Shown here: positions 1 through 64,000 of the stretch, in pieces
How the letters are laid out: each line of letters opens with the position of its first letter
Numbering within the stretch: the first letter of the stretch is position 1
Assembly: GCF_000143415.4 (NCBI RefSeq)
Contig: NW_003314338.1
Location: 274,157 to 338,156 of the forward strand
DNA: 64,000 bases
DNA from: Selaginella moellendorffii
Lineage: Eukaryota; Plantae; Lycopodiophyta
Direction of reading: 5' to 3'
The notes under the pieces: generated by a model
The model's database searches: none
Seen by the model: only the letters and a program-made list of their open reading frames with translations
Told to the model about the DNA's origin: nothing
Program-made: the position numbers and the translations under genes

Positions 1-1138
1 TATAGTTATTCCTGATTAATGCTTACTTCCATCCTTTGTTCCATGTCACTATGACAATTTTATCATAAAGGATCTGCGTGATCACACAATGCTTTATTAG
101 TGTTAAACAAGAAATAATTACCTTTTGACTGTCTTATCCGGCTCACTTTATGTCTTGGTATTCTACATATCAAAAGAAAGATAGTAATAAAGCAATGGCT
201 CCAATCTTAAAAAACTTACCCTATTATTGTTATTATCTCAGTGTTTTTGTAAATTTCAAGGTATTTTTTTGTGATGTGTATATGATGAGGTACATGATGC
301 TACCAGTATAAAATAAAATATAATTTTTATAATAAAATAATTAAAATATAATAAAATAATTGTAAAATATTAAAAGTTATTAAAATAAAATATAACACAT
401 AAAGGTAACATCTTTCACTTAGTATCATACAATTCCAAAACTTTCAATCTAAAAACTAAACTCTATAACAATGTTTATATTTTAGATGTATGTAGTTTAA
501 ATGAATTTTAAATATTTATTTTTAATATCATTATATTTTAGTGTACTTAAGTAAAACTTATTTTATTAAGAGGAAAAATTTTAGAGCTGAAAGAAACACT
601 TTTTATGAATTATATAGATTTTAAATAAAAGAAAAAATTATTTACCAAACCTTAATCTCTAAATGGCTCATCTGGCCATATGATCCCATATTGAGCAATT
701 TCATTTATAGAAGATCGAAAACTTCACTCAACAAACAGAGTTTTAAATGTAATATAATGTTATGAGTTATATATATTATGTTATGATATGTGTTACTGAT
801 AGAGTCAATTGTAGAAGGGATTTTAAATATAAAGATATTTAAATACAAAGATGTTTAACTATGTATGTTATCAAAATGATTATGTTAAAAATTACAATTA
901 CAATTACAACCTTTGAAATTACTAAAACATCAAAAATAAACACAATCCTCCTAGTGTAGCTAGGACTTTTGCTAGTACTCCCTTATTTGAAAGTGCTATT
1001 GGCATATGGCATCTGGCATCTTTTATTCTATTTTTAGAATATTATTTATGGATATACTTAAAATCTGATGGTTGATAATTAAAGACTTTCAAACAACAGC
1101 CTAGATTAAAACACATGGCATAAGGGTGATAACACTTC

Positions 1139-3410
1139 ATGGATGGAGAAGAAACTTGGCACCTCGAACCCTCCATACTTCAGCAGATCAGACATGGAAA
1201 ATGGCAAACTGGGAGGCTGCAACCGTATCCACAGCAGGAGCTATTGCTACAGAAGTCGGCTGAACCATTAGAAACAGATCAAGCATCAACTGAAAGTGCA
1301 CTTACTCTTGAGCAAAGACGTGTTCGCAAGCTTGAGCTTCAGGTAATCTCTATCCCTGCTTCATTGTAAATAAGCGCAAGTGCTGTGAATTTCGTCTGTA
1401 ACTTTCCACCTTATACACCAGGGATGCATGAAGGACTGGGCATTCAATTACAAGCTTTTTACACTGCAGGAAGGAATCATATTATTCAACCAGAAGCCTG
1501 CAAGGGTATTGATTTCATTGTAAAAGCCAAGAAAGTGGAGAAAATTCCTGAAGAGGTTGTCAAGTTCCTCCTGAGTACCATAGGTCTCAACAGAGGCCTG
1601 ATCGGGGATTACCTGGGTGAAAAAGAGGAGTTTTCATTTATGCACGTCTATGTTGACTCCAACTGTCATAATATGGAGTTTGACATGTCGATACGAACAT
1701 TCTTGATGGGATTCAGTCTCCCTGGGAGATCAGAAGATAAATAGGACAATGGAAAAATTTGCAGAGCGATATTGCACCTGTAATCCGATGGTGAAAGATG
1801 AGGTGAGCAAATGCTTCCACTTCCTTCCAAGATCTCACTCATGGGCTATTACAGATGTCTAAAGCTGCATTTATAAAAACTAACGGAGGTATTGACGATG
1901 GAAAGGATCTTCCTGAAGAGTTTATGGGAGGACTATACGACCGTATAGTGAACAAAGAAATTAAAATGAAAGCGGATAATGTTATTCCGGTCACAAAACC
2001 AGCTGGGAAGGACAATAATTTCCTGCTGGGATTGAGAACATCATGAAATAGTTATCCGAAAGCCCAAAGAAGAGACTGTTTGAGTCCAGTGAAGACGTGA
2101 TTCGTTATATGCAAGATCAGCTCAAAGAAAAAGCTGAGAAACCAGAGTAAGCTTCACTGTTTCCTTATTGTATTGGTAGCATTGCCTTCATTTTCTACTA
2201 GATCTGCGACAGACATGGAAATTTTTAAGCCAATGGTAGAAGTTTCATGGGGATGCGGGGCCTAGTGTCCCACTAGACAAGAGAGACGACGAGGGTGTGA
2301 CTTCACCGTGCCTGGAAGGGTTCAGGCATGAGATACATATCACTGCAGTGATGTGCATGCAGGATGCTTCTGTGACTTCTCTTGCAAAGTTTACATCGCT
2401 ACATTCTCCTGTGGATATCAAGTAGAAAAACGTGAATGCTATCAAGATAAATTTAGTGTGACGACATATGGTGCTTACCCAGGCCAAATATTGCAAATGA
2501 ATAAGGAAATTATTGGCAGCACACATGGGAGCATGTACTTACATGCGTTTCACGATTGATCAGCTTTATCTCATCGGCGGCTCTTCATGATGCTACTTTC
2601 TTTTCAAACGATCCAGAAAATACTAAGCTATCAACTGCTCCAAAAAGAAAAGGAAGATTGCATTTTGCTGCTCTAGCTGCACATCCAGGACCATACGACA
2701 GTACTGGTGGCAGGCAGAGCCCAATACCTGGTGCAGTCACTGCAGAGAAAATGAGTAATCTCTTTTCAAATCTCAGTTTGCTTGGTCAAATCGATTCAAA
2801 CGAAGCTAACAAATTTTTTACTCGAAGTCAAGCCTTAAGTAGCGAAGGAATTGTGGACTTTGTAAAAGCATTATGCAAAGTGTCCATGGATGAACTGCGA
2901 TCTCCTACTGATCCACGAGTGTTCAGTCTCACAAAATTGTGGAAATCTCGTAAGTGATTTGATTGTGATGTATTCACTCACTTGTTGTATAGGCACTTCA
3001 ATATGATCAGGCTGGTCTGGAGCAGGATGTAGAATACATTGTCTGACTATTTTGTTACTGTTGGGTGTTCAAGCAATTTCTCAGTTGCTATGTATGCCAT
3101 GGACTCTCTGCGGCAGTTAGCGATGAAACTCATGGATCGTGAAGAGCTTGCAAATTACAACTTCTAGAGTGAGTTTATGCGGCCTTTTGTCATCATCATG
3201 CAGAGAAGTGCCTCTGTTGAAATACAAGAATTTATCATCCGTTGTGTCTCTCAAATGGTGTGCAGCAGGAAATCTGGCTGGAAAATTACGTTTATGGTAA
3301 CAAACTTTTCAGAGTCAAGGTATCAATCCTTTATCAATTACATTTCCTTACAACTGCCGCAACAGATAGAGATAGCGGCATTGTCCATCTTGTATATTCA
3401 CAGACTGTGA
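1139..3410 (+). pseudogene. BIG-type (brefeldin A-inhibited) ARF guanine-nucleotide exchange factor fragment, Sec7 + HDS domains, multi-exon, disrupted
   Basis: Motifs EQRRVRKLELQ, LIGDYLGEKEEF..MHVYVDS...FLMGFSLPG, GIDDGKDLPEEFMGGLYDRIVNKEIKMK (Sec7), FTRSQALSSEGIVDFVKALCKVSMDELRSPTDPRVFSLTK and MRPFVIIMQ..IIRCVSQMV..KSGWK are spread over several frames with stops, frameshifts and short GT-AG introns. N- and C-terminal parts are missing. Confidence 0.85.
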
Positions 3411-4849
3411 ATTGCTTCTCACTCTGTGTTCTTCAAATATTTTCTAGAATTATAGAGATTGTTTTGAATCAAGAGGTAAAGAGATTGTTTTGAAACAAGA
3501 GGATTGTTTTGTGCCACTCACTCATTCCAGAGGTAATAGTAAAGTAAAGGATTTTTAGTAAAGGGCCTTCTAATTTTTCTCTTTAATAAGTAACTCTGTG
3601 TTCTTCAAATTTTTTCTAAAATATTAGAGATTGTTTTGAATTAGAGGTGTAACATCTCAGGAACACAACATGGGCTTTAAAGTTTTTGAGCCAATCTTGG
3701 GTTGTCTTGCAACCGATAAGAATAAGAATGCATGAAAGCCAATCACTATTATGGGAGCAAAAAAAATATTATGTTTATTGGAAAGATCTTTTTCCAAAGG
3801 TAATAGTAAAGTAAAGGGTTTTGAGTAAAAGAGCCTTTTCATTATTTAATCAAATATTTAAATATAAATTTTTAGTTGAATTATATATATTTATAAATTT
3901 ATTGAAAAAATATTGAATCAAGTAAAATTTTCAAATACTATATTTGTTGTAAAGTGCCATTTCTTTAAAGTATTTAACACTCTCAGGGGTGTTAATAGAT
4001 TTAGCTATTAACATGAGACTTAGCTATTCTAAGTTTTTATTTCTCAAGTATTTTATCATTTAATTTTCATAGTAGTTATCTTGTATATTATAATTTATAA
4101 AATGTTTGAGATCCATTGCTGAAGCATGTTCTGGTTGATAAGGTTTTAAAGGCATATTAAATTTTTTTTCAAAATACCTAATATAAAATTTTGAAAAGTG
4201 TTATTTTGAATTTGCATTATGAAATCTAAAAACCTGATATTTTGTGAGAGGAAGAAACTAAAAATTTAAAAGATCACACATGTACATAGATACCCATTGT
4301 GGCAACGGTAGTGATTATTATTTTGTATTCTGCTCTATATGACCTCCCATATATGATATGATCTATATCATAGACTCATAGTTTTAGAAAATAATTTTAG
4401 TTTATGTAATAAAATTCAAATTATATTATTAAGCTTATTATTATACATTATAATATTTAGATTATTATTAATGTATATAAACATTTTATTATTTAGATTA
4501 CAGTATTGATAAATTTAGTGACAATATTATAATACAGTATTAATATTACATATTTATGATAATAATATAATTTTAATATTTAAAATTCTTTATTAATTCA
4601 CATATTTATATGTAACAAAAATTATATTTAATAAATCTAGTCTGTAGCAATGTTTGCCAATACTTAGTTAATGTTAACAGTTTGTAATTAATTACATTAT
4701 TACAATCTTTTTTAATCATTCATTAGCTTCTATACAACATTAGTTTTGAAAGCTCCAACTTGGCTTATATTTAGAAACCTGATACCACACACAAGAAATT
4801 ATAAAACAATAGTAGAAAGAAATAAAACATACTTTTTGTTTTCTCGCAC

Positions 4850-5059
4850 ATTTTTTCTTGTAAGTGTCAAGTCCACTATAAAAGGTTCAATTTCTCAGTA
4901 TCTCTGTAGATCTCGAGCTTGCAATGAATCTTCAGATTATACATCTTTGATCAAATAGAGTCCATTACAGCCCAAAAAAAGTAGTATAATCATCAGCTTA
5001 TATGGAAGCATCCCTACAATTTCATTAGCAGCATCATCAAATGCAACTTGCCTATATAT
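4850..5059 (-). pseudogene. RPA1 (RPA70)-like OB-fold gene, C-terminal part, separated from 12606-13158 by the LTR insertion
   Basis: Minus strand reads VAFDDAANEIVGMLPYKL, continuing ..LCILDNTGHI from the other side of the TATAT TSD; resembles RPA1 DBD-C (D.TG..WV.AF...AE.I.G). Confidence 0.6.
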
Positions 5060-6226
5060 TGTAAGGAACCGACTCCCCGAGATGTCGTAGGCTAAAGGAT
5101 CCCCAAAAGCTTGAGCGAAATGACAAAGAGTTCATCAGATAGGACCAAGTTGAGGATCGAGTCCAAGACTGACTCTAGGACCGAGTTCGAGATAGGGTCC
5201 GGAATCGAGTCCGAGACCGACTCGGGGACCGAGTTCGAGTTCGAGTCCGAGTTCGAGACCGAGTTCGAGACGGAGTCCGAGATCCGAAATCGGGTCCGAG
5301 ACCGAGTCCGAGGTCGAGTCCGAGGTCAGGTCCGAGATCGGGTCTGAGATCGAGTCCGAGATCGAGTCCGAGACCGAATCCGAAGTCGGATGCGAAATCG
5401 GGTCCGAGATCGAGCCAGAGACTAAGTCCAAATACTAATACGGGTCAAGGGGTGAAAGCTCAAAGCGTGCGTCTCCCAGGGGGGGGGGGGGCTGCAGGGG
5501 GTTCCAAAAGTATAGTAGGGATAGTGAGGTCTAGGAACCAGTCTTGAAGGAACTCTCCAGTGGTGCTTCTAAACTGACTTGAGGTTGAGACTGGGGCCGA
5601 GGGGCCTTGGGTGGGAGTGAGCATGGGCCTGAGTGGTGCCGGAGGGGCCACCCAGGGAAGTGCTCAAGAGCAGCTCCCACTCCCGAAAGGGAAACCGACT
5701 GCGGTGCTCTTGGCTCAGGTGGAGTGGTGCCCCATTTGAGTACTTTGTGGCTCATTGGTCCTTGCCCTTCCTAGGGGCTTGGGCCTTCCCTTCGGGATGG
5801 AAGTGGGGGGGTAGAGGTACCCATACCGGGCCGTTAGGCCACGGTGTTTCGCCCCGACGTCCCGAAGCAAGTGCTGCACCCAAGACTTGGGATTTAGAGG
5901 GTCCCATGATCAAGTCTTGTGGTACCAAGGGGTGTTAGGAATCTGGAGGCTTGGTGTGCTTGGCTGTTTGTGCCTGCGGGGAGTGTAGCCGAACCTTAAG
6001 TCCAGTCTAACCCGGGGAGGGGGATTGGGAGAGATTTGGGAATCCGTAGATGGATGGCTAACACTCCGTTGCTCGTGCAGTAAGTAGCTGAAACCAAGTA
6101 GGACCAAGTAAGAGCTGGTACCATAGACAGGAACCTTGGCGAGGGAACTTAGCACAAGCCAAGGCAGAGTCGGTCGGATAGACGAGGTAAGCTGGCAAAT
6201 TGGAAAGGAAAAATTTGTGGCTTACA
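5060..6226 (+). repeat. 5' LTR of family A (1167 bp) with GAGTCC/GAGATC hexamer array
   Basis: TG...CA ends, direct repeat of 11462-12605, followed by the PBS. Confidence 0.95.
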
Positions 6227-6229
6227 ATT

Positions 6230-6241
6230 TGGTATCGGAGC
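6230..6241 (+). promoter_or_regulatory. Primer-binding site, tRNA-iMet-like (TGGTATCGGAGC)
   Basis: Starts 3 nt after the LTR end; one A>G difference from canonical TGGTATCAGAGC. Confidence 0.85.
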
Positions 6242-9200
6242 GTCTTCCTCAGTTCTAGCGAAGGATAGAGGCGGATTGCTGGGAGATGGCAAGGGCAGGA
6301 TGTAAGCGAACCCAGGCAGAGACGGAACCTCCTCCAGAGCTGGAGCCTCCGGTCGAACAGGAGGCTATGGATGAGGAATCTTTGCATGAGGAAGACTCCA
6401 GTGAGGCAACTTCCAAACAGGAGTCTGGTGGTGAGGTTCGGTCGTCCAAGGCTCGATTGGATGTTCTAGAAGGACAATTGGCACAGACCAATGCCCTGCT
6501 AGAGACTCTCGTACGCAAGCGAAAGCGTGACGAGAAGCAGAAGAAAAAGCGAAAGACTGTGGATGCTGGCAGCGCAGAAGGTGCGGACCCTTCGGCAGGG
6601 ACTGAGGCAAAATCAGACAAGGTCGAACAGACCGAAGTGGAATCAGGCCCTCAGGTAGTTCCCAAGTACAAACCAAAGCCCCCACCGGTCTTCAAGGGAG
6701 TGAACAACTATAAGTTGGTGGAGGATTGGTTTTACGATATGGAGGACTACTTTCGAGCGTTGCGATTACCGAGCTCAGAGAAGGTCTCATGTGCAAAACC
6801 ATACTTGGCAGATAATGCCAAGTCTTGGTGGAGAACGACAGAGGCCAATGAAGGACTGGTGGCCACTTGGGAAATGATGAAGGCGAGGATCCGCGCAACT
6901 TACGTTCCTCCGAATGCTACTCTGCATCTAAGAGACGAGCTGAGTAGGCTGAAGCAGACCGGAACCATTCAGGAGTATGTGAATGGGTTTATGGCAAAGA
7001 GGATACTTGTCATGGATATGGGGGATATGGATGCGTTCCATGCCTTCATATCAGGTTTGCAAACCTGGGCTCGCGGCGAAGTAATGCGGTGGAACCCGAC
7101 CAACTACAAGGAAGCATTGGATGCGGCCATCAAGGTGCATTTCAACAATAACCTGCGAAAGGGGAACACGACGGGGTCGGGATCCACGTTTAGCAAAGGG
7201 GCCAAACCAAGAGGAACGTTTAGCAGAGGGAAATTCAAGAAGAGTTTCTCTAAGAATGAGTCCTCGGGGTTCTGGAAAGGCAGATCCGGTGGCCAGCAAG
7301 CGAGTACGTGGGGGAGTCAAGCGAAAAGAGACAAACCCACAGATAAGAAGGTCAAGTCATATAGCAGCGTGGGAAATAACGTATGCTACAACTGCGGTGA
7401 AGCGGGACACTTCTCGAGGGAATGTCCCTACCCGAAGAAGGCCAGAGCCAATATGGCCATCAAGTCGGGTGAAGTCCAAACGGAGGTATGTGATCCAGTC
7501 CCTAACTCAAAGTTACTCATTACACGAGCAACTTTGGTAGAGAGTCGTTCGCGACATCTACTAGCCCTCCAAGGGAAGCTCGGAGGTAGCTTTGTTAAAA
7601 TCCTTATTGACAAGGGTGCTTTGGATAATTTTGTGGCTGCAGACATAGTCCGGCAAGCCGGACTAACGGTGCAGCGGCTAGGCGAACCAAGGACTATAGA
7701 GTTTGTTCAAGGTAGCCAAAGCACTGATGAGGTACTTCGACAAGCGAGAGTCGAAGTGGGGACTTGGAAGGTGGACATGGATTTCACCGTGTTGGACATG
7801 GTGGGATTTGACGTGATCTTCGGAATGGACTGGTTCAATCGATTTGTGGTAGCCCTGCATGGACAAGGTAGAAACCTTGTGGTACTGGCGAATGCCCAAG
7901 GAAGAAGATCTAGGGTGGAGGCGAAGGATCTAAAGGTAGGGCAAAGCAAGGCCAAAGATTCCTGCTTAAACCTGGTGTCCACGAGAGGACAACTCACTAA
8001 AGGAACTAAGGCGGCCTTTTTGTGCTTACTCTCGGTGAAGAGTGACAAAAAGACAGGAATGGAAGAAGTACCTTTAGTGATCCAGCGGGTGTTGGACCAA
8101 TTCCAGGATACCATGCCGGAGGAGCTACCGGCGGGGCTACCCCCAGCACGACCGATAGAACATAAGATTGAGCTGGTCGAGGGTGCTGAGGCAATGGTTC
8201 GTCCCCCTTATCGTTTGAACAAAAAAGAACTCAAGGAGCTCAAGTGCCAACTAGAGGAGTTGGTGGACAAAGGGTATGTTAGGTTGAGCAAGTCGCCGTA
8301 TGGGGCGCCGGTGTTATTTGTGAAAAAGAAAGATGGATCTATGCGCATGTGCATAGACTACTGGTTGCTCAACAAGTATACAAAGAAGAACAAATACCCT
8401 TTGCCAAGGATTGAGGACCTGTTCGATAGGTTGGGAAAGGCAAAATACTTCTCGAGGATTGACCTAAGGTCAGGATACTACCAGATCAGGGTAGCCGAGG
8501 AAGATGTCGAGAAGACAACCTGTCGAACGAGGTATGGGAGCTTTGAGTTTCTGGTGATGCCCTTCGGGCTATGTAATGCGCCGGCAACATTTTTGGCGCT
8601 AATGAACCACATCTTTGTACCCTATCTGGATCACTTTGTGGTCGTCTATATCGACGACATCCTGATCTATAGCGAGACGCTAGAGGAGCATGCCGAACAC
8701 TTGGCGAAGGTGTTTGAGAAACTAAGAGAACACAAACTATATGCTAAAGAGAGCAAATGTGACTTTGCTCAACAAGAGGTAAAGTTTCTCGGGCATGTGG
8801 TGGGCCAGGACGGGCTCAAGATGGACCTGGAGAAGGTCCAAGCGATCCAGGAATGGGAGCGACCATCCAATGTACACGAGTTGAGGGCATTCCTGGGGCT
8901 ATGCAACTACTATCGAAAGTTTATCAGACACTATTCGAGAGTAGCCCTGCCCTTAACGGACCAAATAGGAAAAGGGAAGATGGTGTGGACAGCGGAATGC
9001 GAGGTGGCATTCGTCCACCTCAAAGGGAAGTTGAGGAAGGCTCCCGTATTGGCATTACCAGACTTTGGTAAGGACTTTGAGGTAGAAACGGATGCTTCAA
9101 ACTTTGCGTTGGGTGCAGTTTTGAAGCAAGACAACCATCCGATAGCATTCTTCTTGAAAAAGCTGGACAAGGCTCAATAGAAGTGGCTTGCCCACGAGAA

Positions 9201-10159
9201 GGAATTGTTTGCGGTGGTCAAGGCGCTCAAGGAGTGGCGACACTACCTTGGGAGACACTTCAAGGTTTACCCGGACAATGTGGCAACAAAACACTTCTTG
9301 TCACAGCCCGACCTAAGAGGGAAACAAGGTTGGTGGGCCAATGCCTTGGCTGAGTTTGATTGCGAGATTCTGTACAAGCCTGGGAAGAGCAACATCGTGG
9401 CGGATGCGCTAAGTTGAAAAGCGAGGTTGAGGTTGGCAATATCCAGCGCAACAACAACCTTCTGGGACGATGTGCGGACAGCATATGAGAACGATGGTCT
9501 AGCACAAGAAGTGTTGCTGAGGAATCTAGAGGCGCAGGAAGCTCACCAGAGAGGTGAGCTGCCAACGGAAGAAAAAACGGGCTATGCGGAACGCAACGGA
9601 CTCATCTATTACAAGCAAACGAGGGTGTATGTTCCAGAAGGGGAACTAAGGAAGGTGGCCTTAGAAGAGTGTCATGACGGACCTCTTGCGAGACACGGCG
9701 GAGTGCCCAAGACGATGGGCTTACTCAAAAGGAAGTACCATTGGCCAGATATGGCTAAGGACGTCCAAGACTATGTAAAGACATGTCCAACATGTCAACA
9801 GGTAAAAGCCGTGACTAAGGCTAGTGGGGGCTTGTTGCAAAGCATCCCAATTCCAGATCGCCCGTGGAAATGTCTTACGATGGACTTCATCACAGGACTC
9901 CCCCCAAGCGAGGGGTTTGATGCGATATTCGTGGTGGTGGACCGATTTTCGAAAATGGCACATTTCATACCCACCACAACGGAGGTGGATGCAGAAGGTG
10001 TGGCGAAGCTGTTCTTCGAACAAGTGGTTCGAGTGCGGGGAAGACCGGAAGAGATCAACTCAGATCGAGATAAGATCTTCACCAGTAGGTTCTGGAGGAC
10101 TCTCCTAGAATAGTATCGCACCAAGTTGAAATTCAGCACAGCCTATCACCCACAGACAG

Positions 10160-10205
10160 GTATGGGGTATTAAGTCAAGTTGTTGGCATTAACACTTCTT
10201 GACAG
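10160..10205 (+). other. 46-nt GT-AG intron in the integrase catalytic core
   Basis: GTATGG...CATTAAC..TTCTTGACAG; removal restores AYHPQT-D-GQTERVN and the reading frame exactly. Confidence 0.85.
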
Positions 10206-10623
10206 ACGGACAAACGGAAAGGGTGAATAGGCAGCTGGAGGATTATTTGCGATGCTATGTCTCGGGAGACCAGACCGATTGGGTAAGTCATTTGGGACTT
10301 GCGGAAATGTGTTATAACAACTCACCACATTCGAGTATCGGGGTGAGTCCATGGGAAGTCATCAATGGGCGAGCTATTGAAGGTCCTGTGGAACTCGGCG
10401 TGGCTGAGTATCATGGAGAGTTGCCCGCAGTGGAGGCATTCACGGCGGAAAGACTCAGCATTTGGAATCTAGTAAGGGATTCCTTGGAACGGGCTCAACA
10501 AAGGCAAACCAAATACGCGAACCAGAAGCGTCGGGATGTAGAGTTCCAAGCTGGGGAGAAGGTGTGGCTGAACACCAAGAACCTCAGACTACCAAGTGGG
10601 ATCAGCCAAAAGTTGACCCAAAG

Positions 10624-10675
10624 GTAAAGATGCATGTATTCCTATAAATGAATTGATCTTGAGTTCCTTAAGCAG
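10624..10675 (+). other. 52-nt GT-AG intron before the GPY/F motif
   Basis: GTAAAG...TTAAGCAG; removal restores KLTQ-R-FAGPYEI and the reading frame exactly. Confidence 0.85.
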
Positions 10676-11149
10676 GTTCGCGGGGCCTTACGAGATTGAG
10701 GCACGAATCGGTAAAGTGGCTTACCGCCTCCGACTTCCTCGAGAGATGGGGAAGATGCACCCAGTGTTCCACGTGAACTTACTCAAGCCGTACTTTGAGG
10801 ATCCGCTTCGCAAGGACCAAGTGAGACCTTTACCTGAGGTTATCCAAGGGGAAGAGGAATACGAAGTCGAGGCCATCCTCAATGCGCGCCAGAGCAAGCG
10901 ACAAGGACGTGAGGTGAGAGAGTTCCATGTGAAGTGGAAAGGATTTCCACACTGCGAAGCAACATGGGAACCGGAGGAGAACCTAGCGAACGCACGAGAT
11001 CTAGTGGAGGAATTTCTGCAAGGCAGAACTCTATGTACTTATGCAAAATTCAATTAAAAAATATCAATTTGCAAAGTTGAGCAAGTGGCATATGTTGGGA
11101 CCCGAAGGCGTGCCAAAGGTAAGCTAATTAGCATGGGTTGGATAGGTCG

Positions 11150-11400
11150 ACCAGGCGTAGGGCACTACGCCCGACTCCCCGCGGGGATGTCGAATCCGTA
11201 GACGTATTCTAGGGAGGTTGGGTTCGAGTCCCAACCCCCTAGTAAAGCAAGGCTGGGTTCAAGTCCCGACCCCATACTAGGGCGTGGTGAGGTTAGGGGT
11301 ATAGGGACACCTATATTCCGTTGTCATGGGCTCTTGGCCGGGGAGGCTAACTTAGGCACACCGCTAAGTGGGGGGATGCCCCCGGAGACATGGTCAACAA
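11150..11400 (+). ncRNA. Conserved structured 3'UTR RNA module (two T-loop-like hairpins plus multibranch element), shared with family B
   Basis: Homologous to 47400-47820 with compensatory base changes in several stems. Confidence 0.6.
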
Positions 11401-11461
11401 GTCGTAGGATAAAACGAGACGTTCGATGTGGGCATCGAACTTCTTCTATGGGTGGTGGAGT

Positions 11462-12605
11462 TGTAAGGAACCGACTCCCCGAGATGTCGTAATCTAAAGG
11501 ATCCCCAAAAGCTTGACCGAAATGACAAAGAGTTCATCGGATGGGACCAAGCGAAATAAGATCGAGTCTCAAGCCCGACTCTAGGATCGAGTTCGAGATA
11601 GAGTCCGGAATCGAGTCCGAGCCCGCCTCGAGGCCCGAGTTCGAGTCCGAGTTCGAGCCCGAGTTCGAGATGGAGTCCGAGATCCAAAATCCGGGTCCGA
11701 GCCCGGTTCCGAGGTCGGGTCCGAGATCGAGTCCGAGATCGAGTCGGAGTCCGAGATCCGAAGTCGGATCCGAAATTGGGTCCGAGATCAAGCCAGAGCC
11801 TAAGTCCAAATACTAATACGGGTCAAGGGGTGAAAGCCCAAAGCGNNNNNNNNNNNNNNNNNNNNNNNNNNNNNNNNNNNNNNNNNNNNNNNNNNNNNNN
11901 NNNNNNNNNNNNNNNNNNNNNNNNNNNNNNNNNNNNNNNNNNNNNNNNNNNNNNNNNNNNNNNNNNNNNNNNNNNNNNNNNNNNNNNNNNNNNNNNNNNN
12001 NNNNNNNNNNNNNNNNNNNNNNNNNNNNNNNNNNNNNNNNNNNNNNNNNNNNNNNNNNNNNNNNNNNNNNNNNNNNNNNNNNNNNNNNNNNNNNNNNNNN
12101 NNNNNNNNNNNNNNNNNNNNNNNNNNNNNNNNNNNNNNNNNNNNNNNNNNNNNNNNNNNNNNNNNNNNNNTCGGGATGGAAGTGGGGGGGTAAAGGTACC
12201 CATACCGGGCCGCTAGGCCACGGTGTTTCGCCCCGACGTCCCGAAGCAAGTGCTGCACCCAAGACTTGGGATTTAGAGGGTCCCATGATCAAGTCTTGTG
12301 GTACCAAGGGGTGTTAGGAATCTGGAGACTTGGTGTGCTTGGCTGTTTGTGCTTGCGGGGAGTGTAGCCGAACCTTAAGTCCAGTCTAACCCGGGGAGGG
12401 GGATTGGGAGAGATTTGGGAATCCGTAGATGGATGGCTAACACTCCGTTGCTCGTGCAGTAAGTAGCTGAAACCAAGTAGGACCAAGTAGGAGCTAGTAC
12501 CATAGACAGGAACCTTGGCGAGGGAACTTAGCACAAGCCAAGGCAGAGTCGGTCGGATAGACGAGGTAAGCTGGCAAATTGGAAAGGAAAATTTTGTGGC
12601 TTACA
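11462..12605 (+). repeat. 3' LTR of family A (assembly gap 11846-12170)
   Basis: Repeat of 5060-6226, preceded by the PPT and followed by the TSD. Confidence 0.95.
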
Positions 12606-13158
12606 TATATGTCCAGTGTTGTCCAGAATACACAAGTGTAGTGCATATTTGAACCAAATATCTCCAGAATTAGTTTCACAAGAGTTGCATTGCCCCATAC
12701 TTTCTGAAACCTGAGTAACCTTCTTGCCACATTGCCTTCCATTGACAACCTTCACACATGCTGGGTAATAGAAGTCACTAGTCTGGATTTCTTTCACTGA
12801 CACAATAACACAAAAACTAGTGGAGAACTCAGAAACCTTCAGGTTATCTCAGATACTGTCTTTGTACCAGAAATCACTGCTTTAGAAGAAGAGTTGGTCA
12901 CATGGACAAAACTGGTTGTGTGTATCTAGCAACCATCCATTCACGCAGCTGTGAGACATCTTCTAATTCAGGATCAACTAAAAGGGTAGAGCCACCTGTC
13001 ATTGAAATAGACTTGCCATTGTAATCTGAAATCCAGCTGCCCTTCATGCATACAATAGGCCTCTCCCCTTGACCAAGTTTCTCCTTGATTTCTGAACCTT
13101 CATCTTCGGCCTGTGAATCCCACAGACACATGTCTATACTGTGGCCAAAATTCATCAC
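12606..13158 (-). pseudogene. RPA1 (RPA70)-like DBD-B/DBD-C fragment with Zn finger
   Basis: SIDMCLWD...ISDYNGKSISMTGGSTLLVDPELEDVSQLREW and FYYPAC...RQCGKKV...QCNSC...YALHLCILDNTGH match RPA70 OB folds; frameshifted. Confidence 0.8.
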
Positions 13159-14497
13159 TCAAACAATGGTTTAGCTTGCAAAAACACGATATTGGCTAAG
13201 TTTATAAAAAAATAAATTCTTACATGTTGATTTTATAGCATACCATATTGAGCTTCACAATGTGCTCTTGAGTCATTGGTTTGATAAGTGTTACTAGAAC
13301 ACTATGTGTCATTCTTTGTCATCTTGGAACTTCTCCTAAATGCACTTCCAAAACACCAACCACCTAGAATAGCTTTCTAATGAACCTTGCAATCTCCACA
13401 TGTTTTCCTAAGAATTCATCAAACTCACGAGACTTTTACAGCCATATAGGATCCCGTTTTTGCTCAAGTTCAGTAGTCACTAGCTTTATTCAGCCGGTTC
13501 CGGGGAAAGTTGGTGAAATAATGAAGGTATCAGCTATGCTCCCAAACCCAACCTTTGTAAAGGAGCTGTAGATAGCCATTTTGAAGTCGTAAGCTAAGCA
13601 CACCCAATGGGTTTGAACCAATCAGCATAAAGGTAAAAAATGCTAAGGGTGGCTTTTTGCTGTACAAACCAACTTCTCTGAGCTTGAGTCTCTCTCACTT
13701 CTCACAAAAGAATGAAACTCTCTTGAAAGGAAGAGAGCATGAAGATGAAAGAGAGAACAAACAATCAATGCTACAACTCTCATGATTGACTGATGCCTCT
13801 TACTCATAACCCCATTCATTTCAATAGTATTATAATCAATTATACAATTATTATGGGTGGCTCTTTAAAATTCTCATATATATCTCTAAATTCTATTATT
13901 CATATATTTTGTTAAAATAATTAACTTGTCCTTTACAAGGACACAGCTAATTAAAGCTTATAATACAAAAGAATATCTTTATTCTTTTTTGTTAGTTTCT
14001 CCCCAATTTTTTTCAAAGTGCTCAAGCAGGGAGAACATATAAGAGAATTCTACTTGAAGTTCGATCTAGAATCTTTAATAGTTTTCTCTTAATAAGAGAG
14101 AGCTTCCCATGCAAAAGATTCAAGCTGAAGCTAGGATCAGTTAGTCTAGAGAATATATGTCACAATAAAGGTAATCAAATAGAAAAATCCATTCTTTTCG
14201 ATAGTGGTATGGGAGAGAATGGGATTCAGTGATCTTGATAGATATACAGGTCAAGAGATTCTTGTTATAGAATCTCCAAAGTGAGGAGAGGAGAGTGCAT
14301 CAAATTTCACAGCCAACTGTGCAAGGAGTGAAAGATGAAGTTGTTATTTCTCTAATGATGAAAATGATGAAGTTGAGCTTCTCGATATAACTTCCCAAAA
14401 AAGGAGGTGTATTCCTTTTAGACTAATTTTTTAAGTGGTGGATAAGGCATTTCGGCAGTCTTGATCATTACAACTGGAATTAAAGGAGTTCAAGTAC

Positions 14498-15830
14498 ATG
14501 AAAGGTGAGGAGCTTCTGTCTTTCTATAATGGGAATATATTCTTTGAATTTTCACTAGCTAGTTTGTCAAGTAGGAAGAGAGGCATGGAGACGTGTCTTG
14601 ATCCACATAATTCGTGCAAATTAAAGACAATCCACTTCTTCCATTTTGATGAATCCATGTCCATAATTCATTGTAGTGAACAGCTTGAGTGTGTTGCTGA
14701 AAAATGCATTTCTAATCATGGCAAAATTATGTGTTTCTTTGAAGGCTTAACAATCAATCCCTCTAAGTGTTATAAGGTTGCTACAGGGTTTAGATGTCAC
14801 AAATGCGGGGCAACACTTGTGTGTCAAGTATATTACAATATAAGGATGTATTATTTTTCTTCTATGGCATGGCTGTTTAGGCAAAGTAGTAGTGTATGTT
14901 GGATACCACTAACACATAATAGAGAGAAAAAAAACTATTGTGATTTTTTTCACAATTTGAAGACTTCTATTAATATAGAGGTCGGCAAGAAAAGTGCTAC
15001 AACTCCAAAGTGCGTTCAATAGCCTGTACTAAAAGTCTATGTGGTGGACACATTGCTACAATTTGATAGTGAAAAAGAGTTTATGAAGAATAGTTTGAAG
15101 GACTTGCTTCAAAATATAGAACCTGTGACAAATTTAAACAGGTATAAGATTAATAATTAACTCTACTTTTTCAATAATAACACTCTTTTCTATGGCAGAA
15201 TTAATAATTGGATGCAAGAAGGGCAATATAGAAAGCTTCAATCTATATTAGATGCAATTTTGAAGCTAAAAGGAAAATGTCCCTATAAGTTTATTTATGA
15301 GAGCTTGTTCATTGGCCAAATGACTTCAAAGAATCAACACCCTTTCATCTTTAAGATATCGACCCTTTGTCCTACTTTTGGTGTGGACCTTGTATAGCAA
15401 ATGGATATGGATGGAGATGGGGACTTGGCTAATTTTTTAATCCATTTTGACCACATGGAACAAATTTCAAGTTGGCCAACTATGGGAGCCTATATTTATT
15501 ATCAGAAGTAAGAGGTTTTCATTTTTTAAGGATTCCATATTAGTTTACTTTATACCCATTCCTTCTATAGGTTGCAATAAAACTTGACTATAGCTATATT
15601 TGAATTCAAGGTTAAAGATTTCTAAGCTCAAACTGTCTTTTGGACATGTATGTCCAAGGTTGTTGAATAGCAAACAAGGAAAAAACCCAACTTTCATGGT
15701 TTCATAAAAGATTGCTGCTAATGCTAAGTGGTTGGTGTGTTGCATGTATTTTAAAGTGATAAAAGTCAGTCGTTACAAGGTAGAAAGGAGAGTTGTGAGT
15801 TTTATTGAGTAACAAGTATCAACAAATATT
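14498..15830 (+). pseudogene. Decayed, intron-containing transposase-like sequence (possibly MULE-like)
   Basis: Cys/His-rich N-terminal part, then FIFKISTLCPTFGVDLV*QM..GDLANFLIHFDHM..W.TM, resembling (from memory) a seed-free-plant Mutator-like protein family; stops present. Confidence 0.3.
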
Positions 15831-15849
15831 GCCAATACATCAAGTCTAA

Positions 15850-17010
15850 TGTAAGTAACTAATTTTTCTATTCTACTTTATCCACTTAACCACACTTTTG
15901 ACCACTTAGAGAAGTCTCACTCATGAACTCCATAAATTTTATTCCTAACTTGGGGATATGCTAGCCCTATGAATGACATCTATGCCACTCAACCTTTGCA
16001 CTTGGTCCAAGTGCTCAACTAATCCCATGACTGACACCCAAAGGTACCACCAACATATCAGCCTATTACACTAAAGCCATGCCCATTCACCCATGCCTAC
16101 CAGTAATCCAAGACCATATGCATTACAGTCCCATCTTTTAAAGACTGGGCTATCCATCCATGAGTGATCATCTCTTGACCACACCTTAGCACCCTTAGGA
16201 TGCCTAGAGACATGGGGAACACCCTTCCCCAATGTCCCTCCCACCAAGTCCCTCTTCATCCACAGCCATGCTCGCCAACATTGCCACTAGGTTAAGGCTC
16301 AAGGTCCTAACCACTATGTCCCTCTGACCTCTAGGACTTCCTCACCATGTGACTGTATCCTTTTCTAGTGAGGAGACCTTAAAACATGAATCTAGGGATG
16401 AAGTTCTGCCATTTGAAAGTAATAGTTATGAAACTTGGAAAAGGTCCCTATAAGTAACTAAATTTTCTACTACTTTAGTCAATTAACAGCATCTTTGACC
16501 ACTCTTTGACACAATATTGTTAGGATCCTATCCCTTACACCCTAAACCAACTGGCTAAAGGGGTGATCACTTTATCGTAGGGCCCTTTCTTTATCCTATT
16601 ATCCTGACCTGGTGCCTAACAATCCTCCCCTTGTCAGGGAATGATCGTCCACGATTATACTTAGGCCACCATCCGGTCACCTGGTCCTTCTCTTAAGGTC
16701 TACCAAACCTTGGTTCTCCCTCTAGATCCACCATGTTGAATATTCTTTTAGAATATTCTTGCCCCCTCGTCAGCCATGAGAATCGAACTGGGTTCCAACA
16801 CCAATGTTAGGATCCTATCCCTTACACCCTAAACCAACTGGCTAAAGGGGTGATCACTTTATTGTAGGGCCCTTTCTTTATCCTATTATCCTGACCTGGT
16901 GCCTAACAAATATGGACTTTGAACTTGGTCCAAGTGCTCCATGTGTTCAATCCTAGTTCATACAGCCAAAAGTACCTTTGAGGTACCAGCCTCTTACACT
17001 AAGGCTATGG
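15850..17010 (-). repeat. Two degenerate fragments of the family-B LTR 3' part (15850-~16360 and ~16450-17010)
   Basis: Reverse complement of the B-LTR end (...GAAAAATTAGTTACTTACA) and adjacent sequence. Confidence 0.75.
16518..16908 (-). mobile_element. TRIM (terminal-repeat retrotransposon in miniature), 391 bp
   Basis: 104-bp LTRs 16518-16621 and 16805-16908 (one mismatch seen), TGTTAGG...CCTAACA ends, TSD AATAT, minus-strand PBS TGGTGTTGGAA and PPT AAGGGGAGGA. Confidence 0.92.
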
Positions 17011-17069
17011 CAATTCTCACTATCTCATTGGTTGTTTTGATCTGGTGCTAAAAGAAAAAAAAAAGTTTA

Positions 17070-18120
17070 CCATCCCTAGACTAGTCTATGCCTCCTCTTG
17101 AGGTTCCTCACCACCCAACCACCCCCAAGCTACCTCAAATGCTGCACCATGCTGCTGCTCTACTGTGAGCCCTTAGGATACTTACCCTACCATGCCTTAA
17201 TATATCCTTGAGCTTACCTATGACCCACATTGACCACATGGTCAAAGCTAGCACTTAACAATTCATCCCCCCTCACCAAAGTCCTTGTACCAAGGACAAG
17301 TTATACTAGTGATCACCTTTTATGGGAAACTTTGCTCAAGATCCTGGTCCATCCTCCACAGCCATATATACATTAGGCCCTTCACTCCGAGATAGTACAC
17401 CTTTTAACTATCTGACATAAAATACTAAATGAATTTTCACCCCAACTAGTAGTTGCACCCAATAAGTCACCTTGCAATAAGGCATATGGACCAGCATATC
17501 TATGAGAAAGTTTGTCACTCTTCCCACTTTGAAAAAGCACTAATATATTCCATCGCTCACTTGACAAAAAAATCACTTGCACAAAGACAGATCTCCCACC
17601 TTGTATTCTGGAATTGACTATACTCATTGGCAAACTTCTCTGCCCTATCCTAAGCCATCCACAAATTCCATTTGTACATAACCAAAATTTCATCAAGTTC
17701 TCAGGCTAGATCAGTTGCCTCTATATCAAGCATGTCATGAACATCCTTGTTCAAATGCAATCCCAACTCCAATATTGTTTAAAGATGCCTTCCAAACATG
17801 ATAAAGCAAGGACTCTTAATTCCACTATGTTAGTTATTATTGTAGGCAAATTGCACCAATGGAAAATATAATCCCACCTTTAGTGAATGCTACAATGTAT
17901 ATCCTCCACCACCTAATTCACATGCTAAGTTTGCCTATTTGTCTGAGGATGATCTCCACTTGAAAGTCACTTGCATAGCCTTTGCAAAGTTCTTTCAAAA
18001 TCCACTAATGAACTTTGAGTCTTTGATCATGGATGATATCCTCTGGCAAACCAAAATCAGGAAAAACCTTCTCCAAATAAACTGCAACCAAGTCTTGAGC
18101 CTGAAAAAAATTTAAAATTT
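17070..18120 (-). mobile_element. Degenerate gypsy integrase remnant with PPT and start of its 3' LTR
   Basis: VFPDFGLPEDIIHDQ, HPQTNRQT and KLSHRYAGPY motifs; PPT GGTGAGGGGGGATGAAT then TGTTAAG at ~17260. Confidence 0.7.
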
Positions 18121-19103
18121 TAGGACAAGGGAGAGATCCAATATTTTGACAGATTTTGACAAAATTTAAGAATACTCCAAAGACATCAGGACTCTTCACA
18201 GGATGTAGACCACAACAGCACCAAATGGGAAGTGCAAGCTTCAAGTGTAAATGACATATGTTGTGGTTTTATAAAACAAGTTAACAAGTTATTTGTTTGT
18301 GCATAGATTTCATGTGACTAAGAGGATGCTCAAACTCAGGGACACATTAGAATCTTATATTTTGGTTGGTAGTAGCTTGATCATCTAACCTTTTCATTAT
18401 GTCCATAGCTTGCGTGGCAACTTTTGCTATTCACGCTACAATTTGGTTTGAGAATTACTGAAATTTCACAATAAAGCAAGCTCTAACTAAGATAACAGTG
18501 CAGGAAAAGAATAGGACAAAATTTTCAAGAATAAGAGGCTCGCTTTAACTCAAAGAAAGGCATCCAGTGAAGTTTTGTGATCCTCTTCATACAATAAGTC
18601 CCAGAAATTTTCCTAGCGATTTGGAAGTAACATGTATGCATCCAGCTCAAGCTTCCAGGGCTTGCAGCTGTAAATTTTAAAAATATCATCAGCATTGTGT
18701 TGTCACCACTTCCATAGAAAGCCAGTGCTTTACTGTTCTGCCATGCAACTTTATATAGCCGGCTCGGTGAGTATCTTAAGACAATTAAGTGTGTCTAAGC
18801 AAAAAATCTCACTTATTTACCCTCACACAGTTTAAGAGCTCTTATAGAAATCATATTTTCATAGTTTGCCATTAACACTCATAAATTAATTATGAGAATT
18901 TATTCAAAAATCACTGCTAACAAGGAACTTCATTGCTTCAATTTTAATGTTCAAAATTCAATCTCGCTTCTCCAGCAAGTTAAATAATGTGGTTGCATTT
19001 TCTTCGTTCAGTAAAAATGTTCACTTGAAGTGGCTATTTTATTTGATTGAAAGTAATACAAAACCCTTAACTTGGAACCAGCTTTAGGGCTCGTTAGAAG
19101 AAA

Positions 19104-20771
19104 ATGGGACATGAAGAGGATGTCAATTCAATTGAGGTCACGAATTATGATCTAGAGCGGATGCGAGGAATACCTCCGAATAATCGTTATGCAAAATTCT
19201 TACGCAAGGTAGTGTTGTTGATGTGTACTTCGACCTGCAATTTTTCTTTTCAGAAAGAAGAACTTCGATCACTATCAAAGGAACGGTATAATAAATGGCC
19301 TAATACAATTACAGCTATGCGGGAAAAAAGACTGGCAGACAGAAAAAGAGAGTTGCAGAAACAAGAGGTACACCTTATAAAGTAGCTTTTCTTTATACTT
19401 TTCTTAATATAAAGCTTTTAGGAGGAACTTTGCAAGCAAGATGTGATTGATGCTCAAAGCCGAGCAGAAAGACGAAGACAGCAAGTAACATTTTCTGCCT
19501 TCTATTCCATTCATATCGCCCATGTTCAGATAGCAAAGGCGAATAAAATGCTCCAGATTGCCCATCTCAGCAAAGCTCGCAAAAAACTGCTTATGTCTAG
19601 TATTCTTGAGGCCAGTTTCGTCCCTCTAGGTGGTACATCCTGACATAAAACTTCTCTAATTTAGGAACGAGAAGCTCAAATAAATTATAGAAATAAAATC
19701 GATAAGTTATGGCAAAAGCAAGAAGAGAAGTGGGCCGATTTTCAGAAACGGCAAAGAGAAGCATGGAAACGTGAGGAGGAAGCTGAACAAAAAAAGAAAA
19801 ACGAAGATGTTCAGGTTTTGAAGTTAGGCCGGCTTGAACAAGTATGCTCGGTGTTTCCCAATCTTGAGTTGCTGGTTTCTTTCTTGTTGCAATAAGCTCG
19901 AGGAAAGGAAGGCACGGCGCCAAAACCTCAAGGAAATTCAAGAGCAAGACAAGATTCAGTTGAATAGACAGGCAAAGGAGGATGAAGAAGTTGCAAAAGC
20001 GAAAGAAGAAATCAAGAAAAAGAAAGTCATTGAAGCAAGAAGCGATTTTATTGCTAGTAATGAGGACCAGCAGATGCGAAAAGAAGCAGAAAAGAAAAGG
20101 CTAAAAGAAATGGACAAGAAGATTGAGGAGTTTGCCGCATACAGGGACAGGGTTGACCAGCAAAGAAAAGATGAACGTGTCAGAAAGGAAGCAGAGAAGC
20201 TTTCTCAGCGCGAAACGATGCTTATGAGGCTAGAAAAACAGCTCTTAGAAGCTAGGACAGATACAGAGAAGCGTTTATGGTCCCAGGAAGCCGCACATAA
20301 GGCCGCTGAAGACAAAAAGCTGCAGGAAAAAGCAGATAGAGCTCTAGCAGACTGGGTTAAATGTGATTGCTCTCGGCAACAACAGGTAATAAAACTTTTC
20401 TTCTAGTCCTTACCAAACTTAGCTTTTGATAACAGATTAAATTTCGAAAGGACAGGCTTGCAAGAGACAAAAAAGATGAAATGGAAGAGGCTATGGGTGT
20501 CCGGGAGAGGCTACAAATTATTGAAGCAGAAGAGAAAGCAGAGACGAGAAGAGCACGAGAAAACAACACTTATTTTGCCAAGGAGAACCTGAAGCTCGCA
20601 GTATGCATACTTTCAGAGTATTCAAAACCACCAATGTATTTTTCTTGACAGGCAGAGCGCCTAGACAGAGAAAAACGTGAAAGGGAGAACGAGAAAAAGG
20701 AATATCAGAGCGCGTTTGAAGCAATGGAACGTGATGAAATTCCTGAGGACTATATCTTTGTTGAGGAATAA
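19104..20771 (+). CDS. CFAP210: Cilia- and flagella-associated protein 210-like (CCDC173, TPH coiled-coil), 8 exons, ~437 aa
   Basis: Exons 19104-19208, 19254-19367, 19422-19484, 19530-19610, 19665-19841, 19897-20385, 20436-20600, 20652-20771 splice into one open frame (introns 45-55 nt, all phase 0, one GC-AG). LSKERYNKWPNT and SILE|EREAQI motifs, E/K/R-rich coiled coil. Confidence 0.75.
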
Positions 20772-23700
20772 TTAATTATAAAGAGTTTTATTGTCCCTTG
20801 CATAGAGGGTAATTGCTTTTTCTGTTGTGAGTGTCTTAACTGTCTGGATAGTAGCTGCTACATGAAGCATAGCAAGCCCTTAAAGCTACTGGCTCAATCA
20901 GCAATAATAAAAATTATAGAGCCTTCGAAATTTCTTGGGCTGTCATTGGCTGCTGATTTCCTTTTCCCACATTGTTTTTTCTGTGTATGTCTGGGAGGAC
21001 TCAGAGATTTGTCCAGTGTCTCGGTCATTTTACTGTTGGGACGGTGCTGGGGAGACATGGATGCAGATTTGCATCAAGAGAAACTGATTAGGGGCGGAAA
21101 TTGGTGTCCCTATCTAGAAGGTGGTGGGCCATGATCGTTGAGCAGTGTGGAGAGCTACTCCAGTACAAGCAATCTGGGAGGCGAGGAATAACAATCACTT
21201 TGACAGGGTCCTGCCCGAATCTCGGCAGTGATGGCGGTTTGGTGGAGGCTGTCTTTAGCAGCTGTTCGGCTTAGATACTCCACTCTCCAGGAGCAGGGCA
21301 AGGCAATGGGAGCTTGGCAGGTCAATGACTCCCGTGTTATGGCACGGATGCGGCTGATGGCGTCTCATGGAAGTGGAGACCTCCGGACACAATTCCGAAA
21401 GCGGCACGAGGGGGAGACATGGAACTGGACGCCGTTTGGAGGCAATGGCCATGGCCCTTGCTCTTCCAGGACTCAACTTAGGCCAGCGTTAGACACTCAC
21501 TGATTCCCACAATTTTGTATTGGTCCCTAAGGGAGAATTTACATACACCTTACACTAAATGGCATATGTGTCTATTAGTTGCTATCAACACTTGTCAAAT
21601 CAATTGAAGACACCTCAGCTTATGAACTCATTTGAGGGACTGGTGGTAACTCATATTCAATACCAGATTATCAAGTCCATCCAACTTGATATCCTGATGA
21701 CAGATTCTTCTGCTATAGAATCTCAATATAAGAGCAATAAATGTACTATTCTCAAGCTTTCTTTAGGAGAACCCATCCTCAATTAGTGAGAACTCCTCAA
21801 ACTATGGTCACACAATGAAATGCATTGGAATGCTCTCCCTTCAATAGGCCTACTGTGTTGTGAGATACTTGAGGTTATCGCTAGTGAAGTTTTGAAAGGG
21901 ATAGCTCTTTCCACAATGCTAATTGGCTTTCTTCAATCTGCAATCTCCCACCTATGCCAATGAAGGCACTGATTCTATAATCTCTAAACTAAGAATAACC
22001 TAGAAAGTACAAGAATAGGACTCCAAGTTGGTATATTTAGAGATGCCATGCAAACTTAAGCAACATCCATTTCCATATGGAAAAGGACATTACAAAGGAA
22101 ATGGTTAACAGGCTGGCCATAAAGTGAAAACGCAACATTGGTCCATATGTCACTTGTATATTCTTCTTTCTCACAAAATCTGCTTTCAATGGAGAAAAAG
22201 GTATTTGGATGTTAATTCTAATCTAAAGACCACCTAAAAGATTCTAACACAGCATTTGGAGAAAATAACACCGCCTCATGTGAGATTAACACAAGATTAT
22301 GACAGAGGGAAGGGCACTATCCCTTTAGGATTACTCCTAAGGGGAGGGAAGTTGTGTTTTTCTCCCCGAACTCACTAAATTAGAATTAACAAAGCATGGA
22401 AAAAAAACATACCCTTTTAAACTTTTAATTAGGTTCAATGTTAGACTAGCAAGGAATCATGCTATGTTGGACCAGATAAAAATGAGTTTTCAAAAAATAA
22501 GTTTTCAAAAGATGTTCTATTGGGATAGGAAATGTGTGAATTTGCAAATCTATCCTAAACATGTTTACATATATATAAGCCTTTATTTACACACTTACAT
22601 CCAATTTACTAATTATCATTTCCAAGTCTCAAAGAGGAAGATCATAAAGCCTATTTTTATGATAGCAAAGAGGTTTTTTTGTCAAGAATATATATAATGT
22701 TCTTTCAAAATAAGTTTACAAAAAGTAATTTTCTGTGACACAGCAGCAAAGTCTTTATGGTTCTATGAGTTTTTCAATTCCTTCTCATGCCTCTTGCGAT
22801 CTTAGCAAAAAATACTTTCAGCCAACTCTTAGCTTTAGCACTCATCTTCATGTTTCCAATCCAAATAAAAAGTGACAAGAAAAAGAGAGGCCATATTGAT
22901 TCACTGATCAAACCTATCAAACCAAATCATTTGTTTCTCTTTAAATTCTTCTTGAAGGTTTGAATCATAGCAAGACTCAGCTCTGACCTTTGCATTCCAT
23001 CTTTTTTAAACAAAGGAGTAAACAAAATGTCCTCATACTCATTCACTGTTTGAGTGCTAACCAGAAATATGAATCTCAAGAAAGCATCTATTGGACCTTT
23101 AAGTCGTTTTCAAAGTGAAGATAGAGAATCAAAGCAAGGAAACTTGAGATTTAATGGACACCATCTTCACGTTCGGAGTCAATGAGAGCACCTTATCAAC
23201 TACCTTTTTGGATCATTATCTCATCCCTTTCTACCATAAGTCATTATCATATACATTTTCTCACTGCTTTAGCTTCTAGCTCTCCAACCTCTTTCCAGGC
23301 CACATTCTTATATCACCATAAGATGCTAGATCCTTCTCAAGATCTATCATGGATTTGATTTGAACTGTGACACAAAACAAGTGGAGCTAGGATCATTTAA
23401 TACAGACAGTGTATCAACATTAAGACTAACCTTGAACGTTTGGATTGATGTCCACCAACCACAACAATTGCATGATTCTCTGGAAAAATTGGTAAAAAGA
23501 CAAAAGAGATTGCATGTAATATAGCAGGAATAAAATGTAAAACAAAAAGAAAAATTTAGACAAAAGTTACATATCACTGTTACCATATTGCTGATGGATC
23601 ACGTCATCTCATGAGGAAAGGCTAAAAGAATCAGAAAAAGGAGCAGAAATAAAAAAGGAGAGAGATCTCCAGGAGATGGAACCAAGAGAATACTATCAAG

Positions 23701-24289
23701 TGAAGAAAAGGGAGGGAGTTGATAGCCCAGTGGTGGTAATATAAAATAAATGAATGAGAGAAAAAAAAAAGGTTTATATTTGTCTATTGAAAGGGTTGGA
23801 TCAATCCCTCTATCATAAAATTGTGCAAGCCATGTTCAAAAGCAAGAAGTGGAGGTAGAGATGTCAGATTTAGAAGAAATTGATAGAGAAATTCGTTTGG
23901 CAAATTTTTTCTTGTTAGAAAGTTTGATTGAAGGTTAGAAGACCTCCCAAATTTCTTCAAAGATGTTATATTCTATTTTCTCTCGCACAATGCTGATGGC
24001 TGTGTTGCATCCACCCTTTTCCCTTGCCTGTAGAAATAAGGACCCAAACATGATGCAGCGCACAAACATAACATGTTATTTGGTCCCTACCAAATCACAC
24101 AAGAATCTTGATCCCTCAAATTTCAGAAAAATAATTTATTCTCTATATGCTGTTTTGATAGTCTTGTGGTGCCCAGTTTGTGCACTTTGATGATGATGCT
24201 CCACGCTCCACACTCAAATTTTGCCTTTAATTAACTCATAAAAACAAGGTTTTGGGGATGGGCATGGCCAGGTGGCCTTGGAACTCTCA

Positions 24290-24810
24290 CCGCCTCTGCC
24301 AAGCGTATCCAGAAGTAGCTCACAGAGATTATCACTAATCCACCAGAGAATTGTCCAAGGGGCAATAATCTCCACGAGTGGGTCTCCATAATCGTCAGTC
24401 CATCAGGTAGACTTCTTAGCTCAATTCTCATCTTTTGACGGAAATCTTATTTTTCTTGCAGGATCATCTTATCAAGGTGGTATTTATTTCCTCGACATGC
24501 AATTATCCATTGAAGCCTCCCAAGGTAATGTGGAAAGGAGGAAGAATTCAAAGAACTTATCTCTTGCCAGAAAATGTAGGTGGTGTTTAGAATGCAAATC
24601 TATCACTGCAACATTCATTCCAGCAGACAGATCTTCCTGAAAATTCTCGAGGAGCATTGGAGTCCAGCTCTTACAATCTCCAAAGTTTTTGTTTCAATTT
24701 GGGCATTGCTGGGCAAGCCAGATCCTTGTGTCGTTTTTCTTGAACTTATTTCTGTTTTTTTGTTCCTTGTATTTGATCCTTTGATGGGAAGTATCACCTG
24801 CAAATATTTG
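24290..24810 (+). pseudogene. UBE2E/UbcD2-like E2 ubiquitin-conjugating enzyme pseudogene
   Basis: ASAKRIQK*LTEI..NPPENC, NLHEWVS, YQGGIYFLD, IYHCNI, WSPALTISKV, DPLMGSI; catalytic Cys lost (IFLKIL instead of ICLDIL), stop and frameshifts. Confidence 0.85.
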
Positions 24811-25557
24811 TCTGAAATGCTGGTAGCACCTGAAAGTTGTGACAGAAAGGGAGCTTCAGGGAGATCTTTTTGAACAGGTCCAAGCGCTTTCTGTTTCAGG
24901 TTCTAGAGCAGAGCTTTTAGCTTTTTGCACCACCTCCATCGTGGCCTGGAGATTCGAGAGTTCCATGTGTGCTATCCCGGTCAAGGTGAGAAGGTTGGTG
25001 CTCAACAAATCGAGCTTCCTGGACAGCTCCATAGCCTCCTTGTAGTATTGCAGTGCTCTCTCAGGCTTCTTGTGCCATATAAGCTGTGAGCAAAGGTCCA
25101 TCTTTGTGTTCATCACCAGCTTCTCCACTCCTGGGACTCAGTCATAGGTGGTGATAGTGACCTTCAGCTCTTCTCCTTATCGAGTAGTTGATGTGATCAT
25201 GCCACCATCAAAAACAGCAACTTAAACTCAAGAAAGTTCCTCAAAGAAAAAACCTTGGCAAGGCACACTCGAGCTCTTGGCGAGAGCTCTCAATTATATC
25301 TTGGCAGTTGAGAGGAGGAGCACCCTAGGAGGAGTCTCGCATTCCCTAGGGCATAGCAGATGGCTCTAGCTTTGAGGAGGAGTCACCAGGGAGGCAGAGG
25401 GACCATGAGCAGCACCAAGACTTTTGTGCTTAAGAGAGTTTTGCTTGAGTTTTGTCTTGTATTATTTTTAGTCCTTAAGGGACATGGGGAATGTACATAC
25501 ATATTTATCTAGGTGAGAGCTCTCAAAGGATTGGTGGAAGCATCTAGATTAAAGTGT

Positions 25558-27872
25558 TGTGAGACACAAATCCCTAAGCCCCAAAGTGGAGTTGAAAGGG
25601 TGCCATATGGTAGTGGTTAAAGTGGAAGTCTAAGAAGCATATAATGTTGGGATCAAAAGCTTTGACTTGGGAAATTGAGAATGAGAGTGGAACTCCAAAC
25701 AAAGTGCTTAAGGAATGAGCACAAAATAATTGGTGAATGACTCTTTAGAAAAGGGCACAAGAAGGACTAATATATGGCAAGTGTCATGACATATGAAAGT
25801 GTCAGAAATAAATCCAAAAAGGAGTCTAGGAAGGATTCCGAGAAGGAGTTTGAGATGGAGATCAAGAAAGAGTCCAAGAAAGAGTCTGAGATGGAGTTCG
25901 AGAAGGAGTCCAAAAAGGAGATGGAGTCTGAGATGGAATCCAATATGGACCTAAGATGGAGTTTGAGATAGAGTTCAAGGTAGAACCCGAAAAGGAGTAT
26001 GAGATGGACTTCAGATGGACCTGAGAGGAAGTCCAAGATAAACCTGAGATGGAGTTCGAGATGGACCCAATATGGACCCGAGATGGAGACTAGTGTGACC
26101 AAGGAAAGCTATACCCATGTGTTGGGTGATGATATAACTACTCAGGAGTGCAAGGTTAGAGTGAATACAAACAAATAAGCAGGTTAGCTTGGTGAAGTGT
26201 TAAACAAGAGATAAGGCCTTGAAGTCAAGTTAGTTGGTTCATGAGAACCCTTTGCCAAAGGAATTTCAATAGAAATGGGATTGGTATAGCCTAAGCTGGA
26301 AAGTATTTAATTTGACCCAAATAATTATGGATATGTGGAAGCACTAGTAATGAGTTGTAGGACTTGACGACTATGAGGCAACTAAGCAAAATATATAGTA
26401 TAATTGATTAAATTGGTGGAAGTCAACTTCCCAAGATGTTTTATTGGGATGAGAAGGAATATAGATATATCTTTTGAGGGATAAATTACTTATGTTGCGA
26501 TATAGTAAGTCTACTCATTGTTAAAAAAGTCCATCATTGGGATACCTAAGCACTCTTAAACACCCAGGAAGTAGTGTTGGGTATCATGAGGGCATTAGAT
26601 AAAGCTCCAAGGACAGTCCCTAAAGAATAATGAATATAAGGGCTATCCAATGTCCAAAGTTGCAGAAAGCTAGAGACTGAAGAAATCCATCTATCCAAAA
26701 TTGGACAAATCCAAAAAGGATTTTGGTTAGGCTAGTGAGGGGCACACAAAGGCCCATAAGTAGCAAAGTTAATCCCAGTATGTGGGATTACAAGGTGAGT
26801 ATATTCGATTTGAGGAACCACTCCTTAGGCCATTGGGTAACTTCATCTCTAATAATATTTGATAAGGAATAATAGAATGTGTAAAGTTATTTTCCTAGCT
26901 TAGAGGAAGAATAACCAAAAAGAACGTGTAAAGCCGAAAGTCATTAAAAAGAGGATAAAATTGAACCATAGGAATGAAAGGGTATAGCCAAGGGTGGTCA
27001 TGCAAGTTGAGAGTGGAGAATCAAGTAGATGGTTAAAGATGTTGCTCTTACTAATTAAGGAGCCATAAAAAATCTAAAGTGTTATGGCAGTTGGAAAACT
27101 TGTGAAATGAGAAACCTTAGCAAGATAAGGGAAAGGATCCTTTCAAGGTTCCCAAAGACAATTCTAGGTAAGTTAGTACCTAGAAAAACAAAGGTAAATG
27201 GTTTATAGGAATATACAAAATCATAGCAAAAGTGTGGTCTTCAAGTTTGCAATGAGGCAAGGCTATCAAAGTTAGGGAATTAGTTCCTAAGTGTTCAAAG
27301 AGATGGCTTTAAATGAAAATCAAGGGTTAAAGACTTTTACACTTATGTATGAAACCATATTACATTAGTCAGGGTGTCTTGCTAAGTGAGATTGGCAAGT
27401 CAGGGGAACAAAGACCCTATTTGAAGGTGTTGCTTTCTAAAAGGGGTGGCCCATGAGGCTAAGCATGGAGGAGTCTATGCATGACACAAACTTGTTAAAT
27501 GAGAGGAGTTACCAATTCAGAGGAACTAAGTTCGTAAACTGTAATCTATAGCATGCTTTGGGTCTAAGTTGGTGCACTGGCGTGGGGAGTCATGCCAAGC
27601 ATTCTAGATGATGTTGTCCATAGATGCATATACAGAGGTTGGGTTTGAGTCCCAACCTCTAGTGCTTGGGTTTGAGTTCTAACTCACTAGAGTGTGGCGA
27701 TGGTTTAGAATATGAGGACACTCCTTTTTTGGTGGTTATAGACTCTCAGTAAAGAGATTGGCTTGAGAACACCACAAAGCGGGGAATGCTTTAAAGTCAT
27801 GATGCACGGTTAAATTGCCTAGTGTGAAAGCTCGGCATATATAACTTGAACACTTTGGTGCAAGTGGCACCA
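25558..27872 (+). mobile_element. Old, internally deleted family-B element (LTR start + internal region); continues at ~30480-30879
   Basis: Starts TGTGAGACACAAATCCC; degenerate hexamer array; internal sequence colinear with ~46000-47700. Confidence 0.8.
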
Positions 27873-27879
27873 AAGACAT

Positions 27880-30115
27880 AGTCTTATAGGCACCTATAAT
27901 GAGTTGCTAAAGGTGCAATGTTTCACCAAAGGATTGAGCTTAGTGGATGTGCAATAGAAGGTCAAGAAGGATTTTCCAGCAACATTGACTGATGCTATCA
28001 CTAAGGCTCAAATCTTTTCGCCCAAACCATCGGTTAACTTGGTCAACTTTGGTCAAAAGGATGGTCTTTGGGGTGGTCAACGTGATGACCAACCCACCAA
28101 TACTTCATCTTTGGGGAAGGAAAGGCCGTTGTTTCGTTGTAGATCGAAGAGTGGAGATGGTAATGAGGCAAAAAGACATTGGTTGGACCAATGAGAGAAG
28201 GACAAGGTGGAGGGCAATTGTTTTCATTGCCACAGGGCGGGACATCAAAGCAAGGATTGTTCTAAAGGGGTCAATGAATGATAAGATGACTGTGGTGGAA
28301 ATTATAGGCAATAATGTGAGTGATAATTTTTTGAGGGTTGTATTGCTTCAAGTTAGACATTCTCTTGCATTCATGAGCTATAAGTTTGATGCCACATAGT
28401 GGAATTGGCCTACTTGAGACAAGGAGTTGTATGTTGTGATTGTTGTTGTGAAGGAATGATGACATTATCTGTATGGATTGGACTTCCATGTGGATTCAGA
28501 CCATCAATCTCTCCAATATTCAGTCGATAAAAGGATCTTCGAGGCTGCCTTGCTCATTGGCAAGAGTTCCTGCAGGAAATGTCTGTTAAGATTTGGTACA
28601 AGCATGGAGGTGACAATAAGGTGGCTAATGCATTATCCAGGTTGGTAAATTCTATCTTGTTCATGAAGCTACCCAACGATCTCTTGGATGATCTTAAGGA
28701 GTTTGCTGACTTCGACTCCTTTATCACTAATATTTGCGTGAAGGTTTTGATGAGGGACGCCTCTACAGATTTGAAGGGTGACAGGTTTGTGTCATTTCAA
28801 ATACAAGATGGAATCCTGGTGAAGGGATGTATAGTGGTTCCTTGTGTTGACAAACTCATCAAACGAATTTTGGTTGAGTGTCATGATGTTGGTGAAGAGG
28901 CATTTCTTTTGGCCTAGAATGAATTCAGATGTCAAGATGTACGTGGTTGTTTGATATGCCAAGCAGTCAAAGTAGATCATAAGAAGCTCGCTGGCCTCTA
29001 TATCCTTTACGTGTACCCGAGAATAAGTAGGATAGTATCTTGATGGACTTTATCACTGGTTTGCCCAAAACCTTTCGAGGAAATGATGCCATTTGGGTTG
29101 TTGTGGATTGTTTGACGAAGATGGATCACTTCTTCCCCATGAAAACGACAATAAAAGCTTTTGACCTTGCTCAGTTGTTTGTAGACCGGTTATTCAGTCT
29201 CTATGGTTTGCTGGGTGACATTGTGAGTGATCAAGATCCCACGTTCACATCCAAGTTTTGACAAACGGTTTTCAGAAGCTAGAGACTAAGTTGAGCATGA
29301 GTAGTGGTGAGCATCCACAATCAGATGGGTAGACAGAGTGCATGAATCAGCTACTAGAAGATATATTGAGGTCTTTTGTGGGAAACTTGAGTCGATAGGG
29401 AGTATAGGAGAAGTACTTGCCTTTACTTGAATTTGCTCACAATAGCACTCATCAATCAGCTATTGGTATGTCTCCCTTTATAGCGATGTATGGCTATGAG
29501 CCTAAGTCTCCTATGAGTTTGAATTTGGCTTTGGTTTGGGTACCTCATGCTTGTGATTTCCTGGAAGATATGCAAGACAAGCTTGAGTTGGAAAAGTTGA
29601 ACATGAGGCAAGCTTAAGAGCGAGACAAAAGATTGGCTGATGAGCATTATCATCATCAAGAGTACAAAGTTGGTGATAAGGTTTTCCTTAAGCTGTCAGA
29701 TGCACAACGGTCTCTGAAAGGACGTGGCAATGCTGAGTTGTCTCCATGGTATTGTGGACCTTGGACAATTTTACAGCATGTAGGGGATCTTGCATACACT
29801 TTGGACTTGCCAGTTAGTTCAAAGATTCATCCATCGTTCCATGTGAGCAAGCTTAAAGCATGTTTGCACTCTGGTGATGTCGTGGATCAATCCATCATCG
29901 AGGTCCCAGAGATTGATCTAGAGAAGGCTAGTCCGACCAATATTCTTGCTCAAAGATTGGTGAAAACATGCCGAAAGACAACTAGGGAGTTGTTAGTTCA
30001 GTGGAATGATTATTCCATGGACGAAGCTACATGGGAAACTGAGGATGATGTGAAGAGAGTGTTTCTGAGTTTTGGCTATAACTTGTATGAAATTCCTGAG
30101 GAAGGGGAAAATTGA
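27880..30115 (+). mobile_element. Degenerate gypsy chromovirus pol remnant (RH end, integrase, chromodomain) nested in the old B copy
   Basis: [56 protein letters not shown]; many stops; purine tract at ~30098-30111. Confidence 0.85.
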
Positions 30116-30879
30116 GTTATATAGCCATATTGCTATATGATTTGAGCCATTTGTTCTATTCTCATTCTCTTGTTTCCATGACCATATTGTCATGTGAGAA
30201 AGCCATATTGCTTTCTTTATTTTGTGGCTGTTTGTCGCAACGTTGGTGTTGTTGTTTGCACATCTTTTCTCCATGGCTATATTGCCTTAGACTCCCTTCA
30301 TATGAGGTTCATTTAGCTTCTCAAGGCTGCCATATGTGGCTGGGTCATGAAGGAGGGGAGAATGACATGAACCATAGGAATATTCTAATAATATTCCATG
30401 GCCTATGGGATTTAAGGCCGTAACGCCTTAAGGGTTGGGAGGTTGGCCTAGGGTTTGCTCTCCTATTCATTTCATGATGGATGAGATGGGGACACCCAAT
30501 CTCAATTGCTATGCACCTTTGGCTAGAAGGGCTGACTTGGGCACACCACCAAGTGTGGGGGATGCTCCTAGGGTTATAATCAATAATTTAAAGGTTTGGA
30601 AGACCTAATACCTAATGGCAGACTTATTAAGATAGATCACTAAGTGATCTTGTGGCTAAATAAAGACAAGGTCCTTATTTGGTGAAGGAATAAAATTTCC
30701 TAATTCAAAGTGTTGACTTGAACTATTAATAATGGTGTGACTTGGTCAAGGTGATCAAGTGGGAAGGACATATAAGGAATGAGTTGTGCAATGCGATGGC
30801 ATACTGAGTCCAAAAAAGTAGTTTCTAGGAAAGACCCATAGGAGGGTCACAAAGTTGGATAGAGCCCATAACAGAAAAT

Positions 30880-32435
30880 TGTGAGACACAAAATCCCTAG
30901 GCCCCAAAGTGGAGCCGAAAGGGTGCCACGTGGTAGTGGCCGAAGCAAAAGCCAAACGAGCGTAACACGTTTGGACTAAAAGGCTCCGACTTGAAAGGTC
31001 GAGAGCGGGAGTGGAACTCCCAACGGAGTGCTCAAGAAACGAGCATGAAGCGGGCAATAAGCGAGGCTCCGAAAAGGGACCCAAAAGGACCAACACATCA
31101 TATGAGACGGAGTCCGAGATGGAGTCCGAGATGGTGTCTGAGATGGAGCAAGACGGAGTCCAAGATGGACTGAGACAGAGTCCAAGATGGAGTCCAAGAT
31201 GGACCGAGACGGAGTCCGAGATGGAGTCCAAGATGGACCGAGACGGAGTCCGAGATGGAGTCTGAGATGGACCGAGACGGAGTTTGAGATGGAGTCCGAG
31301 ATGGAGTCTGAGATGGAGTCCAAGATGGACTGAGACGGAGTCCGAGATGGAGTCCAAGATGGCCGAGATGGAGTCCGAGATGGACTGAGATGGAGTCCAA
31401 GAATGGAGTCCGAGATGGACCGAGACAGAGTCCGAGAATGGAGTCCAAGATGGACCGAGACGGAGTCCGAGAATGGAGTCCGAGATGGACTAAGACGGAG
31501 TCCAAGTCCGAGATGGACCCGAGATAGAATCGGAGATGGAGTATGAGAAGGACCCGAGATGGAGTCTGAGGTTGAGACTGAGACTGGGACGGAGACGGAG
31601 ACCGAGACCGGGACCGAGACCGAGACTGGGACCGAGACCGAGACCGAGACCGAGACCGGGACCTGAGCCCAAGTCCGAGTCCGATTTCAAGTCTGAGTCC
31701 AAGTCCGAGTCTGAGAGGGTGAAAGCCCAAAGCATTCGTCTCCCAGACCCTGGGGGGGTTTGGTGAGCTCCAAAAGTATAGTGAGAGGGAGGACTGTAAT
31801 GGAGCCAGTTTGGCCTAGTAAGGCCAAACCTAGTGTTGGGTGATGAACTGACCACTGGGAAGTCCAAGACTAGAGTGAATACAAACTGACAAGCGGGGTT
31901 GCTTGGTGAAGTATTCAAGAGCCAGCTCTAGTTCCCCTGGGAGATCGACTAGCCGATGCTCCCAGTCCAAGTGTGGGTGGCACTACCTACTTGGATACCA
32001 AGTGTGGCTCAACGGAACCTCGCTCTAAGCACATAGCTAGAGCACCTAAAGGCGGAAGGTGGGGAGAGTAGCCACAGGGCTCGCGTAGGCCCACGGTATT
32101 CCAAAATGTTGTCCCAGAGTCCCAAATGGGGGAAAGGAGGAGGAGCAGTCCTCTAGTGTAGTGACTAAGGATACAATCACATGGTGAGGAAGTCCCAAAG
32201 GACCATGGGACTTAGTGGTTGGGCATGTGGGCCTTGATCTAGTGGCAATGTCGGCGAACATGGCTATGGACAGAAAAGGGACTTGGTAGGAACTAACAAA
32301 GGGATATTGGGGAAGGCTATTCCCCATGTCTGTAGGCATCCTAAGGATGCTAAGGAGTGGATTTGGGTTGACCACTCGTGGACGGATGGCCCAGTCTTGG
32401 AGAGATGGGATTGTGATGCAAGTGGTATTGGAACA
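30880..32435 (+). repeat. 3'-truncated family-B LTR
   Basis: TGTGAGACACAAAATCCC start, hexamer/dodecamer arrays, colinear with 34210-35390. Confidence 0.9.
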
Positions 32436-32439
32436 TTAG

Positions 32440-33110
32440 TGCCGATCTTAGTCTCAGTCTTGGTCTCAGTCTTGGTCTCGATTCCATCTCAGTTTCCATC
32501 TCGGGTCCATCTCAGACTCCATCTTGGGTCCATCTTAGACTCCATCTCGAGTCTATCTTAGACTTTATCTTGGGTCTATCTCGGGTCCATCTCAGATTCC
32601 TTCTTGGACTCCTTCTCAGACTCCATCTTAGACTCCTTCTGAGGTCCCATCTCAGACTCATTCCAGACTCGATCTTGCCACTAGACTTTTATTCCTATCC
32701 TTTGATTGTGGCACTAAGCAACATAGGATCACCTCCATCCTTCGTCTTAGTCTTAGTCTCAGTCTTGGTCTCGGTTCCATCTTAGTCTCCATCTTGGGTC
32801 CATCTCAAACTCGATCTTGGGTCCATCTTGGACTCCATCTCAGGTCCATCTCAGACTCCATATTAGGTCCATCTCAGACTCCATCTCAGACTCCATCTCG
32901 GGTCCATCTCGGAGTCCATTTCAGAGCCATCTCAGACTCCATCTTGTACTCCATCTTGGGTCTATCTCAAACTCCATCTCAGACTCCTTCTTAGACACTC
33001 CTTCTCAAACTCCATCTCGAGTCCATCTTAGACTCCATCTTGAACTCCTTCTTAGACACTCCTTCTCAGACTCCATCTCAGGTCCATCTCGTATCTCTTT
33101 TTTAGAGACT
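32440..33110 (-). repeat. Inverted degenerate B-LTR repeat arrays with a small B-internal fragment
   Basis: (CATCTCAGACTC)n, the reverse complement of the LTR array; 32675-32740 matches the reverse complement of ~48215-48280. Confidence 0.75.
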
Positions 33111-33114
33111 CACT

Positions 33115-33435
33115 TATTGCTAGTGAATGCCCTTGAGGAACAATCTAGGGTGGAGGCCCAAGATCTATAAATAAGGTAGAGTAGGTCCAAGGACTTTTAT
33201 TTGAACCAAGTGTCCACAAGAAAAAAAACTTAGAAAAGGAACTAAGACAACATTTTTGTGCTTACTCTCAATGGGAAGCGGTAAAAAGATGATATCAGAA
33301 GAGGTTCTTTTTGGGATTCAACAAGTGTTAAGACTAATTTTAGGACACCATTCTAAAGGAATTGTTGGTAAGATTAAACCTTACCCAACTGATAGAACAT
33401 AAAATTGAATTGGGGGCTAACATAGTGGTCCATCT
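33115..33435 (+). mobile_element. Degenerate family-A pol remnant (PR-RT linker), continuing at 41383-41605
   Basis: Colinear with ~7885-8205 and then ~8205-8430 on the far side of the solo LTR. Confidence 0.8.
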
Positions 33436-34513
33436 TGTAAGCCACAAATTTTTCCTTTCCAATTTGCCAGCTTACCTCGTTTATCCGACCAACACTGCCT
33501 TGGTTTTTGCTAAGTTCCCTCACCAAGGTTCCCGCCTATTGTACCAGCTCTTACTTGGTTCTACTTGGTTTCAACTACTTACTGCATGAGCAATGGAGCA
33601 TTAGCCATCCATCCACGAATTCCCAAATCTCTCCCAATCCCCCTTCTCGGGCTAGACTGGACTTAAGGTTCAGCTACACTCCCTGTAGGCACAAGTAGCC
33701 AATCACACCAAGCCTCCAGGTTCCTAACATCCTTTGGTACAACAAGACTTGATCATGGGACCCTTTAAATCCCAAGCCTTGGGTGCAACATTTGCTTCAG
33801 GACACCGGGGCGAAACACCATGGCCTAACGGCCTGGTATGGGTACCTCTACCCCCCCACTTCCATCCCGAAGGAAAGGCCCAAGCCCCTAAGAAGGGTGA
33901 GGACCAATGAGCCACAAGGTACTCAAGTAGGGCACCACTCCACATGAGCCAGGAGCACCGCAATCAGTTTCCCTTTCGGGAGTGGGAGCTACTCTTGAGC
34001 ACTTCCTTGGGTGGCCCCTCCAGCACCACCTAAGTCCATGCTCACTCCCACCCAAGGCCCCTCGGCCCCAGTCTCAACCTCAAGTCAGTTTGGAAGCACC
34101 ACTGGAGAGTTCCTTCAAGACTGGTTCCTGGACTTCACTATCCCTATTATACTTTTGAAACCCCTTGCAACCCCCCCCCCCCCACGCATGCTTTTTGCTT
34201 TCACCCCTTTGTGAGACACAAAATCCCTAGGCCCCAAAGTGGAGCCGGAAGGGCGCCACATGGTAGTGGCCGAAGCGAGAGCCAAACGAGCGTAACACGT
34301 TTGGACCAAAAGCTCCGACTTGAAAAGTCAAGAGCGGGAGTGGAACTCCCAACGAAGTGCTCGAGGAACGAGCACGAAGCGAGCAAAAGGCAAGGCTCCA
34401 AAAAGGGACCCGAGATGGACCCGAGATGGACCCGAGATGGAGTCCGAGATGGAGTCCGAGATGGAGTCCGAAGTCGAGACCGAGACCGGGACCGAGACCG
34501 AGATCGGGATCGG

Positions 34514-34545
<32 letters not shown>

Positions 34546-37500
34546 TCGGGACCGAGACCGAGACCGAGGCCGAGGCCGAGACCAAGCCCGAGCCCGAGTC
34601 CGAGTCCGAATCCGAATCCGAGTCCGAGTCCGAGTCCGAGTCCGGAGCCTGAGAGGGTGAAAGCCCAAAGCGTTCGTCTCCCAGACCCTGGGGGGTTTGG
34701 TGAGCTCCAAAAGTATAGTAGGGGGAGGACTGCAGTGGAGCCAGTTTGGCCAGGAAAGGCCAGTTTGGCCCAGGAAGGCCAGACCCAGTGTTGGGTGATG
34801 AACTGACCACTGGGAAGTCCAAGACTAGAGTCAATACGGACCGACAAGCGGGGTAGCTTGGTGAAGTGTTCAAGAGCCAACTCTATTTCCCCCGGGAGAT
34901 CGACTGGCTGATGCTCCCAGTCCAAGTGTGGGTGGCACTACCTACTTGGATACCAGGCGTGGCTCAACGGAACCTCGCTCTAAGCCCATGGCTAGAGCAC
35001 CTAAAGGCGATAGGTGGGGAGAGTACCCAGGTGGCTCGCGTAAGGCCACGGTGTTCCGAAATGTCGTCCCAAAGGCCCAGACTGTGGAAAGGAAGAGGAG
35101 CAGTCCTCTGGGGTAGTGACCAAGGACACAGTCGTGTGGTGAGGAAGTCCCAGAGGACTGTGGGACTTAGTGGTCGGGCCTGTGGGCCTCGATCCAGTGG
35201 CAGTGTTGGCAAACACGGCCAGGGGCAGAAAGGGACTTGGTAGGAATTGACAAAGGGACTTTGGGGAAGGCGATTCCCCAGGTCTGTGGGCATCCTAAGG
35301 ATGCTAAGGAGTGGATCTAGGATGACCCCTCGTAGACAGATGGCCCAGTCTTGGAGAGACGGGATGGTGATGCAAGTGGTATTGGACCATTTGCGCAGCA
35401 AAGGTGAATGGGCATGGCCTTAGCGTAACGGGCCGAGATGTCAGTGGTACCTTTGGGTGTCGGTCATGGGATCGGACACGTGGAGCACTTGGACCAAGTG
35501 CAAAGGTTGAGTGGCATGGATGCCATTCTCGGGGCTAGCAAGCCCCAAGTCCTGAATGGGACTTATGGAGGTTGTGAATGAGACTCCTCCAAGTGGTCGG
35601 AGGTGTGGTTAAGTGACTAAAGTAGAATGGAAAAATTAGTCGCTTACAATTTGGTATCGGAGCTGTTCCTTAGTCCGACTTTTATTGGTGCTCAAGTATA
35701 TCACCACTAGTGTTGGCATCGGAAGGTCCGAGGAGTGGGCCTATCCTTGAGGAGTAGCAAGTCTGGAAGACATGGCTCTCCATTACAGTTCATTTGTGAA
35801 CTTGTAGACGAGGTGGTGGATAGAAAAGAGCCAATAATGGAACGACTTTGGGATCTTGGGAACAGTGCAAGGTTTTCCTCATTGAGTTGAGGATGTGATC
35901 CGGATGAGCATTTGTCTCAGCAAATTGGCTTAGGTTGTTTTGGTAAACAACTAAAGTTGGGATCACGGGAACGATAGAGACTCCAAAACAATAAAGGAGT
36001 CACAAGATTATCCTCATATAGTTGAGGTTGGTGCTCATGAATGTGAGACAAAAGGTAATGACCGTGGAAGGTCAAATACGGAAGAGGACTCAAGTCCTTG
36101 AAATGGTGGCCGGGCCTACCTCTAATAAATGCTGGAACAACCCAAGGGGTTGGGGGTGTATTAAGTGGATGAGTTGGTATTCTCATCACATGGACAATTA
36201 GTCCTAAGGGGCAAAGGTTGCCCCCAGAGAACAAAATCAAGTGTCGGAGTAACACTTGTGAAAATAGTCCTTTTGACTAGGACCGGAATGCAAGATGTGT
36301 ATTCCAGTGAGCTAGTGCCTCACAAGTAGGACCTTACGGGTCGGTGGATTAACCAAGTCCAAAACTGCTAGACGACTCAAGTAGAGTCCTAAAAAGGACT
36401 GAATGAAGCATTTGGACTGAGGTGCGTTGTACCCCACAAAGGATGGGGGGGGATCATAGGATCCAAGGATGAGAACAGAGAGTATCTCATCGATGGCAAA
36501 ATGTGCCATGCTAAAGTTATGGGAGAGGTGTTCCCAGAAGAAAACAACTTTGACATAAAGTTGTGTGTGACCTCTATGGGGCAATGCTAACAGATGGTTG
36601 GCATGAGAAAGAGCGGTGTTGGTCTTGGCAAAGACTTAGACACGAAGGGAAATGTCATAGAGGTAGGCTCGTGGAGCCGATGGTGTGGAGACACCAAATG
36701 TGCTAAGGTGTGATACCTTGAGGCTATGTTGGTGGGTTCATGTGAACCCCTTGCCAAAGGAATCCCAATGGAAATGGGAATGGCATAGCCTAAGCTGCAG
36801 AGCATGCAGTTGGAGTGTGGTGACCCAGATAGTGATGGAGGTGTGAAAGCACCAAGCAATGAGTTGTAGGACTTGACAACTATGAGGCAACTAAGCAAGA
36901 GGTGCAAAATAACTGATTAAACGGGTAGAAGGTAGCTACCCAAGACTTCTAGTATAGGGAAGTCGAATATACCCTTACGGGGGATAAGTTTCTTATGTTG
37001 CGATATAGTAAGTCAATGTCATAAAAGGAAATACTCATTGTCAAGAAAGCCATCATTGGGACACCCGAACACTCTAGAACACCAGAAGGTGGTGTTTGAT
37101 ATCGCGAGGGCAATGGATAAAGCCCAAGGGACTAAGTCCCTAGCGAATGATGGATAGAAGGTGCTATCCAAATGTCCAAGGTTGCGAAGACAGGAGAGGA
37201 CTGTCTACCCAAGTTGGACAAAGCCAAAAATGGAATTTTGGCAAGGCTAGTGATGGGCATGTAAAGGCCCATAAGCAACAATGTAACCCCAGTGTGTGGG
37301 ATTATAAGGTGAGCATACCCGGATTGAGGAACCACTCCCTGGGCTATTGGGTAGGTTCATCCCTAAGAATACTTGCTAAGGCATGATAGAAAGTGCAAAG
37401 CTATCCTCCTGGTCTGGAGGAGAATGACCGAAGGAAAGGTGTGAAGCCAAAGGCAAGTAGTGTTGGGATGGAACTGAACCATAGAAATCAAAGGGCATAT

Positions 37501-40500
37501 CCAACAGTGGTTATGAAAGTTGGGAGTGGAGAATCAAGAGGGTGCTCGAGGATGTTGTTGCTAGCAACCGTGATGCCATGGAGAGTCTAAAATATGGAAT
37601 TGTCCATGTTAGACTATATGGCAACTATAAAGCTTGCGAAAGGGGAGGCCTTAGCAAGCTGAGGGACAGAGTTCCTTCAAAGTTCCCAAAGACGATTCTA
37701 GGTAGCGTAGTACCTAGAAAGGCCAAGTGTAAATGGTTCATGGAACGCGCGAAATTAGAGTGGTGCAGCAGAAGCGTGGTCTTGAAGCTTGCCATGAGGC
37801 AAGGTTATCAAGGTTAGGGAAGTAGTTCCCGAGTGTTCAAAGAGAGGGCTTTGAACGAAAGTCGATGGTCAAGGACTTTCACGCTTACGCAGGAACCATG
37901 TTACAATGGTCGGAGGACTTGCCAAGTGAGATTGGCACGTCGGGGGAACAAAGACCCTAGTTGAAGGTGATAACTTCAAAAAGGGTGGGCCAGGGAGCCG
38001 AGCATGGAGGAGTCCATGCATGATCACAGACATCTAAGTTGCTATAAACCCTTGGCCGTAAGGGCTGGCTTGGGTGTACCGCCAAGTGTGGGGGATGCCC
38101 CCGGGGTTGTAGTCAACAACTTGGAGGTCTAGAAGACCAAGTACCTCTTGGCAACTCTGTTAAGGTGCCAAGGTGAGATCACTAGGTGATCTTATGGCCA
38201 GATAAAAACAAGGTCCTTGGTTGGCTAAGGAATGAAGTTCCTGGTTCAAAATGTTGAAATTGAACTATTTAAGGTGGTGTGGCTTGGTTGTGATGACCAA
38301 GTGGGAAGAGCACCGAAGGGAAATAAACTATGTCCGTGAGATGGCATAGTGAGTCCGAGGAAAGTAGTCTCTATAAAAGACCCATGGGAGGGTCACGAAG
38401 TTGGGCCGTGGATAGAGCCCATAGCAGAAGATGCTAAAGAGACGTACTAGGGGTGAACATCCTCCGGACTTGGCAAAGAAGAGTCTTTGCTATGGAACCG
38501 AAACAATACCTCAAGGAGGGAGGTAGAGATTCGATGTTGCTTGGTGCAACAATCAACGGATAGGAGCAAAAGATGAGTGGCTAAGATAGGGCCGTGGAAT
38601 CCCTTGGGGGGAATCCAAGTGACAAAGTTAGGCGAGGAACACTAATGTGTTGGACGCTAACAAGTTGCGGGAAAGGAAGTGTGTTTCCAAGGAGGGATTC
38701 CGAAATGCTCCGGTTTGGCGAAAGTGGAAGCTCCAAGGGAGGGAGCGGTAAGGTAGCCAAATGATAGGGCCATGAACAGCCCTAACACAAAGTATGATAA
38801 CTGAAACTTTGGCACGAAATAGAAGAGAGGATGATGGTGCCCTCGAGTAAAGAACTTCCTAGGATGGGAAGTGGAGTTGCACAAAAGGTGCAAGGCAAGG
38901 TGTCGGAGACACCCAGGAAATTGACTCCAAGAAGTCAAAATTCAAAGTTCCAAAGTGCAAAGGTTATATCGATGGAAATTGAGACTACTCGAGAAGGAGT
39001 AGTGGGATTGACTTAGATAAGGGTCTCTAAGAGGTTTAGCGAGAACTAAACCAATAAAAGGATGAACCATTACATGTGGTCCAATCAGTCCCTAAGTTGG
39101 AGAGACTACCCTCCTTAGAGGATATGCAAAAGGCATGGTGAGCCTTCAATGTCCAACCATTGGCGAATATGGAGAAGGCATGGTGAGCCTTCAATGTCGC
39201 ACCATTGACAAATATTGGCTACGCGCCAAGGATGGAAATGGTAACACATGCGGGTGTTACTTTATAAAATGGTTCACCGTTCGATGAGGACATCGAACTT
39301 CGTCTATGGGTGGTGGAGTTGTGAGACACAAAATCCCTAGGCCCCAAAGTGGAGCCGGAAGGGCGCCACATGGTAGTGGCCGAAGCGAGAGCCAAACGAG
39401 CGTAACACGTTTGGACCAAAAGCTCCGACTTGAAAAGTCAAGAGCGGGAGTGGAACTCCCAACGAAGTGCTCGAGGAACGAGCACGAAGCGAGCAAAAGG
39501 CGAGGCTCCAAAAAGGGACCCAAAAGGACCAACACATGACACGTGGGAGTGTCCGAGATGGAGTCCAAAGTGGAGTCCGAGGTGGACCCGAGTTGGAGTC
39601 CGAAGTGGAGTCCGAGATGGACCCGAGATGGACCCGAAATGGAGTCCGAGATGGAGTCCGAGATGGACCCGAGATGGACCTGAGATGGACCCGAGATGGA
39701 GTCCGAGATGGAGTCCGAGATGGACCCGAGATGGAGTCCGAGATGGACCCGAGATGGACCCGAAATGGAGTCCGAGATGGAGTCCGAGATGGACCCGAAA
39801 TGGAGTCCGAGATGGAGCCCGAGATGGAGTCCGAGATGGAGTCCGAGATGGACCCGAGATGGACCCGAGATGGAGTCCGAGATGGAGTCCGAGATGGAGT
39901 CCGAGATGGAGTCCAAAGTCGAGACCGAGACCGGGACCGAGACCGAGACCGAGACCGAGATCGGGACCGAGACCGAGACCGAGGCCGAGGCCGAGACCAA
40001 GCCTGAGCCCGAGTCCGAGTCCGAATCCGAATCCGAGTCCGAGTCCGAGTCCGAGTCTGAGTCCGAGTCCGGAGCCTGAGAGGGTGAAAGCCCAAAGCGT
40101 TCGTCTCCCAGACCCTGGGGGGTTTGGTGAGCTCCAAAAGTATAGTAGGGGGAGGACTGCAGTGGAGCCAGTTTGGCCAGGAAAGGCCAGTTTGGCCCAG
40201 GAAGGCCAGACCCAGTGTTGGGTGATGAACTGACCACTGGGAAGTCCAAGACTAGAGTCAATACGGACCGACAAGCGGGGTAGCTTGGTGAAGTGTTCAA
40301 GAGCCGGCTCTAGTTCCCCCGGGAGATCGACTGGCCGATGCTCCCAGTCCAAGTGTGGGTGGCACTACCTACTTGGATACCAGGCGTGGCTCAACGGAAC
40401 CTCGCTCTAAGCCCATGGCTAGAGCACCTAAAGGCGATAGGTGGGGAGAGTACCCAGGTGGCTCGCGTAAGGCCACGGTGTTCCGAAATGTCGTCCCAAA

Positions 40501-41377
40501 GGCCCAGACTGTGGAAAGGAAGAGGAGCAGTCCTCTGGGGTAGTGACCAAGGACACAGTCGTGTGGTGAGGAAGTCCCAGAGGACCGTGGGACTTAGTGG
40601 TCGGGCCTGTGGGCCTCGATCCAGTGGCAGTGTTGGCAAACACGGCCAGGGGCAGAAAGGGACTTGGTAGGAACTGACAAAGGGACTTTGGGGAAGGCAA
40701 TTCCCCAGGTCTGTGGGCATCCTAAGGATGCTAAGGAGTGGATCTAGGATGACCCCTCATAGACAGATGGCCCAGTCTTGGAGAGACGGGATGGTGATGC
40801 AAGTGGTATTGGACCATTTGCGCAGCAAAGGTGAATGGGCATGGCCTTAGCGTAACGGGCCGAGATGTCAGTGGTACCTTTGGGTGTCGGTCATGGGATT
40901 AGACACATGGAGCACTTGGACCAAGTGCAAAGGTTGAGTGGCATGGATGCCATTCTCGGGGCTAGCAAGCCCCAAGTCCTGAATGGGACTTATGGAGGTT
41001 GTGAATGAGACTCCTCCAAGTGGTCGGAGGTGTGGTTAAGTGACTAAAGTAGAATGGAAAAATTAATCGCTTACACCCTTAACCTGTATTAGTACTCAGA
41101 CTCGGTCTTAGACTCGATCTGGGACTCGATCTTGAACCCGACTTCAGACTCGATCTCGGACTTGACCTCAGACTCAATCTCGGACCCAATTTCAGATCTC
41201 AGACTCTGTCTCGAACTCGGTCTTGGACTCGATCCCGGACTCTATCTTGAACTCAGTGTTAGAGTCGGTCTTGGACTCGATCTCAGACTCAGTCCCATCC
41301 GATGAACCCTTTGTCATTTTGGTCATGCTTTCGGGGATCCTTTAGCCTACGACACCTTGAGGAGTTGGTTCTTTACA
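33436..41377 (-). mobile_element. Solo LTR of family A (33436-34209 + 41076-41377), interrupted by element B2
   Basis: Reverse complement of 5060-6226; TSD CATCT (33431-33435 / 41378-41382). Confidence 0.92.
34210..41075 (+). mobile_element. Non-autonomous LTR retrotransposon (LARD-like, family B), copy B2
   Basis: LTRs 34210-35648 and 39320-41075 (TG...CA), TSD CCCTT, PBS TGGTATCGGAGC 35652-35663, PPT 39308-39318, non-coding 3.7-kb interior. Confidence 0.95.
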
Positions 41378-41639
41378 CATCTCCCCTGTCACTGAACGGA
41401 AAGGAGCTCAAGGAACTCCAACACCAACTTGAAGAATCAATTGATAAAGGGTATATTTGGTTGAGCAACTCGTCATATGGTCTCCAATGTTTTCATAAAG
41501 AAGAAAAATGGATCTATACATATATATATAAACTAATAGTTGCTCAACAAATATACATAGAAGATAAAGTATGCTTTACCAAGAATTGAGGACCTATTTA
41601 ATAGTTCCACATTTTCCTTTCCAACTCATACTTCTTATG

Positions 41640-42430
41640 GTCCCTTTTTCTAGTGGGGACTTGACTTCATCGGCCCAATTAGTCCACTAAGCTCAAAAGG
41701 ACAGTAATATATAATTGTGGCAATAGACTACTTCATAAAAAAGGTCAATGCCATCTCTCTGAGAAAGGAAGATCAACAGTTTACAATAAAGTTTGTCTTT
41801 GAGTACACAATTTGCAGATTTGGAGTTTCTATTGTTCTAATTTCCGATCGTGGAAGTGGCTTCCTTGGACATGTGATGCAACATCTTTTCCACCAGCTGT
41901 AGATCAAGCATGTGAAGAGCAGCACCTACTATCCTAAATGCAATGGCTAGGCAAAGTCCAAGAAGATAATGAAAACCATCATCTCAAAGCTTGTGGAGGT
42001 GTTGGCACGAGCACTTAGTTACAGCATTGTGGGTGTTTTCCATGTCCTTCAAGATGTCCATTTCTGCAAATCCATTCTCTCTCATCTATGGGATAGAGGC
42101 CATGCTTCTAGTGGAGATCTAGGTGCCATCCCTTTCACTTTCACTTCGATACATAACAGATATGCAACTTTGTGACAAGGACAAGCTTCATGTGCGTCAT
42201 TTGGAGGTTCTTGCCTTGGAAGAACAACAAATAGCCACAACTCAACATCTCCTTCCAAGTAAGTAGAAGATGAAGCTGGTCATTGATCACTTGTAGTCAA
42301 TTGAACTATTCAAGAATGGTAATCTTGTCCTGCTCAAGGAGTTCATGCCAATTTCAAAGTTCTCTCCTTGCTAAACCGGCCCTTACTTTGTCTAGTGATA
42401 TGTTGGAGGTGGAACATATGTGCTAGCAAA
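41640..42430 (+). mobile_element. Degenerate non-chromovirus (Tat/Athila-like) gypsy integrase remnant
   Basis: WGLDFIGPI, YIIVAIDYF, ICRFGVS..LISDRGSGF, YYPKCNG motifs with stops. Confidence 0.75.
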
Positions 42431-42816
42431 CACTGAGAGATGTGAGAGCACACACTCACAACCACTCTCATGTCAAACACTTCATCTGGTGAGGTGTTCC
42501 TCTTCTCTTCTTTTTCCTTTGTTTCCTTCTTTCACTTTCCTTTCACAGTTTCTTTTCTTACTTCCAAAGGGTGTTTCTCCACTAGATCATGGCTCTTGCC
42601 TTGGATTTCATGATTAGGCTGCATTGCCATTTGTATACAAGTTCCTCACTTGGCTCAGGCTGTGTTCTTAGTTCTTTGGCCCTTCCCTCACCATTACTCT
42701 ACCTCACATATTCCCCACACATATTCCATATCATCTACACTCACAAATCCATCATTGATTACTTCCAATAACATTTCCCACACTTCTAGATGTTTGTTTT
42801 ACATCTTTCATTTTTT

Positions 42817-45800
42817 TGTAAGGAACAAACTCCCTAAGGTGTTGTAGGCTAAAGGATCCCTGAAACCATGACCAGAATGATAAAGAGTTTATCAAATAAG
42901 ACCGAGATTGACTTTGAGACAGAGTTTGAGATCAAGTACAAGACTAACTTTGAGGCTAAGTTCAAGACCAAGTCTGAGATCCAAGATCGGGTCTGAGACC
43001 AAGTTCGAGATCAAGTCCAAGACTAAGTCTAAGATTGAGTCCTAGATGAGTCTGAGTTAAGTTTGAGACCCAATTTGAGATTGAGTCTAAATACTAATAT
43101 AGGTCATAGGGTGAAAGCCCAAAGCAACCATCTTCTGGGGGAGGGGGAGTAAAGTATCCCTACTATACTTTTCTAAAAGTATAGTAGGGATACTAAGGTC
43201 TAAGAACAAGTGTTGAAGGAACTCTCAAGTGGTGCTTCTAAACCAACTTGAGGTTAGGTGTGAGACACAAAATCCCTAGGCCCCAAAGTGGAGCCGGAAG
43301 GGCGCCACATGGTAGTGGCCGAAGCGAGAGCCAAACGAGCGTAACACGTTTGGACCAAAAGCTCCGACTTGAAAAGTCAAGAGCGGGAGTGGAACTCCCA
43401 ACGAAGTGCTCGAGGAACGAGCACGAAGCGAGCAAAAGGCAAGGCTCCAAAAAGGGACCCGAGATGGACCCGAGATGGAGTCCGAGATGGAGTCCGAGAT
43501 GGAGTCCGAGGTGGACCCGAGATGGACCCGAGTTGGAGTCCAAACTGGAGTCCGAGATGGATCCGAGATGGAGTCCGAGATGGACCCGAGATGGAGTCCG
43601 AGATGGAGTCCGAGATGGAGTCCGAGATGGAGTCCGAGGTGGACCCGAGATGGACCCGAGTTGGAGTCCAAAGTGGAGTCCGAGATGGACCCGAGATGGA
43701 GTCCGAGATGGAGTCCAAGATGGAGTCCGAGGTGGACCCGAGATGGACCCGAAATGGAGTCCGAGATGGACCCGAGATGGAGTCCGAGATGGAGTCCGAG
43801 ATGGAGTCCGAAGTGGACCCGAGATGGACCCGAAATGGAGTCCGAGATGGAGTCCGAGATGGACCCGAGATGGAGTCCGAGATGGAGTCCGAGATGGACC
43901 CGAGATGGACCCGAGATGGAGTCCGAGATGGAGTCTGAGATGGAGTTCGAGATGGAGTCCGAAGTCGAGACCGAGACCGGAACCGAGACCGGGACCGAGA
44001 CCGAGACCGAGACCGAGATCGGGACCGAGACCAAGGCCGAGGCCAAGACCGAGCCCGAGTCCGAGTCCGAATCCGAGTCCGAGTCCGAGTCCGAGTCCGA
44101 GTCCGAGTCCGAGTCCGAGTCCGGTAGCTTGGTGAAGTGTTCAAGAGCCTGCTCTAGTTCCCCCGGGAGATCAACTGGCCGATGCTCCCAGTCCAAGTGT
44201 GGGTGGCACTACCTACTTGGATACCAGGCGTGGCTCAACGGAACCTTGCTCTAAGCCCATGGCTAGAGCACCTAAAGGCAATAGGTGGGGAGAGTACCCA
44301 GGTGGCTCGCGTAAGGCCACGGTGTTCCGAAATGTCGTCCCAAAGGCCCAAACTGTGGAAAGGAAGAGGAGCAGTCCTCTGGGGTAGTGACCAAGGACAC
44401 AGTCGTGTGGTGAGGAAGTCCCAGAGGACCGTGGGACTTAGTGGTCGGGCCTGTGGGCCTCGATCCAGTGGTAGTGTTGGCAAACACGGCCAGGGGCAGA
44501 AAGGGACTTGGTAGGAATTGACAAAGGGACTTTGGGGAAGGCGATTCCCCAGGTCTGTGGGCATCCTAAGGATGCTAAGGAGTGGATCTAGGATGACCCC
44601 TCGTAGACAGATGGCCCAGTCTTGGAGAGACGGGATGGTGATGCAAGTGGTATTGGACCATTTGCGCAGCAAAGGTGAATGGGCATGGCCTTAGCGTAAC
44701 GGGCCGAGATGTCAGTGGTACCTTTGGGTGTCGGTCATGGGATCGGACACGTGGAGCACTTGGACCAAGTGCAAAGGTTGAGTGGCATGGATGCCATTCT
44801 CGGGGCTAGCAAGCCCCAAGTCCTGAATGGGACTTATGGAGGTTGTGAATGAGACTCCTCCAAGTGGTCGGAGGTGTGGTTAAGTGACTAAAGTAGAATG
44901 GAAAAATTAGTCGCTTACAATTTGGTATCGGAGCTGTTCCTTAGTCCGACTTTTATTGGTGCTTAAGTATATCACCACTAGTGTTGGCATCGGAAGGTCC
45001 GAGGAGTGGGCCTATCCTTGAGGAGTAGCAAGTCGGGAAGACATGGCTCTCCATTACAGTTCATGTGTGAACTTGTAGACGGGGTGGTGGATAGAAAAGG
45101 GCCAATAATGGAACGACTTTGGGATCTTGGGAACAGTATATGGTTTTCCTCAAGAGTTGAGGATGTGATCCAGATGAGTGTTTGACTTAGCAAACTGGCT
45201 AATGTGGTTGTGGTAAACAACTATAGTTGGGATCACGGGAAAGATAAAGACTCCAAAACAATAAGGGAGTCATAAGATTATCCTCATATAGTTGAGGTTG
45301 ATGCTCATGAATGTGAGACTAGAAGTAATGACCGTGGGAGGTCAAATACGGAAGAGGACTCAAGTCCTTGAAATGGTAGTCGGGGCTACCTCTAATAGAT
45401 GCTGGAACAACCCCAGGAGTTGGGGGTGTATTAAGTGGATGAGTTGGTGTTCTCATCACATGGACAAGTAGTCCAAAGGGGCAAAGGTTGCCCCTAGAGA
45501 ACAAAATCAAGTGTCGAGTAACACTTGTGAAAATAGTCCTTTTGAGTAGGACAAGAATGCAAGAAGTGTATTCCAGTGAGCTAGTGCCTCACAAGTAGGC
45601 CCTTACGGGTCTGTGGATTAACCAAGTCCAAAACTGCTGGATGACTCAAGTAGAGTCAACGGATGGTCTTAAAAGGACTGATGGAAGCATTTGGACTGAG
45701 GTGTGTTGTACCCCACAAAGGATGGGGGGGGGATCATAGGATCCAAGGATGAGAATAGAGGGTATCTCATCGATGGCAAAATATGCCATGCTAAAATTAT

Positions 45801-48800
45801 GGGAAAGGTCTTCCCAGAAGAAAACAACTTTGACTTAAAGTTGTGTGTGACCTCTATGGTGCAGTGCTAACGGATGGTTGGCATGAGAAAGAGCGGTGTT
45901 GGTTTTGGCAAAGACTTAGACACGAAGGGGAAATGTCATAGAGGTAGGCTCATGGAGCCGATGGTGTGGAGACACCAAATGTGCCAAGGTGTGATACCTT
46001 GAGGCTATGTTGGTGGGTTCATGTGAACCCCTTGCCAAAGAAATCCCAATGGAAATGGGAATAGCATAGCCTAAGCTGCAGAGCATGCAATTGGAGTGTG
46101 GTGACCCAGATAATGATGGAGGTGTGAAAGCACCAAGCAATGAGTTGTAGGACTTGACAACTATGAGGCAACTAAGCAAGACGTGCAAAATAACTGGTTA
46201 AACGGGTAGAAGGTAGCTACCCAAGACTTCTTAATAGTATAAGGAAGTTGGATATACCCTTACGGGGGATAAGTTGCTTGTGTTGCGATATAGTAAGTCA
46301 ATGTCATAAAAGGAAATACTCATTGTCAAGAAAGCCATCATTGGGACGCCCGGACACTCTAGAACACCAGAAGGTGGTGTTTGATGTCGTGAGGGCAATG
46401 GATAAAGCCCAAGGGACTAAGTCCCTAGCGAATGATGGATAGAAGGTGCTATCCAAATGTCCAAGGTTGCGGAGACAGGAGAGGACTGTCTACCCGAGTT
46501 GGACAAAGCCAAGAATGGAATTTTGGCAAGGTTAGTGATAGGCATGTAAAGGCCCATAAGCAACAATGTAATCCCAGTGTGTGGGATTATAAGGTGAGCA
46601 TACCCGGATTGAAGAACCACTCCCTAGGCTATTGGGTAGGTTCATCCCTAAGAATACTTGCTAAAGCAAGATAGAAAGTGCAAAGCTATCCTCCTGGTCT
46701 GGAGGAGAACGACCAAAGGAAAGGTGTGAAGCCAAAAAGCAAGAAGTAAGGGGATAGAACCGAACCGTAGGAATCAAAGGGCATAACCAAGGTTGGTTAT
46801 GCCAGCTGGGAGTGGAGAATCAAGTGGGGGCTCAAGGGTGTTGCCGCTAGCAACCGTGATGCCATGAAGAGTCTAAAATATGGAATTGTCCATGTTAGAC
46901 TATGTGGCATTTGGAAGGCTTGCAAAAAGGGAGGCCTTAGCAAGCTGAGGGACAGAGTTCCTTCAAGGTTCCCAAAGACGATTCTAGGTAGCTTAGTACC
47001 TAGAAAGGCCAAGTGTAAATGGTTCATGGAACGCGCGAAATCAGAGTGGCGCAGCAGAAGCATGGTCTTGAAGCTTGCCATGAGGCAAGGCTATCAAGGT
47101 TAGGGAAGTAGTTCCCGAGTGTTCAAAGAGAGGGCTTTGAACGAAAGTCGATGGTCAAGGACTTTCACGCTTATGCAGGAACCATGTTACAGTGGTCGGA
47201 GGACTTGCCAAGCGAGATTGGCACGTCGGGGGAACAAAGACCCTAGTTGAAGGTGATAACTTCAAAAAGGGTGGGCCATGGGGCCGAGCATGGAGGAGTC
47301 CATGCATGATCACAGACATGTCAAGTGAGAGGACTTGGCAGTGTGGAGGAACTAGGTTCCTAAGCTGTGATCTGTAGCGCGCTTTAAAAATAGGTTGGTG
47401 CACCGGCGTGGGGAGTCACGCCAGGCATCTAGTGTGATGCCGTCCGTAGATGCATATACGGAGGTTGGGTTCGAGTCCCGACCCTCTAGTGCTTGGGTTC
47501 GAGTCCCAAATCACTAGGGCGTGGTGATGGTTTGGAATATGAGGACACTCATATTTTGGTGGTCATGGACTCTCAGTGGGGAGACTAGTTTGGGCACACC
47601 GCCAAGCGAGGGATGCCTCGGAGTCGTGATGCACGGTTAGATTGCTTAGTGTGAAAGCTCAGCATATCTAACTTGAACACTTTGGTGCAAGTGGCACCAA
47701 GGTCGTGGTGAGTGAGATGGGGACACCTAATCTCAGTTGCTATGAACCCTTGGCCGTAAGGGCTAGCTTGGGTGCACCGCCAAGTGTTGGGGATGCCCCC
47801 GGGGTTATAGTCAACAACTTGGAGGTCTAGAAAACCAAGTACCTCTTGGCAACTCTGTTAAGGTGCCAAGGTGAGATCACTAGGTGATCTTATCGCCAGA
47901 TAAGGACAAGGTCCTTGGTTGGCTAAGGAATGAAGTTCCTGGTTCAAAATGTTGAAATTGAACTGTTTAAGGTGGTGTGGCTTGGTCGTGATAACCAAGT
48001 TGGAAGAGCACCTAAGGGAAATAAACTATGTCCGTGCGATGGCATAGTGAGTCCGAGGAAAGTAGTCTCTATAAAAGACCCATGGGAGGGTCACGAAGTT
48101 GGGCCGTGGATAGAGCCCATAGCAGAAGATGCTAAAGAGACGTACTAGGGGTGAACGTCCTCCGGACTTGGCAAAGAAGAGTCTTTGCTATGGAACCGAA
48201 ACAATACCTCAAGGAGGGAGGTAGAGATTCGATGTTGCTTGGTGTAACAATCAACGGATAGGAGCAAAAGATGAGTGGCCAAGATAGGGCCATGGAATCC
48301 CTTGGAAGGAATCCAAGTGACAAAGTTAGGCGAGGAACACTAATGTGTTGGACGCTAACAAGTTGCGGGAAAGGAAGTGTGTTTCCAAGGAGGGATTCTG
48401 AAATGCTCCGAGTTGGCGAAAGTGGAAGCTCCAAGGGAGGGAGCGGTAAGGTAGCCAAATGATAGGGCCATGAACAGCCCTAGCACAAAGCATGATAACT
48501 GGAACTTTGGCACGAAATAGAAGAGAGGATGATGGTGCCCTCGAGTAGAGAACTTCCTAGTATGGGAAGTGGAGTTGCACAAAAGGTGCAAGGCAAGGTG
48601 TCGGAGACACCTAGGAAATTGACTCCAAGAAGTCAAAAATTCAAAGTTCCAAAGTGCAAAGGTTATATCGATGGAAATTGAGACTACTCGAGAAGGAGTA
48701 GTGGGATTGACTTAGAGAAGGGTCTCTAAAAGGTTTAGCGAGAACTAAACCAATAAAAGGATGAACCATTACATGTGGTCCAATCAGTCCCTAAGTTGGA

Positions 48801-51256
48801 GAGACTACGCTCCTTAAAGGATGGACAAGGCATGGTGAGCCTTTGATGTCAAACCATAGACAAAGATTGGCTAGGTGCCAAAGATGGAAATGGTAACACA
48901 TATGGGTGTTACTTTATGAAAGGGTTTACCGTTCGATGAGGACATCAAACTTCGTCTATGGGTGGTGGAGTTGTGAGACACAAAATCCCTAGGCCCCAAA
49001 GTGGAGCCGGAAGGGCGCCACATGGTAGTGGCCGAAGCAAGAGCCAAACGAGCGTAACACGTTTGGACCAAAAGCTCCGACTTGAAAAGTCAAGAGCGGG
49101 AGTGGAACTCCCAACGAAGTGCTCGAGGAATGAGCACGAAGCGAGCAAAAGGCAAGGCTCCAAAAAGGGACCCGAGATGGACCCGAGATGGAGTCCGAGA
49201 TGGAGTCCGAGATGGAGTCCGAGGTGGACCTGAGATGGACCCAAGTTGGAGTCCAAAGTGGAGTCCGAGATGGATCCGAGATGGAGTCTGAGATGGAGTC
49301 CGAGATGGAGTCCGAGGTGGACCCGAGATGGACCCGAGTTGGAGTCCAAAGTGGAGTCCGAGATGGACCCGAGATGGAGTCCGAGATGGAGTCCGAGATG
49401 GAGTCCGAGGTGGACCCGAGATGGACCCAAAATGGAGTCCGAGATGGAGTCCGAGATGGACCCGAGATGGAGTCCGAGATGGAGTCCGAGATGGAGTCCG
49501 AGGTGGACCCGAGATGGACCGAGACCGAGGCCGAGGCCAAGACTGAGCCCGAGCCCGAGTCTGAGTCCAAATCCGAGTCCGAGTCCGAATCCGAATCTGA
49601 GTCCGAGTCCGAGTCCGAGTCTGAGTTCGAGTCCGGAGCCTGAGAGGGTGAAAGCCCAAAGTGTTTGTCTCTCAGACCCTGGGGGGTTTGGTGAGCTCCA
49701 AAAGTATAGTAGGGGGAGGACTGCAGTGGAGCCAGTTTGGCCAGGAAAGGCCAGTTTGGCCCAGGAAGGCCAGACCCAGTGTTGGGTGATGAACTGACCA
49801 CTGGGAAGTCCAAGACTAGAGTGAATACGGACCGACAAGCGGGGTAGCTTGGTGAAGTGTTCAAGAGCCGGCTCTAGTTCCCCCGGGAGATCGACTGGCC
49901 GATGCTCCCAGTCCAAGTGTGGGTGGCACTACCTACTTGGATACCAGGCGTGGCTCAACAGAACCTCGCTCTAAGCCCATGGCTAGAGCACCTAAAGGCG
50001 ATAGGTGGGGAGAGTACCCAGGTGGCTCGCGTAAGGCCACGGTGTTCCGAAATGTCGTCCCAAAGGCCCAGACTGTGGAAAGGAAGAGGAGCAGTCCTCT
50101 GGGGTAGTGACCAAGGACACAGTCGTGTGGTGAGGAAGTCCCAGAGGACCGTGGGACTTAGTGGTCGGGCCTGTGGGCCTCGATCCAGTGGCAGTATTGG
50201 CAAACACGGCCAGGGGCAGAAAGGGACTTGGTAGGAATTGACAAAGGGACTTTGGGGAAGGCGATTCCCCAGGTCTGTGGGCATCCTAAGGATGCTAAGG
50301 AGTGGATCTAGGATGACCCCTCGTAGACAGATGGCCCAGTCTTGGAGAGACGGGATGGTGATGCAAGTGGTATTGGACTATTTGCGCAGCAAAGGTGAAT
50401 GGGCATGGCCTTAGCATAATGGGCCGAGATGTCAGTGGTACCTTTGGGTGTCGGTCATGGGATCGGACACGTGGAGCACTTGGACCAAGTGCAAAGGTTG
50501 AGTGGCATGGATGCCATTCTCGGGGCTAGCAAGCCCCAAGTCCTGAATGGGACTTATGGAGGTTGTGAATGCGACTCCTCCAAGTGGTCGGAGGTGTGGT
50601 TAAGTGACTAAAGTAGAATGGAAAAATTAGTCGCTTACATTAGGGGCCTTGGGTGGGAGTGACTATGAACTCAGGTGGTGTCAAAGAGGCCACCCAAGGA
50701 AGTGGTCAAGAGCAGGTCCCACTCCCAAAAGGGAAACCGACTGTGGTGCTCTTGATTCATGTGGAGTGGTGTCCCACTTGAGTATTATGTGGCTCATTGG
50801 TCCTTGCTCCTTCCTAAAGGCTTTGGCCTTCCCTTTGGGATGGAAGTAGGGGAGTAAGGGTACCCATACTGGGCTATTAGACCATGGTGTTTCCCCTCAG
50901 AGTCCTGAAGTAAGAGATGCATCAAAGGCTTGAGATTTAGAGGGTCCCATGATCAAGTCTTGTTGTTCCAAAAGATGTTAAGAACCTAAAGGCTTGATGT
51001 GCTTGGCTGCTTGTGTTTGTGGGGACTGTAGCTAAACTTTAAGTCCAGTCTAACTTAAGGAAGAGAATTGGTAGAAAATTTAGGAACTAAGTCTTCATTT
51101 CTCATGTCGTGAGTAGCTAAAACCAAGTAAAACCAAGTAGTAATTGGTGCAATAGGTGAAAACCTTAGCAAGGGAACTTAACTAAGGCCAAAGTAAATGG
51201 TGGTTGAATATACAAGGTGAGTTGACAAATTGGAAAGGAAAAAATTATGGTTTATT
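42817..51256 (+). mobile_element. Degenerate solo LTR of family A (42817-43258 + 50640-~51256), interrupted by element B3
   Basis: Colinear with 5060-6226 on both sides of B3; 3' terminus degenerate. Confidence 0.85.
43259..50639 (+). mobile_element. Non-autonomous LTR retrotransposon (LARD-like, family B), copy B3
   Basis: LTRs 43259-44919 and 48972-50639, TSD TTAGG, PBS 44923-44934, PPT before 48972, non-coding 4.05-kb interior. Confidence 0.95.
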
Positions 51257-52334
51257 TCTTTCACTATCATCACACTTCCATTTGAGGTCATCATTACATC
51301 ATATCACAAACATATATATGCACTAGCAGCAAAAAACAACATCTCATTTGAACATACTATTTTTGAGATATTATTGTGACTATTTGCTGATAACATACTA
51401 CCTTTTCGAGAGTGACTTGCTTCTAGCTAGTTGAACCTGTCCACTCAAGGCATCTAGATGGATCCTTGGGTAAGGCCATAGAAGCTGAAGCCACTTACTT
51501 TTGCTCTAGCACTTTGTGGACACAAGCCACCTTTGTTTACTGACAATCTAATGACTAGACCGTCCTTTGCAATTTTCTTCAATCAAACATATTAGACCAT
51601 AAGCTTGACACTTTCAAATATGGCCACCTCCTCAGTGTGCCACCACCATCTTAGCACTCCACCATATCACCCCATTTTTCATCATTTATTTACCACTCTT
51701 AGGCAATGCATCCCCTCTTTTACCTTTCTTTCTGAATTTCAGCCAATCCTTGGAGCATACCCAAGTCATTATAAGGTTGCATTTGTATATTACACTTTCC
51801 TTAGCTAAAATCTAGATAAGGGCTAAATTCTTTAAGCACTAACTCATTTTATTCTATTTTTATTCTCTTTCCACACTTTTTTTCACATTTTCTTTCACAT
51901 TAGGGTCCAATTTGATTATAGGGTTTCCCCTTTAAACTTCACACCTACCTCTTCTCTTTCTTTTTCCACTTTCTTTTCCAGAGTTTCGACAATTCAAGTA
52001 GTTACCAGCACTTCTATACCTCTATTGCTGATATGAAGTGCTGGTAACTACTCACGTATTTGGAGCCAACACAATCCATTGTGGTGTATGTTAGGATTTG
52101 GCCACACTTAGCCTCTTAGAGAGTGTGAGAGAGAGGGAGAATATTCTGATTCTTAGAATATTCCCCATCCTCCTTGTATAAAACCCTTTCCCCGCAAGGG
52201 CAAAGGGGTATTTGTGGAAAGCATTGGAGCATTTTTTTGTGTTTGAGTCTTAATTAGACTGTTGAGAGGGTATAACTCTCCACCTTAGTTCATATGTGAT
52301 CATGTTAGCAATGTAGCGAATAGACTTATGGTCT

Positions 52335-53503
52335 CCTGATACTAATACGAGTGGTGATATACTTGACCACCAATAAGAGTTGGACTAAAGAACAACTCTA
52401 ATACCAAGTTGTAAGTGATTAATTTTTCCATTATACTCTAGCCACTTAACCACACCTTTGACCACTTAGAGGAGTCTCACTCACGAACTCCATAAGTCTT
52501 ATTGCTAACTTGAGGACATGCTAGCCCCATAAATGGCATTTATGCCACTCAACTTTTGCACTTGATTCAAGTGCTCCCCGTGTTCAATCTCATGACCAAC
52601 ACCTAAATATACCACTAACATATTAGTCTTTTACACTAAGGCCATGCTCATCACTCCATCTGAGGTCCATCTCAAACTCTATCTTGGACTCCATATTAAA
52701 CTCTCCTTCTTGGACTCTATATAGCCTTCCCCTAGTCACATTGGCCTTTCCTAACCAAACTAACTCTACTGGAGTTCTCCCTCATACTATACTTTTGAAG
52801 CTCACCAAACCCCCTAGGGTCTAGGAGACAATCACTTTGGGCTGTCATAGACTCAGACTCAGATTTGGACTCTATCTCGGTCTTAGTTTGGGTCAGGGTT
52901 TGAGTCTCAATCTCGATCTCGATCTCAAACTCAACCTTGGACTCTATCTCAGTCTTAGTCTGGGTTTGGGTCTGTGTCTCGATCTCGGTCTTGATCTCAA
53001 ACTTGACCTCAGACTCTATCTCAGTCTCAGTTTAGGTCTAGGTCTAGGTCTTGATCTTAGTCTTGATCTCAAACTCGATCTCGATCTCGGTCTCGATCTC
53101 AAACTCGACCTTGGACTCTATCTCAGGTCCATCTCAGACTCCATTTCAGGTCCATCTCAAACTCCATCTTAGACTCCATCTCGGGTCCATCTCAAGTCCA
53201 TCTCAGGTCTATCTCAAACTCCATCTCGAATTCCTTTTTGGACTCTTGCTCAAAACTCCACCATGGACTACTTCTCAGGTCCCATCTCAAACTTGTTCCT
53301 GACACTTCTATATGTTATGACACTTGTGCCCTTTTTTCATTCTTATTCCTCAAGCACTTTGTTCGAAGTTCCACTCCGACTCTCAACTTTCCAAATTAGA
53401 GCTTTTAGTCCAAACATGTTACATTTGTTAGACTTCCACTTTGACCACTACTATGTGGCACATTTTTTACTCCACTTTAGGGCTTAGGGATTTGTGTCTC
53501 ACA
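52335..53503 (-). mobile_element. Degenerate family-B 5' LTR (52410-53503) with PBS and first ~70 bp of the interior
   Basis: Reverse complement of both B-LTR ends; degenerate PBS TGGTATTAGAG. Confidence 0.8.
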
Positions 53504-55199
53504 TCTAACTTCCATCACGAGTTCAAGCAACTTTATTGAGAATGGATGGATGCACCAACTAAAAAGGAGCACAAGGCAAAGGCAAATGAGATGTATATAT
53601 GGTGGTGTGAAGGAGATAAAGTGCCAATTGAATGCCTTCCACAAATGGAATGCTAGCTTGCATAGTGGGAAGTTCAAATGTTTCAGTAAGGCAAATATAT
53701 TCTCCATATAAGATTTCTCTTATTTTCTTTCTTGTCATATTTTAATGTTGCATTTTTCCTAGGATCAACCACTTGATGATATTGCACTTACACCAACAAT
53801 TAATCTCTCTGAGAAAAAACATTAGAGTTGAAAAGCTTCTAAAGCAAGGAAAGGAAAAGTGTCCCTCTATGAAGCTATACTCTTTGACCTCACTAGATCT
53901 CTTGAGCAGTCATCAAAACCTTTGGCTGCATAGGAAACAAGATTTGTTATTACAAGTTTGAACTTAGATAGGCTTCAAGAGTGGGTTAGTAGAAGGACAA
54001 CACTAAAAGCAAGGTTAATGTCTAAGATGGTGCAGGAAGTTGTTGCTAGAACTCTTATGAAATCAAGTTATGAACCATTTAGGGATATGAGGACAGCCCA
54101 TATGAAGTGTTGACAGATATTTGATGGGCCCAACATCACTTCTTTCAACTCTCATTGTCCAGTGTTTGACTACCATTTTATTCCAAAACACCGGAGAAGA
54201 ACTAAGGAACATGAAGTGGAGGAGATGTCATAAGTAAATCTAGTGCCAGAGGTTGAGAAGGTTATTATTCGTGAACCAATTTCTCGTATCAACTAGACAA
54301 TTTGAAGAGTCAGTGCCAAGAGCAATGTGCATTACTCTGGAATGATTGGGAATTGAGGTTAGTGTCTCGCAGTTATATGCTCAAGTTCGAGTTCTTCAGA
54401 AGTGCCATATTTCTAGGGCTGTTGAGATCTAGGTGTAAATGGTCGCCAGTCAAGTCGGATTTACTATTATGGAATTGATGTTACTCATACAAGCCAAACC
54501 CATAGCTCAACTATTTCAAATCCAAATTCCATACTAGAGGAGTGGCTAGTTAAGTGAAATTGCAATTTTTTGAAAGAGGAGATTTAAAGTTTGGAGAGAG
54601 TAGGTCAAGCTAAAGACTTCCTTAAATCTTGCTTCTGATACTACTATGCCACCAATGTCAACATTAGACTGGTAAACATGACCAGCTACAAATGGGAAGG
54701 CTATACAATATAGGTCTGCCATTTTGAAAGGTGCATAAGAAAAGATCAAGTTAGCAAAGGAGTTGAAGTACATTAAAGCTAATGCACAAGTTGTCCTTGA
54801 GCTCCATCTTGTTCCACACACTGTTGTGTTGATGAGTAATGATCAAAAGCCACTTTCTCTAACAGAATGGTCTTTCTTGTCATCCTCACACTATAAATAT
54901 TGCAACTTCTTAATATCTAACTTACAATCTTTAGAGGATTGGCCATTCTTTTTACTCTACTGCTTATGCTTTAGTTGTGGACAATCAGTTTTATAGTGTC
55001 CAAGTTTGCTGCAATGATGATAACCTTATCTATAATGCTTCACAAAAAGCTTCTACTTCTTTGTATCCAAAATAGTCACTAAAGACTTCAGCTTGTGATG
55101 CTTGTTCCCATCCTTGTCCATGGAAATCATCACTATAATTCTCTTCAGAAGGACTCAAACACTATCAAGAGTTGTGTTTGTTACTGTTAAGTTGATGAG

Positions 55200-55600
55200 C
55201 CACATCAAAGAGCTCCTCTAAACTCTTTGTAGGCTAAGAATGATGCAATGTTGCTGCATGCTCTCACTATGAAGGTTATCAATGAAGTAGGACTTGTTCT
55301 AATCTAGATCCTTGGTTGAAACACAACTAATCAAGCAAGTAAGCTTCTCAATATAGTCCTTGAGCATCATTTTCCCTTGCTAGAAATATTAAAGTTTTGT
55401 GCAAGCATTCTCTATGTCATAGTGAGGGAAAAAACATAAATGAAAAATAGCCTCAAACTCATCTATAGTAAATAGTGGTGGTTTCTTATTCATAACACAA
55501 AACTTCTCAAGCCAATTCCACCACCGAAGACTTACATCACACAAAACCATTGGAATAGCTATCAAAGCCTCTATATCTGGAGTTCCTTTAGTAGCCAAAA
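55200..55600 (-). mobile_element. Retrotransposon gag remnant
   Basis: LRWWNW...EFEAIFHLCFFP...KL..L*QGKM.LKDYIEK pattern. Confidence 0.5.
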
Positions 55601-55619
55601 ACTTCTGCTCCAAAGCTAA

Positions 55620-56677
55620 GACTAAGTTCAAGTCTAAGTTGGAGTTTGAGTCCAAGTCAAAGTCAGAGTTAGAGTCTAAGTCTGGGGTGAAAGCCCAAAG
55701 AGATCATCTCCCAAACCCTGAGGGGCTAGGTGAGTCCCTATAGGATAGTAAGGGGAGGACTTTAGTAAAATTAATTTGGCTTGAAAAGGCCAGTAATACC
55801 AAGGAAGGCTACACCCATGTGTTGAGTGTTGATATAATCACTAAAGAGTCTAAGGCTAGAGTGAATATGGATGGATAAGTGGGGTAACTTAGCAAAGTGT
55901 TTAAGAGAAGCTCTAGCTCCCTCAAGAGATAGGATGATCGATGCTCCCAATTGAAGTGTGGGTGGCACTACCGACTTAGATACCTTTTGTGGATCATTAG
56001 AACCTTGCTTTAGCCACATGGCTAGGGCACCCTTGTGGCGGAAGATGGAGGAGTACCCACAAGGCTCATATTGGGTTGTGGTGTTTCAAAATGTCATCCT
56101 AAAGTCCCAAACTATGGAAAGAAAGAAGAGTGGTCTTCTTGCTTAGTGACCAAATGTATGGTTGTATAGTGAGGAAGTTCCAGAGGTTAGTGGCTTAGTG
56201 GATGGGCCTTCGGGCCCTAGACCAATGGTGGTGTTTGCAAACACTACCATGGACAAAGAGGGACTTGGTGGGGACCAAAATAGGGATATCAGGGATGGTG
56301 TTCCCCATGTCTTGAGGCATACTAATAATGCTAATGTGTGGTCATAGGATTACCACTCATAAATGGATAGCACAGTTTTAAAGAGATAGGACCATATTGC
56401 AGGTGGTCTTAGACTACCAATGAGATAGAGGTAAATAGATATAGCCTAAGCATAACAGGCTGAGATGTTGTTGGTACCTTTGGATATTGAAAGTGAGACT
56501 AGATATGTGGAGCACTATGATTAAGTGTGAAGTTGATGTAGTCTTGAGATCACATTTGGGTGTAAGCAAGTACCTGAGGGTGAATGAGGACTTATAAAGG
56601 TTGTGAGTGAGACTTCTCTAAGAGGTCATAAGCATAGTTAAGTGACTAAAGCAGAATGGAAAATTTAGTCACTTACA
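55620..56677 (+). repeat. Degenerate 5'-truncated family-B LTR
   Basis: GGGTGAAAGCCCAAAG block and ...AAATTTAGTCACTTACA end. Confidence 0.8.
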
Positions 56678-57229
56678 TACACTCTTTTATTGTCTTGGAG
56701 TTTCCATCATTCCCATGATCCCAACTGTAGTTATTTACCATAACCACATATCCAATTTACTAAGTCAAACACTTTTATGAATCACATTCTTAACTCTCTG
56801 AGAAAAACTTTGTATTGTTCCCAAGATCCCAAATTTGTTCCTTATTGGCCCTAGATTTGTAAAGTCCAAAAGCTGGATGACTCAAATGGAGTCAAGGAAT
56901 GGTCCTAATAGCATATTGCAAGCTTTGCTATGGCAGCTATGACAAAACATAGCAGCCGGGACTGGGCCAGGACAGTAAAAGTTTTATGCCTGGATGTTGT
57001 GAAGATTAGGCAAGAAACTTTGATTACCTTGAGGAGAGCTTTTCGTAGAGAACCAGTTCCAGAGTTTCAAAGAGCTCTCTCCATGCTCTCCAATCTAGTT
57101 GCAAAGCAAGCTCAGTCTATCAAATGTAATGAAAGTTAAGCGCTCATCTTACTTTGCTGTCACTTGTTTGAGGCTGACTGATGCAATGTTTTTACTTCTT
57201 TTGGGATAATAGCTTCAAATAGATAAGAA

Positions 57230-59430
57230 AGGCTTACCTTCAAAAGAGCAATGAATTGAGGAGATTTCTTGAAGCAAGCATGAACAAACTGAAAACATAT
57301 TTGTTGGATCTGATTGAAGACATGAGTCAGCTTATGAGTAAAATAATCTTGCTTACCTCAATTGAAATGCCTTATTTGGAAACATGGCATCGATTCTGAA
57401 GAAGACCATAGGTAAAAGAACACAGAGTAGTGCTAAACATACAAAGGGCAGCAGATTAAATGCAAAGGTTTGGAACTTACAATCGCTCACGTCTTGCAGT
57501 GCAACGTTAAAATAGACTTGCAAAAGCTGCGGGATAATTCAGAGCATGTGTAAGCTTGTTGGATTGTCGAGACTCTGGTGCTGCTTCCAACATAGCCTTC
57601 ATTCCAGGATACGACCAATGACGTTTCTGCAAGATGGACCTTTTTAACCTCAAAGCAATATAGTCACTTCCTGTTACTGCTAAACCTTCATTTTCATCTT
57701 TCAAGAGGTCCGAAAACAAATCATCTGCTTCGTAATGTGAGCTTCTTCCAGAGCCTTCTTTGCCAGAATCGTCGTCCCCATCAATGAAAGTTCCTGTGTA
57801 AGCTTCGTCCATCAGTGCCAGAAGTGCCTGAAAAAAGATGCCTCAAGATAAACAAATCGCAAACCATAATGAGCATGTATATCACCTCAGGTTCCAGGTT
57901 CGAATGTTCCCCATGTGTTCCATGCAAAGATCCAGTGTTTTTTTCTAGACTCTTACCAAAGCTGCATAAAAGCTTCACATGCTTCAACTTCAGAAATCGA
58001 GTAATAGCTCAGAGATACTCTCTCAGCAGATCCAGAAGAGCCAAGAACAGCTGCAAAAATGACGGCTGCAAAACTCATAAACTTAGCCATCATCTTCTTG
58101 AAGCCAATTGTCATTTATGCTTGACGGTGCAGTGCTTGCCTTTGATTTGAAGCATTAGAGAGCTTCAAGAAATTAACCTCCAATGCGTGTGACTGTAATA
58201 CATTCCAGCATGTCAGTAATCTAGAGAAGAAAAAAAGAGAACACAGATGTTTGCCGGGGAGTTAAAAACATCAAACATAGAAAAATCACTTCTTCATTCA
58301 CTGCCACTTGCCTCACTATTCTCAACACTGAGAACTTGCCAGTGGATGGATGGACTCACTGAGGTTAAGCACTGCAAGGCCAGTGACTCTAGAATGAGAT
58401 CCACCCTGTTGTTGCTGAGCCATTGCACATGAAAATGCATCCAAAAGTTTGGCTACAAACAATATGTGAAAGATTGCTACCTAAACTTAAGAGTGCCATA
58501 CCTTCGTTTGGCATGAAGAAGTACTGGAAGAAATCAGCTTGACTGAGGAAGACCATTGTCTTCCTCAATCTGCAGCGAGCTTGACAGTGTGTAGTAAGCT
58601 GCTTCCGGTAGAGGTAGCGCCGAGTTTGGTGCATAGCAACGGAGATAGATTCAAGCAACCTCTTCGACTGCAGTATCTCTTGACCAAGCTGAATAGCAAA
58701 GTTGATCCGTTAGTAGCAAAGTGCAAGCAAGGAAGTCTGGATTACCATGTCAACGTAGGCTATGACTTGGAGCTGCCTGTTCTGCTCCACAGAAATCTGA
58801 GCTATCAGATATACAGGTAGGAGATGAGAATGAAGTAAACGTAGACTGGCTTACCTTGTTTGGTGCAGAGAGGACACCTCTTTCAGAGATCCAGTGAACT
58901 GCTTTCACGGACTTGGGAACTACAAGTTTATTGTACAGGTGCTCCGGCTGAATGATAGAATGCTTTCAAGTCGATCTGGGTGGAAATCCTGAGCATCTGG
59001 CAGCCTTCGGCCAGTACTATTGTGATCAGATGGTTTGTTCGCAGCATTCCACGAGTGCCATGGGAAGCCAGGTCTCTTCATGGCATTTCTGAGTACAAAC
59101 TGGACAGTAAAGGAAAGAGTGACAAGCACAAGGTACATAACGTTATCTTCGACTCACCCCCAAAAGGCAAAGTTGAGATGACTGTCTTGGATCTTGTTGC
59201 AGCTATGCACATGAACTACTGAATCACATAGAAGAAGAAAAGACAGCAGTCAGGCCAATAAAAATGAATAATCACAATGAAACGAATGCAGCAAAACTCA
59301 GATGTCCTTCGCATTGAACGAACACTCTCACAAAATGGAGTAAGTTTCCCAGCTTTAAAACTTGGAATATCATAGAGAGGATGTTTACTCACCTGGAAGA
59401 TAAAAATTCTGTTGCTTCTAAGTTCTGGTC
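57230..59430 (-). pseudogene. Decayed multi-exon host-gene fragment, tentatively N-terminal region of a plant SEN1/senataxin-like helicase
   Basis: Repeated minus-strand GTAAG donors (CTTACC on +) and short introns with stop-ridden exons. Only weak motif resemblance (LTW*SRL..LLLTD, FFQYFF, MPCFQ). Confidence 0.3.
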
Positions 59431-60977
59431 ACGCTATCATCCCAGTACACTACCCTTCCAAAAAAAAAAAACAGAAAAAGAAATTTCACTATCTTATAGA
59501 GGGAACAATTTCTTAGAACTCACTTTGCTACTGGCTAGACCTTTGTATGGTTTTTCATTCTTTATAGTAAAGTTAAGCTTCTATTGACAATCAACTCTTT
59601 GCTCAAATGCATCAACAGTGTCAGAATTGAACAGGAACCAGCACATTACAGTGGGACTAAATGTGCACTCAATTTTAAATGCAAAACAAAAGACAGTTAC
59701 ATATTGAAGCCAACTTGCTTGCTGTGATTTTGCTACATTATGTGAATTAAAAACTGTGCACTATTAAGTGCCAATTCGACCACTAACAGGAAGAGAGCAT
59801 CTCTAGGCCACCGAGCTTGGCATGGAGACAGGCAGTCAATTTTGTAATTGTCAATAAATGAAATCATCCATTTCATCTACTTCTGGAATCACGTGCTGCT
59901 ATTCTTTACCCCTGTTAAAGCTTACATAGCCATCATCAAACAAAGCTGATGTATGTTAGGTGAATGGGTATTTATGACTGCATTATTTGATAAATGGATT
60001 TACAGTGAAATTCGTTTTTTCTTACAAGTTCCTTGTAATTGTGATACAAATCATATGTAACTTTTTTAACAGCATGCAAAAGCTTAGAAAGGAATTCACA
60101 TACCTTAGGTGTAAAGATTGAGTATGTAAACCTGAGTTTCTTCGTGCCATGGTATATTTTGAGCTTACTACAGATCTTGAAATTGAAAATCTTCAAGCGT
60201 ATACCATCAACATGCAAAGAGAACACAGGATAATTCTAATCTTGCATAGTTCGTTGGCTGGCAGTCCTATGATTTCTTGTGCAGCCTCTTGATATCTTTG
60301 TGTGTGTGTGTGCTTCCATACTCCACTATTCAAGAAGCATGCATCCAATACAATTAATGACCTGCATAATCATTTATGTTTATTCTGGTTTGTAAATAAG
60401 AAAACGCATTTACTGTTTCCCATTCGTCTCAAGGAAAGCATAGTCCAGGAATCTTACAAATGAATTCAGATGGATACCCCACAAATCTATTAAACCTGAA
60501 ACTTGGCCTCAAGTGTTTCACTGTTGTCCGTGGCAGTGGTCAGGGCACCAGGCTTTGTATCTATGTTCATCACACACAACACATTTGAATTTTCTTTGGC
60601 TTTTCGGATCCCATCTTCTGTGCACTTCATGGTCGCTAACGCTAGGGTTGCTGGGTGCTAGGATATTTAAAAAATCGTCTATTGAGAACCATTCTCCAAC
60701 TGCAATAGTTTGTGTATATATTGATCAAACCGTTGGCTGTTACTTCTACCTTGATATGTAGGGCTTGGCTGAATTGGAAACAAATAAAAAAGTGTTGATC
60801 ACAAGTCATTGTCAAAGTTTACATAGAAAGAAAGAGATGCAACTTGTTATCTCTTGCAGTAACTACTTTTGCCATATCATGTCACACCCGGGTCTATTAC
60901 TAAACCCGAACTACCTTTGAGAAAACAAAATGACACCTTAAATACTGACTAACTCGCTCTTGAGAGCTTAAAGCCAG

Positions 60978-62166
60978 TGTAGCGGTTCTAAAATGGGCGT
61001 AAGCCCGGGCAAGGCTTACTGGAGTCCACAGCAGGTCAAAGCCCTTACTGTGCTCAGATCTTGTTCGCCCTTGCTTGTTGTGCTGTTCCCAAGCCAATCT
61101 TCTCCCCTAGCCCTAGCTCCCTTTATCACCACCCTGCTGCATCTCAATACCGCTGATGCGCCGCCCGACCTCTGTAACATACCGGTCTCCTCCCCACCAC
61201 GTTGGATCTCCCTGCCGAGTCATCTCTGTCCATGTCATCATCCACGTGTTCTGCCTCACTTTGTTCTACGGGCTCGTTTTTTATTGGCCGCTACAGCTGT
61301 AGCGGTTCTTCTCCCCCATAAAATGGAGACACTTCCACGCGTTTCCCCTTGCCATCTTAGTGGTCTCCTACCTTGTGTGGTGGTTTGAGTGTCAGGGTCA
61401 AGATTGAGCGTTGCATGCCTCATTCTGATGCCAGTACTTCCCTCACCTGTTGTGGTTCACTCCCCCAGCTGCTACACAGAATTTGGATCTGTGAACTTGT
61501 TGGGTGATTGTGTATGGTCCTTCGTAGCTAGCACCTAGGGTAGATCACCAAGATCCCCCCACCACTGGCCTCCTCGGCTCAGCTCATTCCTCAGCCCCCT
61601 GGCTGGATGTATGGCAGCTCCAACCTTTGGATGCCATGCCTTGTGACCAAACCTCTTTGGTCACACTGGCTGTCCTAGCCAGGAAAGTCCTTTGGCCATC
61701 CGTGTCCTCCATGCATGACACAATGCACATCCCCGCACAAGCCCTCATGCTCAAAGTTTCAGTCATGCCAGAAATGGAATTGAAAAAGAAAATTCGTATA
61801 GACTCCAGTATTCCCAGCCCAGATGTGATGAAGTGCCCCTCATCTCCACCATAAAATGGGTGTAAAGCCCGGGCGAGGCTTACTGGAGTCCACACCAGGT
61901 CAAAGCCCTTACTGTGCTCAGATCTTGATCGCCCTTGCTCGTCACGCCATTCCCAAGCCAATCCTCTCCCCTAGCCCTAGCTCCCGCCACGCCCTTTATC
62001 ACCGCCCTGCTGCATTCCAAGAAGTCCCCGCTGATGCGCCACCCGATCCTCTGTAATAACAAACCGGTCTCCTCCCCGCCACGTCAGATCTCCCTGCGGA
62101 GTCATCTCTGTCCATGTCATCATCCACGTGTTCTGCCTCACTTTGTTCTACGGGTTGGCCGCTACA
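60978..62166 (-). mobile_element. Non-autonomous retroelement with split / circularly permuted LTRs
   Basis: TGTAGCGG...CCGCTACA termini, flanks CCAG/CCGG, ~310-bp direct repeats 60989-61295 and 61852-62166, tRNA-Ala-like PBS 61836-61851, PPT ~61308-61317, internal palindrome 61288-61305. Confidence 0.75.
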
Positions 62167-63239
62167 CCGGTTACAAGAGTCCTTGGAGTCCACGGAAAAC
62201 ATAGATACATTGTTTTCTAAAGGTAATTTGGCTTGCTATCCTCAGGGCGAGGTTCCCCTGCATCATAATTTCCTGCTTTCCAAAACAGGAAACATCTTCT
62301 TGGCAGCGGTGTACAAACACTACATCATTGTTCTGTGGAGCGTCCTTCTGTTTCAGCAGAAAATCAATGAAGTCAGCGGGCATACACTTGATCTTTTGCT
62401 TCTTATATTGGTCACACCAGCCTTTCTATTTTTAGCCTTTCTTAGGATCTGACAGGGACAGATGCCACTCTTCATCCTCTTCCATCCTTCACAAACCCTA
62501 TAAAACAGATCAGGCGAATGCAAAAGGCCATAAACTTGAAGATGGTGCACAGACAATAAGAACACAAAATGCTGCAAATCTGTGTAACATAACGCACTAT
62601 TGGTGGTGTTGTCAAGCACGCAAATACCTAGCCAAATAAGTCACTGTCTATAGTATCATGTAATTTTATTCTGGGTCTTGATTTGAGTTTCAAGGGTGGT
62701 ATTTTCAATAACCTATTTTGTGACACTCAACACACGCTTCAAACCATTCCAAAAAGACAAATGGGTCTCATAGTAGCTCACGGTTCATTTCACATTGCCT
62801 GGTGATCATTGTTTTCTAACTTGCTACAATCTTGACTCCAAAAGAAGTTTATTTCCTTTTTTTCTTATGCTTCTCTGCTTTACTTCACTGGCCTCGCAAT
62901 TGGAAGATTTTTAACTCAAAGGCCATTACCTTATCTCGCAACTGCTGTAGCCCTGAGTCCTTTGCCACAAATATCGCTGAGGGTTCATGTTTGATGCTGT
63001 TTACCGTGGCATGCAGATCATGCACTGCTAACTGTTCTAATCATGATCATGCATTATGCTAACTGCTCTTTGGCCTGTGTAGACAGAAGAAATGTCGATT
63101 TATGTTGGTGAAAGACCCTCCCCTCAGGTTCATACGTCCAGTAACGACTATAGCTAGTAGCAGTCACTTGTTCATCCAGTAACTTCATGTAAACAAATCA
63201 AAAGAAAATAGAGCTGCAGCTTAGTTGAAATCCTGTGCT

Positions 63240-63720
63240 TTCAGAATCAAATTTGCTTGTAGAACATGTGAAAGTCACTACACATTTCATAAAAGCACTT
63301 ACTGCTGCCTGAATACACAGGGAAACGTAATAGCAAGTCCATGAGATTAAAGAGCACGTATGAACTTTCTTTGACACCAATGATACTGTCTTCTATCACG
63401 ATGCACTTGTCCGGAGTTTTTGAAAAACAAAAAAACTGATTAAAATAACACGAGCAGAAAACCACGTTTACCTCTTCTGCGACTTTGTAGAACATTGGAT
63501 TTGGTTTTTCTTCTTTGACATCATCGCTATCAAACTATGAGAAATTTTCATAGTTTGGTTTTGATCTATCTGTTAGAACTGAGGAATAATTACAAATCTG
63601 GTTGCGTTCGGAGAGCAACTTGTTCGATGCTTCTTCCTGAGATTATAATGATGATTTCTTGATAGGCATTTTTTATTTTTTTTGAAAAAAGTAAAAACCA
63701 CAGAACTTTCACATGGCAGC
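63240..63720 (-). pseudogene. CbbY-like HAD-superfamily hydrolase fragment
   Basis: DSDDVKEEKPNPMFYKVAEE, KCIVIEDSIIGV and QAAVSAFMKCVVTFTCST in short-intron-separated exons; motif I not found. Confidence 0.7.
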
Positions 63721-64000
63721 ATTGCATGGACCAGACCTGTAAGTTTTCAAGTTTCAATGGTTCTGGCAAAGACCACATCGAAACTGGGGTAGAATTGCCA
63801 GCAGCCTCCCCATGCTACGACTCAAAGATGGCTCTCTTTCTCTCGGGACTTTATCCACATAGGATTTCTGTATCTTGGCTGTTGAAGATGCTTTCCAGCA
63901 GCAACTTTATCCTTGGGAATCATGATGATATCAGTCTATTTGATAGATGAAAAAAGCACTGGCTCTATGTTATTTATGAAGGAATGAAAGTAAGTTTCCC

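Follow-up and report, generated by a model that had tools for sequence, protein, structure and literature searches.

An LTR-type retroelement copy with split direct repeats in Selaginella moellendorffii and its possible insertion through an internal palindrome

How does a retroelement that carries both a tRNA primer-binding site (PBS) and a polypurine tract (PPT) come to lie in a genome with its direct repeats split? The question is raised by a 1,189-bp element in Selaginella moellendorffii, found as one copy (n = 1) at positions 60978-62166 of the 64-kb window (the whole stretch of DNA that was analyzed) and read on the minus strand, where the order is ccgg / A1 / PBS / interior / purine tract / B1 / GC / A2 / B2 / ctgg. 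Its features are given below.

62167-62170, minus strand: left flank CCGG, candidate 4-bp target-site duplication (3/4 against CTGG; the mismatch is C-to-T at a CpG)
61852-62166, minus strand: A1, the 5′ long repeat, 315 bp, TGTAGCGG...CCCATTTTA (repeat finder, MAFFT)
61836-61851, minus strand: primer-binding site TGGTGGAGATGAGGGG, complementary to the tRNA-Ala 3′ end, starting at the first base after A1
61318-61835, minus strand: non-coding interior, ~520 bp, without Pfam domain, Rfam family or repeat similarity
61309-61326, minus strand: CCATTTTA-TGGGGGAGAA, the end of the interior directly before B1
61309-61317, minus strand: purine run GGGGGAGAA, adjoining B1
61306-61317, minus strand: polypurine tract GGGGGAGAAGAA, 12 nt, its final 3 bases being the initial 3 of B1
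61298-61308, minus strand: B1, GAACCGCTACA, 11 bp, 11/11 against B2; the repeat defined by reverse transcription starts here
61296-61297, minus strand: GC spacer between B1 and A2
61288-61305: perfect 18-bp palindrome CCGCTACAGCTGTAGCGG, equal to CCGCTACA-GC-TGTAGCGG, at the B1/A2 junction; proposed cutting site
60989-61295, minus strand: A2, the 3′ long repeat, 307 bp (repeat finder, MAFFT)
60978-60988, minus strand: B2, GAACCGCTACA, 11 bp, joined straight onto the final base of A2
60974-60977, minus strand: right flank CTGG, candidate 4-bp target-site duplication

The coordinates that the initial annotation had assigned to these features are all correct, with A1 and A2 recovered by the repeat finder and MAFFT, the palindrome perfect and B1 equal to B2. 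In the MAFFT alignment the two long repeats are ~91% identical over 296 aligned positions; they differ by 26 substitutions, of which 21 are transitions and 8 fall at CpG, and by five indels of 1-11 bp each. Such a predominance of transitions agrees with repeats that entered the site without differences and have degenerated there since. The interior contains no Pfam domain, coding remnant or coding capacity, no decayed third repeat and no repeat similarity, and its fold z-score of −1.6 is nothing unusual. A 131-aa open reading frame that runs across A2, the palindrome, B1 and the interior had no word-based match among the proteins searched, a set that lacks the query itself. No Rfam family was found in the element, and a hammerhead ribozyme is absent both at the gathering score and at E values up to 10. 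Together, these results are best explained by an LTR-type retrotransposon that is old and dead, encodes no protein and falls in the size range of TRIM or small-LTR elements.

To our knowledge, the 3′ end of tRNA-Ala is conserved across eukaryotes. The PBS matches 15 of the first 16 bases of TGGTGGAGATGCGGGGTATCGA, a published northern probe for tRNA-Ala that comes from Drosophila (PMC4506996), and the 15/16 match given in the initial annotation therefore holds against a published sequence. Within the 64-kb window it is the sole tRNA-Ala site at one mismatch or fewer. The PPT adjoins B1, not A2, and thus precedes the 3′ repeat only if that repeat is B-GC-A. Both priming sites lie within a copy of a 20-nt direct repeat, CCATTTTATGGkGGAGAwGA, of which the copies at 61307-61326 (the PPT side, CCATTTTATGGGGGAGAAGA) and 61840-61859 are identical at 18/20 positions. 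The purine tract thus resembles a degenerate copy of the end of A plus the tRNA-Ala PBS, a feature that the initial annotation had missed.

Three boundaries coincide in the element, with a 1-nt ambiguity: the boundary between A1 and the PBS, the boundary between the PPT and B1, and the breakpoint between A2 and B2. Because these three agree, reverse transcription would define the repeat as B-GC-A, of ~320 bp, as had been proposed for the unit running from PPT to PBS. It is well supported, therefore, that reverse transcription made a B-GC-A repeat and that the copy holds the joint of both cDNA ends; equally well supported is the reading of the A2|B2 fusion as two blunt cDNA ends that were joined, either in a two-LTR circle or at the junction of a head-to-tail pair. 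Read in register, the repeat runs GAACC...TTTTA, and TG and CA are found 13 bp inside it as well as at the outer ends of the element; the repeats are consequently not bounded by TG...CA in register with the PBS and PPT, as those of an ordinary LTR element are. A canonical LTR consisting of A-B was also considered and rejected, as neither the PBS nor the PPT fits that register. A simple over-unit-length concatemer of a circle is rejected because A2 is followed by B2, not by the PBS, and neither random deletion nor a DNA transposon predicts a fusion of A2 to B2 at exactly the PBS and PPT boundaries.

The small non-autonomous plant LTR retrotransposons known as TRIM and SMART include Selaginella families (PMC4717578, PMC10886601). 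The present element shares with them its small size, its lack of coding sequence, two long direct repeats, a tRNA PBS and a purine tract, as well as mobilization that is presumably due to an autonomous LTR element; at ~1.2 kb with 310-bp repeats it stands at the upper size limit. Whereas TRIM repeats are each bounded by TG..CA in the PBS/PPT register, however, the Selaginella repeats are shifted by 13 bp and are accompanied by an extra 11-bp B at the 3′ end. Plant retrozymes are 1-1.5 kb long and have ~350-bp repeats, a non-coding interior, a PBS and a PPT; they make 4-bp duplications and pass through a circular intermediate (PMC5680766). The present element is like them in size, repeat length, non-coding interior and the presence of PBS and PPT. 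Identity with a retrozyme was rejected on the absence of the hammerhead ribozyme (Rfam, E up to 10); the primer here is tRNA-Ala, and the retrozyme circle consists of RNA rather than DNA.

The element's outer ends, TGTAGCGG and CCGCTACA, each correspond to one half of the CA-GC-TG palindrome that lies inside it (CTACA-GC-TGTAG). They form an 8-bp inverted repeat with TG exactly at the start and CA exactly at the end, and the GC of the palindrome is missing symmetrically from both outer junctions. The initial annotation had described a perfect 18-bp palindrome with TG and CA buried inside it, and this is indeed present. A perfect 18-bp palindrome is no rarity in a sequence of 64 kb, being present in 37% of block shuffles; the identity of its half-sites with the outer termini is an 8-bp inverted match in fixed register, with a chance probability of ~4^-8. 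At the outer flanks CCGG and CTGG match at three of four positions, which is expected ~5% of the time by chance, and no duplication is found at the inner junctions. The proposal of a 4-bp target-site duplication followed by CpG decay agrees with the lone mismatch being a CpG transition, and is weakened by a match of only 3/4 at that chance level.

The reading that we favor, and to which we give about an even chance, is that an integrase cut the palindrome of a two-LTR circle or concatemer and then inserted the element. Ordinary reverse transcription, primed by tRNA-Ala and by the purine tract, would yield a linear cDNA with B-GC-A as its ~320-bp terminal repeat. The blunt ends of this cDNA, GAACC... 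and ...CCCATTTTA, would present no integrase signal, there being no CA near the 3′ end, and the palindrome a few bases inside the repeat would resemble an LTR-LTR circle junction. First, the cDNA ends would become joined, whether by closure to a two-LTR circle or head to tail in a concatemer, and this would create the A2|B2 joint; next, at one copy of the palindrome, a helper element's integrase would cut after each CA, leaving recessed CA-OH ends with 2-nt 5′ overhangs, which are the normal 3′-processed substrate, and would finally insert the molecule by way of a 4-bp staggered cut at CCGG. The outcome of joining, cutting and insertion would be A1-PBS-interior-PPT-B1-GC-A2-B2, and the empty site expected under a single insertion with CCGG duplication would read ...TTGTAACCGGCTTTAAG... 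Had a linear cDNA been cut at the palindrome of each of its repeats, only A-interior-B would have resulted, a product devoid of repeats and unable to replicate; the joined-end form alone would yield a replicable product like the observed copy.

What we infer, from the sequence of the finished insertion, is that there was a circle, that an integrase acted and that 4 bp of target were duplicated. The circle-based origin put forward in the initial annotation stands as far as joined cDNA ends and TG/CA outer ends are concerned, and is narrowed by the fact that a concatemer or an end-to-end template switch would give the same sequence. The mechanism is further weakened by its basis in one old copy (n = 1), by the 3/4 duplication, by the presence of AACCG in the left flank and by the likeness of the PPT to the end of A plus the PBS.

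Parts of the favored mechanism have counterparts in other systems. IS3- and IS30-type bacterial insertion sequences transpose from circles or tandem dimers in which the ends of the element abut; their TG..CA ends face each other across a 2-4-bp spacer, and this junction is the reactive one for a DDE transposase with the retroviral-integrase fold. Unlike the Selaginella element, these are bacterial DNA elements that do not undergo reverse transcription. The integrases of PFV and HIV-1 cut their cognate palindromic LTR-LTR junctions into 3′-processed ends (PMC1180852, PMC1905944), and the two-LTR circles of these viruses share with the present element a CA-NN-TG palindrome, which in those circles is cut after each CA. 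As recounted in PMC11054761, a circle junction placed inside SNV was reported as an integration site (Panganiban and Temin 1984); the mainstream view takes linear DNA to be what is integrated and regards two-LTR circles as dead ends (PMC11054761). The PFV, HIV-1 and SNV cases all concern animal retroviruses, in vitro or engineered, with a junction formed by the LTR ends themselves, whereas the palindrome described here is internal to the repeat of an element that occurs naturally in a plant.

The foremost alternative dispenses with integrase for the insertion: a joined-end cDNA could have been broken by a host nuclease at or near the fragile palindrome and captured by end joining in a chromosome break. 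This too requires joined ends for the A2|B2 joint, and the imperfect duplication is in its favor. Nevertheless, we consider it unlikely, as the ends are symmetric at exactly TG and CA, with one base lost on each side of the center, and show neither filler nor terminal deletion, an exactness that end joining would rarely reach.

The layout also invites comparison with the DIRS order, whose Ngaro, PAT and VIPER elements have split direct repeats that are defined by the arrangement A1-[interior]-B1A2B2 (PMC8547959, PMC4157794, PMC6681497). Both have this repeat topology, which corresponds to a two-repeat circle that has been opened at its B/A junction. The initial annotation was correct in noting the resemblance to Ngaro and PAT and understated it, as the topologies are identical. 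The novelty thus lies not in the topology as such but in its occurrence together with a tRNA PBS, a purine tract and TG..CA ends. Unlike Ngaro, PAT and VIPER, the Selaginella element lacks a reverse transcriptase or tyrosine-recombinase gene, has its tRNA-Ala PBS and purine tract at the repeat boundaries, and has TG..CA ends with a duplication-like flank. If it belonged to the DIRS order as a non-autonomous element (Ngaro, PAT or VIPER type), its circle would have been inserted by a recombinase at the palindromic B/A junction, which would account for the layout and would agree with inverted repeats around a short spacer being typical of tyrosine-recombinase sites. We hold this to be quite unlikely. 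No reverse transcriptase or recombinase gene is recognized in the element by Pfam, and among plants the order has been reported from green algae only and is unreported from land plants (PMC9033089). Moreover, conservative recombination would insert the element without a target duplication and leave an overlap sequence in common, whereas the outer junctions share none with the internal junction and GC is lost on both sides, and the TG..CA ends with their duplication-like flank rather suggest a DDE integrase.

Another possibility is that no palindrome was cleanly opened, and that the copy is an ordinary B-GC-A LTR element whose left B has decayed (to AACCG-G, with deletion of the palindrome center) and whose right end is an 11-15-nt stump of a third repeat. 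Palindrome centers are prone to deletion, the left flank (...TAACCGG-TGTAG) has AACCG in common with B, and the right flank, with one G taken out, goes on as CTG beyond B2. The shared 5-mer in the left host flank (62168-62172) occurs in B1 at 61303-61307 and in B2 at 60983-60987; it may reflect chance, a target preference or a decayed B. As evidence for a lost B, however, it is a match of five bases in free register, expected ~5% of the time by chance; the stump would still require the A|B end-joint, and there would be neither a target duplication nor TG/CA at the ends of the element. We regard this explanation as improbable.

Least of all do we favor two adjacent insertions, a short-TIR element (A-interior-B) next to its internal-deletion derivative (A-B), which is highly improbable even though TGTAGCGG...CCGCTACA bound both units, because the units have no duplications of their own (CCGG against GCTG, and CAGC against CTGG), the deletion end-points would have to hit both the first base of the tRNA-Ala match and the end of the purine run by chance, a PBS is useless to a DNA transposon, and the TIR is just 8 bp rather than tens of bp. 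TGT..ACA ends with a 4-bp duplication do recall what we take to be the signature of Ginger-type DNA transposons.

Returning to insertion through the palindrome by an integrase, the copy suggests that an integrase is able, if only now and then, to insert DNA with joined ends by way of an internal palindrome. Two-LTR circles are usually viewed as dead-end by-products, and split direct repeats as the hallmark of tyrosine-recombinase retrotransposons; were the arrangement found to recur in a family, it would reopen both the question of circles as productive intermediates and that of the origin of the DIRS-order repeat architecture. A more far-reaching version, which we consider rather doubtful, is that Selaginella harbors a lineage of integrase-dependent LTR retroelements in which the integrase sites are built into the LTR as a circle-junction palindrome. 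If this were so, only joined-end, two-LTR-circle DNA would insert in replicable form and all copies would have split repeats; such a lineage would offer, in nature, a parallel to the circle model of retroviral integration that has been discarded, and would stand to the split repeats of Ngaro and PAT elements either as an integrase-based convergent twin or as an evolutionary bridge. In practical terms, LTR finders that require TG..CA repeats in the PBS/PPT register will mis-annotate copies of this kind.

Further copies and a potential helper were sought. No further copy was found within the 64-kb window (blastn, word size 9), and two pattern scans of metagenomes, one with the junction and one with a 24-mer conserved in A, gave no match. 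Three complete LTR elements checked in the window have tRNA-iMet primer sites and perfect 5-bp duplications (TATAT, CCCTT and TTAGG). The two in-window candidates for the helper, a gypsy element at 5060-12605 and a protein-less LTR family at 30-56 kb, were rejected on their use of tRNA-iMet, their canonical TG..CA LTRs and their 5-bp duplications, and a helper, if there was one, would thus have come from a different lineage.

As for the host sequence near the insertion, the flanking open reading frames have no Pfam match. A short reading frame at 63250-63495 on the minus strand contains a HAD-type hydrolase-like motif (...CIVIEDSIIGV...) and has no Pfam match at E values up to 0.1. The element may lie inside an intron or spacer of a host gene.

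The window also contains LTR elements of conventional structure. The element at 5060-12605 on the plus strand is a complete Ty3/gypsy retrotransposon in which gag, protease, reverse transcriptase and RNase H are encoded in one 964-aa open reading frame and integrase in a separate one; its LTRs run TGTAAGG...GCTTACA, its PBS is of the tRNA-iMet type (TGGTATCGGAGC), its PPT is ATGGGTGGTGGAGT and its perfect 5-bp duplication is TATAT. The protein-less family forms an array on the plus strand, with members at 34210-~41075 and 43259-~50639 and more LTR copies at ~25.5, 30.9 and 55.9 kb. The LTRs of this family exceed 1.3 kb, run TGTGAGAC...GCTTACA and are packed with repeats of 12-bp period; the PBS begins ATTTGGTA... 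and the perfect 5-bp duplications are CCCTT and TTAGG. The PPT motif TATGGGTGGTGGAG is common to the protein-less family and the gypsy element.
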